This document shows positions 1 through 64,000 of a stretch of 64,000 bases of DNA, one piece after another (within the stretch, counting starts at the first letter, position 1; the number at the start of each line of letters is the position of its first letter). Under the pieces are notes generated by a model that saw nothing but the letters and a program-made list of their open reading frames with translations, searched no databases and had not been told where the DNA came from. The DNA lies in contig JBAZUY010000001.1 in assembly GCA_041661245.1 (NCBI GenBank), positions 64,491 through 128,490 on the forward strand, given 5' to 3'. The stretch comes from an archaeon (GTDB lineage: Archaea; Iainarchaeota; Iainarchaeia; Iainarchaeales; JAAZKV01). A program made the position numbers and the translations under genes.

Positions 1-900
1 GTAACTAAATGTCCTGAATGTGGAAGCGAAAAGATTAGAGTAGACCACGGCAAAGGAGAAGCTGTGTGCATGAACTGCGGATTAATTGTTTCAGAAGACG
101 AAATGATTGACACAGGCAAAGAATGGAGATCATTTGAGGACAGCGAGGATTCATCAAGAGGCGGAAGCCCAATGAAATATGTAAAACTAAACAAAGGTTT
201 AGTTACAATGATTGATAGAAGAGGAACAGATTTACGAGGAAACAAATTATCTTCAAAAGGAAGAGCACAAATGTACCGCTTAATTAAATGGCACAAAAGA
301 GCAAGTGTTTCAAGTTCAATGCAAAGAAACTTATCAATCGCTTTAACAGAAATGAGAAGAGTTGCATCATACTTAAACATCCCGGACACATTAGTTGAAG
401 CAGCAGCATTACTATACAGAAAGACTGTAAAGAAAGGATTAATCAGAGGAAGATTAATCGAAGCAGTTGTTGCAGCAGTATTGTATACAGTTTGTAGAAC
501 ATACCACGTTCCAAGAACTCTTAACGAAATGGCTGAAGCAAGCGGATTAACTAAAAAAGAAATTGGGAGAACATACAGATTTTTAGTTAGAGAACTAAAT
601 TTAGGTGTTCCATTAACAAACCCAATCCACTACATCCCAAGATTCGCATCAGAACTTAACTTGAGCGGAGAAGTTCAAGAAGAAGGAAGAAGAATCTTAG
701 AAGAAGCTATTAAGAAAGGATTAATTTCTGGAAGAGGACCAACAGGAGTTGCAGCAGCAGCAGTTTACATTGCTGGACTTTTGAAGGGAGAAAGAAGAAC
801 TCAAAAAGAAGTTGCAAACGTAGCTGGAGTTACAGAAGTAACAATTAGAAACAGATACAGAGAGCTGAAGAAGAGATTGAACATCGATGTAGCAGCTTAA
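1..900 (+). CDS. tfb: Transcription initiation factor IIB (TFB), 5' end cut by window edge
   Basis: Frame 1 is open from nt 1 (VTKCPECGSEKIRVDHGKGEAVCMNCG zinc ribbon). Two cyclin-like repeats follow (GRLIEAVVAAVLYTVCR, GRGPTGVAAAAVYIAG), as in archaeal TFB. Confidence 0.9.
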   Translation, partial: VTKCPECGSEKIRVDHGKGEAVCMNCGLIVSEDEMIDTGKEWRSFEDSEDSSRGGSPMKYVKLNKGLVTMIDRRGTDLRGNKLSSKGRAQMYRLIKWHKRASVSSSMQRNLSIALTEMRRVASYLNIPDTLVEAAALLYRKTVKKGLIRGRLIEAVVAAVLYTVCRTYHVPRTLNEMAEASGLTKKEIGRTYRFLVRELNLGVPLTNPIHYIPRFASELNLSGEVQEEGRRILEEAIKKGLISGRGPTGVAAAAVYIAGLLKGERRTQKEVANVAGVTEVTIRNRYRELKKRLNIDVAA

Positions 901-914
901 TAAAAAGATTAATT

Positions 915-943
915 GGCGCGCTTTAGGTTAAACTAAAGCCGCC
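915..943 (+). terminator. Imperfect GC-rich hairpin after tfb followed by a T-run
   Basis: ggcgcgctttag-gttaaa-ctaaagccgcc, then acttttatt; lies 15 nt after the TAA. Confidence 0.4.
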
Positions 944-973
944 ACTTTTATTACTACTTCTGGGCGAAATTAA

Positions 974-2098
974 ATGCAAAATTGGACCAATTGGATTTGG
1001 CAAGAAAAAAATTCTATTCAAACAATAAAAGCTCTTGAAGAAAAAATAAATTGGTTCAAACTAAACACATCTAACTCAAAAACAAAACTAAGCATTAAAA
1101 TTACTCCTTATTATTTGAGTCTAATTGATAAAAAAGATAAGAATGACCCTTTGGCAAAAATTGTTGTGCCTTCAGAATTAGAACTAAAAACAAACAATCT
1201 TGAATTAATTAATCCAATTGGAGATGCAGAACAAAATGAAGAAATTAATAACAAAGCAACGGAAATGCTCGTACATAGATACCAAGACAGAGCACTAATT
1301 CTCACTACAGATACTTGCGCAAGTCACTGCAGGTATTGTTTTCGAAGATCGATTGTTTGCAAAGGAAAATTAAAAAACACCAAAAAAGAACTTCAAAAAA
1401 GTATTGGTTATATTAAAAAAAATCCCCACATTAAAGAAGTAATCTTATCTGGTGGAGATCCACTATCCCTTTCAGATAAAAAACTAAAAGAAATTTTACA
1501 AAAACTTTCGAAAATTAAACACGTACGATTAATTCGAATTCACACTCGTTTTCCAGTTTACAACCCTTTTAGAGTAACCCCTAATTTGACTAAATCTTTA
1601 AAATCATCAAAAAAAGAGCTATGGGTAGTTCTGCACATAGCACACCCACGAGAAATAACTTCTGAACTAGAAAATGCAATTAAACTTTTTAGAAAAGCTG
1701 ATATTGCGCTACTTAACCAAACTGTACTTGCGAAAGGAATTAATGATAACCTTGAAATATTAAAAGAACTAAGTTATAGACTAGCAGAAAACCACATCAA
1801 ACCATACTACTTACATTATCCGGATATGGCAATTGGAACAAGTCACTTTAGAATACCCCTAAAACAAGCAATTGAATTACACAAAAATTTGATTGGCCAC
1901 TTGAGTGGCTATTTAGTTCCACAATTAACTTTAGACATCCCAAAAGGCTATGGAAAAATACCTTTGATTCATAATTTTATTAGCGAAATTAAAACTTTAA
2001 ACGAAACTAAATTCATTGAAGTTGAATCGCCACTTGTTAAGGACAAAAACGGAAAGCATAAAAAGAGTTTTTACCAGGAAGTACTTACTTATGATTAA
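974..2098 (+). CDS. KamA-family radical SAM aminomutase (lysine 2,3-aminomutase-like)
   Basis: CASHCRYCFRR (CxxxCxxC) cluster motif, followed by the ILSGGDPL and HIKPYYLH blocks typical of KamA/AblA/EpmB. Confidence 0.8.
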   Translation: MQNWTNWIWQEKNSIQTIKALEEKINWFKLNTSNSKTKLSIKITPYYLSLIDKKDKNDPLAKIVVPSELELKTNNLELINPIGDAEQNEEINNKATEMLVHRYQDRALILTTDTCASHCRYCFRRSIVCKGKLKNTKKELQKSIGYIKKNPHIKEVILSGGDPLSLSDKKLKEILQKLSKIKHVRLIRIHTRFPVYNPFRVTPNLTKSLKSSKKELWVVLHIAHPREITSELENAIKLFRKADIALLNQTVLAKGINDNLEILKELSYRLAENHIKPYYLHYPDMAIGTSHFRIPLKQAIELHKNLIGHLSGYLVPQLTLDIPKGYGKIPLIHNFISEIKTLNETKFIEVESPLVKDKNGKHKKSFYQEVLTYD

Positions 2099-2134
2099 TT
2101 CGTGTAGTAGCTTAATTTGCCGCACACAATTTTG

Positions 2135-2524
2135 ATGGTGAACACTATGGGAAGCTTTGTTGAACTAAATGACACTCTACAAATAACAAGCGAACAAGGT
2201 TTCCCAAGAGAACTTCAATTAGAAAAACACTTAAAAAAACCTTTTACTGCCGAACAATTTAAGGACAAGGTATTTGAATTTTCAAGCAAACCTAAAATTA
2301 GACTCTACCAACAACCACCAGTTCGCAATTTTCTTGTGCAAAACATTAATGGCAAATGGCTTTATTGGGGATTAATCCACATCGTTGAAATTACTCACGA
2401 CATGACTAAGCAAACCACATCAGGAAAATTTAAAATAATTTACATTTACACTCCTGAAGAAATGAAATACGCACACAAATTAATTGACAGAAACAAAGAC
2501 ACTGACTTTTTGAAAGTAATGTGA
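2135..2524 (+). CDS. Hypothetical protein (about 129 aa from first ATG)
   Basis: ORF with coding-like composition directly downstream of the KamA-like gene; no motif recognised. Confidence 0.4.
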   Translation: MVNTMGSFVELNDTLQITSEQGFPRELQLEKHLKKPFTAEQFKDKVFEFSSKPKIRLYQQPPVRNFLVQNINGKWLYWGLIHIVEITHDMTKQTTSGKFKIIYIYTPEEMKYAHKLIDRNKDTDFLKVM

Positions 2525-2591
2525 AGTTTGCAAATCCACCACATTTCTATTTTAAAAAAATTTAACTCATTAAATAAAATAATTATTGAAT

Positions 2592-5048
2592 TTAACTTGT
2601 TCTACAATCTGCAGTGTTAGTAATTCCTTCCCATGCAAGCGGAGGATATCCGATTCCCTCACAAATGTTGCTCCAATTCTTATCAGCACCAAATGTCCAA
2701 GCATCCGTTCCAGTGTATACTGCATGAGTAATTGGGAAGAAAGTACTATCAGTTGTTGAATAGAAAGAATTTGTGACTGGGTCTTGGCCAGTATCTCCAC
2801 CAATTAAACCCCCACTCACATAATAACCATCAACCATAATTGGTCCAGTAGCAAAACAATTTGTAACAGCACCATAACTTCTACCAACTAATCCCCCAAC
2901 TTCAATACTCCCACTTGAAGTACCAGTTGAATAGGAATTTAAAATTGGAGGAGAACCATAACCGTACTGTTGACCTGTAAGCCCGCCAATGTTATATGTT
3001 CCAGAAACACTCGCAGTAGAGTAAGTATTAGAAACTCTTCCAGATGTTTGAGCCCCAATTAACCCACCAACATGCCAAGACCCTGACAACCCAGTAACTA
3101 CCCCAGTACTGTAACAAGCATTAACAACACCATAACTATTAATTCCAATTAATGCACCAGTATCATTAATTCCAGTCACATTAGCATCTACGAGACCAAT
3201 ATTTTTTATTGTACCATATTCATTCACACCAAACAAACCAACAGTATTCTGAGCTCTGTTAATATACAATCCATATATTTTGTGCCCCCCACCATCAAAT
3301 GTTCCTCTAAAACCACTAACTGTTTGAAGAGGCCCAATTGGAGCAAACCCATTTCCATCATTCCAAAAAACTCCGCCCGCATGAGTCGCAGTATACATGT
3401 TTAAATCTGTTGTCAGCAAATAGCTTGCCTGAAGATTTAATTGAATGTCATTCATGTCAAGCACATCATCAATCAAATAAGGGGACAACGCAGTTCCGCT
3501 TCCTCCGCAAATATGCCCAAGCGGACAAGAATCACAAGCATCACCAACACCATCCGAATCAGTATCTTTTTGAGAAGTATTTGGAACAGATAAACAATTA
3601 TCACAAGCATCACCAACACCATCATTATCAGAATCCTCTTGGCCAACATTTGAGACCAAAGCGCAATTGTCTTTTGAATTATTCAAATCATCCAAATCAA
3701 TATCCTCGACAAAAACTGGAAGAGAAGAACCACTCCAACTCCAAGGAATTCCCCAAGCTTGTGAAGAAGTATAAACTGCATGAGATGGAGAATACAAAAC
3801 GCTCTCTGATCCAACGTATGTTCCAAGACCATTATCAAAATCAGTAAAATATGAATTTGTTATTGTACCAACAGGAGTAAGATTTGCCCCTAGTAATCCA
3901 CCATAAGTTGAATTCACTCTAAGCCGACTCGTTGAAAAAGAATTAATTATACTCCCGCTACTTAATCGACCACTAATTCCTCCTCCAGAAGAGCCAGCAT
4001 TTACATCCCCTCGTGAATAAGAATTAATTATTCTCCCAAATACTCCCCCACTAATTCCTCCCGCACTACCCATTCTTGCATTAACATCAACATCCGAATA
4101 ACAATTTAGAATTTCCCCAGATCGTTGCATTCCAACAATTCCACCAACATACTGCGCGCCAATAACTGACCCGCTAACAAAACAATTTTGGAGTTTACCA
4201 TAATTAATGCCCGCGATTGATCCCGCAGTAATTCCTGTAGAATTAACGTTTACATCAATTAGTAAAATATTTTTTATAATACTACTATACCCTGGAGAAC
4301 TAAATAACCCCCTACTATTCCCCGAACCAATTTTTAATCCCATAATTTTATTCCATCTACCATCGAGTCCCCCATTAAATTGATTTGTGCCTGTTCCAAT
4401 CGGCACAAATCCGGCCGCAGTATTAAATGGATCCACATCACAATTAATGTCATTCATAAGAACATAATACCCGTTCAAATCATTCCAAATATTATTCAAA
4501 TCATTACAAGTTTGAATTTTATAAATATTTGAATAAGAAGAATCAGCGAATCTTGCGGTTAAAGGAAGAACTGGATTTCGAGCATTATTGGAATCCGCAT
4601 TCAAAACACATTCTACATTAGTAGTATAGGAATATTTTTTTTCAACCCCATACTTTGAACGAGTATAAACAATTAATTCACATTGCTTTTTTTTACTAGG
4701 AGAATCACAAACACAACCTGTTATTCCATTTAAAGAAAATGTTTTTTGCTCAATTTCTCCAAAATAAATATTATCATAAGGAACTTGCTTTCCGCCAAGA
4801 CTTATTTTTTCTATGGTAAGTGAATCCCCCGTATTATTTCCAAGAACTATTATTGCATTTCCAGAAGCATCCAACACTGAATCAGAAATTGAAATCGAAG
4901 AAGTTTTGTCACCCAAAGTAGACATGTTTGTTGAAGTATCCCCCGTATTTGTATTAGAGGACATTATCCCAACCACTACAAGAGAAAGAACAACTACTAC
5001 CCCAATTATTACAAGATACTCAACTGTACCCTGCCCCCGATTAAACAT
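2592..5048 (-). CDS. Surface adhesin with archaeal class III (pilin-type) signal peptide, two GLUG-motif repeat arrays and two thrombospondin type 3 calcium-binding repeats
   Basis: N-terminus is [29 protein letters not shown]. There are many GG(L/I)(I/V/L)G repeats (GGIVG, GGLLG, GGLIG, GGLTG, GGLVG). [14 protein letters not shown] and [14 protein letters not shown] lie between the two arrays. Confidence 0.75.
3531..3623 (-). repeat. Two copies of a 24-nt identical segment, 69 nt apart, encoding the TSP3 core DGVGDACD
   Basis: atcacaagcatcaccaacaccatc occurs at 3531-3554 and again at 3600-3623. Confidence 0.85.
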
Positions 5049-5141
5049 ACTAAACTAATGTTTCCAGAATATAAAAATCTAATTTTTAGTTAATTTTTTA
5101 AGTAATTAACTTTTATATACTTGGAAAAACACCATAAAGTA

Positions 5142-6098
5142 ATGAAAAATAAAGCACAAGTATTCTCACTAGAACATACCCTCTTACAAGGACATTCTTC
5201 CATTCGGGGGCAAGGAGCAATAGAATATTTACTAATAATCGGCGCTGCAATACTTGTTGTAGCAATAGTTACCCTCGCAATTACCTCTTTACTTGGCCAA
5301 GGCCAAACTCAAACTACAAGCGGAGCAAATGAACAAGGCAGTGCGCTAGGAGGATTAACAAGTCTTGCTTACGTAACAGTGTCTGGAAGTAATTATCAAA
5401 AATCAGATCCGATTGTAACTTCACTTAAATCAATGTGGACACTTAATGATGCAAGTACAATTACTGATTCGGTTGGAGGAATAAATGGAACTTGTGGTAC
5501 TGCATGCCCAACATTAATTAACGGAATATCAGGAAATGCATTTCATTTCACAAGTGGAAACACTGCACCTGAGCAATATATACTAATAGATAATATTCCA
5601 GCACCTAACGAAGTAACATATTCTACATGGTTTAGAACTTCGAGTACTGGGTACATTTCATCATTTCGCACATATAATGACCCAATATCTTTAGATCCGG
5701 ATAATCCAAATCATTGGAGAGGAAGCTTAAGCATCGATGCTTCAAACTATTTATTCTGGGAGGTTGGCTCTTGGACAAGCGCAGAATGTCCTTCCAACTC
5801 CTTGCACCTGCTCAAATCAAAAGAACCGATTACATTTAATGAATGGCACATGGCAACACTCACAGTGGATTATAATCCATTCATTGGAAAATTTTATCTT
5901 GACGGGGAATTACAAGCTACCCACAATGACGGAAAAGCATGCAGCAATAATTCAAACTATTTGTGGTTAGGAAGAAGAAAAATACTCGGGCAAGGAACAC
6001 CAACAAATTTTATTGGAGATATTGATGATTTTGCAATTTGGGATAGACAACTTACAAGCGATGAAATAAAAACACTTTATACTAATGCTAAGAAATAA
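5142..6098 (+). CDS. Class III signal peptide protein fused to a LamG/concanavalin-A-like lectin domain
   Basis: SSIRG/QGAIEYLLIIGAAILVVAIVTLAI pilin-type signal. The C-terminal block WHMATLTVD...LYLDGEL...FIGDIDDFAIWDRQLTSDEI is typical of Laminin_G_3 domains. First ATG is at 5142 (the track ORF starts at TTG 5121). Confidence 0.75.
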   Translation: MKNKAQVFSLEHTLLQGHSSIRGQGAIEYLLIIGAAILVVAIVTLAITSLLGQGQTQTTSGANEQGSALGGLTSLAYVTVSGSNYQKSDPIVTSLKSMWTLNDASTITDSVGGINGTCGTACPTLINGISGNAFHFTSGNTAPEQYILIDNIPAPNEVTYSTWFRTSSTGYISSFRTYNDPISLDPDNPNHWRGSLSIDASNYLFWEVGSWTSAECPSNSLHLLKSKEPITFNEWHMATLTVDYNPFIGKFYLDGELQATHNDGKACSNNSNYLWLGRRKILGQGTPTNFIGDIDDFAIWDRQLTSDEIKTLYTNAKK

Positions 6099-6162
6099 TT
6101 AATTAAAAAAATAAAATAAGCAAATGGTTTTTACCAAATGCTTATTTCAAATATTATCCCAC

Positions 6163-7158
6163 CTACTCGCGAATAGTTTCTTTTATTTTTGTTCCAAAGT
6201 GCATTCCTGCTTCCCCAACTTTAACAAGAACTTTGTCCCCAACTTTGAGGTCAGCTACAGAAATATGCTTTCCATCTTTTTGAATTAATCTAATTGTTTC
6301 AGCGTTTTGAAGAACAACTCCGGATTTATTTCCGTTAATTTCTGCTTCAACTAAAAGCAAAGGTCTTGTTTCAATTTTATTTCTCCCGATAATAATATTT
6401 TTTGCTTCCCCTTTGTAATTAATTGAAAGAGCTTCATCTCCGCTTTTTAATTCCATGGCATATTTTGTTTTTCCTTCGGGCAATAAAATATACGAATGAA
6501 CTGCACCGGCATTAACTCTAAAAGGACGAGTTGCACAATACTCAGCCTCATTTGATTCTGATTGAATTAAGAAAAGCATTTTTGGAGAATTCCCAACAAG
6601 CATTCCTTCCCCAACACTCATTAAATTACAAGTGTCAATGCAAGTTCTTTCTCCAGAACCAAGTACTTTTACTTCGGTAACAGTCGCCTCAACTAAATCA
6701 ACTGTGCCTGCACTTTTTGAAAATTCTTTTACAGCCGCCATAATCTCCGCTCGGTTTTTTGGTTTGATTATTACTCCTTTTACGCCTTGTTCCATCACAG
6801 AAAGCATTGTGGAAATATCTTGAACTCTGCAACCAACATAAACATTTGATGATTTTGAAATTAAATTCTCAAGAGGAATTATTTTCCAATCAGTAACATA
6901 AGCAATTACTGAACTTTTTTTTGCATACTCAAGTGCTTTATTTTCTTCTTCTTTTTTTGTAATTAATTGTTCAAAAATATCTTTTCCCAAAACTCTATCC
7001 CCGTCTTCGGAAATAGTTTCAATTCTCCCGAGTTTATGAACTTGTTCGGTTGTACCTTTTGGAACGATTATTGTTCTTATCCCCGCTTCAAGAGCAGAGG
7101 TAACAAGTTCCTTTTTGTAAGGTCTAATGTCAATGATTAATTCTTTTCCTGTTGTCAT
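6163..7158 (-). CDS. aroB': 3-dehydroquinate synthase II (archaeal type)
   Basis: About 330 aa with N-terminal KELVTSALEAGIRTIIVP. It is adjacent to and co-oriented with the ADH synthase gene, as in the archaeal alternative shikimate entry. Confidence 0.75.
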   Translation of the reverse strand: MTTGKELIIDIRPYKKELVTSALEAGIRTIIVPKGTTEQVHKLGRIETISEDGDRVLGKDIFEQLITKKEEENKALEYAKKSSVIAYVTDWKIIPLENLISKSSNVYVGCRVQDISTMLSVMEQGVKGVIIKPKNRAEIMAAVKEFSKSAGTVDLVEATVTEVKVLGSGERTCIDTCNLMSVGEGMLVGNSPKMLFLIQSESNEAEYCATRPFRVNAGAVHSYILLPEGKTKYAMELKSGDEALSINYKGEAKNIIIGRNKIETRPLLLVEAEINGNKSGVVLQNAETIRLIQKDGKHISVADLKVGDKVLVKVGEAGMHFGTKIKETIRE

Positions 7159-7204
7159 ACAAATATCACCATTCAAAATATTTTTAATTTACTAAGTTAG
7201 CAAA

Positions 7205-8056
7205 CTAATGCGCACTTTTTGCATTTGCTAACTTAGCAGAAACTTTTTCATCCTTAAGATCCGCTTCTTTCATTGCAGCATCCACCGAATAATTCTTGTG
7301 AAGGATTAAAGAAACTGCTTTTATTATTTTTTTTGGCTCTTTATGCTGGAATGCATTTCTACCCATTGCAACTCCTGCTGCGCCAGCATCCATTGCATCT
7401 TTTATCATTACAAGAACATCCTTATCAGTTCCTTTACATCCACCCGCAATAATAACTGGTACTGGACAACCAGCAACTACTTGCTTGAAACTTTCCTTAC
7501 TACCCGTGTAATTTGTTTTAACAATATCTGCTCCAAGTTCTGCCCCAATTCTTGCCGCAAGCTTTACTACTTCCACATCTTTTTCATTTTTTACTTTTTC
7601 TCCTCTTGGGTACATCATCATCAAAAGCGGCATTCCAAATCTTTTACAATCTCTAACAACTTGCCCCGCTTCTTCCATCATTCTCCCCGTGTCAGCTGCA
7701 CCAACGTTAATGTGAATTGAAATCGCATCCGCTCCAAGCGAAACAGCTTCCTCAACAGTCGTAACCATTACTTTGTTTAACGGATCAGGCGAAAGCGAAG
7801 TTCCTGCACTTAAGTGAACAATCAAACCAATATCAGTTCCACCCCCGCGAAAACCGACACCAACAAGTCCTTTATGCATTAAAATTCCATTTGCTCCAGA
7901 TTCAGCAATCGTAGAAACAGTTTCTTTAACATCAATCAAACCTTCAATTGGACCATCACTAATACCATGATCAATTGGGACAATCAACATTTTTTGTGAT
8001 TCTCTCCCCATTATTCTTTGCATTCTAATTCTTTTTCCAATCATCATTCCATCCAT
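7205..8056 (-). CDS. aroA': 2-amino-3,7-dideoxy-D-threo-hept-6-ulosonate (ADH) synthase, DhnA-type class I aldolase family
   Basis: [23 protein letters not shown] (Schiff-base Lys region) and GVAMGRN blocks. ggtga lies 6 nt upstream of ATG 8056, with tataaata further upstream. Confidence 0.75.
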
Positions 8057-8392
8057 TTTTTTCACCAGACCATTTATTTATACACTTTGGAAGAACTAAA
8101 ACCTTCCGGAGCTATATTAAAACAAATTAATTGTTCGAATACGACTCTGGGGATTAGTCCAGAGTCTATTCATAAAAATAGAAATAACCAAAGTAAGAGC
8201 TAGAATTAACACCTGCTGAAACAGCACTCATTGAAACTAACTCATCCATTACTAATAACATTCCTTTCAACCTTTATAAACACTAACAAAAACTACCTGT
8301 AACAAAATATACACCCAAAAGAAGCTTACATATGCCTCCAAATTGCCAAGGACGGAGGCATCTTTATATTCTTAATCGTTTTACATATTGTC

Positions 8393-8689
8393 ATGAAGAC
8401 AGGATTATCAAGTTATTTTGATTCAGCAAAAAGATGTTGCATGTTATGCCACACTTATAGAAACATTAAACCTAGTGAAGAGCAAAAAGAAATGGCAATG
8501 GCTTCAACTAGAAAAGCATATGACACTTTAAGAGAAGCATTTGAAACTTTGAGAGCAGAAGATGCCGAAATGGGCAAACTTGACACAGTTCGAGCAGCAA
8601 AAGTTCTTTGCCTTGATGCAATGGATGCATGCGGAACATGCGATAAGCAAAGAGCAAGAATAAGAGAGATTTTGGTCGATATTAAGTAA
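8393..8689 (+). CDS. Hypothetical small Cys-containing helical protein
   Basis: 98-aa ORF with CCMLC and CGTC motifs; TATA-like ctttatatt lies about 25 nt upstream of the ATG. Confidence 0.4.
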   Translation: MKTGLSSYFDSAKRCCMLCHTYRNIKPSEEQKEMAMASTRKAYDTLREAFETLRAEDAEMGKLDTVRAAKVLCLDAMDACGTCDKQRARIREILVDIK

Positions 8690-8762
8690 ATAAATATTTA
8701 CTAATTAGCCAACTTTTTCTAATTCAAGTATATTTTAATACTAAAATAGACCTAATTCTAAC

Positions 8763-9428
8763 ATGCTAAAACAAGTATTGAAAAGAAGTGCTATTAGAAC
8801 AACTATTAAAGTAAAAAAGGCTATTCAGAAATTTAGAATTGGTTCTTATTTTGCAGGCAAAGCAAGACACCACGAAAGCGCAACAAGATTTGCTTATGCG
8901 GAATTTGGAAGAGGATTACTTTCAAAAATAAAACCAATTATTATTTCAAAAGGAACTCCCATTGGAACAACCCCAAATGGAGCAGGCAAAAGTTTTGTAG
9001 TAATGCCCCTTGGAGGAACTTACGAAGCTGAACAGACAATTGGAGTGATTAAAGGAAGCGAACCCAATCATTTTTCAAGACCACAAGCATGGTTAGGACT
9101 CGGATTTAAAGAAAACGCAGTAATTGTTGAATCAATGCAAACAAGAAAAGAAGCAATACCTGCACTTAATGCATTTAGAAGAGCAACAAAAAAACAAGCA
9201 CTAAATTTTATGTTAAAAGAAGTTGAAGAAAAAGCGCGCGAACTTGGGTTTAGTGAAGTAAAAATCAGAACACCAGAAACCTTATTCTTTTTCCATTTTC
9301 CACACAAAGTTAAATCCCCAACATTAAGTGATAAACAAATACGCGCACAAATGAAAGTGTTGTACGCAAGAGTAGCAAGCGCAGAAGGATACAAACGAGA
9401 AGGAATATTTTACGTTAAAAGATTATGA
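8763..9428 (+). CDS. Hypothetical protein
   Basis: 221-aa ORF with a basic N-terminus. The C-terminal segment ALNFMLKEVEEKARELGFSEVKIRTPE is vaguely acetyltransferase-like, which is not enough for a call. Confidence 0.4.
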   Translation: MLKQVLKRSAIRTTIKVKKAIQKFRIGSYFAGKARHHESATRFAYAEFGRGLLSKIKPIIISKGTPIGTTPNGAGKSFVVMPLGGTYEAEQTIGVIKGSEPNHFSRPQAWLGLGFKENAVIVESMQTRKEAIPALNAFRRATKKQALNFMLKEVEEKARELGFSEVKIRTPETLFFFHFPHKVKSPTLSDKQIRAQMKVLYARVASAEGYKREGIFYVKRL

Positions 9429-9440
9429 CGAGTTGATTAA

Positions 9441-10169
9441 ATGCTAAAAAGAATTACAACCCCAAAATCAAAACTAGTGACTAGTTCTAAAAGAGGATTA
9501 TTTGTTACCGCGAGAACTAGGACCTTTCTTAAAAAACATCCACAAATATTGGGCTTAATAAGAAGAGCAATAAAAGAAAAATTTGATAACACCAAATCAG
9601 TTTCTCAACTAAAAAAAAGAAAAGCAGTTTTCAAATATGACCACACAGGAACTTGGAAGGGAATGGAAAATTATGGGACTTACAGTGTACAAATTGGATC
9701 AAAAAAATGGTTTGTAAAACATGAAGTCGGAGGAGTAGAACACCTTGCAACACTAATTGAAAGATTTAATGCAACAAGGAAAATGATTAAAGGAATGCAA
9801 GGAAAAGTACATGGATTTAATGTACGTTTAATAGAACCTGAACTAATTTATGCTCAATCTCATACCCCTTTAGGAGAAGTATTCCTAGCAACTAAATTTT
9901 TTGAAGAACACAGAGTAAAACTAGTCTCAGACCTGTTTGCTGAAGCGGGACTTGTGAGCAAATTTTCAAAAATCCGTCTAGTAATCCCCCAATATGATAA
10001 AGAAGCACGAGAGTTAGCACTAAAACTAGGAGTTGCTACTGCAAGAATAGAATCCGAAATGGGAGCACAGGTAAAAACTGGAGAAGACCGCCGACCTAAC
10101 CTTTTTTATGAACATAAAACAAATACTATTTGGATATTCGACATGGGCGGATCAACAAAGATGATATAA
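9441..10169 (+). CDS. Hypothetical protein, possibly an atypical kinase-like fold
   Basis: WFVKHE (possible VAIK-like Lys) and GEDRRPNLFYEHKTNTIWIFDMGG (catalytic-loop D..N plus DFG-like DMG). This is a weak pattern match by eye. Confidence 0.35.
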   Translation: MLKRITTPKSKLVTSSKRGLFVTARTRTFLKKHPQILGLIRRAIKEKFDNTKSVSQLKKRKAVFKYDHTGTWKGMENYGTYSVQIGSKKWFVKHEVGGVEHLATLIERFNATRKMIKGMQGKVHGFNVRLIEPELIYAQSHTPLGEVFLATKFFEEHRVKLVSDLFAEAGLVSKFSKIRLVIPQYDKEARELALKLGVATARIESEMGAQVKTGEDRRPNLFYEHKTNTIWIFDMGGSTKMI

Positions 10170-10170
10170 T

Positions 10171-10836
10171 ATGTTAATCGCAGGAATTGATGAAGCTGGA
10201 AGAGGCCCTTGCTTTGGCCCAATGACTATTGGAATAAGCGTAATGGAAAAAGAAACTGAGCCCATTTTGAAAAAACTTGGAGTAAGAGACTCAAAAGAGA
10301 TTTTGCCAAATAAACGAAAAGCATTAATTGAAGGAATTAAAGAAAATTGTGTTGAACACAGAGTACTAATACTTGAACCCGTTGAAATTAATGATTTAAT
10401 GACTCAGTATTCCTTAAATGAAATTGAAGCAATAAAAATCGCGTTACTAATTAATGAACTAAAATCCAAACCGGAAATAGTTTACGTGGATTCCCCTGAT
10501 GCCGTTAAAGGAGCATTTGAGAAACGAATTAGAAAATACTTGGATAAAAAACACGCTGCAATAAAAATTATCGCTGAAAACAAAGCTGATTCAAAATACA
10601 TCGTTGTTGGAGCGGCAAGTATCTTAGCAAAAGTTAAACGAGACGAAGAAATAGAACAACTATCTGAGAAATTCGGAAACATTGGATCAGGTTACCCATC
10701 AGACCCTTACACAAAAAAATTCCTTGCGGAATATGTGGAGAAGAACAGAAAACTTCCCCCCTTTTCAAGAATATTTTGGAGCACATGCACAAAAGCACTG
10801 GAACAAATAGGTTCAACACAGCAGAAATTGTTTTAA
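10171..10836 (+). CDS. rnhB: Ribonuclease HII
   Basis: N-terminal IAGIDEAGRGPCFGPM and DSKEIL, ADSKYIVVGAASILAK blocks. Confidence 0.9.
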   Translation: MLIAGIDEAGRGPCFGPMTIGISVMEKETEPILKKLGVRDSKEILPNKRKALIEGIKENCVEHRVLILEPVEINDLMTQYSLNEIEAIKIALLINELKSKPEIVYVDSPDAVKGAFEKRIRKYLDKKHAAIKIIAENKADSKYIVVGAASILAKVKRDEEIEQLSEKFGNIGSGYPSDPYTKKFLAEYVEKNRKLPPFSRIFWSTCTKALEQIGSTQQKLF

Positions 10837-10842
10837 TTTCTG
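10822..10842 (+). terminator. Perfect 8-bp hairpin spanning the rnhB stop codon
   Basis: cagaaatt-gtttt-aatttctg. Confidence 0.4.
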
Positions 10843-10949
10843 TGTGCAGTCACAACAAAAACTTTTCTAGTTTTTGAATGTCAAAATTCTACGGAATTTT
10901 TCCACAACAAAAACTATTTTGATTAAAAAAGAATAAGGCAAATATTTCT

Positions 10950-11555
10950 TTACTCGTTTTCTTTCATTGCTTCATTAACACTTTCCCCAAGAGAAGGTTT
11001 TGCTTCTTTAGAAGTTTGAACAACAGGAGTATAAGGTTCGCTAGAAACTCCCATGTGAACTTCAGCTTTCTTTTTTGCTTTACCAAAATCTTTTCCAAAG
11101 TACTCAATAAATTTAGTAGTGGTAGTAAGAGTAAAACTTCTTCCTTTAGGATCTTTTTTAATGAATCCCTCATCAAGCAATAATTTTAGATGATCATATG
11201 CTTTGTTGTTTCGATACTTCACTACAACGGATTGTGAAATTGGCTGCTTGTATGCAATAAATGCCAATGTTTTCATTACTCCCCGCGAAAACATGGAGTT
11301 TTGAGCAAATTGTTGAACGTGATCCTCGTAATCCTCTTTAACTCGCATTTGATAACCAACAGGCAACTCAACTATTTCAAGCGCACTTTTTCTAGAATTA
11401 TAAAAACTCATAAGTTCTGTCATCATTGCTTTTGTCTCAAGTCTGGATTGAGTAGCCGCAATATTATTTAGTTCATCAAGAGTAAGTGGCTTTGGGCTCA
11501 TAAAAAGAGCCGCTTCCATTATCTTTTCTTTTTCCAATCTATCCATTAAAAACAC
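10950..11555 (-). CDS. scpB: Segregation and condensation protein B (ScpB)
   Basis: EAALFMSPKPLTLDEL and two winged-helix-like halves (AYKQPISQSVVVKYRN...LLDEGFI). Confidence 0.65.
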   Translation of the reverse strand: MFLMDRLEKEKIMEAALFMSPKPLTLDELNNIAATQSRLETKAMMTELMSFYNSRKSALEIVELPVGYQMRVKEDYEDHVQQFAQNSMFSRGVMKTLAFIAYKQPISQSVVVKYRNNKAYDHLKLLLDEGFIKKDPKGRSFTLTTTTKFIEYFGKDFGKAKKKAEVHMGVSSEPYTPVVQTSKEAKPSLGESVNEAMKENE

Positions 11556-11667
11556 TCAATCAATAACTCAATCAAACTAACTTTAGAAGAAGTTTAAAGT
11601 ATTTAAAGTTAGCCTTCAAACATAAAAAAGAAGCGTTTAATATAACAAAATACAATGTTTTAGTAGT

Positions 11668-12138
11668 ATGGCTAACGGAAAAATGACTTTCGGAGAAGCA
11701 ACCGAAACTGAAAAGGCAGAAATTGAACTAAACTGCGGGTACCCCGTTGGAGACGAAACTGTATTTATGGCTCGAGTGGGAAAAAGACCCGTAGGTTTTG
11801 TTTGGCTTGGGAAAGGAATTTGCAGAAAGATAGTTCTCTCTCCGGAAGCTAGAGGGAATGGAAACTCCGAAAAACTACTCGAATCTGCTTTAAAGTTTTA
11901 CTTTAAAAAACACAAAAATGTAAAACTCACAAGGCTTAGAATAATTTACGAAGGATTACGTAATGGGAAAAAGAGAGAAGGCTCACTTGAAAGATGGGTC
12001 CTTAGGCAAGGCGCAATACAGATGAGGACTAACGAGGGAACACACGCATTTGTCAGACCAAGACAAGGAGAAACAATAATCGCAGCAAAGAAAAGATTCC
12101 TCGCAAAACCCCCTTTAAGAAAATTACGAAGGAAATGA
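11668..12138 (+). CDS. Small GNAT-like acetyltransferase (tentative)
   Basis: IVLSPEARGNGNSEKLLESAL resembles GNAT motif A; basic C-terminal tail. Confidence 0.4.
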   Translation: MANGKMTFGEATETEKAEIELNCGYPVGDETVFMARVGKRPVGFVWLGKGICRKIVLSPEARGNGNSEKLLESALKFYFKKHKNVKLTRLRIIYEGLRNGKKREGSLERWVLRQGAIQMRTNEGTHAFVRPRQGETIIAAKKRFLAKPPLRKLRRK

Positions 12139-12156
12139 AAAATTTGAACTAAAAAA

Positions 12157-12426
12157 TTATTTCTTTTTGATTAAGTTCATTTCTTCCATTTTTTCTGCAA
12201 TCCAAGGAATTGCTAAAAAGAATACCAAAATTGGAACTCCAATATACCAATAACCGTCAACTACAAGCCAAAAACTTGCAATCAAAACAAGGACAATGAT
12301 TGAAATATACTTAAAATAAACAAACTCTATTTCACGAACTGATTCAAGAGCACCTTCTCTTGAAAGAAACTTTTGCTTTAAACCATTTTTTGAACTATTT
12401 TTTGTAACAATCTTTTTAGTAGCCAT
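12157..12426 (-). CDS. Small membrane protein
   Basis: 89 aa with two hydrophobic helices (IIVLVLIASFWLVV, IGVPILVFFLAIPWI). Confidence 0.35.
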   Translation of the reverse strand: MATKKIVTKNSSKNGLKQKFLSREGALESVREIEFVYFKYISIIVLVLIASFWLVVDGYWYIGVPILVFFLAIPWIAEKMEEMNLIKKK

Positions 12427-12480
12427 GAAGAACCAACGCGTTTGTACAATATAAAGATTACTAACTAGGTTCGGACGAAT

Positions 12481-15147
12481 TTACTCAATTAGTAAAGCCG
12501 GTTTTCCAGGGAAAGCATTCTTTGCTTTAGCTTCAGTAGAATCAGAAGCCTTAATTATTTCGATTACCCCAAATTCACTCTCAAGAACTGGTTTTGCTTC
12601 ATTTAGTACCGCAACTTCATCAAACTTTTCAAGCAACACAAAATCGTTAAATTTATTCATTGCAGTTTTAACAAAAATTGGGATTTCCCCACCGTATTTT
12701 CTCAAATCTGGATCTGAAGTAACTGCCTTAATCGCAGCACCAAAATCAGGCCGAGTATTACAAGCTTTCTTTATTACTTCAAGAGCAGTCCATTTCCACT
12801 CGGGTGCAACAAAAATCTTTACTTTTGAAACTTTAGCAATTTTTGCGAGTTCTTTTACTCTAATAATATCCGTTCGAAGATTATCCACGATTACATCAAT
12901 TCTTTCAAGATTTTCATCAATCAAACTCTCATCAAGCACTGGCCACTTTTCAAGGGAAACAAAAGTTTTGTTTCCTATTTTGTGCCACAATTCTTCAGCA
13001 ACATGTGGACAAAATGGAGAAACTAATTTTAGTAATTCTTCAAACGCACTTCTAGGAACACTATCAAATCCGGATAAATAATCAAGGAAAGTTGAAATTG
13101 CTATTACACACTTTGGATAATCAAAAGTATCCACATTCTTTGTAACATCCCGAATTGCAATATTTAATTTACTTAATGTTTTCTTATCAAGCACGCTTTT
13201 GTTAGCAGAAACTTTTTCGCTCACTCTAAAGAACTTATTAATAATTCTAAAAGCCCCGTCAACTCCTTCGTCACTCCACTCCATTTGTTTATCTGGGGAA
13301 GAAACAAACATCAAGAACAATCTTGCAGTATCAATTCCGTATTTATTTGAAATATCAGTTTGGAAAACAACATTTCCTTTTGATTTTGACATTTTTGCCC
13401 CATCTTTGTAAACGATTCCTTGATTGAATAATTTTTGGAAAGGCTCATCAAAATCAACGTAACCCAAATCTTTTAGTGCTTTGATAAAGAAACGAGCATA
13501 CATTAAGTGCATTACCGCGTGCTCTGCTCCCCCAACATATTGATCAACAGGCATCCAATATTTTGCTTTAGCAGGGTCAAAAGGTTGAGTCTTATTTTTG
13601 TTATCAGTGTACCTTAAGAAATACCAGGAAGAATCTACAAATCCGCCCATTGTATCGGTTTCTCTTTTTGCAGCGCCCCCGCACTTTGGACACTTTGTAT
13701 TAACAAAATCTGGATTTGAGTTAAGTGGATTTCCACTAACTTTAAAATCAACTGTTTCGGGCAACAGAACTGGCAAATCTTTCTCAGGAACCATTACTAC
13801 TCCGCACTTTTCGCAGTGAATTGCAGGAATTGGAGTCCCCCAATAACGTTGACGAGAAACAAGCCAATCTCTAATACTATAATTAACAACTTTTTCTCCA
13901 AAATTATTTTCAGCAAGCCAACTTGCCATTTTTGGCAAAGCTTCCCTATTGTTCATTCCTGAAAATTGTTCAGAACCGAACAGAATTCCATCTTCAATAA
14001 ATGCATCCGAGAAATCTCTTGGATTAATTTCTTTTCCATCTTTACTAATAACAAATTTTAATGGAATATTATATTTTCTTGCAAACCTAAAATCTCTTTT
14101 ATCATGTGCATCACACATTACTACCCCTGTTCCATAGAGCAGAGCAAAATTTGAAACATAAACTGGAATTTCTTCCCCATTAGCAGGGTTAATTACATAT
14201 TTTCCTGTAAAAATTCCTTCTTTTTCTTTTTCTTCATTAGTCCGATCTTCTATTTTTTCTTTAACACATTTACTTACAAATTCCTTAACCTCATTTTCAT
14301 ATTTTGTTCCGTTTACTAATTCTCCAACAATTGGACTTTCTGGAGCCACCGCAATAAAAGTAACTGAAAAAATTGTATCGCATCTTGTTGTAAAAGCTTT
14401 AAGAACTTTTGAAGAATCTTTTAATTTAAAATTAATATTTACTCCTTCACTTTTACCAATCCAATTCTTTTGCATAGTCTTAATCTTTTGAGGCCACTCT
14501 ACTTTGTCCAAATCTTCAAGCAATCTATCCGCATACTCGGTTATTTTCAAAAACCATTGTTCCATATCTTTTTGAACAACATCATTATTGCATCTCCAGC
14601 ATTTTCCACTTTCTGCTTCTTCATTAGCAAGAACGGATTGACAAGTTTCACACCAATTAACGGGGGCTTTTTTTCTAAAAGCTAAACCTTTCTCAAAGAG
14701 TTTTACAAAAAAGAATTGATTCCACTTATAATAATCAGGTTCGTGACTTGCAAGAACTCTGTCCCAGTCATAACTATTCCCCATTGCTTTTTGGTATTCC
14801 ATTATTTTCTTTATCGCACCCTCAGTGTAAACTCTTGGATGAATTCCTTCTTTTTTTGCAGCAGTTTCTGCAGGCAACCCAAAAGAATCATAACCCATTG
14901 GGTAAAGTACATTAAAATTATTCATTCTCTTAAATCTTGCAAAAATATCCCCGATAGTAAAGTTTCTAACGTGCCCCATGTGAAGAAAACTAGCACTAGG
15001 GTAAGGATACATTTCTAGAACGTAACACTTTTTCTTTGAAGAATCCTCTTTAGCAGTGAAGATTTTGCTAGTTTCCCACTCAGATTGCCACTTTCTTTCA
15101 ATTGCCAAAAAGTCAATTGCTTTAGTACTTTCTGCTTCAATTACCAT
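12481..15147 (-). CDS. leuS: Leucyl-tRNA synthetase (bacterial-type sequence pattern)
   Basis: YPYPSASFLHMGHVRNFTIGD (HIGH region), PMGYDSFGLPAE, KMSKSKGN. Confidence 0.92.
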   Translation of the reverse strand: MVIEAESTKAIDFLAIERKWQSEWETSKIFTAKEDSSKKKCYVLEMYPYPSASFLHMGHVRNFTIGDIFARFKRMNNFNVLYPMGYDSFGLPAETAAKKEGIHPRVYTEGAIKKIMEYQKAMGNSYDWDRVLASHEPDYYKWNQFFFVKLFEKGLAFRKKAPVNWCETCQSVLANEEAESGKCWRCNNDVVQKDMEQWFLKITEYADRLLEDLDKVEWPQKIKTMQKNWIGKSEGVNINFKLKDSSKVLKAFTTRCDTIFSVTFIAVAPESPIVGELVNGTKYENEVKEFVSKCVKEKIEDRTNEEKEKEGIFTGKYVINPANGEEIPVYVSNFALLYGTGVVMCDAHDKRDFRFARKYNIPLKFVISKDGKEINPRDFSDAFIEDGILFGSEQFSGMNNREALPKMASWLAENNFGEKVVNYSIRDWLVSRQRYWGTPIPAIHCEKCGVVMVPEKDLPVLLPETVDFKVSGNPLNSNPDFVNTKCPKCGGAAKRETDTMGGFVDSSWYFLRYTDNKNKTQPFDPAKAKYWMPVDQYVGGAEHAVMHLMYARFFIKALKDLGYVDFDEPFQKLFNQGIVYKDGAKMSKSKGNVVFQTDISNKYGIDTARLFLMFVSSPDKQMEWSDEGVDGAFRIINKFFRVSEKVSANKSVLDKKTLSKLNIAIRDVTKNVDTFDYPKCVIAISTFLDYLSGFDSVPRSAFEELLKLVSPFCPHVAEELWHKIGNKTFVSLEKWPVLDESLIDENLERIDVIVDNLRTDIIRVKELAKIAKVSKVKIFVAPEWKWTALEVIKKACNTRPDFGAAIKAVTSDPDLRKYGGEIPIFVKTAMNKFNDFVLLEKFDEVAVLNEAKPVLESEFGVIEIIKASDSTEAKAKNAFPGKPALLIE

Positions 15148-15228
15148 AAAAGAATCAGTTTAGAAAGCATTTTTAAGGGTTAAAGTAGGGGACTGAAAAA
15201 AGACTTTTTAGGAGGAACATAACCCTGC

Positions 15229-15873
15229 TTAAAGGCAAGCTTCGAGAACAACAGGTTCGATTGTTGAATTAAAATGTGGTTCTGCCCCAACGGAAACAAT
15301 CAATTTCGCGGACAATTGCTTAGCAATTTCTTTCCCTTTCTCAATCCTAACTAAATGATCTGTTTTGTCAACGAGAACAACAATCTCGCAAGCTTTTTCT
15401 TTTACAGCATTATAATCAAACTTCCAATCACAACAATTATCAAGCGCTGGTCTTGATTTACCATCTTTCAATTTACTCATGGAAGGAGTTGCCACTAAGA
15501 TTAGTTTCTTTATTTTTACTTTAATGACCGGCAACAGTTTGAGTGCTAACACCCCACCTAAGGAATGAGCAACTAAGACAGTATTTTCATTAAATTCACA
15601 ATTCTTCAAAACAAATTCAACCCATTTCCCAATATTTGGTTCGGCAGGATTTGGAAGATCTGGAGCAAAAACAACTTTTTTATTTTTTAACAAAAGCTCC
15701 TTTGTTAACCATGGCCAAAAAACACTTTTAGAATTATCTTTATAGGCATGGAAAAAAACAAACTCGGAATTACCTTCATCAGCACTTTCATTTATTCTAC
15801 GAGGAGGGATTTTATTCATTCTTATCAAATAAATATGCTGAATAAGTATTTTTAAGGATTTATTGAGCCTCAA
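15229..15873 (-). CDS. Alpha/beta serine hydrolase, YdeN/RBBP9-like
   Basis: VAHSLGG nucleophile elbow and an about 190-aa core. The true start is probably the internal ATG (MNKIPP, 15819). Confidence 0.55.
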   Translation of the reverse strand: MRLNKSLKILIQHIYLIRMNKIPPRRINESADEGNSEFVFFHAYKDNSKSVFWPWLTKELLLKNKKVVFAPDLPNPAEPNIGKWVEFVLKNCEFNENTVLVAHSLGGVLALKLLPVIKVKIKKLILVATPSMSKLKDGKSRPALDNCCDWKFDYNAVKEKACEIVVLVDKTDHLVRIEKGKEIAKQLSAKLIVSVGAEPHFNSTIEPVVLEACL

Positions 15874-15921
15874 AAAACACTAAGGAAAAGGATTATATAG
15901 TAAGATTTTCTATTTCATTGC

Positions 15922-16896
15922 ATGGATAATAGACTCCCTGGAATTGCATGGATGTGCGCTTTATTTGTGTGCATTATGATTGGGGCATACTTCTTCGGAC
16001 AAACTGGAATAACTATTCAAAGCATAATGACAATAAACTCTTTTCCCTTACTAAGTGCAATTCTTTCAATTAATTTTTTAGTATTTGTAATTCTTGCATC
16101 TCTTTCACTAGCATTAATTTTAATCATTGGAAAAAAATACACATTCAAGTACGCATTATTGTTTTCAATCACAGGATACTTAATTGGAATAATACTCAGC
16201 ACAATTCTGTTCAAACAATTAGCAAATGTATTCATCCTAATGTGTTTCGGTTTAATTGCAATCCCTGCAGGAATTGTTTACATTAACAAAAGAGAAGAAG
16301 AACTAAAATATTTCAAGAAAATAAGAGCAGCATCAACTGGGGCAGGAAGAATGTTACTAATACTGGGATTAGGATTTTTCTTTACACTTTTATTCATTGG
16401 AATTACAAACCAAGCAAAATTAAAAGAAGAATTTGTTCCAGGTTTTTTACAAGTAACTATTGGAGATGGAGTTACATTAGATGACACTTTCCAAGGCCAA
16501 TTAGTGGATGCATTACTTGGCTCACAAACTCAGATGATTGACACAATACTTGGGTTTGATGAATTCAATTCATTTCAAACAAACAGTGACATTGACGGAT
16601 TAATACTAAAAGCAAAACTTGAGGCAATTAAATCAAACTTAACCAGCCAACAGACAAAAAATATTGCCTTGGCAAAACTCAAAGAACAAAATATTGATTT
16701 AGGAAAAGAATTAATTGCTAAAATTAATTTTATCAAACAAGTTAGTGATTTTGTTTGGGTTCTTTATGCAATAAGTGGCTTTTTACTTTTCACAATAATT
16801 GGAAGTGCAATTATAAAAAACCTAAGTGCAATCTTTTACACAATATTGTTTTTTGCATTTCCTGAGGTGCACATCAAAAAGGGAGAAACCGAATAG
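15922..16896 (+). CDS. Polytopic membrane protein, unknown function
   Basis: Multiple hydrophobic helices flank a soluble loop. Confidence 0.45.
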   Translation: MDNRLPGIAWMCALFVCIMIGAYFFGQTGITIQSIMTINSFPLLSAILSINFLVFVILASLSLALILIIGKKYTFKYALLFSITGYLIGIILSTILFKQLANVFILMCFGLIAIPAGIVYINKREEELKYFKKIRAASTGAGRMLLILGLGFFFTLLFIGITNQAKLKEEFVPGFLQVTIGDGVTLDDTFQGQLVDALLGSQTQMIDTILGFDEFNSFQTNSDIDGLILKAKLEAIKSNLTSQQTKNIALAKLKEQNIDLGKELIAKINFIKQVSDFVWVLYAISGFLLFTIIGSAIIKNLSAIFYTILFFAFPEVHIKKGETE

Positions 16897-16965
16897 AATA
16901 CTAAGGAATAAAAACCCTCAAAGCAACAATACATAATAGGACAATAATAAGGAAGAGAGGCACAT

Positions 16966-17538
16966 ATGGACTCTAGAATAATTTTGGATGAAAAAAGTTT
17001 CAAAGCACTTTCTGCGGATTCAAGAGTGAGCATACTCAAAAACCTCGGGGAAAGAAGAAAGACACTTACTGAACTAAGCCAAAAACTTAATCTTGGAAGT
17101 TCCACAGTAAAAGAACACTGTGACATTTTGGTTAACGCGGAACTAATTAAACAGATTGATGAAGGAAGAAAATGGAAATACTACGAACTTACTTCAAAGG
17201 GAAAACAAATTACTCAACCTAACTTATTTGATGAAGTAAAAGTACTAATTGTATTATGCTTATCCACTCTTGTTGTTGGAGGATTTGTATTCTTTATTTT
17301 AATGAACTTAACAGTAATGCAATCAAGCGCAGACCAATCAATGCGAGCAAATGATTATTCAGCAGGAGAACAACTACTAAAAACCACTATGGCAGCAGGC
17401 AGTGAAATTGCCCCAGTTGCACAAATCCCTCAAGCACCGATAGTTCAAGGAATAAGCTTTGAAATATTTGCAATTAGTGTCATTGTTGCATTAATCTGCG
17501 GAATAATTCTTGGTTGGTATTTTACTAGAAAAAGATAA
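16966..17538 (+). CDS. ArsR-family winged-helix regulator with C-terminal transmembrane helices
   Basis: KALSADSRVSILKNLGERRKTLTELSQKLNLGSSTVKEHCDILVNAELI HTH, followed by two TM segments. Confidence 0.65.
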   Translation: MDSRIILDEKSFKALSADSRVSILKNLGERRKTLTELSQKLNLGSSTVKEHCDILVNAELIKQIDEGRKWKYYELTSKGKQITQPNLFDEVKVLIVLCLSTLVVGGFVFFILMNLTVMQSSADQSMRANDYSAGEQLLKTTMAAGSEIAPVAQIPQAPIVQGISFEIFAISVIVALICGIILGWYFTRKR

Positions 17539-17596
17539 TTAGAAAGCCATTAGCTCGAAATAAAGAGTAAACTAATTAACTCAGAGTTCTATTTTT

Positions 17597-18106
17597 TTAC
17601 TTAAAGAAAGCAGAAATCAATAACAAAATAATTATAACTACTTCAATTCCAATGAGAACCATTGCCAGCCCTCCAAGGGTTTCAATCAACCCTCCCTTAT
17701 ACTTGTCCTCGGACAAAGGATTTTTCAGTTCAACAGAATCATTTTCAAAAACTCGCTTATCGCTAGTTTCTGAAGCACTTTCTTCGCCAACAGGATTCTC
17801 GGCAGCAATATCCACAAGAGTAGTTTTACTATAAGGCAGTACTGGGGCAGCGGCTTTTGATTTTTCGCTCAAAACAACTTTTTTCTTAACAACAACTTTC
17901 TTTACAACTTTTTTCTTCTTTACACTACCTGCAGATTTTTTTTGGACAGATTTTGCTTGAGGCTTAGTTGAATCAGTTTTTGTTTGAACACTAACCACAG
18001 TTGATTTTGTTTGATTCGAAGTGGAATCAGTGGATTTCTTTTTATCCCCAAGTTCAAGTGCTATTTGATTAGCTTCTTTAAGTGCATCATTACTCTCTTC
18101 AGCCAT
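17597..18106 (-). CDS. Low-complexity lysine-rich protein with C-terminal membrane anchor
   Basis: KKKKVVKKVVVKKKVV tract; C-terminal GGLAMVLIGIEVVIIILLLISAFF. Confidence 0.4.
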   Translation of the reverse strand: MAEESNDALKEANQIALELGDKKKSTDSTSNQTKSTVVSVQTKTDSTKPQAKSVQKKSAGSVKKKKVVKKVVVKKKVVLSEKSKAAAPVLPYSKTTLVDIAAENPVGEESASETSDKRVFENDSVELKNPLSEDKYKGGLIETLGGLAMVLIGIEVVIIILLLISAFFK

Positions 18107-18225
18107 AATAAAAATTATGCCATTGCCCCCTTAAATACCTTTTCATTACCCTGCAATTACTTCAAGTTAGGAGGAAAGAATAAAAACCGTTTACCCATTG
18201 ATTTCACTACACCGAGTGAGCAAAA

Positions 18226-19143
18226 ATGACTACTTACGATATTGTAATAATTGGGGCTGGACCTGCAGGACTGACTGCGGGAATTTACTGCGCAAGATAC
18301 GGACTAAAAACAATTATTATTGAAAAAGGACTAATTGGCGGCACAGCAACTTGGGCAAATAGTATTCAAAATTACCCTGGATTTGAAGATATTTCAGGAA
18401 TGGAACTAATGGGGAAATTTAAAGAACAAGCCCAGAAAGCAGGAGTAGAATTTGAGCTAGATTCTGTTAATGAAATTAAGGAAAATAGAACCGAAAAAGA
18501 GGTTATTCTTCAAGGAAAAATAATTACTGCAAAATCAATACTTGTTGCTGTTGGAGCAAAAAGCAAATGGCTAAAAGTTAAAGGAGAAAAAGAATACTTA
18601 AACAAAGGAGTGCATTTTTGTGCAACTTGCGACGGCCCAATGTACAATGGAAAAGAAGTAGCAGTAATTGGAAATGATAACAGAGCTGCTGAAGAAGCCA
18701 TTTATCTTGCAACTGTTACAAAAAAAGTTTATTTAATTAGTTCAAAAAAAGAATTAACTGCAGACAGCACAAAACAAGCTTCGCTTAAAGAAAAAAATGT
18801 GGAAATACTTCTAGGAACAAATGTAACAGGATTTGAAGGAAAACAAATGCTTGAAACAATACTTATAAAAAATTCTGAGGGAAAGGAAAGAAGTATTCCA
18901 GCAAACGGCGCATTCATTTACATTGGCTCTGAACCAAACACGGAGTTTGTTAATGTAAAAAAAGATGAAACCGGAAGAATAATTGTAAACGATGCAATGG
19001 AAACTAGCACAAAAGGAATATTCGCAGCAGGAGATTGTATTAAAAAAGAACTAAACCAAATCGCTACTTGCATTGGAGAAGGGGCAACAGCTGCGCACAC
19101 CGCAGCAAAATATATTCAAAACAAAGATGTTTCAAATAACTAA
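18226..19143 (+). CDS. trxB: Thioredoxin-disulfide reductase
   Basis: YDIVIIGAGPAGLTAGIY FAD motif, CATCDG redox centre, GIFAAGDC. Confidence 0.9.
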   Translation: MTTYDIVIIGAGPAGLTAGIYCARYGLKTIIIEKGLIGGTATWANSIQNYPGFEDISGMELMGKFKEQAQKAGVEFELDSVNEIKENRTEKEVILQGKIITAKSILVAVGAKSKWLKVKGEKEYLNKGVHFCATCDGPMYNGKEVAVIGNDNRAAEEAIYLATVTKKVYLISSKKELTADSTKQASLKEKNVEILLGTNVTGFEGKQMLETILIKNSEGKERSIPANGAFIYIGSEPNTEFVNVKKDETGRIIVNDAMETSTKGIFAAGDCIKKELNQIATCIGEGATAAHTAAKYIQNKDVSNN

Positions 19144-19178
19144 TAATCCAAACAATATTTTACCCGCATTCAAATCAA

Positions 19179-19670
19179 TTAGACTCTTTTTGCAGTAAAA
19201 TCTTTTTCTTTAGGATCATAATCAATTATGACTCCGCGAAGCCCCTTTTCAGTCCGCTTATCCATTAATACATCAACAGAAATCTTCTTTTTTGATTTTG
19301 ATCCTTCCACAGTAGTAATGAACTCTTCAGCAGTTTTTGTATTAGCCCCAACGAAATCAAATTCTCCCATCAAATTATTCACTATTCGCACATACTTTTT
19401 TCCTTTAACTCTCTCTAAAAGCTTTGTTACTGCGTTTTGAGAAAAAGCAACTTTAGGAGCACTCTCGAATTCTTTTATTTTCTTATTAACTTCAATTACT
19501 AGCTGATCAATTTCTTTAGGATTCAAACCGTGTGCTTGACAACCCTCTTCCAATGTTTCATATACTGAAACATGACATCCAATACAATGCAACCCTGCTT
19601 GCGCAAGAACCGGCGCAGCCTCGGGATAATTTGTCATTATGTCCCCCAAAGTATCTTTTTTTGTAATCAT
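19179..19670 (-). CDS. DUF1858 (hybrid-cluster-protein-associated redox disulfide) domain protein with extra C-terminal domain
   Basis: TLGDIMTNYPEAAPVLAQAGLHCIGCHVSVYETLEEGCQAHGL; start taken at MITKKD. Confidence 0.55.
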   Translation of the reverse strand: MITKKDTLGDIMTNYPEAAPVLAQAGLHCIGCHVSVYETLEEGCQAHGLNPKEIDQLVIEVNKKIKEFESAPKVAFSQNAVTKLLERVKGKKYVRIVNNLMGEFDFVGANTKTAEEFITTVEGSKSKKKISVDVLMDKRTEKGLRGVIIDYDPKEKDFTAKRV

Positions 19671-19762
19671 AAAAATCCCCCTAATAACATATGAATTAGT
19701 GTTCATACATGTTTATAATACTTCTCAGCAACGCAGCGGCAGAAACAATATTAAAAACCTAA

Positions 19763-20428
19763 TTAATTAACCCCAATCCTTGGACACAACTTTTTCTTAT
19801 TCAAAAAACACACTTCGCAATTTGGATTTCTTGCAGTGCAAATTGCACGCCCGTGCGAAATTAATAAACCATTAAGTTCATGCCAAACTCTTTTATCAAA
19901 TACTTGCATTAAGTCCTGCTCAATCTTGTTTTGGTTATCAAACTTTGAAAACCCCAATCTTTGAGCTAATCTCCAAACATGAGTATCAACTGCAATCCCA
20001 TTAACAATTCCTTTATTTGCAAGAACCAAGTTTGCTGTTTTCCTTCCGACCCCTGGCAACTCTATTAATTCTTCCATTTTCAAAGGAATTTTCCCTCCAT
20101 ACTTATCTCGAATTATTTTAAAACACTCAATCACTCTTTTTGCTTTCTGCTTGTAATACCCCGTTGGTTTAACTTCCTGCTCAAAAACTTTTAAATTAGC
20201 GCTTGCAAAATCATTCACCCTTTTATATTTCTTAAATAAGATACTTGTAACCTTATTCACTTGAGCATCAGTGCTTTGAGCAGAAAGAATAATTGAACAA
20301 AGCATTTGAGAATCTGTAGAATAATCCAAAAATAACAAAGGCACACTAGAATAATTTTTCTTTAACTCAGAATAAACCTTTTTAGCCCTGCTTTGTATAT
20401 CCACACTCGACATAATCACACACTTCAC
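19763..20428 (-). CDS. nth: Endonuclease III
   Basis: HhH-GPD (LPGVGRKTANLVL...DTHV) and the C-terminal CTARNPNCEVCFLNKKKLC Fe-S motif. Confidence 0.88.
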   Translation of the reverse strand: MKCVIMSSVDIQSRAKKVYSELKKNYSSVPLLFLDYSTDSQMLCSIILSAQSTDAQVNKVTSILFKKYKRVNDFASANLKVFEQEVKPTGYYKQKAKRVIECFKIIRDKYGGKIPLKMEELIELPGVGRKTANLVLANKGIVNGIAVDTHVWRLAQRLGFSKFDNQNKIEQDLMQVFDKRVWHELNGLLISHGRAICTARNPNCEVCFLNKKKLCPRIGVN

Positions 20429-21504
20429 TTAAACTCAAATAACTTTCTTTGAAAACCACTATTTTCATCAAAATTCGAAACCCTTACACCCACTCTTCTA
20501 ACACTTGAAAGAGTCTCATTCAAATATTCCTTTAAAAGATTGTGAACTATCTCTTGCAAATCTTCAATAGAAGAAATTGGTTCAAGTTTTGTTTTTGATT
20601 TAGTCACAGTATCCATCCGATCAGTAACAATTATTAGTGAAACCGTTTTGAATCTTTTTTTAAGTTCCAAAATCTCTTTGTAAAGTAGAACTGAGAGAAA
20701 ATCAATATTTTGAACAACAAACTCATACTCTCTTGAATCCTGTTTTATTGTCATCATCCTTGAGAGTTGTTGTTTTTCCCTATTGACCTCAACGGACCTA
20801 TCATCTTTTCCAAAAGCAAAATCATAAAACTTTACCCCATTTGCTTCACCAAACCAAGAAATTAAATCAACGCGTTGAAACTTTTTAATATCCGCTACAA
20901 GCAAAATATTATGTTTCTTAAACTCCTCTTCAGTTTTTGGTCCAACACCATGCAACGCAGAAACTTTTTGCTTTAAAAGAAATGAATCAACTTCATTTGG
21001 TTTTACTACAGAAAACCCATCAGGTTTTTTCATTGATGCCGCCATTTTTGCAATTACTTTATTTGGAGCTAGTCCAATTGAACATGTCAATCCTAATTCT
21101 GATTTAATTCTTTGTTTAATTTTATTACAAATTTCAATTGCTTTATCATAATCCGAGGGATTAGTTAAATCAAAGTAAGCTTCATCCACAGAAACCTGTT
21201 CAACTTTTTCACAAAAAAAATCCACTATCTCAAACACTTTAGCAGAAATTTCTTCATAATATGGCTTGTCAGCATTAATGAAAACTGTTTCTTTATTTGC
21301 TAGTTTTTGGGCTAACGAAAGAGGCATCCCTGAACTAATCTTTAGTGCTCTTGCCTCATAACTACAAGTGGCAATTGCCCCTGAATTCTCGCGAAGAGAA
21401 GGCATTACTATTACAACCGGCTTTCCTTTAAATTCTGGTTTTCGGATTATCTCCGCTTGCGCATAAAAGTAATCCAAATCAAGTAAAGCAATAATTCGTT
21501 CCAT
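20425..21504 (-). CDS. dinB: Y-family DNA polymerase IV (Dbh/DinB)
   Basis: IALLDLDYFYAQAE, SVDEAYFDL, GIGLAPNKVIAKMAS. There is a 4-nt overlap with nth. Start is taken at MERIIALLD. Confidence 0.85.
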   Translation of the reverse strand: MERIIALLDLDYFYAQAEIIRKPEFKGKPVVIVMPSLRENSGAIATCSYEARALKISSGMPLSLAQKLANKETVFINADKPYYEEISAKVFEIVDFFCEKVEQVSVDEAYFDLTNPSDYDKAIEICNKIKQRIKSELGLTCSIGLAPNKVIAKMAASMKKPDGFSVVKPNEVDSFLLKQKVSALHGVGPKTEEEFKKHNILLVADIKKFQRVDLISWFGEANGVKFYDFAFGKDDRSVEVNREKQQLSRMMTIKQDSREYEFVVQNIDFLSVLLYKEILELKKRFKTVSLIIVTDRMDTVTKSKTKLEPISSIEDLQEIVHNLLKEYLNETLSSVRRVGVRVSNFDENSGFQRKLFEFK

Positions 21505-21571
21505 TTCCCAAAACCCGTACATATTCTTTCCCTTCAACACTTTTTTAATGATTAGCAACTCCTTATTTGTG

Positions 21572-22384
21572 ATGAACAATAAGCAAAAAGAGAGCGCAGT
21601 AAAAGAACTCTACGAAAAATACCCTTACCCATCAAGGGATGACCCTAGTGAAGAGGATGTAAAATATTTTGCTAAATGGGTAGCAAAGATATTTGGAGAG
21701 AATACTACTTTTTGGAAGGATAAAACCGTACTCGAACTTGGGTGCGGGACAGGAGAACTCGCATGCGGTTTAGCCCTTTGTGGAGCAAGCGTAACTGGAA
21801 TTGATTTTAGTTCAACTTCAATAAAACACGCCACTAGTCTTGCAAAAAAACTTGGAGTTGCAAACAAAGCAAAATTTATTGAAAAAAACATTTTAGAAAT
21901 TACTTCGGATGATTTTAATAGAGGAAAATATGATGTTTGCATTGCACTTGGTTCACTCCACCACACAGTTGCCCCACGAAAAGGATTTGAGATACTTTCT
22001 TCAAAAGCAAAACAAAATGGACTTGTTATTGTTGGGTTGTATAACAAATACTCCCGAGCAAGGCAAAGAGTAAGACGAGTAATTCTTAGAGCATTTTGCG
22101 GGAATGATATTGAAAAAAGAATTACTTTTGGAGAGAAATATTTCGGAACAAATGGAAACAAATCCTGGGCAGCAGATAAGTATGGACAAATTCACGAAAG
22201 CTACCACAGTATTTTAGAAGTCTTAAAATGGTTTAAAGAAGAGAATCTTGTTTTTATTGCATCAAAACCAAAATTCAAAATGCCAATAATCGATGAGATT
22301 AAGTGGATGATGGAGAAAAAAGAGGCCTTTTTTGTAATGGTTGGCAAGAAAGAGGACAAGAAGAGAAGCGGGGCAAAGGTTTAA
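21572..22384 (+). CDS. Class I SAM-dependent methyltransferase
   Basis: VLELGCGTGE motif I and DVCIALGSLHH; start taken at ATG 21572. Confidence 0.75.
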   Translation: MNNKQKESAVKELYEKYPYPSRDDPSEEDVKYFAKWVAKIFGENTTFWKDKTVLELGCGTGELACGLALCGASVTGIDFSSTSIKHATSLAKKLGVANKAKFIEKNILEITSDDFNRGKYDVCIALGSLHHTVAPRKGFEILSSKAKQNGLVIVGLYNKYSRARQRVRRVILRAFCGNDIEKRITFGEKYFGTNGNKSWAADKYGQIHESYHSILEVLKWFKEENLVFIASKPKFKMPIIDEIKWMMEKKEAFFVMVGKKEDKKRSGAKV

Positions 22385-22429
22385 AACAACATATGAATGA
22401 AGTTTCATTTATCTTTGAGGTGTTAATTA

Positions 22430-22675
22430 ATGGCTAAAGTAACAGTGTACTCTACAAGCACTTGTCCTTACTGCGTAATGGCAAAGGACTGGTTGAAAGG
22501 AAAAAAAGTAGAATATGAAGATGTTAATGTGGGAATCAACCAAGAAAGAGCTCGCGAAATGATAACAAAAAGCGGACAAATGGGAGTTCCAGTAATTGAC
22601 ATTGACGGGGAAATAATTATTGGGTTTGACAGACCACGAATAGAAACTGCATTAAAAAATAAAAAACTAGTATAA
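22430..22675 (+). CDS. Glutaredoxin-like protein (NrdH/YruB type)
   Basis: VYSTSTCPYCVMAKDWL CPYC redox motif; GVPVIDIDGEIIIGFD. Confidence 0.8.
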   Translation: MAKVTVYSTSTCPYCVMAKDWLKGKKVEYEDVNVGINQERAREMITKSGQMGVPVIDIDGEIIIGFDRPRIETALKNKKLV

Positions 22676-22713
22676 TAAAAATAAATAAGTTAATTTGGAA
22701 TTGCACTCATTCG

Positions 22714-23082
22714 CTAACAAGTAGTGTGGATGAGTGCGTTAACTTTTTCTCCGCGTTTAATATCAGCATTTATTCTATCCACTGCCAAAGGAGAAGGTAA
22801 GATAATTAGAGCCGTTCGTTGTTTTAAAATAGTTTCAGCATCAGGAGCCAATTTCAACAAACTCTCATGCCCAATGCCAATTACAACTTCCCAAGGATTT
22901 CCCCTCAAAAGCTCTTTAGCTTCATCAAGATCAACAAGGTGAATGGACCCATACTTTTTGTTTAATTTATCATAATCTCGTGGAAAAACTCTTCCATCCA
23001 CAAATAGGATATCTCTTAATTCGGTTCCGTCAAAAGAAATTTTTCCCCACTCAAGTCTAAAACTTTGAATCTTTTCTTCCAA
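22714..23082 (-). CDS. Mth938-like (DUF498) domain protein
   Basis: WGKISFDG...EVVIGIGHESLLKL...LIILPSPLAV...ALIHTTC matches the Mth938 family layout. Confidence 0.7.
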   Translation of the reverse strand: MEEKIQSFRLEWGKISFDGTELRDILFVDGRVFPRDYDKLNKKYGSIHLVDLDEAKELLRGNPWEVVIGIGHESLLKLAPDAETILKQRTALIILPSPLAVDRINADIKRGEKVNALIHTTC

Positions 23083-23098
23083 GTATAATCACTTCACT

Positions 23099-23848
23099 TC
23101 AAATTTTTAGTTTTCCTTCAAAAAATTTGAAATAAATCATCAAGACTACTACTAACCCGCCGAGAACTACCCACCATTGTCGAGTTAAATCAACTTCAAT
23201 TAATCTCATGGATTGCATCCCTAGTTCTATGAGCAAAATTACTAACCAAAGTAAAACCGCCCAAAAAATTGCTTTCTTCCACCAGACGTTAACAAACATT
23301 GCTCTACTTCTTGTATGAGAACTTACTTGAGGCATTGGTTCTTCCTCGCCCGATTCATCAATATTTTCTTCGCCAGTTTCTCCCGTTTCATCATCTAAAG
23401 GTTCGCCGAATTCATCAACAGCTCCTTCTTCATTCGCTTCCCCTTCTTCTAAAGGGGCTTCCTCGTTGGAATCAAAATTCTCTTCAACTTGTTTTTTTCC
23501 TTTTTGTAAAGGAACTGGATCTTCAGTATCATCAATACTGTTTTCATCCAAATCAGCTTCCATTTGTTTTCGCTTCAAGTATCTACTTCGTCTTGAATCA
23601 AACTTTCTTTGTGGCTCTTCATCCATTTGATACTTTTGTGCAGGAGGAAGAATTCGTTGCTCAGGTGCAGAAACATAAACTGGTTTTTCAACAATAAAAG
23701 TTTTGATTCTAACAGTTTCTTTCTTTTGCTGAGGGATAACATCTTTCATTCTTGCAAAAAATCCCATCGGTACTTCTTTGACTTTAGTAACAGGTTTTGC
23801 AGCGAAACGCTTCTTAGGCTTACTTTTCTTCTTGGCCATAACTAGCAA
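23099..23848 (-). CDS. Low-complexity protein: basic N-terminus, acidic middle, two C-terminal TM helices
   Basis: KKKSKPKKRFAAKP; EEGEANEEGAVDEFGEPLDDETGETGEENIDESGEEE; WAVLLWLVILLIELG and VVLGGLVVVLMIYF. Confidence 0.4.
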   Translation of the reverse strand: MLVMAKKKSKPKKRFAAKPVTKVKEVPMGFFARMKDVIPQQKKETVRIKTFIVEKPVYVSAPEQRILPPAQKYQMDEEPQRKFDSRRSRYLKRKQMEADLDENSIDDTEDPVPLQKGKKQVEENFDSNEEAPLEEGEANEEGAVDEFGEPLDDETGETGEENIDESGEEEPMPQVSSHTRSRAMFVNVWWKKAIFWAVLLWLVILLIELGMQSMRLIEVDLTRQWWVVLGGLVVVLMIYFKFFEGKLKI

Positions 23849-23913
23849 CTAAAAGGGAAAAACCCCTATTTAATGGTTTCTAGAGGAAAAATTCCAAAAA
23901 TAAGAACTTTGAT

Positions 23914-24705
23914 TTATGCAGCTTCTATCACAACTAGTTGAACAAAGATAGTCCCAAAGAACTCATTTTGGTAAGCAATTACTTTTCCATTATTCATTAA
24001 GAACAAAACTGGAAGAAATGTATCTACAATAGAATCGACTTCACCGCTATTACCAGTCAAGTCACTAAACAAAACTACCCCTTGCGAATCAGCTTTACTT
24101 TTAATTAAATCAAAAACTTCCTGCATTTTTTCTTCAATTGAAGAAGAATCAAAATTAATTTCAATTCGAGGCATGTTTCTTGCAGAGGCTTTTTTTGGGG
24201 TAGTTCTTTGAATAATATCCTCAATACTTGAAACTAATTCATCAAGAGTAATTCTTCCTTCCCTTGCCATTCTATTACTCATTAAATCAGGAACTTCTCC
24301 AAGCATTAAGGCTCTTTGCTCAGGAGTTAATACTGCCACTTCCTCTTTATCATCAAGAGAAGATAAACGCAAATATTTTGATTTAGTTTTAACTAAAATT
24401 GCACAAGCTAAAATTGCATTAGCTGGAACTCTCAAATTATGCCCCGACAAATCATTAATTTTTTTAATATACTTCTCAGTTAATTCAATGACATCAATAT
24501 CCCAAGGATTCATTTTCTCGGATTCAACTAAATCAAGCAAAATTGTTTTCCACGCAGGCTGATCAATAAGATCCACTAAATCCATTTTGGAATAATCTCT
24601 TTCAAATTCTACTTCATTTGAATTAAATTCAGATTCATTTATTTCAACTTCAACAGAAACAGCTTCCGCGACAGAGGAAGAACTTTTTGATAAAGACTTA
24701 GGCAT
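23914..24705 (-). CDS. scpA: Segregation and condensation protein A (kleisin ScpA)
   Basis: MNPWDIDVIELTEKYIKKI block and a C-terminal winged-helix-like end. Confidence 0.6.
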   Translation of the reverse strand: MPKSLSKSSSSVAEAVSVEVEINESEFNSNEVEFERDYSKMDLVDLIDQPAWKTILLDLVESEKMNPWDIDVIELTEKYIKKINDLSGHNLRVPANAILACAILVKTKSKYLRLSSLDDKEEVAVLTPEQRALMLGEVPDLMSNRMAREGRITLDELVSSIEDIIQRTTPKKASARNMPRIEINFDSSSIEEKMQEVFDLIKSKADSQGVVLFSDLTGNSGEVDSIVDTFLPVLFLMNNGKVIAYQNEFFGTIFVQLVVIEAA

Positions 24706-24859
24706 ACTATAAATAAGTGCGAGGATGCTTTTAAACTTTTCTTATGTAGAAGTAAAGAGTTTTGTAATGGAATAACTTTGCAAATTCTCCAAGTAAGCCT
24801 TAAATATCACTTAATCCCTTAACTTTGAAGTAGAAAAAGAAAATATTTTTTTTTGAAAG

Positions 24860-25579
24860 GTGATTGTGTTGGAACGAACTAAAACTGGAATACCAGGCGT
24901 TGATGAATTATTAAATGGAGGAATACCTAAAGGAAGTAATGTTTTAGTTGCAGGGGGAGCAGGAACTGGAAAAACTATTTTTACAACACAATACTTATAC
25001 AATGGAGCTTTACAATACGGCGAACCAGGAGTATTTGTTACACTTGAAGGCAATGTAAGAGATATTGCTTGGAACATGGAATCATTCCAATGGGACATTA
25101 AAAATTTGCAAGACCAAGGAATGTTCACTATTTACCGATTAGGAATGGAATTTATTAAAGATCGAGCAATGCTTGAAGAAAGACTTGATGAACAACTTGC
25201 TGAAATAAAAAAAGAGGTAGAAGAAATTCACGCAAAAAGATTAGTAATTGATTCAACAACTGTTTTTGGAGCATACCTTGAACCAAGTTTATTACGAACT
25301 ACTTTATTCAAATTTTGTGATCAACTAAAAACAATGGGTTGTACAACATTACTCACTTCTGAAACACAACCAACAAAAAATACTTTCTCAGCATTTGGAG
25401 TAGAAGAATTTGTTGTTGACGGAATATTTGCATTATATTTCTCTCCACCAAACAGAAGCTTGTTTGTTAGAAAAATGAGAGGAACAGTACACGACAAAAA
25501 TCCACACCCATTAGAAATTACTAACAAAGGAGTAGTTGTTAACTCAAGAGATAGCATTATTTGGGAATCAATCAAGTGA
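24860..25579 (+). CDS. Single-domain KaiC/RecA-superfamily ATPase
   Basis: TGIPGVDELLNGGIPKGSNVLVAGGAGTGKT (Walker A) and RLVIDS (Walker B). Start codon is uncertain (GTG/TTG after aaggtga). Confidence 0.8.
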   Translation: MIVLERTKTGIPGVDELLNGGIPKGSNVLVAGGAGTGKTIFTTQYLYNGALQYGEPGVFVTLEGNVRDIAWNMESFQWDIKNLQDQGMFTIYRLGMEFIKDRAMLEERLDEQLAEIKKEVEEIHAKRLVIDSTTVFGAYLEPSLLRTTLFKFCDQLKTMGCTTLLTSETQPTKNTFSAFGVEEFVVDGIFALYFSPPNRSLFVRKMRGTVHDKNPHPLEITNKGVVVNSRDSIIWESIK

Positions 25580-25660
25580 TTGCAGGCAATCAAATGATTA
25601 CCAGCATTTAAGGAATCACAAGCAATTAATTAATCAATATTTATAAAAGGGATCGAAATT

Positions 25661-25912
25661 ATGCCACGAGTAAGACCTTTGTTCAGATTAAAAAAAACAA
25701 TCCCTGGACAGACTGTTGCCCACTGGAATGAGCCAAAACATATTGTTAATGGAACTTTTAATCCACAAGAGGGAAAAGTACATCAACTTGCCCCAGGAAC
25801 ATCAAACAAAAAAATGAGAAATCTAACAATGAGAAGAATCCCAGACATTGAAAATATTAAAGCAATTCTAAAAAGAAGAAAGCAACTTGCCAAATCAAGA
25901 AAACAAAATTAA
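25661..25912 (+). CDS. Small basic protein, paralog 1
   Basis: 83 aa. It shares the N-terminal pattern M..(V/L)RP...(L/I)KK.I.G and NP.EG...QLA with the next ORF. Confidence 0.5.
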   Translation: MPRVRPLFRLKKTIPGQTVAHWNEPKHIVNGTFNPQEGKVHQLAPGTSNKKMRNLTMRRIPDIENIKAILKRRKQLAKSRKQN

Positions 25913-25923
25913 CGGTGAATAAA

Positions 25924-26214
25924 ATGGTTTCACTAAGACCCCCATTACTTAAGATAAAAAAGCCAATAGACGGACTAAAGGCCTCTTCCAGAAGAAGCGC
26001 AAGTTCCCCAAACCCTAATGAAGGAATAATTTTTCAGCTCGCAGCAAATGCAGGAAGTAGAAAACTGCAAAGAGCAATTATCCGCACAGAAAAAGCACTT
26101 GAAAAGCACTACCCTGAATTTTCAACTGTGAATGGGCGACAAGTTAGAAATTTACCATCAAATGCAAAGATAAAACTCACAAACAGACTTGCAAGATTAA
26201 AGTCGATTAAGTAA
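25924..26214 (+). CDS. Small basic protein, paralog 2
   Basis: MVSLRPPLLKIKKPIDG...NPNEGIIFQLA aligns with MPRVRPLFRLKKTIPG...NPQEGKVHQLA of the upstream ORF. Confidence 0.5.
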   Translation: MVSLRPPLLKIKKPIDGLKASSRRSASSPNPNEGIIFQLAANAGSRKLQRAIIRTEKALEKHYPEFSTVNGRQVRNLPSNAKIKLTNRLARLKSIK

Positions 26215-26245
26215 ACTTAAAACCCTTTGGAATTACTATTTATTT

Positions 26246-26902
26246 ATGAGACTGACAAAATTCGCACAATCCTGCATAATGCTTGAAGAAGGCAAAACTA
26301 AACTTTTAGTTGATCCGGGCGCTTATCTCCTTGATGAAAAAACAATCAAAGCTTGGGGCAAACCAGATTTTGTTTTAGTAACACACAAACACCAAGATCA
26401 CTTTGATGAAACAGCTGCTAAAAAAATTATTTCCTCAAGAATTAAATTTTATTCAACAAAAGAAGTTGCAAAAACTTACCCATCAATTAAGTTTAGAACT
26501 GTAAATAAAGGACAAAAATTTACTCTTGGGAAATTTACTGTTGAAGTTGTACACGCAGAACATGGATACAACCCACTACTCAAAGGAGAAAAAGAAGTAC
26601 ATGAAGGAATTGGATTCATGATAGACAATGGACTAAGAAAAGTTTATCACACAGGAGACACAATTTGTTTCCCAAACAATTACAAATGTGACGTAATTTG
26701 TTTACCTTACAATAACCACGGCGTTTGTATGGGACCATTTGAAGCAGCACTCTTTGCAAAAGAAACTAATCCAATTTTAGTTTTACCAATGCACGCAGAT
26801 AGTCCAAAATTTCCTGCTGATAATCTAAAATTTGAAGAAGAATTAAAAAAGAATGAATTAAAATATAGATTCTTAAAAATAGGTGAAAGTATCGAACTTT
26901 GA
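26246..26902 (+). CDS. MBL-fold metallo-hydrolase
   Basis: VLVTHKHQDHFD (HxHxDH) and a later HTGDT. Confidence 0.75.
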   Translation: MRLTKFAQSCIMLEEGKTKLLVDPGAYLLDEKTIKAWGKPDFVLVTHKHQDHFDETAAKKIISSRIKFYSTKEVAKTYPSIKFRTVNKGQKFTLGKFTVEVVHAEHGYNPLLKGEKEVHEGIGFMIDNGLRKVYHTGDTICFPNNYKCDVICLPYNNHGVCMGPFEAALFAKETNPILVLPMHADSPKFPADNLKFEEELKKNELKYRFLKIGESIEL

Positions 26903-26959
26903 ATTCAGCACAAGTACCGAACTCTAAGTTCAACACAATCAAAAACTAAAAACTTATTT

Positions 26960-27634
26960 CTAATTCTTCTTTGCAATTTTTGCAATTATATTTTCTGCTG
27001 CGGCAACACTATCTGCAGGAGAAACATTCCCATCATACCTATGCAACAAACCTTTTTTGTCATAGTATTGGATTAATGGAGAAGTTTTTTCTAGGAAAGT
27101 ATCGTATCTTTTTGCAATAGTTTCTGGTTTATCATCATCACGTTGGATTAACTTTGCACCATCATCATCACAAACCCCTACCTGTTTTGGAGGGATAGTT
27201 ACAGTATTGTAAACTTTTTTACATTTCTCGCAAGTCCATCTTGATGAAAGTCTTCTTACTACACTTTCTTTTGAAGACTCAATGTAAATAACTGCGGCCA
27301 ATTTTTGGTTTACTTTAGCAAGAATATCATCAAGCATTGGGGCTTGAGCAAGAGTTCTTGGAAAACCATCAAAAATAACTCCGTTAAATCCTTCTGAAGA
27401 AACTTTTTTCTTTAAGTCCTTTGAAAGCATTTCTCCAACAAGATCATCAGAAACAAGTTTGCCTGAAACCATTATTTCGTTAAGTTTCTTTCCTAAATCT
27501 GAACCGCTTGCAACTTCAGCCCTAAGCAAATCTCCCGTAGAGACTTGATTTAATTTGTACTTATCCATTACAGCTTGTGCAACTGTACCTTTCCCTGCGC
27601 CAGGGGGCCCTAAAAATATTAAGTTCAATGCCAT
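26960..27634 (-). CDS. adk: Adenylate kinase (long, zinc-lid, bacterial-like type)
   Basis: LIFLGPPGAGKGT P-loop, GFPRT, lid CEKC...CDDDG. Confidence 0.9.
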   Translation of the reverse strand: MALNLIFLGPPGAGKGTVAQAVMDKYKLNQVSTGDLLRAEVASGSDLGKKLNEIMVSGKLVSDDLVGEMLSKDLKKKVSSEGFNGVIFDGFPRTLAQAPMLDDILAKVNQKLAAVIYIESSKESVVRRLSSRWTCEKCKKVYNTVTIPPKQVGVCDDDGAKLIQRDDDKPETIAKRYDTFLEKTSPLIQYYDKKGLLHRYDGNVSPADSVAAAENIIAKIAKKN

Positions 27635-27694
27635 TTCTTCTCACCAAAAGAAAATTTGAAGGAATGGTTTTAAAAATCCACTTTGGGGAAGGGG

Positions 27695-28576
27695 TTAGTT
27701 AAGGACTTTAATGTCAAAAACAACTTGCTCCTTTGTTGGAGAAAACTGCCTTACTCTTGCTCTTCGAATAATTTCCACTTTTCTTTTTGCTTTCTTTGCG
27801 GCGTCAAATATTTGTTTCTCAGGAGTAGCAAAATCATCCTTTACTACAATTTCATAAAAATGTATTACCCCTTTTGGTTTAATGCAACTATATGCTTCTG
27901 AAAGAAATTGATACCCCGTATGAGGAAGAGGCATCGCAATTCTGTCAAAGAGTTTTTTGTATTTTTTATAAACTTTCTTTACATCCCCTTTTACAAAAAC
28001 AACTCTTTCATCCCCTTTAGGAGAACCATTATTTATTTTATTAATTACTGCATTTTCTTTTGCATATTTATGCGCAACCGGATTAAGTTCAATTGCAACA
28101 ATCTTTCCTGCTTTGGAATTCTTTGCAAAAACAATTGGGTAAGGGCCAACACCACTAAACCAACAACCAACTACTTCATTTGGCTGAATTAGTGAAGCAA
28201 TTCTACTTCTTTCTCCGCCAAGTCTAGGTGAAAAGAAAACTTTTCCAAGAGGAACTAATAAAGTACAACCACTTTCACGATAAGTTGCAACAGTTTGCTT
28301 TTTTCCAGCAATTACTTTAACTTTTTGAACACGATATTTTCCTTCATGATTACTTTCAATACTACAAACGGTTTCAAACCGAGGATTCATTTCAATTAAA
28401 GTTTCCCCAATCAATTTTTTTCTCTTTGAAAGTTCCCTTGGAATTTCAATTACTGCAATATTCCCAAAAGAATCAAAAGCATTAGTTGCAAAAGGTTTTT
28501 CTTTTTCAGGGAGTTTCAAAAGAAGCGCTTCCCTTAGAGTAGTTGGTTTTTTTTGTTCTAAACTAACTGAATCCAT
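27695..28576 (-). CDS. trm5: tRNA (guanine37-N1)-methyltransferase Trm5 family
   Basis: VFFSPRLGGERSRI and the WFSGVGPY SAM-binding block. Confidence 0.7.
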   Translation of the reverse strand: MDSVSLEQKKPTTLREALLLKLPEKEKPFATNAFDSFGNIAVIEIPRELSKRKKLIGETLIEMNPRFETVCSIESNHEGKYRVQKVKVIAGKKQTVATYRESGCTLLVPLGKVFFSPRLGGERSRIASLIQPNEVVGCWFSGVGPYPIVFAKNSKAGKIVAIELNPVAHKYAKENAVINKINNGSPKGDERVVFVKGDVKKVYKKYKKLFDRIAMPLPHTGYQFLSEAYSCIKPKGVIHFYEIVVKDDFATPEKQIFDAAKKAKRKVEIIRRARVRQFSPTKEQVVFDIKVLN

Positions 28577-28628
28577 ACTTTATTTGCTTAACAAAAAGGG
28601 TTAAATACAAATCCGCCCTAACTTTGGC

Positions 28629-29519
28629 ATGGACACAAGCTTGTTTTACGAGTTCTTTGTTAAACCAATAATAAGCCCCGAAGTACAAGGATACAACCTA
28701 GTAAACACCGCAATTTACATTATCCTGTTGGTTTCAGCCTGTGCATTAATTTACTACCTCTTGCGGAAAAGAATTGAATTTAATTACAAATTTTTTATTG
28801 CACTAATCCCTTACATTTTATTTGGAATTTCTCTAAGAGTAATCATGCACCAAGTAGAAGCAGGAAGTTTATTCATTTACGGATTAACTAAAACAGCTAA
28901 TCCTCTTGAAATTGGATTTTGGTTTTTCACTCCAGGAGTATGGATTTTCACTTTTGTTGTTGTACTAATTGGACTACTCCTTGCAGGCATATTAAAGAAA
29001 AACAAACAATTAGATTACACAGTTTTGTTTACCATTGGAGGATTATTTGCACTTTTCCCAATAGTGTTTAACTTTATTCATTTTAATAATTGGGTAGTTT
29101 TCCTTGAAACAATTGCCCTAATTGCAATTGTATCTTATGGGATATGCAAATTAATTGACAAATATACAAAATACAAAATCTTCTCTGACCCAATTAATTT
29201 ATTTATCGTAACAGGACAAGCAATTGATGGAATTGCAAGCAGTATTGCAATAACTTTTTTTAATTTCTCAGAACAACATGTCGTTTCAAACATGGTAATG
29301 AATATCCATCCAGCTTTATTTGTTCTAATAAAAGTTATACTTTCAATTCTGATTTGTTGGAGCTTGGACGATTATTTGAAGGATGAAAAGAAAGAAGACA
29401 AAAAACACTTAGAAAAGATGAAGAACAAGAAAAATCTCGTGGGTTTTATTAAAGTAATAATTGCAATACTTGGATTTGCTACGGGCCTTGCAAGTTTATT
29501 CAAACTAGGGATAATATAA
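28629..29519 (+). CDS. DUF63-family polytopic membrane protein
   Basis: Seven or more TM helices. The N-terminal FVKPIISPEVQGYNLVNTAIY resembles archaeal DUF63. Confidence 0.5.
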   Translation: MDTSLFYEFFVKPIISPEVQGYNLVNTAIYIILLVSACALIYYLLRKRIEFNYKFFIALIPYILFGISLRVIMHQVEAGSLFIYGLTKTANPLEIGFWFFTPGVWIFTFVVVLIGLLLAGILKKNKQLDYTVLFTIGGLFALFPIVFNFIHFNNWVVFLETIALIAIVSYGICKLIDKYTKYKIFSDPINLFIVTGQAIDGIASSIAITFFNFSEQHVVSNMVMNIHPALFVLIKVILSILICWSLDDYLKDEKKEDKKHLEKMKNKKNLVGFIKVIIAILGFATGLASLFKLGII

Positions 29520-29551
29520 CTTGCTTTTTCAAAGTGAATTATTCAATAAGA

Positions 29552-30067
29552 CTACTGTATTATTCGCGCCTTAATCAGATTTGATGCTACTGAGGAAATA
29601 GTTTGATTGGAAAATCCAAAAGCAGTACCTGAAACTTTCCTAAATTTTACTTTTACCCGAGCGCTAAATTCCCCAAATGTACTTTTTTCAGTTTGGGACA
29701 AAAGAGCCCATAAAATGCATTTAGCAACAAGTGGACGTACTGTGACTCCGACTCTTTGTGCAGGGCTAGAAGCAAATATCTTTTCTCCAGAAAATAGTAA
29801 TTTTAATCTCTTATCAAGCCCAGGGTGTGTGAAAACCGTATCTGCATTAAGTTTTCTTTGCCACACAGGAGAAACAGCTGATTTCTCGATATAAAAACGC
29901 GCTCGCTCGGAGACAAATCCCAAATTTGCAGCTTCATGCAATGGAAGAACATTATCTCGTTGAAATATCTTAGACTTGCCCATACTTGGCTCAGGATCAT
30001 GCTTTGGTCTGCCCCCAACAGTTCTTCCAAAAAAACTATATGATTTCTTCAAAATATATTCCCCCAA
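29552..30067 (-). CDS. Hypothetical protein, paralog of 31281-31751
   Basis: Shares R(D/A)N.LPLH and T(V/T)(R/Q)P(L/I)(V/I)...I..AL blocks with the 156-aa ORF. Confidence 0.45.
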   Translation of the reverse strand: MGEYILKKSYSFFGRTVGGRPKHDPEPSMGKSKIFQRDNVLPLHEAANLGFVSERARFYIEKSAVSPVWQRKLNADTVFTHPGLDKRLKLLFSGEKIFASSPAQRVGVTVRPLVAKCILWALLSQTEKSTFGEFSARVKVKFRKVSGTAFGFSNQTISSVASNLIKARIIQ

Positions 30068-30139
30068 AATACAGGATGCTCAATAGGAGTTACGCGAGCG
30101 AGTATTAAAACCTTTTCAATTATTCAATTTTTGATCAGA

Positions 30140-30919
30140 ATGCTTTATTTAATTGGAATTGGACTAAAACCATCACACTTGACACTTGAAGCACTTGAAT
30201 GCATAAAAAAAAGCGACCAGGCATTCCTTGAAGTCTATACTTCCCAATATAGTGAAGGACTTTTAAAAGAATTAAGAGATTTAACTGGAAAAGACATAAA
30301 AGAAATTAACCGAACAGATGTTGAAGAGAATTTTACTTCCGCACTTACAAGCGCAAACAAAAACAATATTTGCTTACTTGTATTTGGAAACCCCCTAACT
30401 GCAACCACACACATTCAACTCTTGCTTGATGCCAAAGAAGCAGGAATAAAATACAAAGTTATCCCCGGAATTTCAATTACAAATATGATTGCAGAAAGCG
30501 GACTTGATGAATACAAATTTGGACGAACAGTAACCATTTGTTACCACTTGCCAAATTTTGAACCAGATTCATTTTATACCCAAATAAAAGAAAATCAAAA
30601 AATGGGACTACACACACTTTGTTTACTAGATATTAAAAAAGATCAACCACAACAAAGACTAATGAATTCTGTTGAAGCAATAGAAGTACTTGAAAAAATA
30701 ATGCTTAAGAAAAAACAAAAGGATAAATTCTTGTATATTGCACTACTCGGAATGGGATCTGAAAAACAAAAGATTCTCGTTGGAAGAAAAATGATATTCA
30801 CTTCAAAAGAAATTCATGAAGTTTACCCGCAAAGTATGATTATCCCCGGAAAAATGAATGAAAAAGAAAAAGAAATTGTAAAAAAGTTATACGATCCATT
30901 AATTGAATGGAAGGATTAA
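30140..30919 (+). CDS. dph5: Diphthine synthase
   Basis: MLYLIGIGL start, LVFGNPLTATTH and PGISI blocks of the tetrapyrrole-methylase-fold Dph5. Confidence 0.85.
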   Translation: MLYLIGIGLKPSHLTLEALECIKKSDQAFLEVYTSQYSEGLLKELRDLTGKDIKEINRTDVEENFTSALTSANKNNICLLVFGNPLTATTHIQLLLDAKEAGIKYKVIPGISITNMIAESGLDEYKFGRTVTICYHLPNFEPDSFYTQIKENQKMGLHTLCLLDIKKDQPQQRLMNSVEAIEVLEKIMLKKKQKDKFLYIALLGMGSEKQKILVGRKMIFTSKEIHEVYPQSMIIPGKMNEKEKEIVKKLYDPLIEWKD

Positions 30920-30958
30920 AGTAACAGAAGAATTTTGAGAGTAAATGGTGAATCAAAT

Positions 30959-31249
30959 ATGAGTGCAGAAAAAGATTTGATTGAAAAAGTAGAAAAATAC
31001 GAAAAACTCACTGCAAGAGGATTAAAAGAAATTAAAATGAAAAAAAACTTGCCTGAAAAAGACAAACTTATCGCAGAAGATTTCTTACAAATGGCAAAAA
31101 ACTATTATAATGATGCTTTGTTTTTTAAAGAAAAAGGAAACTTACTAACATCGCTCGCAGCATTCTCTTACGCACACGCTTGGCTTGACGCAGGAGTACG
31201 AGCAAGAGTATTTGATGCTACTGACGACCAGTTGTTCACGCTGCCCTAA
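30959..31249 (+). CDS. DUF357 domain protein
   Basis: AEDFLQMAKNYYNDALFFKEKGNLLTSLAAFSYAHAWLDAGVRARVFD. Confidence 0.6.
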   Translation: MSAEKDLIEKVEKYEKLTARGLKEIKMKKNLPEKDKLIAEDFLQMAKNYYNDALFFKEKGNLLTSLAAFSYAHAWLDAGVRARVFDATDDQLFTLP

Positions 31250-31280
31250 ATAATCTTCAATAAATAAAACCAAGTACTAA

Positions 31281-31751
31281 TTAGTTTTTTGAGACCAATT
31301 CTTCAGGACTAAAAACAATTCCCTTATAAAAAAGCGCCCTAAATGCCGCAGAAACAACAAAATTAAGTTTTTTGCCTTTTGGAAATTCATAAGCTTCCCC
31401 ATCCTCTTTAATCATTCTTAGATTTTTTGAGACAAGACTAAAAAGAGCTTCCGAATTTTTTGGTTTTTCTTTAAGTGCAGCAACAATTGCCTGCGCAAGA
31501 ATAATTGGTTGAGTAGTATTAGCTCCTTTGCTAACCTTTCTAGTACGCAACTCGGCAAGATAAATTTCTAATGCTTGCGAAGAAGAGGGTTTAAGAAAAT
31601 AAGAATGTAAAGGCAAATAATTTGCTCGTAAAGGAATTCCTGCTATACGAAGAGCATTTTCTCGCCCAAAAGCCTTACTTACTGCAGGAGAAAATTTTGC
31701 TTGAGCATATTTTCCTTTTACTCTGGCAGCTACCCCTAAACCCATATACAA
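31281..31751 (-). CDS. Hypothetical protein, paralog of 29552-30067
   Basis: See the paralog entry at 29552-30067; no recognised domain. Confidence 0.45.
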   Translation of the reverse strand: MYMGLGVAARVKGKYAQAKFSPAVSKAFGRENALRIAGIPLRANYLPLHSYFLKPSSSQALEIYLAELRTRKVSKGANTTQPIILAQAIVAALKEKPKNSEALFSLVSKNLRMIKEDGEAYEFPKGKKLNFVVSAAFRALFYKGIVFSPEELVSKN

Positions 31752-31886
31752 ATCAATCCCATTAGTTAACTAAAAGAAGCGCCTAGCTTATATTAATAAT
31801 TACCACTTATCCAAAGTAAATCTTTCACTTAACACAAACTAAAACCCCCCAGCAAGTTTTAAATAGCAGAACTTTCTTTATTTGTC

Positions 31887-32435
31887 ATGTCATTATACGG
31901 ACCAAAAATTAGACTTCCAAAAGTAGATATCCCAATCGCTTCAGGCGGAGGGGCATCTTGGAACCTTGAGAAAGAAAAAAAGATTGCAATTTATGCAATT
32001 ATTGCAATCGTAGTTATTGCAATACTTTGGCTAGCAGTACCAGTTATATTCACATTTCTTACAAGCGGACTTGATTCAATGCTTAACCCCGCAGTAACTA
32101 TTAATTGGAGAAATAATCCACTAAATATCACAAATGGGGTAAGAGAGGCTGAACTTGATTTGACTTTAACAAATACCTCCAAAGAAGAACAAACTGAGGT
32201 TAGTTTTAATATTACTACAAACTCAAACGAAATAATAATTTTCTGCCCAAATTCATTATATGATACAAACAAAGGGAGATATGTTCTTGAAAATATTGCA
32301 CCAGGAGATAAACGAAAGATCCCTTGTATTATTAGAAGAAATCCTGATGCTAGTGTATTTAGTGGAAGTTATACTCTTGATGTAATAACTAGTTTAGGGA
32401 ATGTTAAAACTAATTTAGAAATCATTTCAAAATAA
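31887..32435 (+). CDS. N-terminally anchored extracellular protein
   Basis: A single TM helix (IAIYAIIAIVVIAILWLAVPVIFTFL), then a beta-rich domain. Confidence 0.45.
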   Translation: MSLYGPKIRLPKVDIPIASGGGASWNLEKEKKIAIYAIIAIVVIAILWLAVPVIFTFLTSGLDSMLNPAVTINWRNNPLNITNGVREAELDLTLTNTSKEEQTEVSFNITTNSNEIIIFCPNSLYDTNKGRYVLENIAPGDKRKIPCIIRRNPDASVFSGSYTLDVITSLGNVKTNLEIISK

Positions 32436-32482
32436 AAAACATTCGCAAAGTAGATTTAGTTAAAAACAAACAAAGAAAAATT

Positions 32483-33466
32483 CTATTTCTTTGACTTTTT
32501 CTTAACTGGTTTTGCAAGTTCTTTTCCATTCGTTTCCAAATGATGAAGTTTCTTAAGTTCACTCCAAGATCTATAAAAGAAATAACCCACAATTAAGAAA
32601 GTCATAACTGGAGAGATAATTGAAGGAATCTCAAACCCAAAAGCATCAAGAAGCATAATTGCCCCTAAAAAGAAAATAGAATACATTGCCCCATTCTTCA
32701 AATAAGCATATTTCTTTATGTTCTCAATATTACTAATTGTAATTTCTCTCACCACAAATGCACCAAGCCCATTTCCTAAAATTATTAAAGGCACTGCAAG
32801 AGTAAAAGCAAACGCGCCTAAAACACCATCAATAGAAAAAGTTGCATCAATTATTTCCAAATACATTAGCTTACTAACATCCGACATGAAAGCCCCTTTT
32901 GATTTTACTAAGTTATGCTCATGCTTTTCCACATTTTGCTTAAATCCATGCATTATAAAAAAAGCAGTTGAACCAATTACGGCCGCAAGCGCAAGAGAAG
33001 GATTATATTGAAGAGCAAACCAAACAAGGGACGCAAGCAAAACAGAAACTACTGCATAAAACCAAACCCATTGCGCATGGAAAAACCTTTCATGATGATG
33101 CGCATAATTCTTTGGTTCCATAAACAACCAATGAAAAAATAAGAATACTAAAAAAGTTCCAGCCCCCGCTAATAAAAATGGGGCAGCACTTGCAATAGCT
33201 GAAATAACTTTTGGATCAGAACTAAAAGTTGCTGTCAATGCACCAATTGGACCAAGAGAAGGAACTGTTGCCCAAACAATTAACCAAGGCAATAAACCTC
33301 TAACAACAAAAACAGCAATAATTAAACCCCAAAACAAGAACCACTTTCTTGCCCATTTACTCATTCCCTTCAAAACATCCGCATTAATTATTGCATTATC
33401 AACACTATTAATTGTTTCAAATAAACACAAACCGAAAACAACAAGAATTATTGATACAATATCCAT
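32483..33466 (-). CDS. DUF475/TerC-like integral membrane protein
   Basis: FETINSVDNAIINADVL and EIIDATFSIDGVLGAFA repeat motifs. Confidence 0.65.
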   Translation of the reverse strand: MDIVSIILVVFGLCLFETINSVDNAIINADVLKGMSKWARKWFLFWGLIIAVFVVRGLLPWLIVWATVPSLGPIGALTATFSSDPKVISAIASAAPFLLAGAGTFLVFLFFHWLFMEPKNYAHHHERFFHAQWVWFYAVVSVLLASLVWFALQYNPSLALAAVIGSTAFFIMHGFKQNVEKHEHNLVKSKGAFMSDVSKLMYLEIIDATFSIDGVLGAFAFTLAVPLIILGNGLGAFVVREITISNIENIKKYAYLKNGAMYSIFFLGAIMLLDAFGFEIPSIISPVMTFLIVGYFFYRSWSELKKLHHLETNGKELAKPVKKKSKK

Positions 33467-33521
33467 GAAATATTAAGGCAAAGCAAGATTAAAAAAAGAA
33501 CTGTTCTTCCTTCAACTACAA

Positions 33522-33947
33522 ATGGTTACATCAACTGATTATGACAAATACTTAGCAGCAAAAGCCGCAGCATTAATCAGAGAAAATTTTTCTGACCGAG
33601 GAGTAATCAACCTTCTTGTGGTTAGATGGGGCAAAACTAAATCCAAAAGAGTTTTAGGACACATTAAACCCATGGAGAATGTGGAGTACGGTTCAATCAT
33701 TGAAATAAACCCAATGTTAAAGAGCCTTAATGTGCCCGAATACGTACTTGAGTATGTATTAATGCATGAATTAACGCATTATTTCCAAGGATTTGGTTCC
33801 AATCATCAAAGGAAACACAAACACCCACACAAAGGACACATTGTTGAGAAAGAAATGGCAAGACACGGTTGGGACGAAATAACAATCAAATCAGAGAAAT
33901 GGATTAAAGAAAACTGGAAAAATATAGTAATGATGGAAAAGAACTAA
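33522..33947 (+). CDS. Putative zinc metallohydrolase, DUF45/YgjP- or SprT-like
   Basis: RWGKTKSKRVLGHI...IEINPML...EYVLMHELTHY (HExxH). Confidence 0.5.
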   Translation: MVTSTDYDKYLAAKAAALIRENFSDRGVINLLVVRWGKTKSKRVLGHIKPMENVEYGSIIEINPMLKSLNVPEYVLEYVLMHELTHYFQGFGSNHQRKHKHPHKGHIVEKEMARHGWDEITIKSEKWIKENWKNIVMMEKN

Positions 33948-33980
33948 ATTCCAAAGTTTTAATGAAAAAAGTTACGCTAA

Positions 33981-35783
33981 TTATTTAGCGTGGTACTTTT
34001 TCTCTTCAGCAACTTGCTCTTGCAAGTAATCAATATATTCATTCTTTAAACTCTGAACCGTAGCTAGTTTACCAGATCCAAGGAAAGTATAAATATTTTC
34101 AAGGAAAATATTTGAACCCATTACTGAAGGCATTGCAACAAAATCTACTCCTTTATTGTAAAAATCAAGTGCATTTGAGTAATAATGCGCAATAGAAAAA
34201 ATTGGCAAGTTTGGATAAATTGCTCTTGCTTCCCTCACAATTGCAAGCGCTTCTCGGTGATTTAAAATTGTTATAACCATTAACTTTGCGTCCACTAAAT
34301 CTAATCTCTCCCAAAGCGTTTCATTCTCTGAAGAACCATAAACATAAGGCAAACCATCCCTTTGCCCTTGAGCAACTACTTCAGGATCATGATCAACTAC
34401 AAACACTTGATTATTTTTCATGAGAGCTTTTGCTAAACCTCTGCCAACAGTTCCGCCCCCAATAATAATTATGTGATCTTTCAAAACTCTTTTTGCAGGA
34501 ACATTCTCAAGTTCTTCTAGTTTTCTATTAAAAAATTCTTTTCGCATTGCTTTGGGGAGTTTTTTTACTTTATCATAAAGAAATTGTGAAACTCTGCTTG
34601 AAGAAACCATTAAGTAAGGAGTCATAATCATTGAAAGCGCCACTACAGTTATTATAAATGAAAATAAACTTGGAGAGAAAACTGTTTCATTTGCATTCAT
34701 TGCAAGTACTGCTGCAATACCTGCTAATTCAAAACCAAACTCGGAAATACTTGCTAAACCTAAACCAAGTTTTACACCCATCTTGCTTCCATACCCCATT
34801 AATAAGGAAATACCAAAGAATACTACGGGCTTTATTACAAAAACTAATAATAGAATTGCAATAACTAAAAATGGATTTAGTGCAGAAAAACTAAAGCTTA
34901 ATTGGATTCCAAGAGAAACAAAGAAAATTGTTAAGAAGAAATCACGAAGAGCCCTAATCTTTGAAAATATTTCAAGATTATATGGAAGAGTACTTAATGC
35001 AAGTCCTCCAACAAATGCCCCTATTGCAATTGGAATGCCCAAAAGTTCACTTATTCCAATAAACACAAACGCTGTTGCAATACTTGAAAGTAAGAATAAT
35101 TCTTGTTCCTGAACTGCAACCTTAAACAATCTTGGAAACACAACCTTGTTCATAAAGTACGCGATGAGGATTAAGAAAATACTTTTTCCCACAATAGAAA
35201 TCAATAAAGAAACATTTCCCAAATTTGAAATATTTGCAAGAAGCGGAACAAAGAAAATTACCAAAAAATCTTGCAATAGAAGAATTGAAACCATTAATCT
35301 TCCTTGAAGAGTATTTAACTCCCCTGAATCAGAAAGAAGCTTTACCACAATCATTGTTGAAGAGAATGCAATTATTGTCCCAACAAACAATGCTTGTTCA
35401 AATGAAAGCAAATTTGTCGGAACTGTAAAAAGGAATGTGAAAAAGATTACTAAAAGAACTTGGAGAATAGTTGCAAATACTACTGGTTTTCCAACGTTAA
35501 GCAACCGGTGAATATTTGTTTCAATTCCAATGGAAAATAGTAAAAGTGCTGTTCCAAGAAGAGAAAGAAGTTTAACTTCAGGAGTAATTGCTTTAATCCC
35601 AATCTCAAAAGGACTTCCTAAAAAACTCAAATCCATGCTCCCTAAAACCAAAGGTCCTAATAAAACCCCCGCAACAATATAACCAAACAAAGTCGGTTGT
35701 TTTAATTTTTTTAATAATGCACTAACTATTGTCGCGACAATAATTATTTCCGCAATATGCGTGAACAAGAGAACTGCATCCAA
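33981..35783 (-). CDS. Kef-type cation:proton antiporter (CPA2) with C-terminal TrkA-N/RCK domain
   Basis: About 12 TM helices, then the IIIIGGGTVGRGLAKAL Rossmann motif. Confidence 0.8.
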   Translation of the reverse strand: MDAVLLFTHIAEIIIVATIVSALLKKLKQPTLFGYIVAGVLLGPLVLGSMDLSFLGSPFEIGIKAITPEVKLLSLLGTALLLFSIGIETNIHRLLNVGKPVVFATILQVLLVIFFTFLFTVPTNLLSFEQALFVGTIIAFSSTMIVVKLLSDSGELNTLQGRLMVSILLLQDFLVIFFVPLLANISNLGNVSLLISIVGKSIFLILIAYFMNKVVFPRLFKVAVQEQELFLLSSIATAFVFIGISELLGIPIAIGAFVGGLALSTLPYNLEIFSKIRALRDFFLTIFFVSLGIQLSFSFSALNPFLVIAILLLVFVIKPVVFFGISLLMGYGSKMGVKLGLGLASISEFGFELAGIAAVLAMNANETVFSPSLFSFIITVVALSMIMTPYLMVSSSRVSQFLYDKVKKLPKAMRKEFFNRKLEELENVPAKRVLKDHIIIIGGGTVGRGLAKALMKNNQVFVVDHDPEVVAQGQRDGLPYVYGSSENETLWERLDLVDAKLMVITILNHREALAIVREARAIYPNLPIFSIAHYYSNALDFYNKGVDFVAMPSVMGSNIFLENIYTFLGSGKLATVQSLKNEYIDYLQEQVAEEKKYHAK

Positions 35784-35841
35784 ACAAAATCACTCAAAAA
35801 TACTTACAAAATAAGGGTTTTTTGGTTTAAAAGAATTGCTT

Positions 35842-36507
35842 TCAAGCTGTATTAACTAATTCTTCAAGGAGTTTTAAGTTCACTTCTGAAAAGTCTTTAA
35901 TTATCAAATCAGCAGTTCCCTCAAAATCTTTTGGAGCAGTAAGCTCTGTTAAGAGGGCGATAGATTTCATTTCCGCGCGGTTTGCTGCTTCAATTCCATT
36001 TTTTGCATCCTCAAACACAACACACTCACTTGGTTTTGCACCCACTAACTCTGCCGCTTTAAGAAATAAATCAGGATTGGGTTTATGTAAAGCAACATCC
36101 TCAGCAGTAACTAAAGCATCCAAATATTTGCTAACTTTTATTAAATCAAGAATTCTTTTTGCTCGCTCTTTAGTACTAGACGTCGCAACTGCAATCTTCA
36201 CTCCTTTTTGTTTAGCGCAAGAAATTAAAGAGGTAATAGTTTTATTGGGACGCAATTCATTCTCCATAAGAGAGAGCTCAATTTTAAATGACTTTTTTGA
36301 AAACTCAAGAGGGTCAATTTTTGGCAAACTAAACTCTTTTTCCCACTCTTTAAGCTGGTCACGAAGAGACATACCAACAGATTTTTTTCTCTGCTCAGGA
36401 GTTAAAACAACCCCATATTCTTTTAGAAGCACTCCAAAAGATTTGGTAATAAATGGCGGGGAGTTGACAAGCACCCCATCCATATCAAAAATAATCGCTT
36501 TAAGCAT
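35842..36507 (-). CDS. HAD-superfamily hydrolase (beta-phosphoglucomutase-like subfamily IA)
   Basis: MLKAIIFDMDGVLV, ATSS, FEDAKNGIEAA. Confidence 0.75.
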   Translation of the reverse strand: MLKAIIFDMDGVLVNSPPFITKSFGVLLKEYGVVLTPEQRKKSVGMSLRDQLKEWEKEFSLPKIDPLEFSKKSFKIELSLMENELRPNKTITSLISCAKQKGVKIAVATSSTKERAKRILDLIKVSKYLDALVTAEDVALHKPNPDLFLKAAELVGAKPSECVVFEDAKNGIEAANRAEMKSIALLTELTAPKDFEGTADLIIKDFSEVNLKLLEELVNTA

Positions 36508-36535
36508 TTGATCAACTTCCGTTCACAACTCAATC

Positions 36536-37948
36536 TTACTTCACAACAGCTTTAGCAATCGTTGAACCATCTTTGTTATCCACAAGTTCAATTCCTTTAG
36601 ATTTGAGTATTCCGCGTATCTCATCTGCACGCTTCCAATCTTTGGTCTGTTTTGCAATGCTTCTCTCATCAACTAGCTTTTGTTGTTCTTCAGTTATTTC
36701 AAAAAACTTTTCAGAAAAATCAAGAACTCCCATTACTGAATCTATTTTCTTCAAAAAATCAAGAGCTTCAATTGCACCATTTACTCCAAGCGCACCATCA
36801 TCAATTTGTTTATTAACTTTTTTAGCAAAATCAAAAACATACTTCATTGCTTCAGGAACATTCAAATCATTATCCATTGCTTCAGTGAACGCACTAAGTG
36901 CTTCATCAACAAAAATCTTTACAGAGTCATTTGCTTTTGTTTCTTTGATTGATTTTAATCTCTCAATCAAATTTTGTAATCCATCAAGAGTCTTTTGCGC
37001 GTCTTTTACTGATTCAAAAGTGAAATTTAATTGTTGTCTATAATTTGTATTAAGGAAAGTATACCTAATTGCTTTTGGTTTTAATCCTTTGTTCAATAAA
37101 TCTCTCAAAGTAAAAAAGTTTCCAAGAGACTTGGACATTTTTTGCCCTTCAACCATTAAGTGCGCAGTATGCATCCAATAATTAACAAATTTTTTCCCAC
37201 TCGCGGCTTCACTTTGAGCAATTTCATTTTCATGATGAGGAAATTTATTATCAATTCCACCAGTATGCAAATCAAAATGTTCTCCTAAATACTTCATACT
37301 CATCGCAGAACACTCAATGTGCCAACCTGGACGACCTTTCCCTAAAGAAGTTTCCCAAAATACTGGCCCATCATTTTCATCCCAAGCTTTCCATAAAGCA
37401 AAATCTCCAATTCCTTCTTTTTCATACTCATCTTGTTTAATCCTTGCACCAGCTTTTAGTTGAGTTGGATCAATTCCTGCTAGTTTTCCATAATTTGGAA
37501 ATTTTTTAATTGAATAATAAATACTTCCGTCTTCTCCACGATAAGCAATTCCTTTGTCAAGAAGTTTTTGAACAATTGCAACCATTTCAGAAATGTGCTC
37601 AGTTGCAGGGCAATAAATTTCTGCAGGCAAAATATTAAGTGCTGCAACATCTTCCAAAAATGCTTTTTTGTAAACACTAGTATATTCACTCAAAGCCATT
37701 TTTTTCTCAATGCTTCCTTTAATTGTCTTATCATCAACATCAGTATAATTCATTACTTGTTTTACTTTGTACCCCGAAAATATCAAGTAACGCTTAATCA
37801 AATCTTCCCAAGTATAGCACTTCAAATTCCCAATGTGAATATAATTGTAAATTGTTGGACCGCAAGTGTAAAGTCCTACTGCACCTGGCTTGATTGATTT
37901 AAACTCTTCAAGCTTATTTCCAAATGAATTAAAGAATTTTAATACCAT
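36536..37948 (-). CDS. cysS: Cysteinyl-tRNA synthetase
   Basis: CGPTIYNYIHIGN, GWHIECS, KMSKSLGN. Confidence 0.92.
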   Translation of the reverse strand: MVLKFFNSFGNKLEEFKSIKPGAVGLYTCGPTIYNYIHIGNLKCYTWEDLIKRYLIFSGYKVKQVMNYTDVDDKTIKGSIEKKMALSEYTSVYKKAFLEDVAALNILPAEIYCPATEHISEMVAIVQKLLDKGIAYRGEDGSIYYSIKKFPNYGKLAGIDPTQLKAGARIKQDEYEKEGIGDFALWKAWDENDGPVFWETSLGKGRPGWHIECSAMSMKYLGEHFDLHTGGIDNKFPHHENEIAQSEAASGKKFVNYWMHTAHLMVEGQKMSKSLGNFFTLRDLLNKGLKPKAIRYTFLNTNYRQQLNFTFESVKDAQKTLDGLQNLIERLKSIKETKANDSVKIFVDEALSAFTEAMDNDLNVPEAMKYVFDFAKKVNKQIDDGALGVNGAIEALDFLKKIDSVMGVLDFSEKFFEITEEQQKLVDERSIAKQTKDWKRADEIRGILKSKGIELVDNKDGSTIAKAVVK

Positions 37949-38048
37949 AAAAGCACTACCTAAGAACTAACCAAGAGATTATTTAAAGATAAGTTTTTGG
38001 AAACGAAAACAAAAAATACGAAGAACTAGGCAAAGAATCTAAGAAACC

Positions 38049-38279
38049 TTAATCAGAATCAAAATCTTCTTCATCACTGCCGGAAGATGCTTCTTCTTCC
38101 TCTTCTTCCATTTCGAATTCTTTACTTTCAATAAGTTTCAAAGCGCCCTTTTTGTCGGCAATTACAGTGTACTCTAGGTTACATTCAGAGCAAGCAACTG
38201 CATCTCCTTCTTCAAGGTCATCAATATTAACCTCAAATCTTGCCTTACATTCAGTGCATAATTTCTTCATTGAAGCCAT
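38049..38279 (-). CDS. LysW/ArgW-like zinc-ribbon protein with extended acidic C-terminal tail (76 aa from ATG 38279)
   Basis: MASMKKLCTECKARFEVNIDDLEEGDAVACSECNLEYTVI has the LysW layout: CxxC, then E.GD.V.CxxC, then an E-x-x-V beta strand. The tail is EFEMEEEEEEASSGSDEEDFDSD. The upstream part of the 102-aa track ORF overlaps the TATA box and is probably not coding. Confidence 0.6.
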   Translation of the reverse strand: MASMKKLCTECKARFEVNIDDLEEGDAVACSECNLEYTVIADKKGALKLIESKEFEMEEEEEEASSGSDEEDFDSD

Positions 38280-38301
38280 ACTTATTTTCCACCCATTTTC
38301 C

Positions 38302-38309
38302 TTTATAAA
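38302..38309 (-). promoter_or_regulatory. TATA-box-like element for the LysW-like gene
   Basis: tttataaa is centred about 26 nt upstream of ATG 38279. Confidence 0.35.
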
Positions 38310-38417
38310 CCTTTCCAAAATGGTCAAAAAATGCATTAAAATTAGTTTAAATGGCAAAATAAGAGAACGAGCTTAGTTAGGATAAGGGAAAAAGCTTAAT
38401 TTTGCCCCGTGTGGGTA

Positions 38418-38975
38418 CTAAAGAAGAGAAAGGATTATCCCTAAGGTTAAACCATAGAGAATAGTAAGAATAATCCAATTCAAAGCTAACTTTGATCCAG
38501 TTACTCCAAGTACGACTTTAAGCAGTTTATATGATCCTACAAGCCAAGCCACTGTTAGAATTATTGAGAATAATATGAATAAAACTCCTAAAAACATTAA
38601 GAGCCCAGAACTAACCATTGGACCAAAAAGAGCTGTAAGAGCGAAAACCAAAGCCCCAACTAAATTAATCGCCCATAGCTTTCCAACAACTGACAAACAT
38701 TGAGCATAACTTATTCCAATTAAGCGCTTTTTCTTTCTAACATGAACAAATTCAAAAAACCAAACAAATCCTGAAAAAAGCAACCATTCTGCAAAATTCA
38801 ATAATACAAAGTATATGCTCGTGTAAATATTTGCTGAAATAAAGAAAGAGGCAAGAGCCATTAATATTCCGGAAATCAAAACAATTCCAAACGCCCCCTT
38901 AATATCCTCGTTATGGAAAGCATCCTCAAAAGCTTTTGTTGGACTGAATAAAACACTAGCACACATATTTATCAC
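38418..38975 (-). CDS. Polytopic membrane protein (Yip1-domain-like, tentative)
   Basis: N-terminal LFSPTKAFEDAF, then five TM helices. Confidence 0.4.
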   Translation of the reverse strand: MINMCASVLFSPTKAFEDAFHNEDIKGAFGIVLISGILMALASFFISANIYTSIYFVLLNFAEWLLFSGFVWFFEFVHVRKKKRLIGISYAQCLSVVGKLWAINLVGALVFALTALFGPMVSSGLLMFLGVLFILFSIILTVAWLVGSYKLLKVVLGVTGSKLALNWIILTILYGLTLGIILSLL

Positions 38976-39035
38976 TAAATTATCATTTACTATAAGGCAA
39001 TTACTCCTATTTAAAGCTAATTCTTGCCCACCAAA

Positions 39036-39575
39036 TCATAATTCTTTTTTCATTAAACAGTTATCAACATATTTTTCATTAATTAGAGCTGCTTTTTTCA
39101 ATAACCCGTATTTTGAAAATCCAAGTTTTTTATAAAGCAAAATTGCAGGTTTATTTTTTGAATCAACTGCCAAAAGAACAAGTGTTTTGGACCCAGGTAA
39201 ATTCTTCAAAGTGAATTCCATTAAACCAATTCCAATACGATGACGACGATGAGAAGACTCAACAACAAGCGAAGAAATTTCAGCCCTGTGCTTATGTAAA
39301 CCTTTGCCGAAAACTACTTTGACATGCGCAACAATTCTTCCATTTTCTAGTGCAACAAATCGCTTATCAATTCCCTTAATAGTAGCACTTAATTTTTTTT
39401 GAACAGAAGATTTTTTCCAGTGCGGAAACAGAGCATGCACCTCGGAAATAGTGTTCAAATTTAATTCAGAGAGTTCTCCAAATATAATTCCGTCAAGCGA
39501 AGCTTTTGGGGAATTAATTTCATTTTTGGCACCCGCCAAAGGAAGATTATGCCCCAAAGCCATAATTTTAATCAA
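39036..39575 (-). CDS. GNAT-family N-acetyltransferase
   Basis: ISSLVVESSHRRHRIGIGLMEF (motif A) and LLYKKLGFSKYG. Its start overlaps the stop of the upstream protease gene by 4 nt. Confidence 0.7.
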   Translation of the reverse strand: MIKIMALGHNLPLAGAKNEINSPKASLDGIIFGELSELNLNTISEVHALFPHWKKSSVQKKLSATIKGIDKRFVALENGRIVAHVKVVFGKGLHKHRAEISSLVVESSHRRHRIGIGLMEFTLKNLPGSKTLVLLAVDSKNKPAILLYKKLGFSKYGLLKKAALINEKYVDNCLMKKEL

Positions 39576-40018
39576 CTCCTTTGTTTCTTTGCCAAATCAC
39601 TCTTTAGTTGGAGTCTTACTCGTTCGTTAGCATCTTTTGAGTCCCCAACTTTATTACTAGTATGAGTTTTTGAAACATCAATCAAAAAATTATTGTGAAT
39701 AATATCTCTTCCAATTAAAACTGAATAAGGCAAACCTTCTCTATCTTCAATATTTACTCCAGTTTTAATTTTCTTACCTTTAACAATAATAATTGCTTCA
39801 GCAATTGCTCTTCTTGTATAACCCCGAGGAGAAGAAGCACTCTTTATTTTAACACTTGAAATAATTGGTCCAACCCCTGCTTTAGCAGCGGTACGAACAT
39901 CAATACAAGTTCTTGTAGCACCAGTATCAAAAAGAGCTTTTTTTATTATAACTCCTTTCTTCCCCTTTATTCGAACCAAATCAACTAAACCAATTATTTT
40001 TTTTCCTTTGCTCATCAA
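39572..40018 (-). CDS. DUF785 / RimB-like retropepsin-fold protease (family historically named ATP-dependent zinc protease)
   Basis: ALFDTGATRTCID (DTGA), SASSPRGYTRRAI and EDREGLPYSVLIGRDIIHNNFLIDVS match the family usually encoded next to rimK. Confidence 0.7.
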   Translation of the reverse strand: MMSKGKKIIGLVDLVRIKGKKGVIIKKALFDTGATRTCIDVRTAAKAGVGPIISSVKIKSASSPRGYTRRAIAEAIIIVKGKKIKTGVNIEDREGLPYSVLIGRDIIHNNFLIDVSKTHTSNKVGDSKDANERVRLQLKSDLAKKQRS

Positions 40019-40096
40019 ATCAAATCATACTTATAAGGAAAACCGTATTATTAACCCTTTTGGGAAGGTTTTTACAAAAATCAAAAAGCAAAACCT

Positions 40097-40104
40097 TTTA
40101 TAGG
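40097..40104 (+). promoter_or_regulatory. TATA-box-like element for the plus-strand ATP-grasp operon
   Basis: ttttatag lies 27-34 nt upstream of ATG 40131, inside the 112-nt divergent intergenic region. Confidence 0.35.
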
Positions 40105-40130
40105 AATGGATACACAGTAGCATTTGTTAC

Positions 40131-41048
40131 ATGGACATACTAATACTCGCGGAGAAAAAGAAAAATGCTGAAATGTTCGTGAGCGCAATTAAGGCAAAAG
40201 GCCATAATGCAACCTATATTCGCTTGTCCAAAATAATATTAGTCAGCAAACAAAATGAGAGCTTAATAAAATCTAAGGGAGAGGAATTAGCCCCCTATGA
40301 TGCAGTATTTATCCAAGCAAGAACTACCCTTGCCCCATTCATAGAGCCATTACTTGACCAATTAGAATCAGAAGGCTGCTACACCACTTCTAAAAAAGGC
40401 TCGTATTATATTGGAATGAACGAACCATACCAATTTGTAACCCTTTCTGTTGCAAAAGCACCAATACCAAAATCAATTACTTCAGGAAATGCAAAAAACA
40501 TTGAACACTTGTCAAAAAAACTAACTTACCCGTTACTTGCAAAATCCTTTATTGGAAGAACTGTCCAACAAGCAATCGTAGTAAACAACGCAAGAGCGCT
40601 AAATAGTTACATTAAAAGTATAAAAACAGAGATTGACGGATTCATGTTACGCCAATTCTCCAAAGCAGACATCATTTCGAGTGTAATGATTGGAAAAAAA
40701 ATATTCTCGGTGAAAAGAAAATTTACTGACGGAATAACTGCTGAAATTAGCGAAGGAAAAATTTACAAAGTAAGTGAGAGTGAAACAAAAACCATTTTCT
40801 CAGCAGCAAAAGCCTGCGGGTATGATATTGCAAGAGTAGATTTGTGTAAAGGAAAAATTGTGAAAGTTGATCCAATAATACCTTGGACGGATTTTAATAA
40901 GATTTGCTCAGAAAGAATTGAAGATTATGTGGCGGATTTTTTAATTGAACAAGCTATCCAAAATGAAGGAAAAAGAAAAGTTAAATATGATTTCCTAGGA
41001 TTAAGAAAAATATTTGGAAAAACTATTCTTGGGTGGTTATTCAAATGA
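40131..41048 (+). CDS. RimK-like ATP-grasp paralog with degenerate nucleotide-binding motifs
   Basis: Same length and layout as the next gene. However, the glycine-rich loop reads YPLLAKSFIGRTVQQAIVV, the RxN..GG block is missing, and only ARVDL and KVDP remain. Confidence 0.55.
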   Translation: MDILILAEKKKNAEMFVSAIKAKGHNATYIRLSKIILVSKQNESLIKSKGEELAPYDAVFIQARTTLAPFIEPLLDQLESEGCYTTSKKGSYYIGMNEPYQFVTLSVAKAPIPKSITSGNAKNIEHLSKKLTYPLLAKSFIGRTVQQAIVVNNARALNSYIKSIKTEIDGFMLRQFSKADIISSVMIGKKIFSVKRKFTDGITAEISEGKIYKVSESETKTIFSAAKACGYDIARVDLCKGKIVKVDPIIPWTDFNKICSERIEDYVADFLIEQAIQNEGKRKVKYDFLGLRKIFGKTILGWLFK

Positions 41049-41974
41049 CTCCCACAAAAATAATTTTCCCAGAACACACTCAAATACAAAAAGAAAATAA
41101 GAGTCTTTTAATAATCGGGTCAAAAACTTACAAACAATCAACCGTAAACATGCTTCTTGAAGAAGCAAAAAAGAAATTTTCAAATGTAATGTTTGTCCCA
41201 ATCGACAAAATACAAATACTTTCAGTTGAAGGAAAAACTGAACTCATTTACAAGGACAAAAACCTTCTTGAATTTGATGCAATTTACCCAAGACTTTCTT
41301 CAAGAGACTTTTTACTAGGAGAAGCGGTACTGAAAACAATTGAGAATAGCAAAGCATACTGCCCAGTAAATCTATCTGCATACCAAATATCAAATCATAA
41401 ATTTTATACCTCAAAAAAATTATCAAATCAAGGAATACCTGGGATTACAAGTACTTTATTTATTTCCCCAAAATATGCAGATTATGCCGTGGACGAAACA
41501 GGGTATCCTTTTGTAATGAAATTAATCTCAGGATTTGCAGGAAAAGGAGTTGTATTAATTAACTCTAAAGAACAAATGGAAAGCATACTTGAAGCAGTAC
41601 ACCTCTTTGAAGAATTTATTTCAACCCAAAAATTCATTAAGGGAAAAGACTCGGATGTACGATGCTATGTTATTGGAGATTATGTAATTGCAGTAAAAAG
41701 AAAATGTAAAAAAGGAGATTGGAGAGCAAACATTTCAAGAGGAGGAAGTGCAAGTCTAATTAATCCAACTCCCGAAATGCTAAATATTGCAAAAACAAGT
41801 GCAAAAGCACTTGGAATGGATTTGTGCTCAGTAGATTTAATGGAATACAAGAAAAAATGGGTAGTAATAGAAGTAAACTTTATGCCAGGACCTTTTAGAA
41901 AATTCCTCGGAAGCATGATTGCACAACAATGGATAAGATTTTTGTTTGAAAAATCAGGTAAGAACCAAAAATAA
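41045..41974 (+). CDS. RimK/LysX-family ATP-grasp ligase (canonical motifs)
   Basis: YPFVMKLISGFAGKGVVLI, DVRCYVIGDYVIA, WRANISRGGSA, CSVDLME...VIEVNFMPG. ATG 41045 overlaps the upstream TGA (ATGA). Confidence 0.8.
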   Translation: MTPTKIIFPEHTQIQKENKSLLIIGSKTYKQSTVNMLLEEAKKKFSNVMFVPIDKIQILSVEGKTELIYKDKNLLEFDAIYPRLSSRDFLLGEAVLKTIENSKAYCPVNLSAYQISNHKFYTSKKLSNQGIPGITSTLFISPKYADYAVDETGYPFVMKLISGFAGKGVVLINSKEQMESILEAVHLFEEFISTQKFIKGKDSDVRCYVIGDYVIAVKRKCKKGDWRANISRGGSASLINPTPEMLNIAKTSAKALGMDLCSVDLMEYKKKWVVIEVNFMPGPFRKFLGSMIAQQWIRFLFEKSGKNQK

Positions 41975-42036
41975 ACCAAGAGTCAAATAAAAAGCAATAT
42001 TAACTTCGCGTATGCTTACATATTACAGGCGATATT

Positions 42037-43173
42037 ATGCGATTTTTCAATTACACCCTTATTGATCAAAAAATCTGCCAACTAGCCGGCGCTATTGAAA
42101 CTAATCTACTAACTTACATTAACCCTCAAAATCTTGGAGAACAAAAGAAAAAATTCTTTGAATCCTTAAACAAAAATGAACAATATAACCCAGTTTTTAC
42201 TTACGCGTCAAGAAATCCACTTTATACATATTTTGACATGAATCCCAATTTTAAAATATACCAAAATGAATTAAAGGAATTAATTAAAGACCTCGGGGAA
42301 GACTCATTAGGAATAATATTTGAAAAAAAAATAATTGATCTTTTTGAGAGAATGGAACTAGTACGAAGCGTAGGAACCGAAAACTTTGCAGGAAACTCCG
42401 AATCCTATTATGGCACTGTGGACCCCCAAACATTAAGAAGAGCTAAAGAGTTATTGTCAAAAGAAATTGTTCTTGAGGAGAAAAAAATTCACTTTGATGA
42501 AGCGAAAAAAGTAATTGAAGCATTTTTGAAAAAGAAAAAACTCAATTACAAAGTAAAACAACGAGAAACTGAAAACGGAGCAAAATTTTCAGTAAATATA
42601 AGAACAAAAGAAATCTTCATTAACAAGGATGTGTTCTTTTCTGAAAATACACTCCGAAGACTTATTGCTCACGAAATAGAAGGACACGTTTACCGATATG
42701 AAAATGGACTCCTGCAGCCATATGGAATATTTTCAAGAGGATTATCAAAAGAAACACTTGAAACGGAAGAAGGCCTTGCAGTTTATATTGAACAACAACA
42801 AAAAATTAATATTGATGCCCAACTCAAAGAATATGCTGGAAGAGTCATGGCTATTACTACCGCATCAAAGAAAAGTTTCTTTGAAACATTTGAAGAAATG
42901 AACAAATACTTTTCACAAGAAGACTCCTTCACACTCGCGCTCCGAGCAAAAAGAGGAACATGGAAACAAGATGTTGGAAGTGCTTTTACAAAAGATGCAC
43001 TTTACTTAAAAGGGCTGCTATTGGTTGAAGACTTTTTGAAAGACCAAAAAGTTGAAACCCTTTACCACGGAAGATATTCCATAAACGACACCCCATTGGC
43101 TTTGGATATTGCGGGACTTGTAAAACCAGCACATCTGCCAGAGTGCTTAAAGAAAGAGAGCGCGAGAACATGA
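42037..43173 (+). CDS. DUF1704 / MATCAP-like metallocarboxypeptidase (QEGLA-motif family)
   Basis: IAHEIEGHV (HExxxH) followed by ETEEGLAVYIE (EGLA motif); length about 378 aa. Confidence 0.65.
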   Translation: MRFFNYTLIDQKICQLAGAIETNLLTYINPQNLGEQKKKFFESLNKNEQYNPVFTYASRNPLYTYFDMNPNFKIYQNELKELIKDLGEDSLGIIFEKKIIDLFERMELVRSVGTENFAGNSESYYGTVDPQTLRRAKELLSKEIVLEEKKIHFDEAKKVIEAFLKKKKLNYKVKQRETENGAKFSVNIRTKEIFINKDVFFSENTLRRLIAHEIEGHVYRYENGLLQPYGIFSRGLSKETLETEEGLAVYIEQQQKINIDAQLKEYAGRVMAITTASKKSFFETFEEMNKYFSQEDSFTLALRAKRGTWKQDVGSAFTKDALYLKGLLLVEDFLKDQKVETLYHGRYSINDTPLALDIAGLVKPAHLPECLKKESART

Positions 43174-44240
43174 TTTCAATAGATGATTCAACGAAAATCA
43201 AAAACATTAAACCACTTACTCTTCAAGCCCTACAAAAAGTGTTTGACCTCTATGAGATTACCCCGAAAAGCAATGTGCTTTTGTGGAGCAATACAAGCAA
43301 AAATAAGGTTTCTGAAAAACTAGCAAAAACATTTCTCCAAAGACTCAATCAACTCGGGTGCACCACATCTGTAATAATTGAAAAAGAAAAAACAAAACTG
43401 GGCCCAGCATCAAAAAAAACCCAAAAATGTATTCTTTCATTGACCCAGGGGGATATCTTTATTTCAATAGGCGCAGGAAATAGGGGATACGTGGAACAGA
43501 ATGGAAAACATGTTTTAATGAGAAAACTCATGAAAAAACAAGGGTTTAGGATGGTTTCTCTTGGAGGACTGGATTCAATAAAACTGCATAGAATAAATTC
43601 ATTTTTTGAAAGTTTTAATCATAATCAAAAAGAAATTAACTCCCTCAATAAAAAAATCAAAAATCTTTTAGAAAAAACAAAAACAATCAAAATTACTTGC
43701 CCAAAAGGAAGTAACTTAACAATGGAACTTAATAAAAACCCCGTGATTTCAAACGATGGAAACTGGAAAAAATACTCCACAAACTACCCAATAGGCGAAG
43801 TATACACCGCACCGAAAGAAGATTCCTGCAATGGAATTGCATTTGTTTCAAGCGCAAAGGTTTCTGGAAAAACTATTCTGCCCAAAAAACCAATAAAATT
43901 TATTTTTGAAAAAGGCTTACTTAAATCCACAAATAGCAAAGAAATTAACTCAAATCTAAAATATGTGGAGAAATTCAATAAAAAAAATAATATATTAAAT
44001 TGGAAAACCGCACCCCGAACAATTGCTGAGTTTGCTATTGGAACAAATAGAAAAGCAAGTATTGTGGGCGCAATGATTTGTGATGAAAAAACTCTGGGCA
44101 CTTGCCACTTTGCCATAGGAAACAATAAACACCTTGGAGGAAAAACTTACTGCCACGGACACTTTGATAACGTAATAAAAAATCCCACAATATGGTTTGA
44201 TGGAAAAAAAATAATGACAAATGGAAAACTTTTATTTTGA
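43170..44240 (+). CDS. M29-family (AmpS/PepS-like) aminopeptidase
   Basis: YPIGEVYTAP, EFAIGTN, CDEKTLGTCHFAIGNN, HGHFD. ATG 43170 overlaps the upstream TGA (ATGA). Confidence 0.7.
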   Translation: MISIDDSTKIKNIKPLTLQALQKVFDLYEITPKSNVLLWSNTSKNKVSEKLAKTFLQRLNQLGCTTSVIIEKEKTKLGPASKKTQKCILSLTQGDIFISIGAGNRGYVEQNGKHVLMRKLMKKQGFRMVSLGGLDSIKLHRINSFFESFNHNQKEINSLNKKIKNLLEKTKTIKITCPKGSNLTMELNKNPVISNDGNWKKYSTNYPIGEVYTAPKEDSCNGIAFVSSAKVSGKTILPKKPIKFIFEKGLLKSTNSKEINSNLKYVEKFNKKNNILNWKTAPRTIAEFAIGTNRKASIVGAMICDEKTLGTCHFAIGNNKHLGGKTYCHGHFDNVIKNPTIWFDGKKIMTNGKLLF

Positions 44241-44254
44241 ATACAACAACAAAA

Positions 44255-44905
44255 CTAATCCAATAAATATTTTATGTTTTCATAAGTTGTCTCTTTAGGA
44301 GTAAGTACTAAATCTGCTTGGGAATAATCTTGTTCAAAAAAAACATTTGTTTTGATAATTAGGCATTTCATTCCCGCAGCTTTTGCGGCAGTTAAACCCA
44401 AAACTGAATCCTCCAGCACAAGACAATGTTTTGGATTAACTTTAAGTAGTTCAGCAGCTTTCAAGTAAGGATCGGGATTTGGTTTATGTTTCACTGTATC
44501 CTCAAGTCCGACTATTTCATCAAAATAATTTCTTATTCCAAAATCTTCAAGAATTTTAGTTGTAACCTCTCTTTTTGTTGAAGTCGCAATCCCTAACTTA
44601 TATCCCTTTTCTTTCAAAACCTTTGCTAACTCCACTACTTCTCTTACAAGACAATTCTTTGATAAAAGTGAATAATAAAATTCTCTTTGGATTTTTCTAT
44701 ATTCTTCCCAATCCACTGGATACTTTGAGAGTAAAAATTCTTTATAATGATCTGGAGATCTAGCATATATTTGCTTAAAATCAGTTTCATCAAAGTTAAA
44801 TCCAACTTTTTTTAAACCTTGTTTTATGGATTCTTTGTGAATCATCTCAGAGTCAATTAAAACTCCATCTCGATCAAAAATAATAGCTTTAATCATAAAA
44901 GTCAC
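44255..44905 (-). CDS. HAD-superfamily hydrolase (subfamily IA)
   Basis: IKAIIFDRDGVLIDSE, ATST, LEDSVLGLTAAKAAGM. Confidence 0.75.
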   Translation of the reverse strand: MTFMIKAIIFDRDGVLIDSEMIHKESIKQGLKKVGFNFDETDFKQIYARSPDHYKEFLLSKYPVDWEEYRKIQREFYYSLLSKNCLVREVVELAKVLKEKGYKLGIATSTKREVTTKILEDFGIRNYFDEIVGLEDTVKHKPNPDPYLKAAELLKVNPKHCLVLEDSVLGLTAAKAAGMKCLIIKTNVFFEQDYSQADLVLTPKETTYENIKYLLD

Positions 44906-44953
44906 AATAGTTAACTAAAAAACAACTAGTTTTCTTTTTGGATAAACCTTAGA

Positions 44954-44978
44954 CTTTTTCTTTTCGAAAAAGAAAAAG
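44954..44978 (-). terminator. Near-perfect palindrome downstream of tRNA-Leu
   Basis: ctttttcttttc/gaaaaagaaaaag, T-rich on the tRNA strand. Confidence 0.3.
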
Positions 44979-44985
44979 GCTTGGA

Positions 44986-45069
44986 TGCACGGGAACGGAA
45001 TCGAACCGTTGAACGCACTAAGCGACCAGATTTTGAGTCTGGTGGGTTTAACCGCTCCCCAACCCGTGC
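44986..45069 (-). tRNA. tRNA-Leu (anticodon CAA), type II with long variable arm, no encoded CCA
   Basis: Reverse complement is GCACGGG...CCAGA-CTCAAAA-TCTGG...variable arm...GGTTCGATTCC...CCCGTGC-A. The acceptor (7 bp), anticodon and T arms all pair. Confidence 0.9.
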
Positions 45070-45178
45070 AAATTGAATATCAAGAGCTTTGTTCTTGAAT
45101 AAAAAAAATAGATTTCGTTAGTTATTAAATACTGCGTGTTAGGGGCAAAAATAAGGAGATTTGCTTAATTAAACCTTT

Positions 45179-45595
45179 TTACTTAAATTCCAAAATATCC
45201 CTATATTTTACTAACGGAGTATCTTTTGATTTAATAAAAATTGACCCCTCTTCATTAGCCAAAAGCTCTTCAACAGAATTTGAACCCACTTTCAAATCCA
45301 TAATCGTTAATTCTTTCCCATTTAGTTTAGCCTTCATTTTTTTCTTTAATTTACCGCACTCAACAAACCCCAAAACCATTGTAAGAGTCCCAGTATCATA
45401 GACCCCCGAAACTTTGAATCTATTAAATTGTTTTGCTTTTTGTAAAAACACTTCTCCGGAAGTTTCTCTATCCTTCGCACCATTTTTTACATGATTAGGA
45501 ATTAGAACTGAAGAATCCTCTGCCCCGCCAAGAATCATATCCTCTTCGGATTGAACAGAATCATTCTTTTTCTTTAAAAAATCAAACAAACCCAT
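45179..45595 (-). CDS. Hypothetical protein (C-terminal half resembles a translation-factor domain-2-type beta barrel)
   Basis: 138-aa ORF; the GFVECGKLKKKMKAKLNGKELTIMDLKV pattern is only a weak resemblance. Confidence 0.4.
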   Translation of the reverse strand: MGLFDFLKKKNDSVQSEEDMILGGAEDSSVLIPNHVKNGAKDRETSGEVFLQKAKQFNRFKVSGVYDTGTLTMVLGFVECGKLKKKMKAKLNGKELTIMDLKVGSNSVEELLANEEGSIFIKSKDTPLVKYRDILEFK

Positions 45596-45797
45596 AAACT
45601 AAAGATGCTTAGAAACAAATAAAAAGTCTGCCAAAGAGACAAAATACTCCAATTGCTATTTAACAATCAAAACAATGCTTAGGAAATCCTTTTGAGAAAG
45701 CCAACTACATTTATTGAGATAATGCCCACTAAACAGGCAGGATTAAATACTTGAAAAAGTAGAATTACTAATCGACTCTGTGCGAGGTGAAAAATAA

Positions 45798-45872
45798 ATG
45801 GCTCCAAAAAGTAAAGCAAAACCAAAAGCAAAAGCGGCTAAAAAAAGTGGCGGATGTTGCTGCTGCCAATAA
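45798..45872 (+). CDS. Micro-ORF 1: 24-aa polybasic peptide MAPKSKAKPKAKAAKKSGGCCCCQ
   Basis: gaggtga Shine-Dalgarno lies 6 nt upstream of the ATG. The ORF has its own terminator hairpin 19 nt after the stop. It is below the ORF-track size cutoff. Confidence 0.55.
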   Translation: MAPKSKAKPKAKAAKKSGGCCCCQ

Positions 45873-45890
45873 ATAAATTAAATTAATTCG

Positions 45891-45911
45891 CTGGAGTAAA
45901 AAAAACTCCAG
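45891..45911 (+). terminator. Hairpin plus T-run after micro-ORF 1
   Basis: ctggag-taaaaaaaa-ctccag followed by caactattttttt. Confidence 0.5.
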
Positions 45912-46035
45912 CAACTATTTTTTTAAAAAATAATAAACGTGAGAAAAATATCTCTAAAAAAATACCAATGCTTATATATTAGATAAGGACTCTTCTGAAT
46001 AGAACTAATTTTTTTGGTTCAGGGGTGAAATAAAA

Positions 46036-46086
46036 ATGGCAGCAAAAAAGAAAAAAGCAGTTAAGAGAAAAGCTAAGAAAAAATAA
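46036..46086 (+). CDS. Micro-ORF 2: 16-aa polybasic peptide MAAKKKKAVKRKAKKK
   Basis: ggggtga lies 8 nt upstream of the ATG, and TATA-like cttatatatt about 60 nt upstream. A strong terminator hairpin follows 26 nt after the stop. Confidence 0.5.
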   Translation: MAAKKKKAVKRKAKKK

Positions 46087-46112
46087 TTTTCTAGTAAAAC
46101 TATTTTTTGTAA

Positions 46113-46136
46113 GGCGAAAGGATTTTTCCTTTCGCC
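46113..46136 (+). terminator. Perfect 10-bp hairpin after micro-ORF 2
   Basis: ggcgaaagga-tttt-tcctttcgcc. Confidence 0.55.
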
Positions 46137-46324
46137 AAAAATAAAACAGCAAAACAATTTTAACAAACTTCTCCAGTTAATTGCAAATATTGTATTTCAA
46201 CTGCAAAATAAATAAATTAATCAATAAATTTTTTATAATAAAACAAATAATTCATTATTGAAAAAATCTATCTGGTTTAAAATACTTTCATCATTCATTT
46301 ATTTATTGCCTTTAGTGGATTACA

Positions 46325-47749
46325 ATGTTTCAAAAAGAAGAACAAGAAAAAAATCACGATCAAAACTCAGAAAAAAATTCTGTTCAACAGGATTCTGAAA
46401 CTAAAAATGGTAACGGTAACGGACACGACGAAACAAAAGTAAAAACAAAACAACCTTTTGAATCAAAAAAATTCTTATTCGTTTCAATAGATGCACTAAT
46501 CACAGACATCGCATGGCAGGTAAAGAAAGAAGGACATGAGGTAAAATACTATATTGAAGACAAAGGCGAAAATGAAGTTGGGGACGGATTCGTTGAAAAG
46601 GTAACTGACTGGGAAAAAGAAGTTGATTGGGCGGATGTAATTGTTTTTGATGATGTTTTAGGACACGGAAAAAAAGCCAAAGCAATGAGAGATAGAGGAA
46701 AAAAAGTTGTAGGCGGAACACCATATACTGATCGATTAGAGGATGAAAGAGCATTTGGACAAGAAGAATTAGTGAAATACGGAATACCAGTAGCACCATA
46801 CAAAGATTTTACTAAATTTGATGATGCAATTCAATTTGTAAAGGATAACCCTGGAAAATATGTAATAAAACCAAGCGGAGAAGCGCAAAACAACAAAGGA
46901 CTATTGTTTATCGGTGAAGAAGAAGATGGAAAAGATGTTATCCAAGTATTAATGGATTACAAAAGTGCTTGGCAAAAGAAAATACCTGATTTTCAACTCC
47001 AAAAGAAACTCAGCGGAGTAGAAGTTGCGGTAGGAGCATTCTTCAATGGAAAAGAATTCATTTACCCAGTAAACATTAACTTTGAACACAAAAAATTATT
47101 TCCTGGAAACCTTGGACCCTCAACAGGAGAAATGGGAACTACAATGTTCTGGACTGGTCCGAACAAATTATTTAACTCAACTCTAAAAAAGTTCGAACAA
47201 AAGTTTGCAGAAGAAAACTATGTAGGGTATATTGACATTAATTTTATAGTAAACACTAACGGAATATATCCCCTTGAATGGACTTCACGCTTCGGATATC
47301 CAACAATAAGTATCCAGCAGGAATCATTCATTACCCCTATTGGAGAATTTTTATACGATTTAGCAAACGGTAACAACCCAAAACTTAAAGTAAAGAGCGG
47401 ATTCCACATAGGAGTAAGAATAGTAGTACCTCCCTTCCCATTCGATGATGACAAAACTTTTGAAGTAAAGTCAAAAGACTCAATAATATTTTTGAAGAAA
47501 CCAAATTATGAAGGAATACACTTAGAAGATGTAAAAATGGTTAATGATGAATGGCTAGTAACAGGAAACACAGGGGTAATACTAATCGTTTGCGGAAGCG
47601 GACAGACAATGAGACAAGCTCAAAAACAAGCATACAGCCGAATAAAAAATATTCTAATACCCCACATGTACTACCGAACAGATATTGGGGACAGATGGTT
47701 TGAAGACTCGGATAAATTAACTACTTGGGGATATTTAAGAGAAGCTTAA
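46325..47749 (+). CDS. PurD (GAR synthetase)-like ATP-grasp enzyme with low-complexity N-terminal extension
   Basis: KYVIKPSGEAQNNKGLLF and FEHKKLFPGNLGPSTGEMGT parallel the PurD blocks (IKADGLAAGKG, DHKR..DGD.GPNTGGMG). The N-terminal GGREHA motif is absent. No other pur genes are in the window. Confidence 0.6.
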   Translation: MFQKEEQEKNHDQNSEKNSVQQDSETKNGNGNGHDETKVKTKQPFESKKFLFVSIDALITDIAWQVKKEGHEVKYYIEDKGENEVGDGFVEKVTDWEKEVDWADVIVFDDVLGHGKKAKAMRDRGKKVVGGTPYTDRLEDERAFGQEELVKYGIPVAPYKDFTKFDDAIQFVKDNPGKYVIKPSGEAQNNKGLLFIGEEEDGKDVIQVLMDYKSAWQKKIPDFQLQKKLSGVEVAVGAFFNGKEFIYPVNINFEHKKLFPGNLGPSTGEMGTTMFWTGPNKLFNSTLKKFEQKFAEENYVGYIDINFIVNTNGIYPLEWTSRFGYPTISIQQESFITPIGEFLYDLANGNNPKLKVKSGFHIGVRIVVPPFPFDDDKTFEVKSKDSIIFLKKPNYEGIHLEDVKMVNDEWLVTGNTGVILIVCGSGQTMRQAQKQAYSRIKNILIPHMYYRTDIGDRWFEDSDKLTTWGYLREA

Positions 47750-47808
47750 TAATAACTGATTTCAAAAAATGTTTTTTTAACTAGTGCTCGACACGATTTT
47801 TGTGTTAA

Positions 47809-48294
47809 ATGATTGGTATGAATCATGAGAAAGAAAAAGTTATTCAAAAAATAAAGAATACTTACTGTCGAATAATGCCTTCAAAGCTTCACGGCGTTGG
47901 AGTATTTGCGATAAGAGACATCCCAAAAGATATAAATCCATTCGGGATAGAAACAAAACAAAAATGGGTCCGAGTTCACTTAAAAGACCTTGGCGAAATA
48001 CACCCAAACCTTAACGAGATGATAGAAGCATTTTATGTAATAAAAAAAGACGGAAGTGTATGGATAAACTCAGGCGGACTCGGATCAATTGGAATATCCT
48101 TTTACATGAACACTTCAAAAAACCCAAACATGAAAACAATTGATGAAGGATTTACTTTTATTACAAGCAAAGAAATAAAATGCGGGGAAGAGTTGCTCGC
48201 AGATTATGGAGAATTCGACTGGAAATACAAGCAATCCGAGAAAGATAAAACAAAAACTAAATTGATAAAGAAAAACAAAACTAAAGGCAAGTAA
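47809..48294 (+). CDS. SET-domain protein (divergent) with lysine-rich tail
   Basis: LHGVGVFAIRDIPKD, FYMNTSKNPNM (degenerate NHSxxPN), GEELLADYG. Confidence 0.55.
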   Translation: MIGMNHEKEKVIQKIKNTYCRIMPSKLHGVGVFAIRDIPKDINPFGIETKQKWVRVHLKDLGEIHPNLNEMIEAFYVIKKDGSVWINSGGLGSIGISFYMNTSKNPNMKTIDEGFTFITSKEIKCGEELLADYGEFDWKYKQSEKDKTKTKLIKKNKTKGK

Positions 48295-48327
48295 AAAAAT
48301 GGAAGAATTAACTGCGAAGATGATCTT

Positions 48328-48756
48328 ATGAAATATCCCTCAAAAGTAATTAAAATTTCTTACGGCAAAGCACTAGTTGCAACAAAAGATTTACCTGCAG
48401 GGACAGTTGTTCAAAAATTTGAAGGAGAAATAATGACTTACAAAGAAGTTCCCGAGGATATGGTTTGCCATGCGATTTGCGTTGGAGAAGAAAACGAGGA
48501 TAAATGGGTTGTTTCAAAAACAGATGCAATTTATGCCAATCATGCATGCGAACCAAACTGCGAAGTTGGGGATGATTTAAACATCATAACCATAAAAGAA
48601 GTAAAAAAAGACGAAGAACTAACATTTGTTTACAATGAACTTAGTCCTGAAGAACGAGAAGCAGAGTTCTTGTGGGATAAAAAATGGGACTTTGAATGCA
48701 AATGCGGCAGTAAAAACTGCCAAGGAAACATTAACAAATACGTAAAAAGAAAATAA
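48328..48756 (+). CDS. SET-domain protein-lysine methyltransferase with post-SET Cys motif
   Basis: GKALVATKDLPAGTVV, YANHACEPNCEV, DEELTFVYN, CKCGSKNCQG. Confidence 0.85.
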   Translation: MKYPSKVIKISYGKALVATKDLPAGTVVQKFEGEIMTYKEVPEDMVCHAICVGEENEDKWVVSKTDAIYANHACEPNCEVGDDLNIITIKEVKKDEELTFVYNELSPEEREAEFLWDKKWDFECKCGSKNCQGNINKYVKRK

Positions 48757-48917
48757 CTTTGTTAGATATATCAAACGCTATTTCTTTCACAAAAATATAA
48801 GAAAAAGCGCTGAGGCCGAGCGCAGGTTAAAACAACCTGTAGCACAGCTTCGAGGGAAGAACGACGTTTTGCGAGGTTTAAACATGCCCTAAGAATAATA
48901 CTCTCTTTGTCATATAT

Positions 48918-49262
48918 TTAATTGCTTCCTTTAACAAAATTTACTCCATCAAGAATCATTTTTGTTTTTCCAGTATCATCATAAGGCGACTTGTCTATTC
49001 TAAACTTTTTACCGATACCAACAAATTCAATGGACAAATTTCCATCAGCAATGACTACTTGCCCCCCAGAAACTTTTAAGGATGCAATTCCAGAATAACC
49101 ATCGTAACTTCCCGAACCATCTTCATGTATTGTTAAATACTGCCCGTCAGAAGAAGCCCAAACACCAGCATACTCCTTCAAATCATCTGTTAAAGGTTTA
49201 TATTCAATACATCCAATCGATAAACTTAGCAATATAATTAATACAAGAACTGCTATTTTCAT
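48918..49262 (-). CDS. Small secreted protein with lipobox-like signal
   Basis: MKIAVLVLIILLSLSIGC, then a beta-rich domain. Confidence 0.5.
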   Translation of the reverse strand: MKIAVLVLIILLSLSIGCIEYKPLTDDLKEYAGVWASSDGQYLTIHEDGSGSYDGYSGIASLKVSGGQVVIADGNLSIEFVGIGKKFRIDKSPYDDTGKTKMILDGVNFVKGSN

Positions 49263-49290
49263 TTAAACCACATTCCCCTAACTTATTCAT

Positions 49291-50322
49291 TTACTTTGAA
49301 CAAAAAGGCATCCCAAAACTTTTATTAACAATCTGCCCACACAAATTTGTGTCATTTAAATTATAAGCTATATTACCATAACACATATCCCTAGTATCAC
49401 TATGTTCATTAGTTATTTTTTGGCAAATACTTGGATCCAGTTTTGTTTGAGCATACATATCGTAACATTCAAAATCAGTAGCCACACTTTTACACGGCTC
49501 AGGGTATATACACCAAGTTTCATTACGCATTTTTTCGCACAAAACAGTATTTGATTGTTTTATGGCTAAAGAAATTATGCAGTTATAATTATGAACCATA
49601 AGATCTTCAATTTGCTCACACTCCAAAATATTATTATCAAAAACAGCCGAACATGCTTGTTGTGAATCTTTATCAGTATATAGCTGGCACATAGCTTGAT
49701 CCAGTTCGCTTTTACCAACCAAACTATTTCTCAAGAAACTGTCGAGGCAATTTTTATGCAATATTTTTTCTTCTATTTTTGAGCACAATTCGAAAGAAGA
49801 CGTTGATTTTGCAATATTATCAAAACATAAATCCATACTTATTTGTTCAATCGAAGAAATTCCAGAATCTAAATCCATTGCAGAACACAAACTAGAATCT
49901 TTTTTTGCCACAGCAACCTTAAACAAACAAGTATTTCGCATACTTGGAGAAAGAACCTTATCACAATTATTTTCCAGTTTAGATAAAGAGAGTTGATAAT
50001 AACAATAATCACTTGATTTTGGGTTTTCTGTTATTGAGCTGCATAACTCAAGATTATTTGAATCAACCGCCACTCTTGCAATACAATTAGTTGAGTCGTT
50101 ATAAACTTTAGAACACAAAGAAACATCTTTGTTCTTAACAGCCAAGTAAGAATAGCACTCATCCTTAGTGTGTTTTTCATCTAAACCAGCAAAATCGGGT
50201 AATTGCTCACATTGAGCCACATTTAACGGTGGCCAAATCTTTACGCTACAACCAAATAGAAACAAACTTGCAACAACACAAACAACTACAAATAAAAGAT
50301 ACTTCGACTTAACCATGCTCAA
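49291..50322 (-). CDS. Secreted cysteine-rich repeat protein with lipobox-like signal
   Basis: The signal ends LFLFGC. There are at least 8 repeats of roughly 30-35 aa with paired Cys (for example C.Y..LA......LCS.I). Confidence 0.55.
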   Translation of the reverse strand: MSMVKSKYLLFVVVCVVASLFLFGCSVKIWPPLNVAQCEQLPDFAGLDEKHTKDECYSYLAVKNKDVSLCSKVYNDSTNCIARVAVDSNNLELCSSITENPKSSDYCYYQLSLSKLENNCDKVLSPSMRNTCLFKVAVAKKDSSLCSAMDLDSGISSIEQISMDLCFDNIAKSTSSFELCSKIEEKILHKNCLDSFLRNSLVGKSELDQAMCQLYTDKDSQQACSAVFDNNILECEQIEDLMVHNYNCIISLAIKQSNTVLCEKMRNETWCIYPEPCKSVATDFECYDMYAQTKLDPSICQKITNEHSDTRDMCYGNIAYNLNDTNLCGQIVNKSFGMPFCSK

Positions 50323-50402
50323 ATAAAAGTCTTTGTTATTTAAATAACTAACTAAGTGGTTTCAGAATAAATAATAAACCCATAAAGATATTCTTTTTAA
50401 TA

Positions 50403-50486
50403 CGCTGAGGACGAGATTTGAACTCGCGCTCCCTTTCGGGAAATGGATTAGCAATCCATCGCATTGGGCCGCTCTGCCACCTCAGC
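50403..50486 (-). tRNA. tRNA-Ser (anticodon GCT), type II with long variable arm, no encoded CCA
   Basis: Reverse complement is GCTGAGG...ATGGA-TTGCTAA-TCCAT...TTCCCGAAAGGGA variable hairpin...GAGTTCAAATCTC...CCTCAGC-G. Confidence 0.9.
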
Positions 50487-50605
50487 TGAATCTTTTTAAA
50501 ATACAAGTAACTGCTTTGCAGCAACTTAGAACTAAAGAATTTTCCAAGTAAAAGTATTAAAAAGCATGGCTGGAAGGTAAAATAACAAGTAAATATTTAA
50601 CTAAA

Positions 50606-53600
50606 TTATTGCCCCTCTATTGAAATAACTTTTGAAATTATTGGGCAAGTGAATGATTCAAACTCTCCGGGAGAAAGTTTCTTGTTGATATAGTAAGCTA
50701 TGTCTTGAGTAGGATCCATCGTGAACTCAATGTAATGTCCTTGAATAAGTCTAAATGGAATCATGGAATCTATTTCTGAAGAGGACAAATTCAAAGAATC
50801 AGGTAATTTTTCAATAATTTTCACTGATCGAGTTCCTTTTTTGAACGCTTTCATTACAACAACGTTCATTTTTGTTTTTGACTCAAGTACAAGAGTGGAA
50901 CGCACAAATGAAACATTTTGATTCAAAACTTTTGCTTCCTCTACCCCCATAGAACCCAAAACTGAAGAAAAAGTTTCAACAACTGCAGGAGTTGGTTTTT
51001 GTACTGCTTTGCTTGGAGAGGAAGAACTTTGAGGAGAAATTTGGGCAGGAGGAATAATGCTTTTTGCAACACCAACAGGAGGAACTGGGGGCAACACAGG
51101 TTTTGAAGGAACAGGATTTTGAGCAGGTTTTGCAAGCGAAGGATTTAATGGAGAAGGTTTCAGTTTCTTTGCAACCAAAACAAATGCCCCCACTAAAACA
51201 ACACAAAAAATTATTACAACCACTGAAATTATTAGAAGTAAATTACCCGTGTTTGCTGCAGTTTTCAAATCGGAAGGAGGAGAATTTTTGTCAACAAGAG
51301 GAATTGCTTTAGAAGTATTTGTGTCCTTAGGAACAACTGGTTTTTGATCAAAAAGTATTTTTGAAACAACAGGTGAATTAAAGTCACTGATTTTATTCAC
51401 ATCAATTTTTTGGTCAACAAAATAAGTAATACTATCTTTTGGAGAAATAGTGAACTCAATTACTGGATCTCTTTGCCTTACAACAAACTTCAACGGAGAA
51501 CTAATCAAATTAGCATCAATTGCAACACTCTTTGGAACAAACTCCACAACAGTAACTTCTTTTACATTTTTGTCAACAAATGAAAAATTAACCGTAACAA
51601 GAGTCCTTTCTTTTTTAACTCCATTAGAATCCCAAATTTCTAAATTAGAAAGTACTCTGGAGGAAGAAAATGAATTTGCAGTTTGGGAAACAACACTTAT
51701 TTCTACAGGAGTTAAAAGCTGCTGAATGAAAGTATTTTCCTTTACTCCAACAGGATATTGAATAATATTTTTAGCGGTCTCCTCAGTTACACTTCGCTTT
51801 GGTTCAATTAAACCCCCTCCCCCGCCTCCACCAGTATACCCTCCAACAGCAGTTGATGGAGAAGACACTCCGATTGAAAACTCCATATTATTATCTAACG
51901 CATAATCATTTTGGAAAGACCCAATAGAAACTGTAAAAGATTTCATTCCAGTAGAAGTAAGTTTTTGAGTATGCACGGAATAAATTGCACTTGAGTTCTG
52001 GGCTAAAACAACAGAAACCGAATCAAGCACCCCACCTAACGCAAGGCTCTCAAGAACAAGATTAGTACTTATTGCAGGCCCCAAATTTTCAACATTAACA
52101 TCAATCGGCTGGTTTGAATCAAGTAACGCAGGAGAATCAAAAAGTACCGCGGCAACTCTTACAGCATTACCATCAATAGTTATTGAAGAAAAATAATTAT
52201 TATCAAGCGAATTATAATCATTCGAAACAGGCTCTAAACTTGCAATTAACTCGTGAACACCGACTGTCGAAATACTTTTTGTAAAAGAAACATTTCTCAA
52301 ATTAACATCAGTACTAAACACCGCAATATTAGAGTCAACTACTGCCCCATCAACAAAAAGCAAAACATTCAAATCTTTATTAAGATCAACTCCAAAATTC
52401 CTTACATTAACATCCACCCGAAAAGGAGTATTTTTTAGAGCGTGATTTACATCGTACAGAGGCAAGAGACGAGAATAAGAAAAAGAAACTAGTTTAACAT
52501 TATTCCCATCAATAGCCACATACCTAAACGAAGAATTATTATCATTTACATTATAGTCAAAAGAATTCGGAAGCACTACAAAGTTGAAATCTGAATTATA
52601 ATCCAAAATAGTTCTTGAAAAACTAATTATTTTACTTTCCCCAGGAATAAAACTACTCAAGTTTGAGTCAATAATATTTTCATCCAAATACATCAGAGTA
52701 TTCAAATCAACTGTTTGAGTACCCGCATTCAAAACATTAACATCAAAAGTAACTAAATTCCCCAAATATGCAGAAGTGGATTCAATTGATGGCACAATAG
52801 AAACAAGTTTTGAATCAACTAGCTCAACTATAAAATTAAAATCAAACTGATTATCATTCTGTATTAATTCATTAACAAGAGGAAGAACGCCTACAGAAAG
52901 ATTCAATTCAGAATACACTCCAGCAGGCAAAACAAAGTCAAAGACTGCACGTCTAATGGAGTTTGAATCAATAAACAATACATTGGAATCAACAACAACT
53001 CCGTTAAGATATAATAAAACATTTACATCCTTGCTTGTGCCCAAAATATTTTGTATATTTGCATCAGCATAAATTACTTGATCTGTACTCTTCGAGTAAA
53101 CTTCCCCCAAAGCAGAACCATCTAATGTAATTAATCTCGCGCCAAGAACAGCAACATTATTTCCATCAACTGAAAGAGAAAAGGACAAATTATTATCTTC
53201 AGGCCAATAATCTATTAGAGGCGAAGATAAACTCAATAACAAATTTTTATCACCCGCTGAATCAAACACTGTGTTGAGCCGATATGTGCTATTTGAGAAC
53301 GCAGGCAGAGAGAAAGTATTTTGACCCCCCAACTTAACAGAACCATTAAACAAAGTTAAGTTAAAATCCTGAGTCAAATTTGTATCATTAGTTAAATTCA
53401 CATCAAAGAAAAAGTTTTCATCAACTAACGCAAGAGAACTTTTTTTGGAAACGGAATCAATTCTGGAGTTAAATGGTTTTCCTGAAAAGGATAACGCAAA
53501 GTTCTCATCAGTAAATCCATTCGCAAAAGGACTAACTTGGGAAGAAACTCTTACCGCATAAACTCCACTCAAAGGAGCCCTAACTTGTTCAACATTATCA

Positions 53601-55093
53601 ATTAATGAAACAGAGGAAGAAACAACTAAACCGTTTCTGTCAAGCAAATTCAAATCAAGATTTGTTAAAGAAGAACATACCGCACTAATATCACAAAACC
53701 TGTCCCACACCAAAGATACTTTTTCATTTGCGTCCAAATAGGAATAAAATATTAAAGAATTATTTTTGTCAATTGATTTGAAAAGAGTTTTATTACCATC
53801 AATAAATGCTTTATTTAAATCCAAATACCCCCAACCAGAGTACTTATCCCACCCTTGAGCATTAATATCCGTGGCACTATTAATCAAAAGCGCTTTTGAC
53901 TCAAGCCAATTTAAATTAAACCCATCAGTGACTAAAGCAACTGCCCCCGTAACATGCGGCGCAGCCATACTTGTGCCCCCCATTGTTGCAGAAGAGGAAT
54001 TACTAAGAAAATACGCGGAAGCAATTGGATTTCCAGGAGCAGCAATATCTGGTTTTTTTCTTCCATCAAAAGTTGGACCCCTGCTTGAAAAAGAAGAAAT
54101 AGAATCATCCGCTCTTGTAACACTACTATTTGTGTCCATGGACGCAACAGCAATTACATTATAAGTGTCTGAAGGAATTGCAAGAGAGTTTCCATCATCC
54201 AAACAAGCATAATCTGATCCTCCAGGGCCACTATTTCCTGCCGCAAAAACTAATACTTTTTTATAAAAAACAGCTAACGCATCAACGTACCTGGATTCTC
54301 CGGAGTTCCCATCCGATACTGCAAAACCCCCACAATTTTCATTAGGTGTACCCCAAGAACTATTTGCAACATCCGCAGGATAGTTTCGATCCAAGGCAAA
54401 ACAATTTTGAAGATTATCAAGCAAACAATCAACGTCGGGATTTTCAGTAAACCCTTTTCCGTTAATTAAGTGAGTTGTCCCATAGGATACTCCGTGAGAA
54501 ATTAATCCAAAAGCATTCCCCGTCGCAATTCCTGCAACATGAGTACCATGCCCATCAAAATCCGCAGACCCGTAAATATTACAATCAAGATTCTCAATTG
54601 TTTTTCCAGAAAATGCAAAATGCGTAGTTCGTATTCCAGTATCAATAATACAAACACTTGAAGTTGAACCTGTTAAGGAGTTATTATAAAAAGTTGAAGC
54701 ATTAGTTGAAGGAACAGAATATTCTAAGAAAGGAATTGCATGATTAATTGAAAACCCACTTACGGAATCACTCAAAATTAAGTTTACTGCATTACTTTTT
54801 GTTGTAGTAACACTATACAATTTACCGCCAAGAAGTTTATTTGCCCATCCTACGCCGCCCAAAAATTGTTCAACCGAACCAGACCCGCTTGATTCAACAA
54901 GAAAGGAAACTAATTCATCAGAAGAAGGAGAAGAAGCAATTGCTAGCGAGCTCATGGATTTATTTTGCACAGGAACTAAGGAATAATAACCCTTTTTTTC
55001 TTGAGGAGTCATGTTTTCAATTGAAACCGAAAAGGCAAATCCAGAGAAGAACAAAATAGAGAATATTATTAATCCAATAAGAGCAGTTCTCAT
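50606..55093 (-). CDS. Giant membrane-anchored S8 subtilisin-like protease with multiple CARDB-like repeat domains
   Basis: N-terminal signal; catalytic IIDTGI, DGHGTHVAG, GGTSMAAPHVTG. Repeated about 100-aa modules carry V(L/V)L(Y/F)(L/V)(N/D)G..VDSN. Then a GGGGGGG tract, a TM helix, a Pro-rich linker and a C-terminal domain. Confidence 0.85.
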   Translation of the reverse strand: MRTALIGLIIFSILFFSGFAFSVSIENMTPQEKKGYYSLVPVQNKSMSSLAIASSPSSDELVSFLVESSGSGSVEQFLGGVGWANKLLGGKLYSVTTTKSNAVNLILSDSVSGFSINHAIPFLEYSVPSTNASTFYNNSLTGSTSSVCIIDTGIRTTHFAFSGKTIENLDCNIYGSADFDGHGTHVAGIATGNAFGLISHGVSYGTTHLINGKGFTENPDVDCLLDNLQNCFALDRNYPADVANSSWGTPNENCGGFAVSDGNSGESRYVDALAVFYKKVLVFAAGNSGPGGSDYACLDDGNSLAIPSDTYNVIAVASMDTNSSVTRADDSISSFSSRGPTFDGRKKPDIAAPGNPIASAYFLSNSSSATMGGTSMAAPHVTGAVALVTDGFNLNWLESKALLINSATDINAQGWDKYSGWGYLDLNKAFIDGNKTLFKSIDKNNSLIFYSYLDANEKVSLVWDRFCDISAVCSSLTNLDLNLLDRNGLVVSSSVSLIDNVEQVRAPLSGVYAVRVSSQVSPFANGFTDENFALSFSGKPFNSRIDSVSKKSSLALVDENFFFDVNLTNDTNLTQDFNLTLFNGSVKLGGQNTFSLPAFSNSTYRLNTVFDSAGDKNLLLSLSSPLIDYWPEDNNLSFSLSVDGNNVAVLGARLITLDGSALGEVYSKSTDQVIYADANIQNILGTSKDVNVLLYLNGVVVDSNVLFIDSNSIRRAVFDFVLPAGVYSELNLSVGVLPLVNELIQNDNQFDFNFIVELVDSKLVSIVPSIESTSAYLGNLVTFDVNVLNAGTQTVDLNTLMYLDENIIDSNLSSFIPGESKIISFSRTILDYNSDFNFVVLPNSFDYNVNDNNSSFRYVAIDGNNVKLVSFSYSRLLPLYDVNHALKNTPFRVDVNVRNFGVDLNKDLNVLLFVDGAVVDSNIAVFSTDVNLRNVSFTKSISTVGVHELIASLEPVSNDYNSLDNNYFSSITIDGNAVRVAAVLFDSPALLDSNQPIDVNVENLGPAISTNLVLESLALGGVLDSVSVVLAQNSSAIYSVHTQKLTSTGMKSFTVSIGSFQNDYALDNNMEFSIGVSSPSTAVGGYTGGGGGGGLIEPKRSVTEETAKNIIQYPVGVKENTFIQQLLTPVEISVVSQTANSFSSSRVLSNLEIWDSNGVKKERTLVTVNFSFVDKNVKEVTVVEFVPKSVAIDANLISSPLKFVVRQRDPVIEFTISPKDSITYFVDQKIDVNKISDFNSPVVSKILFDQKPVVPKDTNTSKAIPLVDKNSPPSDLKTAANTGNLLLIISVVVIIFCVVLVGAFVLVAKKLKPSPLNPSLAKPAQNPVPSKPVLPPVPPVGVAKSIIPPAQISPQSSSSPSKAVQKPTPAVVETFSSVLGSMGVEEAKVLNQNVSFVRSTLVLESKTKMNVVVMKAFKKGTRSVKIIEKLPDSLNLSSSEIDSMIPFRLIQGHYIEFTMDPTQDIAYYINKKLSPGEFESFTCPIISKVISIEGQ

Positions 55094-55200
55094 GCTTATT
55101 ATTTGGTTAAAAGCCTTATTAAACTTTTTACCCCAACAAGCGAATCATTAAAAATCTAGTTTTTATACTAATTGTGTAGAAAATACAGTATTGATTGATT

Positions 55201-56841
55201 ATGTTTTGGGACAAAGTAAACAATTATTCAAAGCCATTACGGCTCTCAATACTTGAAGGAATGTTTGCTTCACTAATGTTTGGTGGAGGAATGATCTTTA
55301 TTGTTCCTTTTGCAGTATATTTAGGCGCAAATAGTTTTGAAATTGGATTAATTGCAGCACTCCCAGCACTTCTCGCTGCATGGTTTCAATTAGGCACTCT
55401 TGAATTTCTCAAAGTATTCAAAAATAGAAAAAACACAATTATTCCCGCGGTATTTCTTCAATCAATAAGTTGGTTACTAATCGCATTAATTCCATTCATC
55501 TTTCCAACAGACCAAATATTTTGGCTCATCGTAATAACCACCATCGGAACATTAGCTGGATCAATTGGCACTCCTTTGTGGCAAAGCTGGATGAGAAGTT
55601 TAACAGCAACTGAACTAATTGGAGAATATTTTGGAATAAGAAATGCTATCACTGGTGCGATTGTTTTTCTTACAATGCTAGGTTGCGGTTTATTGCTAAA
55701 ATTATTTGAACCAAGTCTGACTTTGTATGCATTTGTTGCAATATTTTTGATTTCATTTATTGGAAGACTTGCATCGTCCATTACTTTCACAAAAATGGAA
55801 GACCCTTGCTGCGAAATAGATGGCACTGAAAAAATATGGCTATTTGATTTCATTAAAGAACTAAGAACAAATAATTTTGGATACTTTGTACTTTTTGGAA
55901 CACTAATGACATTTGCAATATCTTTAGTCGGACCATTCTTTTCACTTTACTTACTGGATAACTTAGCACTGAAATTTGATTATTTTACATACACGATAAT
56001 CATTTGCTCTTCGGCAGTGGCTTCACTAATCTCTATGCCCTATTGGGGAAAAATTATTGACAAATATGGGACTATTAAAACCCTGAAAGCAACTGGACTC
56101 CTTGCAAGCATTTATCCATTAGCACTAATACTAATACATGACCCTTTAGGTTTAACTATTGCGGAATTTTTAAGTGGAATAATATTCAGCGGATTCAATC
56201 TTTGTTTAGCAAGTTTCATTTATGAATCATTCAAAGCAGAAAAAATCATAAAATACGCGAGTTACCAAGCAGCGCTATTTGGAACCGCAACATTTTTTGG
56301 AATAATGCTTAGCGGGTACGTACAAACATTTAACGTTTCTTTTCCAATACTTACAAACACATTTTACATTATCTGCCTTGTGGCAGTTGTGCTAAGACTA
56401 ACTATTTACTCCGCACTCGTTAACAAAATTAAAGATGTTCGTGAAACAAAGCCAATCCAAGAGGACCAGCTCGTTATTGGAGTACTAACATTTGAACCAG
56501 TAAGAGAAACACTATACACAAGTGCATCATTATTATTAGCTACTACTGAACGAGAATTTAATACTACAATTAGAACAATGGAAATCATCAAGGACAAAGG
56601 CGGAAAAGAATTGAAAGAAGGCGCAATTATTGTTGGCAGAATAGGAGTTAATGGGACAAGAAGGATTGTTAAAACTGCAAAACAAGCTGAAGAATTCGCA
56701 GTAGGCGAAATAGAACGAGTAGAAGATATTACACTCACAGGACTTGAAAAAGCTGAAGAAATTACTGTTAAAGGATTAAAGAAAGCAAAGAACCGAATCA
56801 TTAGAGAAAAAGAAAAAAGAAGAGCAAAAGGATTTATCTAA
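55201..56841 (+). CDS. MFS-type transporter with about 130-aa soluble C-terminal extension
   Basis: About 12 TM helices and PYWGKIIDKYG (motif-A-like loop); charged C-terminal tail. Confidence 0.55.
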   Translation: MFWDKVNNYSKPLRLSILEGMFASLMFGGGMIFIVPFAVYLGANSFEIGLIAALPALLAAWFQLGTLEFLKVFKNRKNTIIPAVFLQSISWLLIALIPFIFPTDQIFWLIVITTIGTLAGSIGTPLWQSWMRSLTATELIGEYFGIRNAITGAIVFLTMLGCGLLLKLFEPSLTLYAFVAIFLISFIGRLASSITFTKMEDPCCEIDGTEKIWLFDFIKELRTNNFGYFVLFGTLMTFAISLVGPFFSLYLLDNLALKFDYFTYTIIICSSAVASLISMPYWGKIIDKYGTIKTLKATGLLASIYPLALILIHDPLGLTIAEFLSGIIFSGFNLCLASFIYESFKAEKIIKYASYQAALFGTATFFGIMLSGYVQTFNVSFPILTNTFYIICLVAVVLRLTIYSALVNKIKDVRETKPIQEDQLVIGVLTFEPVRETLYTSASLLLATTEREFNTTIRTMEIIKDKGGKELKEGAIIVGRIGVNGTRRIVKTAKQAEEFAVGEIERVEDITLTGLEKAEEITVKGLKKAKNRIIREKEKRRAKGFI

Positions 56842-56935
56842 TCCTTTTACAAGCAAAAGGATTTATCTAATCCTTTTACAAGCAAAAGGACATAGCAATC
56901 CTTTTACAAGCAAAAGGATTTATCTAACCCTTTTT
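56823..56935. repeat. Tandem 28-29-nt repeat (about 3.8 copies), each copy a hairpin
   Basis: The unit agcaaaaggatttatctaatccttttaca starts at 56823, 56852, 56881 (variant loop cataGCa) and 56909. The first copy contains the last codons and stop of the MFS gene. Confidence 0.85.
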
Positions 56936-56974
56936 AAAAACTAAAACTAATTAGAAACTAATTTGTCAAAAACT

Positions 56975-57367
56975 TTATCTTGGCAAGAAAGTTAATTTCA
57001 AAGTGAACCCTTGACCAGCAATCGCTTTAACAACAGTTCCTGAAATTGGTTTTCTTCCTTCAGTAAAAACATGCAAAGAACCCCAAAGGTCTCCCCCACC
57101 CAACTTGAAGTGGCCAGAAGCACGCATTATTTTAGTATTAGCAAAATCAATTTTCTTAAACTTACTTCCTTCCATTGCATTAACTGTTCCTGAAGTAAGT
57201 ACTCCATCAACATCAACAACATCACATTCAGAAATATTATTCATTTCCATTCCTTGTTTAATGCAAGAAACAATATTGTCCCCCTCATCAAATGACAAAG
57301 TCAAGAACTGTTTCTTGATTGGCTCCTTAATTACTATTGAATCAATACTTTTTGGCATAAACATCAC
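56975..57367 (-). CDS. PPC/DUF296-like domain protein (tentative)
   Basis: About 130 aa. The layout ...GVLTSGTV...ASGHFKLGGGDLWGSLHVF... resembles DUF296. Confidence 0.4.
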   Translation of the reverse strand: MMFMPKSIDSIVIKEPIKKQFLTLSFDEGDNIVSCIKQGMEMNNISECDVVDVDGVLTSGTVNAMEGSKFKKIDFANTKIMRASGHFKLGGGDLWGSLHVFTEGRKPISGTVVKAIAGQGFTLKLTFLPR

Positions 57368-57453
57368 CGATTTCTACTTACGTATACTCTTGCACATAGT
57401 GAAACACAATCGATTTTTAAGGATTGGGTTTGAAGAAAAAGCGAGTCAAGACA

Positions 57454-58731
57454 TCAAAACTTGAATTTTGATCCAGGAAAATCAAAAGTAGCGAAATAAT
57501 CCTTTGTATTCTCAGCCCTTCGGATTAGTTCCACTTTGCCATTCTCTCGCAATAATAATTCAGCACTTCTTAATTTTCCGTTATAATTGAAACCCATCGC
57601 ATACCCATGCGCTCCAGCATTATGAATTGCAATTAAATCCCCTACTTCAATTTTTGGAAGCATTCGATCAATTGCAAACTTATCATTATTCTCGCAAAGA
57701 GAACCAACAAGATCATATTTTTCTGTCCGAGGGGCATTTTCTTTTCCAAGAACTGTAATGTGATGGTATGAACCATAAAGAGCAGGCCTCATTAAATTTG
57801 CCATACACGCATCTACTCCAATATATTCTTTGTAAATATGCTTCTCATGAATTGCGCGAGTGATTAAAAAATCAAAGGGGCCTGTAACCATTCGGCCATT
57901 TTCCATTACTACTTTTAGAGGAGCTAATTTATTTTTCACGATTTTTTCTTCATACATTTTTTTTATTCCATTTGAGACATACTCCAAATCAACTGCTTTT
58001 TGTTCGGGTTTGTAAGGAATTCCAATTCCCCCTCCCAAATTGATAAAATCAAACTTTATTCCAACTTTGTTTGAAATTTCAACTACTAAATCAAATAACA
58101 TTTCAGCAGTTTGAATGAAAGCATCAGATCTTAATTCATTTGAGGCAAGCATTGTATGCAACCCAAATCTCTTTACTCCTTTTTGTTTTGCTATTTTATA
58201 TGCTTCAAATAATTGTTCTCTTGTCAAACCATATTTTGCATCCTGGGGACTACCAATAACATTTCCTTCAGCTGTTGCCCTTAATGGACCGGGATTATAT
58301 CTAAAACAAATAAGCTCAGGAAGTTTACCCCCCAATGCATTTTCCAAATACTCAATATGAGTAATATCGTCAAGATTAATTATTGCACCAAGCATAAACG
58401 CTTTAACAAATTCATCTGCAGGAGTATTATTTGAAGTGAACATTATTTGTTCCCCTTTAAATCCAAGTTTTTCTGCAATCAAAAGTTCAGGAAGAGAACT
58501 GCAATCCACGCCCATCCCTTCTTCTTTTAAAATTGAAATCAAAGTTGGGTTAGGACAAGCCTTAACTGCAAAATAATTCTTAAAACCAGTAATCCAGGAA
58601 AATGAGTTGTATAAATTTTGGGCATTATTTCTAATTCCTTTCTCGCCATATAAGTGAAACGGGGTTGGATAAGTTTTGATTATTTCTTCAATTTGAGATT
58701 TTGTAAAAAATAAATCATTATCATTATTCAT
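57454..58731 (-). CDS. lysA: Diaminopimelate decarboxylase
   Basis: Fold-III PLP decarboxylase blocks (YFAVKACPN, GGGIGIPY, GSLCENND, NAGAHGY) within a dap operon. Confidence 0.8.
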   Translation of the reverse strand: MNNDNDLFFTKSQIEEIIKTYPTPFHLYGEKGIRNNAQNLYNSFSWITGFKNYFAVKACPNPTLISILKEEGMGVDCSSLPELLIAEKLGFKGEQIMFTSNNTPADEFVKAFMLGAIINLDDITHIEYLENALGGKLPELICFRYNPGPLRATAEGNVIGSPQDAKYGLTREQLFEAYKIAKQKGVKRFGLHTMLASNELRSDAFIQTAEMLFDLVVEISNKVGIKFDFINLGGGIGIPYKPEQKAVDLEYVSNGIKKMYEEKIVKNKLAPLKVVMENGRMVTGPFDFLITRAIHEKHIYKEYIGVDACMANLMRPALYGSYHHITVLGKENAPRTEKYDLVGSLCENNDKFAIDRMLPKIEVGDLIAIHNAGAHGYAMGFNYNGKLRSAELLLRENGKVELIRRAENTKDYFATFDFPGSKFKF

Positions 58732-58793
58732 TCAATCAACTCTTTTTTCTAAACTTTTTTTAATAGAATGTCTGTCCAACATATTGAGTGCCG

Positions 58794-60020
58794 CTAAAGC
58801 TTTAAATTATTTTTAATACTTTCAACTGCTTTAATCACATTCTCTCTATGCCCAAAAGCACTTACTCTAAAATATCCTTCCCCGCTTGGACCAAATCCTG
58901 AACCGGGAGTAATTACAACATGCGCTTCAGTTAACATTTTGTCAAACAAATCCCAGGATTTCATTCCATTTGGAGTTTTTACCCACAAGTAAGGAGCATT
59001 AACTCCCCCGGAGACAACTTTGAGTCCTTTTTCTTCAAGACCTTTTTTTATTATTCTTGAGTTTTCCATATAGTACTCAATAATTTCTTTGCACTCTTTT
59101 AGTCCTTCTTTACTTAGAGCCGCTACTCCCCCATCTTGAACAATATTACTTGCTCCATTAAACATAGTTGTTTGCCTTCTATTCCACATTGAATTTAATT
59201 TTCCAATACTAGCATCCTCACACACACAATTCTTTGGAACAATACTCCAACCCAATCTTACCCCAGTAAAACCAGCTGATTTAGAGAAACTATTAATTTC
59301 AATCGCACACTCTTTTGCGCCAGGAATTACATAAATTGTTTTTGGTAAAGTTGAATCAGAAATAAACTCATTATAAGCCGCATCAAAAATTATTACTGAT
59401 TTATTTTTAATTGCATAATCCACAAATTCTTTTAACTGCTCTCTTGTTGCAACAGCCCCAGTTGGATTATTTGGACTGCAAATATAAATTAAATCAACTT
59501 TTTCTGTTGGAAGAGATGGAAAGAAATTATTTTCCAAATTGCACCCCATGTAAACTAATCCATCATAAGTAACCCCTGTATTTTTTCCTGTTCTGCCTGC
59601 AATTACATTAGTATCAACGTATACTGGATATGCGGGGTCTTGAACTGCAACTTTACATTCATTTGAAAAAATTGACTGAATGTTTGCAACATCACACTTT
59701 GCACCATCACTCACAAAAACTTCATCAGGAAGAATTTCTGCACCCAAATCTTTGTAATAACTTACAATTGCTTCTCGAAGATTCTTATTTCCTTGTTCAT
59801 CCCCATAACCAGTATAAGTTTTAACGTTTGAAAGTTTGTCAACGGAAGCGTGAAGCCCTTTAATTATTTCACTTGGCAAAGCTTCAGTTGTATTTCCTAC
59901 CCCTAGTCTTAAAATTTCAATACCTGGATTCTTTTCTGAATAAACTTTTACTCTCCTTGAAATCTCTGGAAATAAATACCCTGCAGAAAGTTTATCATAA
60001 TTAGAATTTATTTTTGCCAT
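58794..60020 (-). CDS. dapL: LL-diaminopimelate aminotransferase
   Basis: INSNYDKLSAGYLFPEISRRV N-terminus and SFSKSAGFTGVRLGW PLP-lysine block. Confidence 0.8.
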   Translation of the reverse strand: MAKINSNYDKLSAGYLFPEISRRVKVYSEKNPGIEILRLGVGNTTEALPSEIIKGLHASVDKLSNVKTYTGYGDEQGNKNLREAIVSYYKDLGAEILPDEVFVSDGAKCDVANIQSIFSNECKVAVQDPAYPVYVDTNVIAGRTGKNTGVTYDGLVYMGCNLENNFFPSLPTEKVDLIYICSPNNPTGAVATREQLKEFVDYAIKNKSVIIFDAAYNEFISDSTLPKTIYVIPGAKECAIEINSFSKSAGFTGVRLGWSIVPKNCVCEDASIGKLNSMWNRRQTTMFNGASNIVQDGGVAALSKEGLKECKEIIEYYMENSRIIKKGLEEKGLKVVSGGVNAPYLWVKTPNGMKSWDLFDKMLTEAHVVITPGSGFGPSGEGYFRVSAFGHRENVIKAVESIKNNLKL

Positions 60021-60051
60021 ATAACTCACCACATCTTCTAATAAATAACGC

Positions 60052-60942
60052 TTATAAAAATCCCATTTCTTTCATTAATTGTTCAACTTTTTTTCGGTTC
60101 TCTGGCCTAAGTTCGCAAATAGGTAAACGATAAATCTCTTTGCACATCCCTTTCATCACAGCCATTGCTTTAATTGGAATTGGATTAGTTTCAATAAAAG
60201 CCATTTTGAAAAACGGCATTAACTTTTCATTCAACTTTTCAGCCAAAGAATAATTTCCTTTTAGGGCCACGGAAGTTAATTCTACTACCTCTTTTGGGAT
60301 AACATTACTTACAACACTAATAATTCCATCTCCGCCTGCTTTGATTACATCAAGAGTAAGCGCATCATCCCCACTAAGTACACAAAAATAATCTGGTTTT
60401 TTTGCAATTACATCCTTGATTTGATTTAAGTCCCCACTTGCTTCTTTCACTGCAACAATATTTGGGCAATCCTTAATCAAACATAATAAAGTATCTGTTT
60501 CTAAATTTACCCCACATCTGCTTTTAATGTTGTAAAGTATTATTGGAAGTCTTGTTGATTCAGCAATTTTTTTGAAGTGACGATACATTCCTTCCTGAGT
60601 TGGTTTGTTGTAGTAAGGGAGAACTTGTAAAATTGCATCCGCCCCAAAATTTTGAGCATGAATAGTCATTTGAACAGCTTCATAATTTGAATTACTCCCA
60701 GTGCCTGCAATAACTGGAACTCTTTTGTTTACTTTTCTCACAGTGAAATCAATCACCGTGTCACTTTCTTCAGGACTAAGCGTTGGAGATTCCCCAGTTG
60801 TTCCGCAAACAACAATCCCTTGCACTCCAGAAGCAATTTGAAATTCAATTAAATTCCCAAGGGCAGTATAATCAATAAGATCATATTCATCAAACGGAGT
60901 AATAATTGCAGTATAAACTCCGCGAAATAATTTTTCAACCAT
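60052..60942 (-). CDS. dapA: 4-hydroxy-tetrahydrodipicolinate synthase
   Basis: GVYTAIITPF, VCGTTGESPTLS, VAVKEASGD (active-site Lys). Confidence 0.88.
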   Translation of the reverse strand: MVEKLFRGVYTAIITPFDEYDLIDYTALGNLIEFQIASGVQGIVVCGTTGESPTLSPEESDTVIDFTVRKVNKRVPVIAGTGSNSNYEAVQMTIHAQNFGADAILQVLPYYNKPTQEGMYRHFKKIAESTRLPIILYNIKSRCGVNLETDTLLCLIKDCPNIVAVKEASGDLNQIKDVIAKKPDYFCVLSGDDALTLDVIKAGGDGIISVVSNVIPKEVVELTSVALKGNYSLAEKLNEKLMPFFKMAFIETNPIPIKAMAVMKGMCKEIYRLPICELRPENRKKVEQLMKEMGFL

Positions 60943-60953
60943 ATTTTACCACT

Positions 60954-61700
60954 TCAATTTTTTATTATTGTTTTCATTAAATCATCAATATTATAAAATC
61001 CTTTTTTTCCATTAATGAACTCTGCCGCAAGTACAGAACCAAATGCAAATCCTTCTCTCCCTCTTGCAATGTGTTTTAGTTCAATTGTATCTACTGGGCA
61101 ATCAAATAAAACAGTGTGAGTTCCTGGAATGCTTCCGCACCTAACACTCGCAACATGTAGTTCTTCCGGATCGGGTTTTCTTTCAGCAAATCTATCTCCA
61201 ACAATTTTCTTTTTCCGAGTCATATTATCTAAAATTATTTTCCCAATTATCTGAGCACTTCCCCCAGGAGAATCTTTTTTCTGATTATGGTGAATCTCAT
61301 AAACTGCAGCATCATACTCAGGAATATTATTCATTACTTTGGCAGTCTCTGCAACTGCGTGGAAAAAAACATTCATCCCAATACTAAAATTTCCACTCCA
61401 AATACAACCAAGTCCATTTGTAATAGATTTCATTTCATTCATCTTATCGTACCACCCAGTAGTACCGACAACTAAGTTCTTGCCAAGTGAAGAAACTTTT
61501 TTTACATTCTCAAAAATAACTGCAGGCGCAGTGAAATCAATACAAACATCCACTCCTGCAAGACTTTGCGCATTAATTTCTTTAAAATCAGAGTCCTGCA
61601 CAACAGGATCAATTTTTACTATGCTATGTCCTCTTGCAAGTGCAACTACTTCCACAGCCTTCCCCATTTTTCCATAACCAATTAAAGCGATTTTCAAAAA
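60954..61700 (-). CDS. dapB: 4-hydroxy-tetrahydrodipicolinate reductase
   Basis: KIALIGYGKMGK Rossmann motif; EIHHNQKKDSPGGSA catalytic block. Start is taken at TTG 61700, preceded by ggtg (the track start is GTG 61709). Confidence 0.85.
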   Translation of the reverse strand, partial: FLKIALIGYGKMGKAVEVVALARGHSIVKIDPVVQDSDFKEINAQSLAGVDVCIDFTAPAVIFENVKKVSSLGKNLVVGTTGWYDKMNEMKSITNGLGCIWSGNFSIGMNVFFHAVAETAKVMNNIPEYDAAVYEIHHNQKKDSPGGSAQIIGKIILDNMTRKKKIVGDRFAERKPDPEELHVASVRCGSIPGTHTVLFDCPVDTIELKHIARGREGFAFGSVLAAEFINGKKGFYNIDDLMKTIIKN

Positions 61701-61801
61701 CAACACCAATAAAGAATACGTAGTCTATGCCACAATTAGTTTATATAATGGGAGCATTTACTACGATATTCGTAATAGTTCTTTCTTTTTTACTCAAACA
61801 A

Positions 61802-62221
61802 TTAATCTTCTTTTAGAACAGGAAATGTTTCTGTTTGAATAACTCCGTCAATTGATCTAATTAATTCGAGAATTTGATTTAATTTATTAAAATCCTCTGC
61901 TTGAACAAAAGCAATTATTGAAAATCTTCCCGTAACTTCAAATACTCTCGAAGCACCGAGTTTAATTATTCGTTCAGAAATCTTTTGAGTAGGAACACTA
62001 GAGGAAGTAGTTATTTCAATTACTGCATTCGTAGCAGACCCTAAATCAATTGTAAATCTTCTAATTATTCTTTTTTCAATCAGTTTTGCAACTCTTTGTC
62101 TAATAGTACCTTCAGAAACACCTAACTCTTTTGCTATTGAAAGAAAAGGAGTTCTTGAATCACTTGAAAGCTTTTGAATAATAGCCCTATCAACTGAATC
62201 CATACTTTCTTTAGCCATCAT
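61802..62221 (-). CDS. Lrp/AsnC-family transcriptional regulator
   Basis: LDSVDRAIIQKLSSDSRTPFLSIAKELGVSEGTIRQRVAKL HTH plus a RAM-like C-terminal domain. Confidence 0.85.
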   Translation of the reverse strand: MMAKESMDSVDRAIIQKLSSDSRTPFLSIAKELGVSEGTIRQRVAKLIEKRIIRRFTIDLGSATNAVIEITTSSSVPTQKISERIIKLGASRVFEVTGRFSIIAFVQAEDFNKLNQILELIRSIDGVIQTETFPVLKED

Positions 62222-62254
62222 AAACCTTTTATACCAAAATGCTGTATTTGCATA

Positions 62255-62437
62255 ATGGAAGAAAGAGCACAAGGGGCAATTGAATACTTATTGTTAATCG
62301 CGGCAGCAGTAGTTGTTGTAGCAGTAGTAGTTGGAATGATGATTGGGCTATTGACAACAGGCGGAGACCAAGCAACAAATGCAGGAAGCGATTATAATGG
62401 ACAGCTTAATGATTTAAATAAATTAAAAAGACCATAA
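62255..62437 (+). CDS. Minimal archaeal pilin-like protein with class III signal peptide
   Basis: MEERA/QGAIEYLLLIAAAVVVVAVVVGMMIG followed by a short polar tail. Confidence 0.65.
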   Translation: MEERAQGAIEYLLLIAAAVVVVAVVVGMMIGLLTTGGDQATNAGSDYNGQLNDLNKLKRP

Positions 62438-62513
62438 ACTAATCCAAACTAATTAAGAAAAGCTAAACGAAAAAACAAATTAAAAAAAATTAACTCTTTT
62501 TAGAATTAATTTT

Positions 62514-64000
62514 TTATTTCTTTTCTTCTTTTGGAACAACTAAATCAATGGACAATTCTTTCAATTGTTTTATAGATACTTCACTTGGAGAGTCATCCAT
62601 TAGTGAAACAGCCGCCTTGTTCTTTGGGAATGCAATTACATCCCTGATACTATCAGATTCATTTAGTAACATTACCATTCTGTCAAGACCAAATGCTAAA
62701 CCACCGTGTGGAGGAGCACCATATTTGAATGCTTCAAGGAAGAAACCAAATTTCTTATTTGCATCTTCATCGCTAAGTCCAATTGCTTTGAATACTCTTG
62801 CTTGAACTTCAGGATTGTGAATTCTTACACTTCCCCCTCCAAGTTCAATTCCATTTAATACTAAATCATAAGCAAGTGCTTTCATCTTTAATGGTTCTGT
62901 TTCCATTAAAGCAATATGTTCTTTTCTTGGAGAAGTAAAAGGATGATGAACAAATGTAACCTTATTATCTTCCTCACTCCATTCAAACATCGGGAAATCT
63001 TTTACCCAAAGCAAATTATAAGTATCTGGTTTAATTAATCCAAGTTGTTTTGCTAATTGAACTCTTAAGAAACCAAGTGCATCATTAACAACTTTTGGTT
63101 TATCGGCAACGATTACAACTAAATCATTTTCTTTAGCTTTAACTCTTTCTTTTAATTTATTCAACAAATCTTCACTGAAATATTTTGCAATTGACCCGTC
63201 AAACTTTCCATTTTGGAATTTCAAGTAAGCCATTCCGTGAGCTTTGTAAATCTTTACAAAATTTTCAGCATCGTTAAGATCCTTTCTTGAGAAAGCAGCC
63301 TGGCCTTCGACATTAATGGCTTTAATTATTCCTTTATTTTCTACAACAGTTTTAAATGCATTAAATTCTCCTTTTGAAAGAATATCAGTTACTTCAACTA
63401 ATTCTAAACCGAATCTTGTATCAGGCCTATCAATACCATACTTTGCAATTGCATCATCATACTGCATTCGAGGAAGTGGAAGTTTAACTTCAATCCCTTT
63501 CATTTCCTTAAAAATTCTCTGAATAAGTTTCTCATTCACATTCATTACATCTTCTTCATCAACAAAACTCATTTCAACATCAATTTGAGTAAACTCAGGT
63601 TGTCTATCTGCCCTTAAATCCTCATCTCTAAAGCATCTTGCAATTTGAAAATATCTATCCATTCCGCCAATCATTAATAATTGTTTAAATAATTGTGGAC
63701 TTTGTGGAAGAGCATAAAAGTTTCCAGGATGAACTCTACTTGGAACCAAATAATCTCTAGCCCCTTCAGGAGTACTTTTTGCAAGAATTGGAGTTTCAAT
63801 TTCTAAAAAATTATTTGCATCAAAAAAATCTCTAATTACTTTTACTAATTTGTGTCTAAAAATCATGTTCTTTTGCAACATTGGATTTCTAAGAGCTAAA
63901 TATCTGTACTTTAACATTAAGTCTTCATTCGTTTCTGTTCGCTGTGTTAAATCAATTGGCAAAGGGGCAGATTTAGTAATTATTTCAACAGTATCTACAT
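62514..64000 (-). CDS. aspS: Aspartyl-tRNA synthetase (bacterial-type with insertion domain), N-terminus beyond window
   Basis: [57 protein letters not shown]. The frame stays open to nt 64000 ([17 protein letters not shown]). Confidence 0.92.

Follow-up and report, generated by a model that had tools for sequence, protein, structure and literature searches.

The locus described here lies in a window of 64,000 nucleotides from an archaeon of the Iainarchaeota (contig JBAZUY010000001.1, positions 64,491 to 128,490), and all positions given in the following refer to this whole stretch. Between a divergent 138-aa ORF and an ORF for an ATP-grasp protein there is a gap of 729 nt, in agreement with a preliminary description of this DNA, which had pointed to an ORF-free gap of about 730 nt that harbors two micro-ORFs. 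Both of these, here called sORF1 and sORF2, are present in the sequence and are surrounded by a set of putative expression signals, and genes for SET proteins follow further downstream (Table 1).

Table 1. Features of the sORF locus, with positions in the window
Feature	Position	Strand	Remark
Divergent 138-aa gene	45179-45595	-	constant neighbor of the sORFs; 35 family members
TATA-like box ATTAAATA of sORF1, within conserved block GGATTAAATACTT (45740-45752)	45742-45749	+	five-lineage alignment
Conserved TACTAATC block, putative transcription start region of sORF1	45766-45773	+	conserved alignment columns
Shine-Dalgarno GAGGTGA of sORF1	45784-45790	+	kept in five lineages
sORF1, 24 codons plus stop, MAPKSKAKPKAKAAKKSGGCCCCQ	45798-45872	+	stop TAA 45870-45872
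3' stem-loop of sORF1, 8 bp, GCTGGAGT / ACTCCAGC	45890-45912	+	
CTATTTTTTT run after the sORF1 stem-loop, putative terminator	45915-45924	+	terminator-like
TATA-like box CTTATATA of sORF2	45971-45978	+	conserved in relatives
5'-UTR hairpin GAACTA-loop-TRGTTC, directly before the sORF2 Shine-Dalgarno	46002-46020	+	
Shine-Dalgarno GGGGTGA of sORF2	46022-46028	+	invariant in five lineages
sORF2, 16 codons plus stop, MAAKKKKAVKRKAKKK	46036-46086	+	stop 46084-46086
CTATTTTTTG run, 14 nt past the sORF2 stop	46100-46109	+	conserved in the window, L084 and L088
3' stem-loop of sORF2, perfect 10 bp, GGCGAAAGGA / TCCTTTCGCC	46113-46136	+	T-run on the 5' side, A-run on the 3' side
ATP-grasp ORF	46325-47749	+	
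SET proteins	47809-48294, 48328-48756		downstream of the sORFs

Expression signals of the two micro-ORFs

The start codons at 45798 and 46036 are each preceded at a distance of 7 nt by a strong Shine-Dalgarno (SD) sequence, which bears out the proper spacing claimed before. In the window, the pattern GGTGA-N5-7-ATG occurs at 11 sites, compared to 4.0 ± 1.9 sites in shuffled sequences, none of which reached 11 in 100 shuffles. Eight of the nine sites other than those of the sORFs are the starts of long ORFs, and real starts in this genome are well predicted by the combination of SD and ATG.

The TATA-like box of sORF1 is nearly invariant across five lineages, while the spacer around it is not alignable. 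It stands some 25 nt ahead of the conserved TACTAATC block, a distance that agrees with archaeal promoters and points to a promoter function, and the block itself is likely the region of transcription start, which would result in a 5' UTR of about 27 nt. The spacing between SD and ATG is 6-8 nt in all five lineages, with varying spacer bases. Behind the ORF, a hairpin with a folding energy of -13 to -18 kcal/mol is found at an equal place in five of five sORF1 lineages with differing stem sequences, and none of 300 shuffled sequences folds as well. The stems of this hairpin cannot be aligned by sequence and thereby obscured MAFFT-based covariation counts, in place of which each sequence was folded individually. 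The preliminary description had correctly recognized the hairpin but had assigned it a stem of 6 bp, which is too short. As in hairpin-plus-U-run terminators, the G+C-rich stem is followed by a T-run, an arrangement that is kept in the relatives and in which CTATTTTT is invariant in the alignment of five lineages, and the CTATTTTTTT run together with the preceding stem-loop is likely the terminator of sORF1. An upstream start for sORF1 was considered and rejected: an in-frame TAA stands directly 5' of the ATG in the window, and an additional upstream in-frame ATG in L084, which extends the frame there to 30 codons and yields an ORF that was called by JGI's gene caller, is not conserved.

A TTATATA or TTAAATA sequence is present at equal distance from sORF2 in the window and in L084, L088, L092 and L183. 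The six pairs of the 5'-UTR hairpin are kept in four lineages with two one-sided changes between G-U and A-U, and the hairpin is also found in L183, its stability being modest. The distance between SD and ATG is 6-7 nt across five lineages (7 nt in the window). Behind the stop codon, a T5 run replaces CTATTTTTTG at the equal place in L092 and L183. The following stem-loop is identical in sequence in L084 and L088, and that of L183 differs (GGTGGGGAAA/TTTCCCTACC) but still pairs (-16 kcal/mol). The perfect 10 bp of the stem in the window had been noted before, although this stem lies one base before the end implied at that time. As the T-run is on the 5' side of this stem-loop, a terminator role is uncertain. 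The 3' regions of both sORFs fold far better than shuffled sequences.

Conservation and coding evidence

Relatives were located through the divergent 138-aa neighbor, of whose 35 family members 11 were fetched, and the same locus with the sORFs was recovered in five to six related lineages. L001-L003 represent one strain (99.98% identical) and are uninformative for comparison. sORF1 is found in five lineages, in which it reads MAPKSKAKPKAKAAKKSGGCCCCQ, a version with KTAKK, MAPKSKAKPKAKAKSSGCCCCK and MAAKKKAKPKAKKSSGCCCCK; the orthologues comprise 24 aa (L084/L088), 22 aa (L089) or 21 aa (L095), with indels of 6 and 9 nt. sORF2 is likewise found in five lineages, in three 16-aa versions, among them MAAKKKVVKKKAAKKK (L084) and MVAKKKVVKKKAAKKC (L088), and twice as the 11-aa MAAKKKKAKKK (L092, L183), its alignments being partly ambiguous. 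Between the window and L092, sORF2 differs by three synonymous third-position changes and one in-frame deletion of 15 nt and by nothing else, while the neighboring 138-aa protein is only 45% identical between the two. Compared with L084, no element of the locus is as well conserved in nucleotide sequence as the sORFs: identity amounts to 95% in sORF1 and 92% in sORF2, as against 78% in the 138-aa gene and 68% in that of the ATP-grasp protein.

The reading frames are preserved along with the nucleotides. All indels in the sORFs measure 6, 9 or 15 nt and are thus multiples of three, and the substitutions are biased toward synonymous ones, in what is a small sample: the variable columns of sORF1 are distributed over codon positions 1, 2 and 3 as 4/1/8, which gives a binomial p of 0.035 on only 13 columns, and the cysteine codons of sORF1 show three synonymous changes (TGT to TGC or the reverse) and no non-synonymous one. 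Among the six frames, the proposed sORF1 frame has the best ratio of synonymous to non-synonymous changes, and the alternative open frames across sORF1 were rejected because their ratios are worse. SD, spacing, ATG and stop are retained in the orthologues, with the SD 6-8 nt before the ATG in five orthologues of each sORF, whereas the spacers vary. The sORF sequences are A-rich and of low complexity, and lysine-rich ORFs arise easily in such sequence.

On this comparative evidence, both sORFs are probably conserved genes and not chance ORFs, and we consider it very likely that both are translated. The earlier view that these are real, separately expressed genes is thereby strongly supported. 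As both share the motif GGTGAAA-N-ATGGCnnCnAAr, sORF1 and sORF2 are probably also paralogous to each other. ORFs as short as these are discarded by gene callers. Here, two ORFs of 11-24 codons with complete expression signals are the most conserved elements of their locus and, if translated, would to our knowledge rank with the shortest conserved stand-alone genes that have been proposed for an archaeon.

Distribution and gene neighborhood

The sORF family is narrow and patchy. L179 and L181 are related loci with matching neighbors, in which the ATP-grasp gene is present and the gap contains no sORFs, so that the sORFs are either dispensable at this locus or located elsewhere in those genomes. 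A metagenome scan with the pattern ATGGC-N25-55-GGN(TGY)4MARTAA gave 14 matches, of which two were true and both came from lineages already known, and all 69 matches of GGN(TGY)4MARTAA in viral contigs were due to chance, out of frame or unrelated. The exact 24-aa sORF1 peptide is absent from 15 billion predicted proteins, a PDB search with it gave no match, and a search of the literature for archaeal peptides of this kind and for small peptides associated with RimK/MATCAP systems returned nothing specific.

The constant neighbor, the 138-aa protein, possesses a C-terminal β-barrel that is modeled with a pLDDT above 90 and is most similar to PF0907, Pbp11 of P. abyssi and domain II of EF-Tu. 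Pbp11 of P. abyssi is a tRNA-binding protein (PMC9540759). The wider neighborhood contains RimK-, RimB- and MATCAP-type genes, and in combination with the barrel protein these hint, by weak association, at a translation-related role of the sORFs.

Properties and proposed function of the peptides

The peptides consist of 29-73% Lys/Arg with few Ala or Val residues and possess no bulky hydrophobic residues, and neither Asp nor Glu is found in any sORF orthologue. As alanine is at position 2, the initiator methionine is probably removed. The tail of sORF1 has the invariant form S-(G/S)-G-C-C-C-C-(Q/K), with a CCCC cluster that does not vary in five lineages, a conservation of cysteines as expected of metallothionein-like peptides. 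We found no described counterpart of an invariant Cys4 tail on a poly-lysine peptide. As ligands of one tetrahedral metal site, four cysteines in a row are poorly arranged.

From the sequence, we infer the transcription starts and ends of two micro-protein genes and their translation, each gene being transcribed and translated separately. Each unit would begin with a TATA-like box of the archaeal type, after which come a short 5' UTR with a strong GGTGA-type SD at 6-8 nt from the start codon, the ORF itself with its 11-24 codons, and finally both a T-run and a stem-loop that is stable; the predicted transcripts would be only about 110-150 nt long. The products would be unstructured polycations that bind a polyanion electrostatically. 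Candidates for the latter are the rRNA or tRNA of the ribosome and the genomic DNA, which is AT-rich, and the peptides may thus be very small ribosome- or nucleoid-associated proteins. Of the functional options raised initially, binding to nucleic acid is the most plausible one, and we would give binding to nucleic acid or the ribosome chances that come close to even. The cysteine tail of sORF1 might in addition join the peptides with one another or with a partner via metal-thiolate or thiol chemistry, leading to a bridged, protamine-like polycation, but such a metal or thiol bridge appears rather doubtful. Taken as a whole, the reading as separately expressed, polycationic RNA- or DNA-binding micro-proteins is a likely one, a judgment that mainly weighs the step that they are translated genes. 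The genomes of DPANN archaea, to which this Woesearchaeota-like organism belongs, are minimal, so that a polycation that is conserved and apparently strongly expressed likely matters for the ribosome or for genome packaging.

Alternative explanations

The peptides could instead be substrates or precursors of the SET methyltransferases encoded downstream and/or of the RimK-type ligases, MATCAP and M29 peptidases encoded upstream, acting as independent "tail" peptides that function through their modification state. In four of the four lineages with a visible downstream side, namely the window, L084, L088 and L183, SET genes indeed lie behind the sORFs, and the 138-aa gene is in linkage with two RimK genes and with MATCAP and RimB-like genes in the window, L092, L181 and L183. 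The peptides are also mostly lysine, and sORF1 contains an A-K-K-S sequence that we take to resemble the ARKS sites of histone H3. However, L181 possesses three SET genes, the ATP-grasp gene, two MATCAP and two RimK genes, yet no sORF in the gap. RimK-type ligases extend a C-terminal Glu, whereas the sORF peptides end in Q, K or C. The adjacent ATP-grasp enzyme, for which the peptides had been suggested as substrates, is PurD-like (TIGR00877, 113 bits, below the cutoff) and occurs alone in hundreds of genomes: its homologues in 80 other GTDB genomes are 67-77% identical across phyla and have short upstream gaps with no polybasic sORF and downstream neighbors that are unrelated between genomes, the enzyme is present in L179 and L181 as mentioned, and L183 has sORF2 but no ATP-grasp gene. 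The peptides furthermore lack acidic residues for graspetide-type cross-links, and neither a YcaO protein within ±10 kb nor a radical-SAM maturase was found nearby. A relation to the ATP-grasp enzyme is not supported by its distribution, while the SET proteins may be partners of the peptides, their co-occurrence with the sORFs pointing both ways; taking all of these enzymes together, we think that a substrate role is unlikely. It is quite unlikely, too, that the peptides are diffusible tails that are written and erased by SET, RimK-type ligases, MATCAP and M29 peptidases and tune the ribosome or nucleoid of an ultra-small archaeon, with the Cys4 end of sORF1 as anchor; such a system would parallel the modification of histone or tubulin tails in a prokaryote, with peptides alone as its targets. 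A RiPP precursor of the graspetide or the thiazole/oxazole type is not supported, as no maturase is co-conserved and the PurD-like ATP-grasp is decoupled from the sORFs; the Asp/Glu residues that could be acceptors or donors in macrolactones or macrolactams are missing in all orthologues.

The sORFs might also mark small RNAs, either non-coding or dual-function, in which selection keeps the sequence or structure of the RNA and the ORFs are conserved incidentally. The predicted transcripts have the size of sRNAs and carry conserved 5' and 3' hairpins, and the nucleotide conservation is very high. In an Rfam search, on the other hand, the only gathering-level matches were two tRNAs and the gap gave sub-threshold noise only, and the bodies of the ORFs are unstructured in the folds. 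The retention of SD, spacing, ATG and stop, the indels in multiples of three, the third-position bias and the synonymous changes in the cysteine codons all argue for coding, and this RNA reading appears very improbable.

A further possibility is that the ORFs encode lysine-rich leader peptides that sense the supply of Lys-tRNA or stall on poly-A tracts and thereby attenuate read-through into the downstream gene. Like the trpL and hisL attenuator leaders, they have 11-24 codons with one dominant amino acid, lysine making up 29-73% of the codons, and a stem-loop follows each ORF; in sORF2, the T-run has two alternative pairing partners, the end of the ORF and the A-run past the stem, and lysine-related enzymes are encoded nearby. 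These alternative pairings involve only A-runs and T-runs, however, and, in contrast to trpL and hisL, the downstream gene is not constant but varies by lineage (sORF2, ATP-grasp or SET), and a TATA-like box of its own precedes the ATG of every downstream gene by about 25 nt. Moreover, ATP-grasp and SET genes occur without sORFs, and the invariant Cys4 tail would have no role in a leader peptide. We know of no established attenuation of the trpL/hisL kind in archaea, and we regard a leader function as highly improbable.

It had also been suggested that the peptides are eL41-like, and sORF2, or sORF1, could then be the eL41/eS32 of the organism, with Arg replaced by Lys because the genome is AT-rich. 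The archaeal and eukaryotic eL41/eS32 proteins (22-41 aa) resemble the sORF peptides in being very short, about 70% basic and unstructured, in being encoded by a stand-alone gene and, plausibly, in residing inside RNA; they are similar in size class and, with 69% basic residues, in composition, and seven of 16 positions are identical in an ungapped alignment with yeast eL41. This likeness does not go beyond composition. In comparisons with yeast and Pyrococcus eL41, the scores equal those of shuffled peptides (the fraction of shuffles that score at least as well is 0.14-0.97), whereas yeast eL41 against that of P. abyssi, as a control, beats all 2000 shuffles. The core M-R-x-K-W-x-K-K-R-x-R-R-L-K-R-x-R-(R/K)-K as seen in PDB chains, or at least the K-W-x-K-K-R-x-R-R-L-K-R of solved ribosomes, is absent from sORF1 and sORF2, both of which contain neither Trp nor Leu. 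With 11-16 aa, sORF2 is shorter than eL41, down to 11 aa in L092 and L183, and the Cys4 tail of sORF1 has no equivalent there. Homology to eL41 was rejected on this basis and is extremely improbable. That the sORFs opened by chance in an A-rich spacer, behind SD-like motifs that are fortuitous, can be regarded as effectively refuted: A-rich sequence readily opens lysine-rich frames, and two other frames are open across sORF1, but the combination of SD and ATG is enriched and specific for real starts, and the sORFs are conserved in lineages whose flanking intergenic DNA no longer aligns.

Comparison with other small basic proteins

For the preferred reading, that is, micro-proteins that may bind RNA or DNA, other known proteins offer partial parallels. 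The lineage-specific bacterial ribosomal micro-proteins bS22, bL37 and Thx are small basic, clade-restricted peptides that were missed by annotation and are reported to have been found later in rRNA pockets (PMC5876184, PMC10081302). These belong to another domain of life and show no sequence similarity to the sORF peptides, for which an association with the ribosome is putative.

The sORF peptides share their polycationic nature, low complexity and A/P/K (S/T-P-K-K-like) repeats with protamines and with histone H1 tail-like basic proteins, and cysteines bridge the molecules in protamines. Unlike these, the sORF peptides are 2-5 times shorter and based on Lys and not on Arg, and their DNA binding is putative. 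Disulfides are unlikely in the cytoplasm of an anaerobe.

Finally, eukaryotic small GTPases and PRL phosphatases possess membrane anchors that combine a polybasic stretch with cysteines (CaaX, CC or CCxQ ends), and sORF1 likewise has a polybasic stretch followed by C-terminal cysteines, ending in CCCQ or CCCK. No protein prenyl- or acyl-transferase was seen near the sORFs, and we know of none that would fit this comparison. While the motif is a tail in the GTPases and phosphatases, it makes up the whole protein in sORF1.

Two micro-genes in the gap

The gap of 729 nt between the 138-aa gene and the PurD-like ATP-grasp gene harbors two tiny polybasic ORFs, sORF1 and sORF2 (24 and 16 codons), each with a Shine-Dalgarno (SD) motif and a hairpin, all present as stated in the preliminary description; of the hairpins, the second is indeed a perfect 10-bp stem, but the first comprises 8 bp and not 6 bp. 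An in-frame TAA immediately precedes the sORF1 ATG. The exact 24-aa sORF1 peptide is absent from a collection of 15 billion proteins, and sORF1 is therefore unannotated. The motif GGTGA-N5-7-ATG occurs at 11 sites in the window versus 4.0 +/- 1.9 in shuffles (0 of 100 reached 11), and eight of the nine sites besides the two sORFs start long ORFs, so that it is a specific translation-start mark in this genome. Within the window, sORF1 and sORF2 are the only intergenic sites without a long ORF behind them.

Features of the gap and its surroundings (positions in the window)
Feature	Position	Remark
102-aa ORF	38049-38357, minus	near RimK-like genes
138-aa ORF	45179-45595, minus	
Conserved block AGAAACAAATAAAAAGTCTGC	45611-45631	16-36 nt 5' of the 138-aa gene ATG
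GGATTAAATACTT	45740-45752	sORF1 element
TACTAATC	45766-45773	sORF1 element
sORF1 SD GAGGTGA		7 nt before ATG
sORF1	45798-45872	encodes MAPKSKAKPKAKAAKKSGGCCCCQ
sORF1 hairpin	45890-45912	8 bp, then CTATTTTTTT
sORF2 SD GGGGTGA		7 nt before ATG
sORF2	46036-46086	encodes MAAKKKKAVKRKAKKK
sORF2 hairpin	46113-46136	perfect 10 bp
PurD-like ATP-grasp ORF	46325-47749, plus	

Conservation and coding signature

Relatives were sought by synteny, for which the ATP-grasp anchor failed and the divergent 138-aa gene succeeded; sORF1, sORF2 or both were found at homologous loci. Two lineages (L179 and L181) have the same neighbors and a gap without any sORF.

sORFs in related lineages (percentages are amino-acid identities of the 138-aa protein to the window copy)
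Lineage	138-aa protein	sORF1	sORF2
L084 group	78%	MAPKSKAKPKAKTAKKSGGCCCCQ	MAAKKKVVKKKAAKKK
L088	79%	identical to L084	MVAKKKVVKKKAAKKC
L089 group	78%	MAPKSKAKPKAKAKSSGCCCCK	contig stops short of position
L095	67%	MAAKKKAKPKAKKSSGCCCCK	none; next gene's ATG follows
L092	45%	none	MAAKKKKAKKK
L183	47%	none	MAAKKKKAKKK
L179	47%	none	none
L181	52%	none	none

Nucleotide conservation without conservation of the frames, the pattern named beforehand as speaking against genes, is not what these loci display. Lengths differ between lineages only by 6, 9 or 15 nt, always whole codons, and the 13 variable columns of sORF1 are distributed 4/1/8 over codon positions 1/2/3 (binomial p = 0.035). In the proposed frame, six sORF1 codons vary only synonymously and five with an amino-acid change, the best ratio of six frames (others at most 4:7), and the four Cys codons show three TGT/TGC changes and no replacement. 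Between the window and L092, whose 138-aa proteins share just 45% identity, sORF2 differs by three synonymous third-position changes and one 15-nt deletion. When compared with the sister lineage L084, sORF1 and sORF2 are 95% and 92% identical in nucleotide sequence, the 138-aa gene 78% and the ATP-grasp gene 68%, and the spacers separating the elements cannot be aligned. An in-frame upstream ATG in L084 extends the ORF to 30 codons, which the JGI gene caller did call. As judged from these comparisons, both units are conserved, each comprising a promoter-like box, an SD, an ORF and a stem-loop, and both evolve as coding sequence, which agrees with the original proposal of real genes; both sORFs are very probably translated.

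A motif scan of JGI metagenomes returned two already-known lineages and chance matches, one of a viral collection gave chance matches only, and the fetched loci held no further copies, so that the family is narrow and patchy. Because the scan demanded a Met-Ala start, a GCCCC[Q/K] end and a TAA stop, a strict pattern, it could have overlooked divergent members.

The motif GGTGAAA-N2-7-ATGGCNNCNAAR fits both units and, among 180 loci compared, matches only sORF-family loci. The first 19 coding nucleotides are common to L095 sORF1 and L084 sORF2, and the last residue of L088 sORF2 is Cys. The simplest reading is a tandem duplication, an argument that is weakened by the low complexity.

Expression signals

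Near-invariant around sORF1 in five lineages are GGATTAAATACTT, TACTAATC, the SD and CTATTTTT 3' of the hairpin. The hairpin stems vary by lineage (GCTGGAGT, GTTGAGGGC, CGCTGGGGTC, GCTGGGG), and each folds at -13 to -18 kcal/mol, equaled by 0 of 300 shuffles. sORF2 retains a TTATATA/TTAAATA box, a 6-bp 5'-UTR hairpin (GAACTA/TRGTTC) abutting the SD, a T-run past the stop and a 3' stem-loop, the stem of which has another sequence in L183 with pairing retained. These blocks probably act as expression signals. As the T-run lies 5' of the stem, the sORF2 stem does not have the form of a classical terminator hairpin. The stem-loop sits within a longer imperfect palindrome (46100-46149) with the T-run 5' and an A-run 3' of the stem; an alternative pairing joins the T-run to the A-rich sORF2 end, but A and T runs pair trivially. 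A 62-nt unit, which takes in the promoter-like box of sORF1 together with a partial inverted repeat (TTTAATCCTGC ... GCAGGATTAAA), occurs once in the window and in L088 but as 2.4 tandem copies in L084 (4757-4905). This unit could be a regulator binding site.

Possible function

Each sORF would yield a monocistronic mRNA of about 110-150 nt that is translated. Met1 is removed when Ala occupies position 2, and the peptides would accordingly shed it. Unstructured and polycationic, they may bind RNA or DNA; that nucleic acid or the ribosome is the target has slightly less than an even chance. The invariant tail of four Cys in sORF1 might serve metal-thiolate or thiol coupling for dimerization or attachment, a bridging role that is less likely than the nucleic-acid or ribosome binding. 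The peptides resemble very small basic micro-proteins and are unusual in the Cys4 tail and their extreme shortness (11-24 aa).

Solved archaeal and eukaryotic eL41/eS32 micro-proteins share a K-W-x-K-K-R-x-R-R-L-K-R core. The suggested eL41-like identity did not hold up, as the sORF peptides score against eL41, archaeal sequences included, no better than their own shuffles; yeast versus P. abyssi eL41, as control, exceeded all 2000. The peptides could still function in an eL41-like manner. A leader-peptide role is disfavored because the downstream genes own TATA-like boxes near their ATGs and differ in identity between lineages. That the sORFs are substrates of the adjacent ATP-grasp enzyme, as also suggested, finds no support, since the gaps upstream of its homologues in 80 other genomes are short and lack comparable sORFs. 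The peptides may be substrates of the SET-domain enzymes, the other partner suggested. A RiPP precursor is disfavored, with neither a co-conserved maturase nor acidic residues in the peptides. The sORFs thus appear to be a real, hitherto unannotated polybasic micro-protein gene family confined to one DPANN clade, which is neither eL41 nor tied to ATP-grasp.

Genomic neighborhood

The window has 34% G+C, and the closest records to its genes are Woesearchaeota/Nanoarchaeota MAGs; NCBI annotates the neighboring protein, encoded on a contig of 788 kb, as hypothetical protein of an 'archaeon' MAG. Around the gap follow a RimB-like protease, two RimK-like ligases, a MATCAP/DUF1704 peptidase, an M29 peptidase, a HAD hydrolase, tRNA-Leu, the 138-aa gene, the sORFs, ATP-grasp and two SET-domain genes. 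A neighborhood of this kind (39572-44240 and 45179-48756 in the window) is found again in the DPANN lineages L181, L183 and L092, with RimB-like protease, two RimK-like genes, MATCAP/DUF1704 peptidase(s), sometimes M29, the 138-aa Pbp11-like barrel and one to three SET genes.

The ATP-grasp is 67-77% identical to homologues of Bacteroidota, Acidobacteriota, Gemmatimonadota, CPR bacteria and other DPANN (L004-L083) versus only 56% to its syntenic counterpart in L084 (2802-4226), which suggests two subfamilies or an in-place replacement via horizontal transfer. A LAGLIDADG domain in one of the homologues (P0010, 787 aa) points to a probable intein. The ATP-grasp homologue of another archaeal MAG (L007) is immediately preceded by a poly-acidic micro-ORF with an SD, MAEWDDDDFDDDGDDFDGDDGDD (~3837-3920), the charge of which mirrors that of the sORFs.

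The 138-aa protein is modeled as a disordered N-terminus and a beta-barrel (pLDDT above 90), most similar to PF0907, P. abyssi Pbp11 and EF-Tu domain II. Pbp11 is reported to bind tRNA and to interact with the proteasome (PMC9540759). This barrel and the RimK- and RimB-type genes loosely lend the neighborhood a translation-related flavor. All members of the 138-aa family have LEFK or LKFK at the C-terminus, speculatively a C-terminal substrate of the ligase and carboxypeptidase pair. The reverse complement of AGAAACAAATAAAAAGTCTGC contains a TATA-like TTTTTATTT, which suggests a leaderless mRNA for the 138-aa gene. The 102-aa ORF, with a weak, sub-threshold match to LysW-type zinc ribbons, may be an amino-group carrier protein.

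Follow-up and report, generated by a model that had tools for sequence, protein, structure and literature searches.

The window analysed in our study, a stretch of 64,000 nucleotides from an archaeal genome (G000; 1.31 Mb in 5 contigs, 34.7% G+C), was found to contain a Cys-tailed micro-gene at positions 45798..45872 of the plus strand. The host, which the initial annotation had taken for an archaeon, belongs to the genus holding Candidatus Forterrea in the Iainarchaeota, a DPANN phylum. The gene codes for MAPKSKAKPKAKAAKKSGGCCCCQ, a peptide of 24 aa also written (M)APKSKAKPKAKAAKKSGGCCCCQ, with the start codon ATG at 45798 and the stop codon TAA at 45870-45872. A Lys/Ala/Pro-rich body (45798-45848) is followed by an SGG linker (45846-45854), a Cys run encoded by TGT TGC TGC TGC (45855-45866), and a terminal Gln codon (45867-45869), directly before the stop. 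Reading of the ORF confirmed the SGG, the four consecutive Cys and the terminal Gln of the earlier description. The Lys residues were found at positions 4, 6, 8, 10, 12, 15, and 16, so that the first 17 residues contain 7 Lys and not the nine that had been counted; Lys makes up 29% of the peptide. An in-frame TAA lies immediately 5' of the ATG, and the product, having its own start and no cargo domain, is free-standing, as had been proposed. At such a length, a gene is shorter than the usual minimum of gene callers.

The micro-gene is preceded by the Shine-Dalgarno-like sequence GAGGTGA (45784..45790, plus strand), 7 nt 5' of the ATG. The A/T-rich ATTAAATA at 45742..45749 (plus strand), about 50 nt 5' of the ATG, is a putative archaeal TATA element. 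The same letters are present in the orthologue of G015, and similar A/T boxes lie 40-57 nt 5' of the ATG at the remaining family loci; in a genome of 35% G+C, such boxes are weak evidence of a promoter. On the 3' side, a stem-loop of GCTGGAGT-A7-ACTCCAGC followed by T7 (45890..45924, plus strand) may serve as the transcript end or as a stabiliser. The hairpin (45890-45912) contains a G+C-rich 8-bp stem with the T7 directly 3' of it, and it was found to fold independently of the Cys-codon region in both the minimum-energy and the centroid folds. A scan of the window with Rfam returned two tRNAs only, and no family at the micro-gene locus. The window also holds bacterial-type LeuRS and AspRS, but the flanks of related loci point to an archaeal host: they code for proteins that, by eye, look like archaeal L21e and Orc1/Cdc6, and for DP2 polymerase, aEF-2 and aEF-1alpha, which Pfam confirmed.

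A second polybasic micro-ORF, MAAKKKKAVKRKAKKK of 16 aa, was found at 46036..46086 of the plus strand, 165 nt 3' of the first. It is also led by a Shine-Dalgarno-like sequence, GGGGTGA (46022..46028, plus strand), the context of which, gttcaggggtgaaataaaa, is identical in G015. The counterpart in G015, MVAKKKVVKKKAAKKC, is of equal length, has the same Shine-Dalgarno sequence, and carries Cys at its end. MAAKKKKAVKRKAKKK is possibly a Cys-less paralogue of the Cys-tailed peptide. A hairpin, GGCGAAAGG-ATTTTT-CCTTTCGCC, was read from the sequence 3' of this micro-ORF (46113..46136, plus strand); as the plus strand has no T-run after it, the terminator scan did not list it.

Related genes were searched by a pattern scan of 60 relatives with region fetches. 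Six-frame profile searches were then run across all 196 genomes of the order and the 215 of the phylum, and a further search covered 401 genomes of another phylum, the one to which 'Woesearchaeota' UBA10216 belongs. The family shares one design, which consists of Met, 15-20 Lys-rich residues spaced by Ala, Pro, Thr or Val, a cluster of 3-5 Cys, 0-1 residue, and the stop. This design was found in 13 Iainarchaeota genomes (G000, G002, G004, G006, G012, G015, G019, G021, G022, G050, G189, G190, and G195) and in two genomes of another DPANN phylum (G416 and G324), so the proposed search for other archaeal poly-Cys micro-ORFs yielded 12 further Iainarchaeota genomes and two of a second phylum. The members are MAPKSKAKPKAKTAKKSGGCCCCQ in G015, MPAKKTVKKAKPAKKEECCCCCK in G012, MPAKKKVVKKKTVKKEEKCCCCCE in G002, MPAKKKTIKKKTVKREEKCCCCCE in G021, MVKAKKTKKKIVKKKESKCCCCCE in G022, MVVKKKAKSKAKPKKKKCCCCC in G006, MPAKKTVKKTTKAKKDDCGCSCCCR in G019, MPAKKTVKKSTKAKAKKEEDCGCHCCCR in G004, and MASSTKAKSGAKKKASHSHKEGCCCC in G050, which belongs to another family. 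Looser variants were MPNKKKDKKKATAKESHECEFC and MPGKKDTKKKETKKESHQCEFC in family f32. The search of the other phylum added MPKKKKTTRKKKPAKKKKSRCCCCG in G416 and MKKTKKKTKAKKKSGGSCCGM in G324. Among the matches listed in a pattern scan of genome contigs, at least three members were found again, the others being mostly out-of-frame chance. A metagenome scan with the MPAKK...CCC pattern provided at least one convincing new member, MPAKKKKVVKKKAVKKTAKKKGCCCRCSK on contig L233, followed by a strong terminator hairpin. The family counts from these scans are lower bounds. No polybasic member was found among the matches listed in a scan of viral contigs. The distribution is patchy, with members in 8 of the 22 genomes of the genus and two weak matches in the 401 genomes of the other phylum; the function is therefore not essential. 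As the Lys-rich body is of low complexity, common descent of the distant variants is not provable.

The family ORFs are 21-29 codons long, each with its own start, and the family HMM matched the window ORF with E=3e-9. Identity between G000 and G015 is 94.7% in the ORF and 49-81% in its flanks; no other part of the intergenic region is as well conserved. The 47 Cys codons compared differed by TGT/TGC exchange only. Cores of the Shine-Dalgarno type (GGAGG, GGTGA, GGGAG) were present 5-10 nt 5' of the start in all 15 loci from related genomes, and no such core was found at the metagenome copy L233. Hairpins of unrelated sequence with T-runs lie 3' of the orthologues in G015, G012, G019, G004, and L233. 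Together, the TGT/TGC-only changes, the kept Shine-Dalgarno sequence, the kept hairpins and the identity of the ORF indicate selection on the protein. The Cys run itself was conserved at orthologous as well as related loci; its absence there had been named in advance as the result that would speak against a functional peptide.

The micro-gene also stands out within its own genome. The ORFs of at least 150 aa in G000 contain 1.16% Cys, and CCC is absent from every one of them. Runs of four TGY codons occur 13 times in the six frames of the genome; 12 of them lie in short start-less frames, and only the ORF at 45798-45872 is ATG-started, led by a Shine-Dalgarno sequence and closed just past the run. 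A Shine-Dalgarno core precedes 12% of the long ORFs of G000 as against 1.6% for a control window. The whole genome contains 40 intergenic micro-ORFs led by such a core, and by their share of Lys+Arg, the two of the window rank first and sixth. The in-frame stop, the scarcity of the Shine-Dalgarno sequence, the hairpin with T7, and the recurrence with synonymous changes in the Cys codons are together beyond chance. These results show that 45798-45872 is a real micro-gene that codes for a protein, has signals of its own and is under selection, and that the family to which it belongs is unannotated and occurs in tiny groundwater archaea of the DPANN group.

The neighbours of the micro-gene in G000 are common to G015 only. 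In both genomes, an uncharacterised gene of 138 aa lies upstream; on the downstream side, the second micro-ORF comes first, then a GARS-like ATP-grasp gene, then SET genes. In the window (46325-47749 and 47809-48756, both on the plus strand), the ATP-grasp gene has no pur neighbours and is followed by two SET-domain genes. A link of the micro-ORFs to the PurD-like ATP-grasp gene and the SET genes, in which the Lys-rich peptides would be methylation substrates, was considered and rejected, as this synteny is found only in G015. The neighbours at other loci include a BCAT-like gene (by eye) and a flavin reductase (Pfam); L21e-like and Orc1/Cdc6-like genes (by eye) and DP2 polymerase (Pfam); a UvrC-like gene (by eye) with a Methyltransf_31 gene; malic enzyme with SufC-like and FeS_assembly_P genes; PGI/PMI with PEP synthase; and a [FeFe]-hydrogenase-like gene. 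The copy of G050 lies on the same strand between the genes of aEF-2 and aEF-1alpha, both confirmed by Pfam. The downstream gene is convergent at no fewer than six loci (G002, G021, G012, G019, G004, and L233). Differing neighbours and convergent downstream genes identify a stand-alone gene and not a leader peptide; the micro-gene is a stand-alone unit that was occasionally recruited into operons.

Searches of Pfam, NCBIfam and PDB gave no match at E<=10 except for one meaningless match to S1FA (E=0.83). None of 10 family peptides was present in an exact look-up in a collection of about 15 billion proteins, and the literature searches on small proteins of polycysteine or Lys-rich type, in DPANN or in prokaryotes, brought up work on mycobacterial attenuators and nothing else. 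The family is undescribed; it is akin to the Cys clusters of metallothionein type and the polycations of protamine type and is a member of neither. Even without a function, it is a clean and testable case of conserved micro-proteins in DPANN archaea.

A scan for CCCCC[K/Q/E] followed by a stop showed that, among the matches listed, the same kind of tail ends full-length ordinary proteins of unrelated bacteria. These matches included PGK in at least three unrelated bacteria, GAPDH, Fe/Mn SOD, a thioredoxin-fold protein whose gene follows those of an ArsR regulator and an ArsP_1 permease, and an unassigned protein of 273 aa. The loci of the tailed proteins are L138 6222-7442(+), L186 3291-4496(-), L210 6695-7906(-), L180 121-465(+), L137 5443-6081(+), L184 5010-5282(+), and L172 67-822(+). 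Finding PGK with a CCCCC tail at least three times among the matches listed is far beyond chance, and the occurrence of one tail on several ordinary proteins marks it as a portable C-terminal module. The chloroplast GAPDH subunit B extension and CP12 contain two spaced Cys that form a regulatory disulfide. They share with the CCCCC-K/E tails of bacterial PGK and GAPDH a Cys-bearing C-terminus on an enzyme of glycolysis or the Calvin cycle, but they have no run of five Cys and are not known as free peptides.

The reading that we favour, with somewhat less than even confidence, is that of a disordered polycation whose terminal thiols bind soft metals or metalloids and/or form disulfides, and whose polylysine body tethers it to polyanions. 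The peptide would be disordered and strongly cationic, with a net charge of about +7, and the C-terminal thiol cluster would be its working end. Candidate ligands of this cluster are soft metals and metalloids, among them Cu(I), Zn, Cd and As(III); alternatively or additionally, it may form disulfides between peptides. The polylysine body would keep the poly-Cys soluble and hold the peptide on polyanions, for example on nucleic acids, on ribosomes or at acidic membrane surfaces. Such a gene-encoded cationic thiol could buffer or chaperone metals on a small scale, or act as a redox-protective sink.

The metal binding considered in the initial annotation was found to have circumstantial evidence on its side. 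His adjoins Cys in several variants (SHSHKEGCCCC, DCGCHCCCR, ESH(E/Q)CEFC). In G324, the gene of MKKTKKKTKAKKKSGGSCCGM (L464 1492-1557, minus strand) lies 11 nt 3' of an ATPase gene (1569-3053, minus strand) that codes for a Cu-type P1B ATPase with a CPC motif (TIGR01511, 564 bits), and its Shine-Dalgarno sequence overlaps the stop codon of the ATPase gene. This coupling concerns one distant variant among 16 loci. The f32 variants adjoin SufC-like and FeS_assembly_P genes, and K/S/G-CCCCC-K/E before a stop ends both the thioredoxin-fold protein of the ArsR-ArsP_1 operon and the Fe/Mn SOD. The number of Cys speaks against a classical metal cluster: the peptides contain 2-5 Cys (17-23% Cys), and 4-5 adjacent Cys are too few for a cluster of metallothionein type within one chain. 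The CCCCC tail on PGK and GAPDH fits a redox or abundance role equally with a metal role. A 91-aa holin_4-like membrane protein comes after MKKTKKKTKAKKKSGGSCCGM in L464. G000 has a CopA-like ATPase (G000:C1:402940-404373) that is 67% identical in protein to that of G324, an unusually high value across phyla, which suggests that the ATPase gene may have been transferred. The gene is not followed by a micro-ORF in G000, and nothing else follows it.

Metallothioneins and Cys/His-rich metal-binding tails are known from SmtA, MymT, the tails of SlyD and HypB, and Hpn. The archaeal peptides resemble them in being small and free of aromatic residues (none in the CCCC-type members, one Phe in the f32 variants), in containing CC/CxC with at least 15% Cys and sometimes His, and, in one variant, in the coupling to a Cu ATPase gene. 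They differ in that metallothioneins need about 7-20 Cys per chain whereas the archaeal peptides have 2-5, in that all their Cys lie at the extreme C-terminus and are fused to a polycation, and in the lack of similarity to any entry of Pfam, NCBIfam or PDB. If the peptide acts as a cationic thiol buffer, chaperone or redox switch, it would be a new and very cheap way of handling metals and oxidants in minimal genomes.

An alternative, which we consider rather unlikely, is a redox-switchable, protamine-like binder of the nucleoid or ribosome. Its Lys/Ala/Pro body would bind DNA or RNA, and upon oxidation or bridging by metal, the Cys tails would cross-link the peptides into multivalent polycations that compact nucleic acid or protect it, with metal buffering as a secondary role. 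The position of the G050 gene between aEF-2 and aEF-1alpha, a highly expressed translation context, and the Cys-poor polybasic micro-ORF 165 nt downstream in the window are in line with this, as is the AKPKAKAAKK composition, which is like that of tails of the H1 and protamine type. Oxidation makes synthetic oligolysines flanked by Cys condense DNA. Protamines, H1 tails and Cys-oligolysine condensers, with which the archaeal peptide has in common a short polycation with cross-linkable Cys, are eukaryotic or synthetic and Arg-rich. Across the family loci, genes of chromatin or ribosomal proteins were not consistently linked to the micro-gene. The likeness is one of composition: the share of Lys+Arg in the family ranges between 29 and 52%, and the G000 peptide has only 29% Lys. 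The same tail on PGK, GAPDH and SOD requires no DNA binding.

The initial annotation had compared the peptide with the lipid-anchored tails of Ras/Rab GTPases. In this explanation, the Cys would be S-acylated or linked to an isoprenoid by a thioether, and the polybasic stretch would lie on acidic lipids, as in K-Ras4B, GAP-43 or the Rab tails. A polybasic stretch with a terminal Cys cluster is the classic two-signal membrane anchor of eukaryotes, a Lys-rich stretch followed by C-terminal Cys is shared with Ras/Rho/Rab tails such as K-Ras4B and Rab CC/CXC, and a thioether-linked lipid has been reported on archaeal proteins. The ends of the family peptides vary, however (CCCCQ, CCCCCE, CCCCCK, CCCCC, CCCC, CCCR, and CCCCG), and as the last residue can be Q, E, K, R or G or be lacking, they do not form a CaaX box. 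The Rab CC/CXC motif, with two Cys among the final 2-5 residues, is formally present; Rab substrates are not defined by this motif alone and need recognition of the GTPase fold by REP. The peptide carries neither a GTPase nor any other cargo domain, and its host is an archaeon. A protein prenyltransferase (PPTA repeats, PF01239) was found in none of the 22 genomes of the genus. No DHHC palmitoyltransferase (PF01529) scored over the cut-off in these 22 genomes, where a single sub-threshold match was full of stops. An identical tail also occurs on soluble cytosolic enzymes. The comparison with GTPase tails was thus not borne out, and we regard a lipid anchor as improbable.

A role in cis, in which ribosomes pause on the Cys run at low Cys-tRNA and alter downstream expression, appears even less probable, although a tiny ORF with 4-5 consecutive Cys codons and a terminator behind it is arranged like an attenuator. 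The mycobacterial polycysteine sORFs of the Ms5788A type are a precedent (Canestrari et al., bioRxiv 10.1101/834739); they are leaderless, come first in their operons with genes of cysteine metabolism downstream, and act in cis by ribosome pausing, the peptide itself being irrelevant (bioRxiv 10.1101/834739). The archaeal ORF resembles them in being unannotated, in its length of a few dozen codons or fewer, and in its consecutive Cys codons. It differs in its archaeal host, in being led by a Shine-Dalgarno sequence instead of leaderless, in its own terminator, and in a polybasic body that is conserved in composition and length. It often faces a convergent gene (at six or more loci), and its neighbours (GARS-like/SET, BCAT-like, UvrC-like, EF-1alpha, and PEP synthase) are unrelated to Cys metabolism. 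In the predicted fold, the Cys region did not pair alternatively with the terminator.

A chance ORF, or a conserved RNA or DNA motif in place of a peptide, might be suspected from an ORF so short and of such low complexity. We hold this to be very improbable, given that all 16 loci, across two phyla, retain the start and the stop, that a Shine-Dalgarno sequence is present at every locus but L233, that the Cys codons vary at third positions only, that the DNA diverges while the amino-acid composition stays, and that the locus matches no Rfam family. A RiPP precursor, in which a Lys-rich leader would precede a Cys core matured to thiazoles or thioethers, is barely credible: cores such as DCGCSCCCR and SGGCCCC look like those of azole peptides, but YcaO was found in 0 of the 22 genomes of the genus, the controls being found in 5 known genomes, and no maturase, protease or transporter is a conserved neighbour.

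The reading as a metal- and redox-active cationic thiol can be extended, as a doubtful possibility, to the tailed proteins. The Cys run with 0-1 following residue may be a portable and unrecognised functional module of mostly anaerobic prokaryotes with small genomes. The polylysine micro-proteins of DPANN archaea and the tailed abundant cytosolic enzymes of unrelated bacteria would together provide a gene-encoded thiol pool that buffers soft metals, metalloids or oxidants in cells without low-molecular-weight thiols; the free peptide would then be its minimal, polyanion-tethered form. The proposed role of the peptide, if true, would also hint at a broader use of poly-Cys as a C-terminal module of housekeeping enzymes.

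Some further sequences were observed during the searches. Outside the window, at G000:C1:14336-14467 (minus strand), an ORF of 43 aa led by a Shine-Dalgarno sequence codes for MATRSKDSSRFKKTKARQRWKWTKKKAKRQRRKKRYLRQRARS, which, by eye, looks like ribosomal protein eL41. In IMG/VR, the contigs L344, L356 and L360 and about 25 more contain a conserved open frame of about 29-35 codons, MLVTILPFNAIGIGCCIVGWYICCCCCCK, which is hydrophobic, ends in poly-Cys-Lys, and varies at the amino-acid level across the viral contigs; it may be a phage membrane micro-protein or an out-of-frame artefact. On a Thorarchaeota contig (L144), the frame that ends at 5149-5169 (plus strand) contains a His/Cys-rich ORF of 19 codons, MVYQAHHCVSQCSCCCCCE, which starts directly after a stop codon. 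Start-less frames of 8 codons, for example xxCCCCCQ-stop and LHCCCCCK-stop, recurred between species in L113, L125, L177, L179, L196, and L208 of Pelagibacter and in L111, L169, and L216 of Rivularia/Richelia; these are probably another frame of a conserved gene. The minus strand of L065 (G023:C79) contained a Lys-rich repeat protein, MVVKKKVAKKKTVAKKKPAVKKKTVAKKKPAVKKKV..., of H1/AlgP-like low complexity, which runs off the end of the contig.

Follow-up and report, generated by a model that had tools for sequence, protein, structure and literature searches.

What reaction does a PurD-like ATP-grasp ligase catalyse when no purine gene lies near it and two SET-domain genes follow it on the same strand? 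The preliminary description of the window (the whole 64,000-nucleotide stretch analysed here) had singled out such an orphan ligase, and the three ORFs concerned are all present at the same coordinates and on the same strand (Table 1); a survey of the window ORFs with Pfam likewise detected no pur gene near the ligase, hereafter PurDL. On balance we favour the view that PurDL is an active ATP-grasp carboxylate-amine ligase of PurD descent which no longer makes glycinamide ribonucleotide, and that SET1, a member of the orthogroup that we call SET-A, is its partner in amine modification. The PurDL stop and the SET1 start are separated by a 59-nt gap containing a T7 run, which could serve as an archaeal terminator or belong to the A/T-rich promoter box of a leaderless SET1 mRNA; this T-run and the separate A/T boxes suggest that PurDL, SET1 and SET2 are perhaps carried on more than one transcript.

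Table 1. Features of the PurDL locus, with coordinates in the window.
Feature	Position	Strand	Length, basis or location
RimK / RimK-MATCAP tail-modification cluster	38049-44240		2-8 kb upstream of PurDL
p138, divergent neighbour upstream of PurDL	45179-45595	-	tblastn conservation
Lysine-rich micro-ORF 1, MAPKSKAKPKAKAAKKSGGCCCCQ	45798-45872	+	ORF
Lysine-rich micro-ORF 2, MAAKKKKAVKRKAKKK	46036-46086	+	ORF
PurD-like ATP-grasp ligase (PurDL), clade M	46325-47749	+	474 aa; ORF call
T7 run between PurDL stop and SET1 start	47770-47779	+	read off sequence
SET1, SET-A orthogroup member	47809-48294	+	161 aa; Pfam SET
SET2, canonical SET domain with post-SET Cys cluster	48328-48756	+	142 aa; Pfam SET

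The 474-aa protein is not PurD, although public sources still name its close homologues phosphoribosylamine-glycine ligase, the very mislabelling that had been predicted for it. The ligase, with its PurD-like ATP-grasp blocks (FEHKKLFPGNLGPSTGEMGT), matched GARS_A (63.5 bits) and GARS_C (35.8 bits) in Pfam, with no match to GARS_N or to the RimK or TTL ATP-grasp families. Against TIGR00877 it scored 113.5 bits (equivalog cut-off 288 bits) and covered model positions 82-424 only. PurDL reads VSIDALITDIAW at the position of the canonical PurD GSGGREHA and FVSIDALITDIAW at that of GSGGREHAL; the GGREHA loop is replaced by SIDALITDIAW, so that the reported lack of this N-terminal signature holds, together with the lack of GARS_N. 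Further, RFGDPE has become RFGYPT (EWTSRFGYPT), with both Asp and Glu replaced and no match to PROSITE PS00184 (R-[LF]-G-D-P-E); the Mg motif E-x-N now reads E-x-T, the Thr being nearly invariant across the family. The low-complexity extension, earlier put at 50 aa, is present and spans about 44 residues: homologues start at approximately residue 45, and we therefore regard residues 1-44 as an add-on to a core of residues 45-474. The phylogenetic placement against bona fide PurD that the preliminary description had proposed set PurDL apart as a monophyletic family, split from PurD by a long branch and sharing approximately 20-25% identity with it. Canonical PurD (420-577 bits on TIGR00877) coexists with PurDL (80-127 bits) in Cytophagales, Acidobacteriota, Gemmatimonadales, Steroidobacteraceae, Peregrinibacteria and DPANN archaea of the same order, which further bears out the two as distinct proteins.

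The AF2 model of PurDL was of high quality (pLDDT 95.9, pTM 0.92), and its top 15 Foldseek matches in the PDB were all GAR synthetases (TM 0.72-0.78); no PurDL member has a solved structure. Among 40 diverse members the superfamily-invariant residues E139, R142, K182, E233, E254, E318, R322 and R451 are retained, while K256 and T320 are nearly invariant. K182, E233, E318, R322 and K256 correspond to K143, E192, E283, R287 and K214 of Aquifex PurD, respectively, and comprise the kept residues for ATP/Mg binding and acyl-phosphate formation; E254 aligns with the glycine-amine contact of PurD, with Glu in place of Asp. PurDL thus has the fold, the ATP-binding Lys, the Mg-binding acidic residues and the acyl-phosphate-stabilizing Arg that define the ATP-grasp superfamily. 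Inteins interrupt PurDL homologues just behind the GEMGT motif (approximately query residue 272); some copies have them around residue 321, in the EWTSRFGYP segment. Given the invariant catalytic residues, the confidently predicted PurD fold and inteins placed at catalytic loops, PurDL is probably enzymatically active.

The family comprises 529 clusters at 50% identity, with carriers among tiny archaea, many bacteria and phages. Within one clade the proteins are 67-84% identical across DPANN, CPR, Acidobacteriota, Gemmatimonadales, Cytophagales and Planctomycetes, and inteins are frequent. Within clade M the window PurDL forms a pair with P0001 (support 1.0). The other copies of its genus belong to the SET-linked clade S (support 0.92), yet the window copy occupies the slot that clade-S copies hold in that genus. 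The locus of its closest relative (L317) has the tRNA-Leu and p138 in common with the window and contains no SET genes. Taken together, the identities and the tree, the synteny within the genus and the L317 layout make in-place replacement by recombination the most likely origin of the window copy. This replacement in turn suggests that clades M and S do the same chemistry, and the window may be viewed as a natural experiment in which a ligase from a SET-free clade has taken the place of a SET-linked one. Beside PurDL of the main type, no neighbour was common across phyla in 83 loci. In Acidobacteria, Hpt and DeoC genes lie downstream of PurDL, an arrangement seen within that phylum only.

SET1 and SET2 scored 31.0 and 43.9 bits, respectively, against Pfam SET (cut-off 22.4 bits). 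Besides its score, SET2 displays the hallmarks of a SET-domain lysine methyltransferase, i.e. NHxCxPN (NHACEPN), ELxF/YxY (ELTFVY) and a post-SET Cys cluster (CKCGSKNC), as first noted from the sequence, and its best sequence matches in the PDB were the SET/post-SET regions of SETD2 and NSD2. Its orthologues in the genus are 62-79% identical and lie in the same position after SET1. In some metagenome loci a weaker second SET was observed behind SET-A. SET1, for its part, gave a profile match to the SET domains of KMT2C/D; it has no post-SET region and keeps the Tyr of GEELLADY, and in place of the NHS motif the window protein and two of its orthologues in the genus have NTS. It is 37% identical to the SET protein of locus L113 and 27% to the SET domain that P0201 has fused to PurDL; with the SET protein that follows PurDL in a MAG labelled Janthinobacterium lividum it shares 33% identity. 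For 78 metagenome SET ORFs, SET1 gave the best match. The motifs HG[VI]GVFAIRDIPxGxNPF, N[HT]SxxPN and GEELxxDY are common to SET-A. A SET enzyme of Methanosarcina methylates MC1, while in Sulfolobus the methylation of Cren7/Sul7d is ascribed to the non-SET enzyme aKMT; the precedent first invoked for archaeal SET proteins acting on small basic chromatin proteins is thus only partly right.

Is the neighbourhood of ligase and SET more than an accident? SET-A lies directly beside PurDL in the window, and members of the same SET orthogroup adjoin ligases of the PurD-like kind in loci from CPR, DPANN and Proteobacteria-like lineages that are unrelated to one another. SET genes are neighbours of PurDL in L108-L110 as well. 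PurDL was present in 38 of 80 metagenome SET-A loci, and the two genes adjoined one another in 20 of the 31 informative ones, in four gene arrangements. In one Proteobacteria-like lineage they are fused (P0201, with a second SET gene upstream, and three relatives). For two rare genes to adjoin in so many informative loci by chance is not credible. Judged from gene neighbourhoods, i.e. adjacency in distant lineages, several gene orders and fusion, the functional link between PurDL and SET-A is real, and SET-A recurs as a specific partner of the ligase, at times fused to it. No SET gene was found within 6 kb of clade-M-type PurDL in any of 83 loci, and most genomes with a ligase of this type, the window's own type, have no SET gene at all, so that SET is not needed for the core function of the ligase and the notion of a ligase family dependent on SET finds no support. 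The ATP-grasp-SET-SET synteny, whose conservation had been put forward as a check, holds inside the genus; outside it the adjacency of SET-A and PurDL persists, whereas the 83 clade-M-type loci have no SET within 6 kb.

The SET-free clade-M loci and genomes, and the membership of the window ligase itself in clade M, would also fit a reading in which ligase and SETs are functionally unrelated neighbours, kept in order by descent in the genus or by co-transfer, with the ligase working independently of SET and the SETs methylating chromatin or other proteins alone. Promoter and terminator signals may be separate for each gene, mobile genes can lie side by side through joint transfer without joint function, and in a 215-genome sample of the phylum strong SET-A was confined to one genus and one PurDL-less genome. 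One DPANN genome with SET-A had no PurDL beside it, nor elsewhere at E<=1e-60. We nevertheless consider this reading rather unlikely, since it leaves unexplained both the four arrangements in distant lineages and the fusion in P0201 and its relatives.

Phages carry the ligase too. A degenerate DNA motif scan of IMG/VR detected the PurDL motif on at least 120 contigs, and true PurDL was present in all 80 contigs examined, mostly after head-closure and ejection-type genes and before tail fibre and lysozyme; one copy is fused as portal-PurDL-MuF. Single-protein scans of viral contigs yielded one locus each. No SET gene was present in any phage PurDL locus checked. Such numbers, the conserved position, the fusion, and also the patchy distribution, frequent inteins and xenologue replacement of the family could point to a phage-derived conflict effector, the main role of the family being that of a putative virion-delivered enzyme that would modify a host target at DNA entry, and the cellular copies being domesticated or prophage-borne. 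Against this, cellular clade M is very strongly conserved across phyla in ordinary chromosomal contexts, and neither PHROGs nor PADLOC gave a match for PurDL (or for the SETs); a conflict role is, in our judgement, unlikely.

The preliminary description had instead looked for the substrate next door, proposing as possible targets of ligase and SETs either the pair of lysine-rich micro-peptides encoded upstream or further proteins of the archaeon that are small, basic and chromatin-like. The micro-ORFs do lie 240-530 nt upstream of PurDL on the same strand, SET enzymes do methylate lysines, and one further genome (G026) encodes upstream of PurDL, in locus L085, a copy of the first micro-ORF at 96% identity as well as a polybasic ORF similar to these (MVAKKKVVKKKAAKKC, L085 7454-7504). 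These are their only counterparts, however: a scan of loci L001-L116 found no comparable ORF beside PurDL outside the genus, tblastn gave no match in the 80 SET-A loci, the micro-ORFs are absent from L317, beside the closest relative of the window ligase, and a horizontally mobile, 70%-conserved, phage-borne enzyme is unlikely to need genus-specific peptides. The sole outside-genus match was a polybasic ORF in L006, approximately 1.3 kb upstream of PurDL and on the opposite strand. We thus regard the micro-peptide model as very improbable and the micro-ORFs, from their distribution, as apparently genus-specific neighbours whose membership of the ligase-SET unit is without support. p138 has no Pfam family match and adjoins PurDL both in the genus (44-79% identity by tblastn) and in L317 (47%); it likewise appears to be a neighbour, without support for membership of the system. 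The RimK/MATCAP cluster is conserved together with the PurDL-SET genes inside the genus, with no link to PurDL or SET-A outside it in the 83 clade-M-type loci or the 80 SET-A loci. Micro-ORFs, p138 (L317 apart) and RimK/MATCAP accompany the ligase inside the genus only, and the adjacent peptides find no support as substrates.

The purine genes of the window's genome (G000) were surveyed as had been suggested: PurF (385.8 bits, equivalog cut-off 350) and a PurM-like protein (198 bits) were found and purN was not, with purL, purH, purA, purE, purC and purB missing too. Co-occurrence of PurF with PurDL was considered as a hint of a phosphoribosylamine (PRA) substrate and rejected, the presence of PurF being independent of PurDL; co-occurrence with the PurM-like protein was rejected as not general. 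That PurDL is a divergent but genuine GAR synthetase, drawing on PurF-made phosphoribosylamine for a truncated purine or thiamine-precursor route, is extremely improbable: the two encoded proteins, the whole PurD fold and the retained residues aligned with the PurD glycine site (E254, R322) speak for it, but the GGREHA loop, RFGDPE and the Asn of E-x-N are replaced family-wide, canonical PurD coexists with PurDL in purine prototrophs, the seven other pur genes are missing from G000, PurF occurs in 10 PurDL-less relatives (nine of the genus and one of a sister genus) and is missing from the PurDL-only genomes G008, G009, G011, G012 and G033, and Brown et al. (2011, PMC3261824) reached the same verdict on haloarchaeal 'extra PurD-like' proteins.

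We return to the carboxylate-amine ligase with SET-A as its partner. Hints to the chemistry come from other genes at these loci. LPG_synthase_C genes were found next to the PurDL/SET-A pair or inside it; in one locus the order is PurDL, LPG_synthase_C, arginase-family gene. GNAT and Acetyltransf_6 genes lie directly downstream of PurDL in DPANN loci, and a Haem_oxygenas_2 (PF14518) gene and an MTS/NPPY methyltransferase are found beside PurDL in three Proteobacteria-like loci. PurDL-less SET-A loci encode a 795-aa protein with two ATP-grasp regions (L-amino-acid-ligase type and D-Ala-D-Ala-ligase type). Each partner gene behind this amine theme was seen at few loci. From the company of SET, GNAT, FemAB/LPG-synthase-type aminoacyl transferases, an arginase-family enzyme and a PF14518 haem-oxygenase-like enzyme, a lysine-type amine is our best inference for the substrate. 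In the scheme that we envisage, PurDL would convert a small carboxylate of amino-acid type into the activated acyl-phosphate and pass the acyl group to a primary amine other than phosphoribosylamine, presumably a lysine-type amine on an aminoalkyl chain; SET-A would then N-methylate the same substrate or product. The amine may be a free small molecule (lysine, ornithine or polyamine-like), a version that we slightly favour while holding it only tentatively, or, slightly less favoured, a lysine of a widely conserved protein. To our knowledge all SET enzymes described so far act on proteins, which counts against the small-molecule version.

A broader picture is possible but more speculative: PurDL and SET-A, joined in some lineages by an LPG-synthase-C-like transferase, might form an unrecognized pathway of covalent modification, spread by horizontal transfer among DPANN, CPR and Proteobacteria-like lineages, in which a lysine-type amine of a universal target would receive an amino-acyl group that is also methylated. 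Podovirus-like phages would use the ligase alone, as a putative virion-associated enzyme encoded next to their ejection genes.

Thousands of purD-labelled genes in public genomes and metagenomes belong to the PurDL family, and these labels inflate predictions of purine biosynthesis in CPR/DPANN symbionts and lists of phage 'auxiliary metabolic genes'. At approximately 70% identity across domains, PurDL is among the most conserved accessory proteins common to archaea, bacteria and phages. PurDL/SET-A would place a prokaryotic SET enzyme in a defined pathway context, which is rare, and the recurrent, occasionally fused SET partner gives a concrete starting point for experiments. Literature searches found neither this family nor any operon of ATP-grasp and SET genes characterized; one Burkholderia paper mentioning both gene types concerned unlinked loci.

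The sole named case that we found of SET-type and ATP-grasp ligase domains in one protein, as in P0201, is eukaryotic TTLL12, which combines a SET-like domain with a TTL-type ATP-grasp and is reported not to catalyse histone methylation (PMC3520985). Its ATP-grasp is of TTL type and not of PurD type as in P0201, its domain order is reversed, and there is no sign of common descent. The haloarchaeal 'extra PurD-like' proteins rrnAC0307 and Hlac_1553 were judged not to be GAR synthetases and described with the same deviations, i.e. no GARS_N, an altered Mg site and loss of the R[LF]GDPE Asp, with no function, distribution or partner genes given (Brown et al., 2011; PMC3261824); they are presumed members of the same family. 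With PurD/GAR synthetase itself (EC 6.3.4.13; TIGR00877; PDB 1GSO, 2YW2, 2YS6) PurDL shares the four-domain fold over its full length, the ATP-grasp catalytic Lys/Glu/Arg set, the GxxTGxMG loop and the C-terminal YRxDIG motif; it differs in lacking a purine context, in its occurrence in phages, in its SET partner and in coexisting with true PurD. The RimK/RimK-MATCAP cluster resembles it as an ATP-grasp ligase system, although PurDL has no RimK match in Pfam. For the proposed chemistry the nearest parallels are the D-aspartate ligase Aslfm, FemX/MurM and PylC (of pyrrolysine synthesis), which acylate the epsilon-amine of lysine. Aslfm and PylC belong to other ATP-grasp subfamilies, with no sequence relation to PurDL beyond the superfamily, and the substrates of all these enzymes are peptidoglycan precursors or free lysine; DPANN archaea are without murein. 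What they have in common with the reaction suggested for PurDL is an amide formed on a lysine-type amine by an ATP-grasp ligase or by an aminoacyl-tRNA transferase of FemAB/LPG-synthase fold, and both of these enzyme classes occur beside PurDL.

The ligase encoded in the window has the fold of PurD, yet it is not PurD. All three open reading frames of the preliminary description (the ligase, SET1 and SET2) were confirmed in sequence, as were the quoted ATP-grasp block FEHKKLFPGNLGPSTGEMGT, the missing GGREHA loop, the low-complexity N-terminus (about 44 residues rather than the 50 first given) and the SET motifs NHACEPN, ELTFVY and CKCGSKNC. Pfam recognized GARS_A (63.5 bits) and GARS_C (35.8 bits) in the ligase with no match to GARS_N, and the NCBIfam purD equivalog scored 113.5 bits (cut-off 288), its alignment starting only at model position 82. 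Both SET proteins passed the Pfam SET cut-off, the SET1 profile being similar to the SET domains of KMT2C/D and SET2 resembling by sequence those of SETD2/NSD2. The A/T-rich boxes upstream of the two SET genes and the T7 run behind the ligase gene would fit separate leaderless archaeal transcripts.

Coordinates of features in the window, elsewhere in its genome (G000) and in other members of the ligase family (PurDL)
Feature	Location	Strand	Remarks
p138	window 45179-45595	-	
Lysine-rich micro-ORF	window 45798-45872	+	
Lysine-rich micro-ORF	window 46036-46086	+	
PurDL ligase	window 46325-47749	+	474 aa
T7 run	window 47770-47808 region		3' of PurDL stop
A/T-rich box	window 47770-47808		~30 nt 5' of SET1 start codon
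SET1	window 47809-48294	+	161 aa
A/T-rich box	window 48291-48327		~30 nt 5' of SET2 start codon
SET2	window 48328-48756	+	142 aa
GC-rich stretch	window 48805-48892		convergent intergenic region after SET2
PurM-like (AIRS + AIRS_C)	G000 C1:306982-308070	-	outside window; 198 bits, purM cut-off 236
PurF (amidophosphoribosyltransferase)	G000 C1:750755-752143	-	outside window; 385.8 bits, cut-off 350
Portal-PurDL-MuF (Mu-F minor-head domain) fusion	phage contig L107 2818-6528		1236 aa; same phage type in L112, L139
Inteins (LAGLIDADG/Hint)			proteins P0002, P0121, P0123, P0125; genomes G023, G045, G061, G063, G065, G068, G126, G130, G141, G175

An AlphaFold model of the ligase built on 40 diverse homologues was very confident (pLDDT 95.9, pTM 0.92), and its 15 best PDB matches were all glycinamide ribonucleotide (GAR) synthetases (TM 0.72-0.78, 18-23% identity), with biotin carboxylases ranking next. 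Functional PurD residues (PMC8880213) were mapped through a HMMER alignment with Aquifex PurD, in which K103, K143, E192, D212, K214, E283 and R287 of the Aquifex enzyme correspond to R142, K182, E233, E254, K256, E318 and R322 of the ligase, and N285, D290 and E292 to T320, Y325 and T327. Among 40 PurDL members (identity down to 31%), E139, R142, K182, E233, E254, E318, R322 and R451 are invariant and K256 and T320 nearly so; ATP-grasp chemistry is therefore apparently intact, and the catalytic set of the window ligase, judged by alignment, looks complete on its PurD scaffold. Both the N-domain loop and half the RFGDPE/E-x-N signature have been replaced throughout the family.

Over 7,500 relatives came up in a word-based search. 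Its top 120 hits (70-84% identity) belong to DPANN, CPR, Planctomycetes and other groups, and many are named phosphoribosylamine-glycine ligase. Scanning genomes extended the family to Acidobacteriota, Gemmatimonadales, Cytophagales, Spirochaetes and one gammaproteobacterium (66-77% identity), pairwise identities reaching a plateau at 67-75% regardless of phylum or domain, and an exhaustive search of representatives yielded 529 clusters (E ≤ 1e-30), still full length at identities down to about 31%. In the phylogenetic comparison with bona fide PurD that the preliminary description had proposed, all PurDL fell on one long branch apart from PurD. The gene is present in 50 of the 215 genomes of the phylum sample, and many members carry inteins at about query residues 272 (after GEMGT; occupied in at least 10 of the 50 DPANN genomes) and 321 (in EWTSRFGYP; occupied in some copies), one protein having two. 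In the Acidobacteriota loci L039-L081, sequence reading places a hypoxanthine phosphoribosyltransferase-like gene (19 loci) and a DeoC-like gene (16 loci) downstream of PurDL and in its orientation, an arrangement observed only where the locus is labelled Acidobacteriota or Acidiferrales.

True PurD and its paralogue PurDL can share a genome: those of Cyclobacteriaceae, Ekhidna, Acidobacteriota, Gemmatimonadales, Steroidobacteraceae and Peregrinibacteria encode a canonical PurD (420-572 bits) as well as a PurDL (80-118 bits), and four DPANN members of the window's order likewise have both. G000 and its genus have only PurDL. When the purine cluster of the relative G050 (purL, F, D, H, N, A, E, C, B, M) was used as query, the only G000 counterparts were PurF (50% identity), GlyA, a PurM-like protein (28%) and PurDL (24%), with purL, N, H, A, E, C and B absent. 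Thus, of purF, purN and purM, for which the preliminary description suggested looking, the first is present, the second missing and the third represented by a divergent relative, whose gene adjoins gatCAB and no pur cluster and which occurs also in genome G029. PurF is kept in 18 of the 22 genus genomes tested (G000 included), 17 of them above the cut-off, and phosphoribosylamine (PRA) made by the orphan enzyme of G000 has no evident use in a genome lacking those seven genes. PurF was discounted as a hint that PRA is the PurDL substrate: some relatives that have PurF carry PurDL and others do not, and further genomes with PurDL only lack PurF, so that its presence lends PRA no support.

The RimK-like, p313, MATCAP, M29, p138, PurDL, SET1 and SET2 genes form a block conserved in the genus, which taken alone could be simple inheritance. 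The ATP-grasp-SET-SET order persists within the genus but not beyond it among loci of the window-ligase type: homologues of SET1, SET2, MATCAP, M29 or HAD were absent from all 83 loci retrieved with the window ligase, and most of the genomes behind them lack any SET gene. In distant lineages ligase and SET are nevertheless associated. Protein P0201, a PurDL 34% identical to the window ligase, ends in a SET domain and is preceded by a separate SET gene; its high-GC locus has close relatives with the labels Sphingomonadales, Hyphomicrobiales and Janthinobacterium, and three relatives have the same fusion. Stand-alone PurDLs of this clade adjoin SET genes in loci L108, L109 (one each side) and L110, and a haem-oxygenase-like gene (Pfam Haem_oxygenas_2) and an MTS/NPPY methyltransferase adjoin the ligase in L108, L110 and the related contig L115. 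SET1 comes closest to the SET downstream of PurDL in L109 (33% identity, E 1e-16), the one downstream of protein P0129 (37%) and the one fused in P0201 (27%); the shared motifs are HG[VI]GVFAIRDIPxGxNPF, N[HT]SxxPN and GEELxxDY, and we named this orthogroup SET-A.

The link was confirmed reciprocally by scanning metagenomes with the SET-A alignment: PurDL was found in 38 of 80 loci, almost always at a gap of -43 to +123 nt (SET-A then PurDL, 17; PurDL then SET-A, 10; convergent, 6; divergent, 2). PurDL is present in 20 of the 31 loci that extend 1.5 kb or more to either side and in 30 of the 42 closest SET-A relatives. An LPG_synthase_C-type transferase lies in or beside the pair in five loci, and another PurDL locus has such a transferase and an arginase-family gene downstream, partner-gene counts being small, raw and uncorrected for kinship. 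Four loci without PurDL (L275, L276, L277 and L245) have, just upstream of SET-A, a protein of 795 aa that carries one ATP-grasp region of L-amino-acid-ligase and one of D-Ala-D-Ala-ligase type. SET-A thus repeatedly accompanies ATP-grasp ligases that form amides, PurDL most of all. A treble-clef zinc-finger protein of about 60 aa (Pfam zf_Tbcl_2) occurs in 13 CPR-like metagenome loci (L244, L250, L257, L266 and others), directly upstream of a SET-A then PurDL pair in at least five, and may reflect lineage synteny or be a candidate partner. The metagenome contig L248 (4078 nt) carries two successive SET-A/PurDL pairs, a tandem duplication.

PurDLs adjoining SET-A are 52-67% identical to the window ligase and form a clade (S; support 0.92) that includes all copies from the window's genus and sister genus except the window ligase itself. 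The latter pairs with protein P0001 (84% identical, support 1.0) deep in the SET-free main type (clade M), whose few SET-adjacent members lie mostly near its base, and is only 55-58% identical to the genus copies at the same syntenic position (L084-L088) as against 73-84% to copies in other DPANN families and bacteria. The P0001 contig shares the upstream tRNA-Leu and p138 gene with the window and has neither micro-ORFs nor a downstream SET. The simplest reading of these sequences is that a clade-M allele may have taken the place of the resident clade-S gene through recombination in the shared flank, leaving SET1 and SET2 intact, which suggests that the two clades are interchangeable. The micro-ORFs, p138 and a RimK/MATCAP module accompany PurDL within the genus only and are accordingly not counted with the ligase-SET unit; outside the genus, PurDL loci show a single comparable polybasic ORF, in L006, which at about 1.3 kb upstream and on the other strand is not regarded as a ligase neighbour.

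Phages also encode PurDL. Scanning IMG/VR with a degenerate DNA motif for EHK-x4-G-x-L-G-x2-TGE-x-GT gave at least 120 contigs, and all 80 of those fetched, which may comprise some cellular fragments, encode a true PurDL (190-570 bits, family HMM). One phage contig places the portal-PurDL-MuF fusion between terminase and capsid genes. In most of the 80 contigs a conserved series of genes precedes PurDL, encoding a head-closure or stabilisation protein (phrog_578, Pfam Phage_stabilise), a match to phrog_598 'DNA ejection' and large proteins rich in Gly/Gln. Downstream come a tail-fibre-like gene and genes for a T4-type lysozyme and for small membrane proteins; no SET was found in these loci.

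PurDL keeps an intact catalytic set on a PurD scaffold, has lost the signatures of PurD's substrates, stands apart from the purine pathway and recurs with a SET partner. It would form an acyl-phosphate from a small amino-acid-type carboxylate, given the retained E254 and R322, and pass the acyl group to a primary amine other than PRA; SET-A might then methylate the same molecule. The partner genes (SET, GNAT, FemAB/LPG-synthase-type transferases, arginase-family, PF14518 haem-oxygenase-like and NPPY methyltransferase) point to an amine acceptor of the lysine type. The substrate of a horizontally mobile enzyme active in archaea, bacteria and phage infections must be universal, be it a small metabolite (Lys, Orn, polyamine-like) or a macromolecule that is conserved universally. 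Haloarchaeal 'extra PurD-like' proteins have the same defects and were judged not to be GAR synthetases (Brown et al., 2011).
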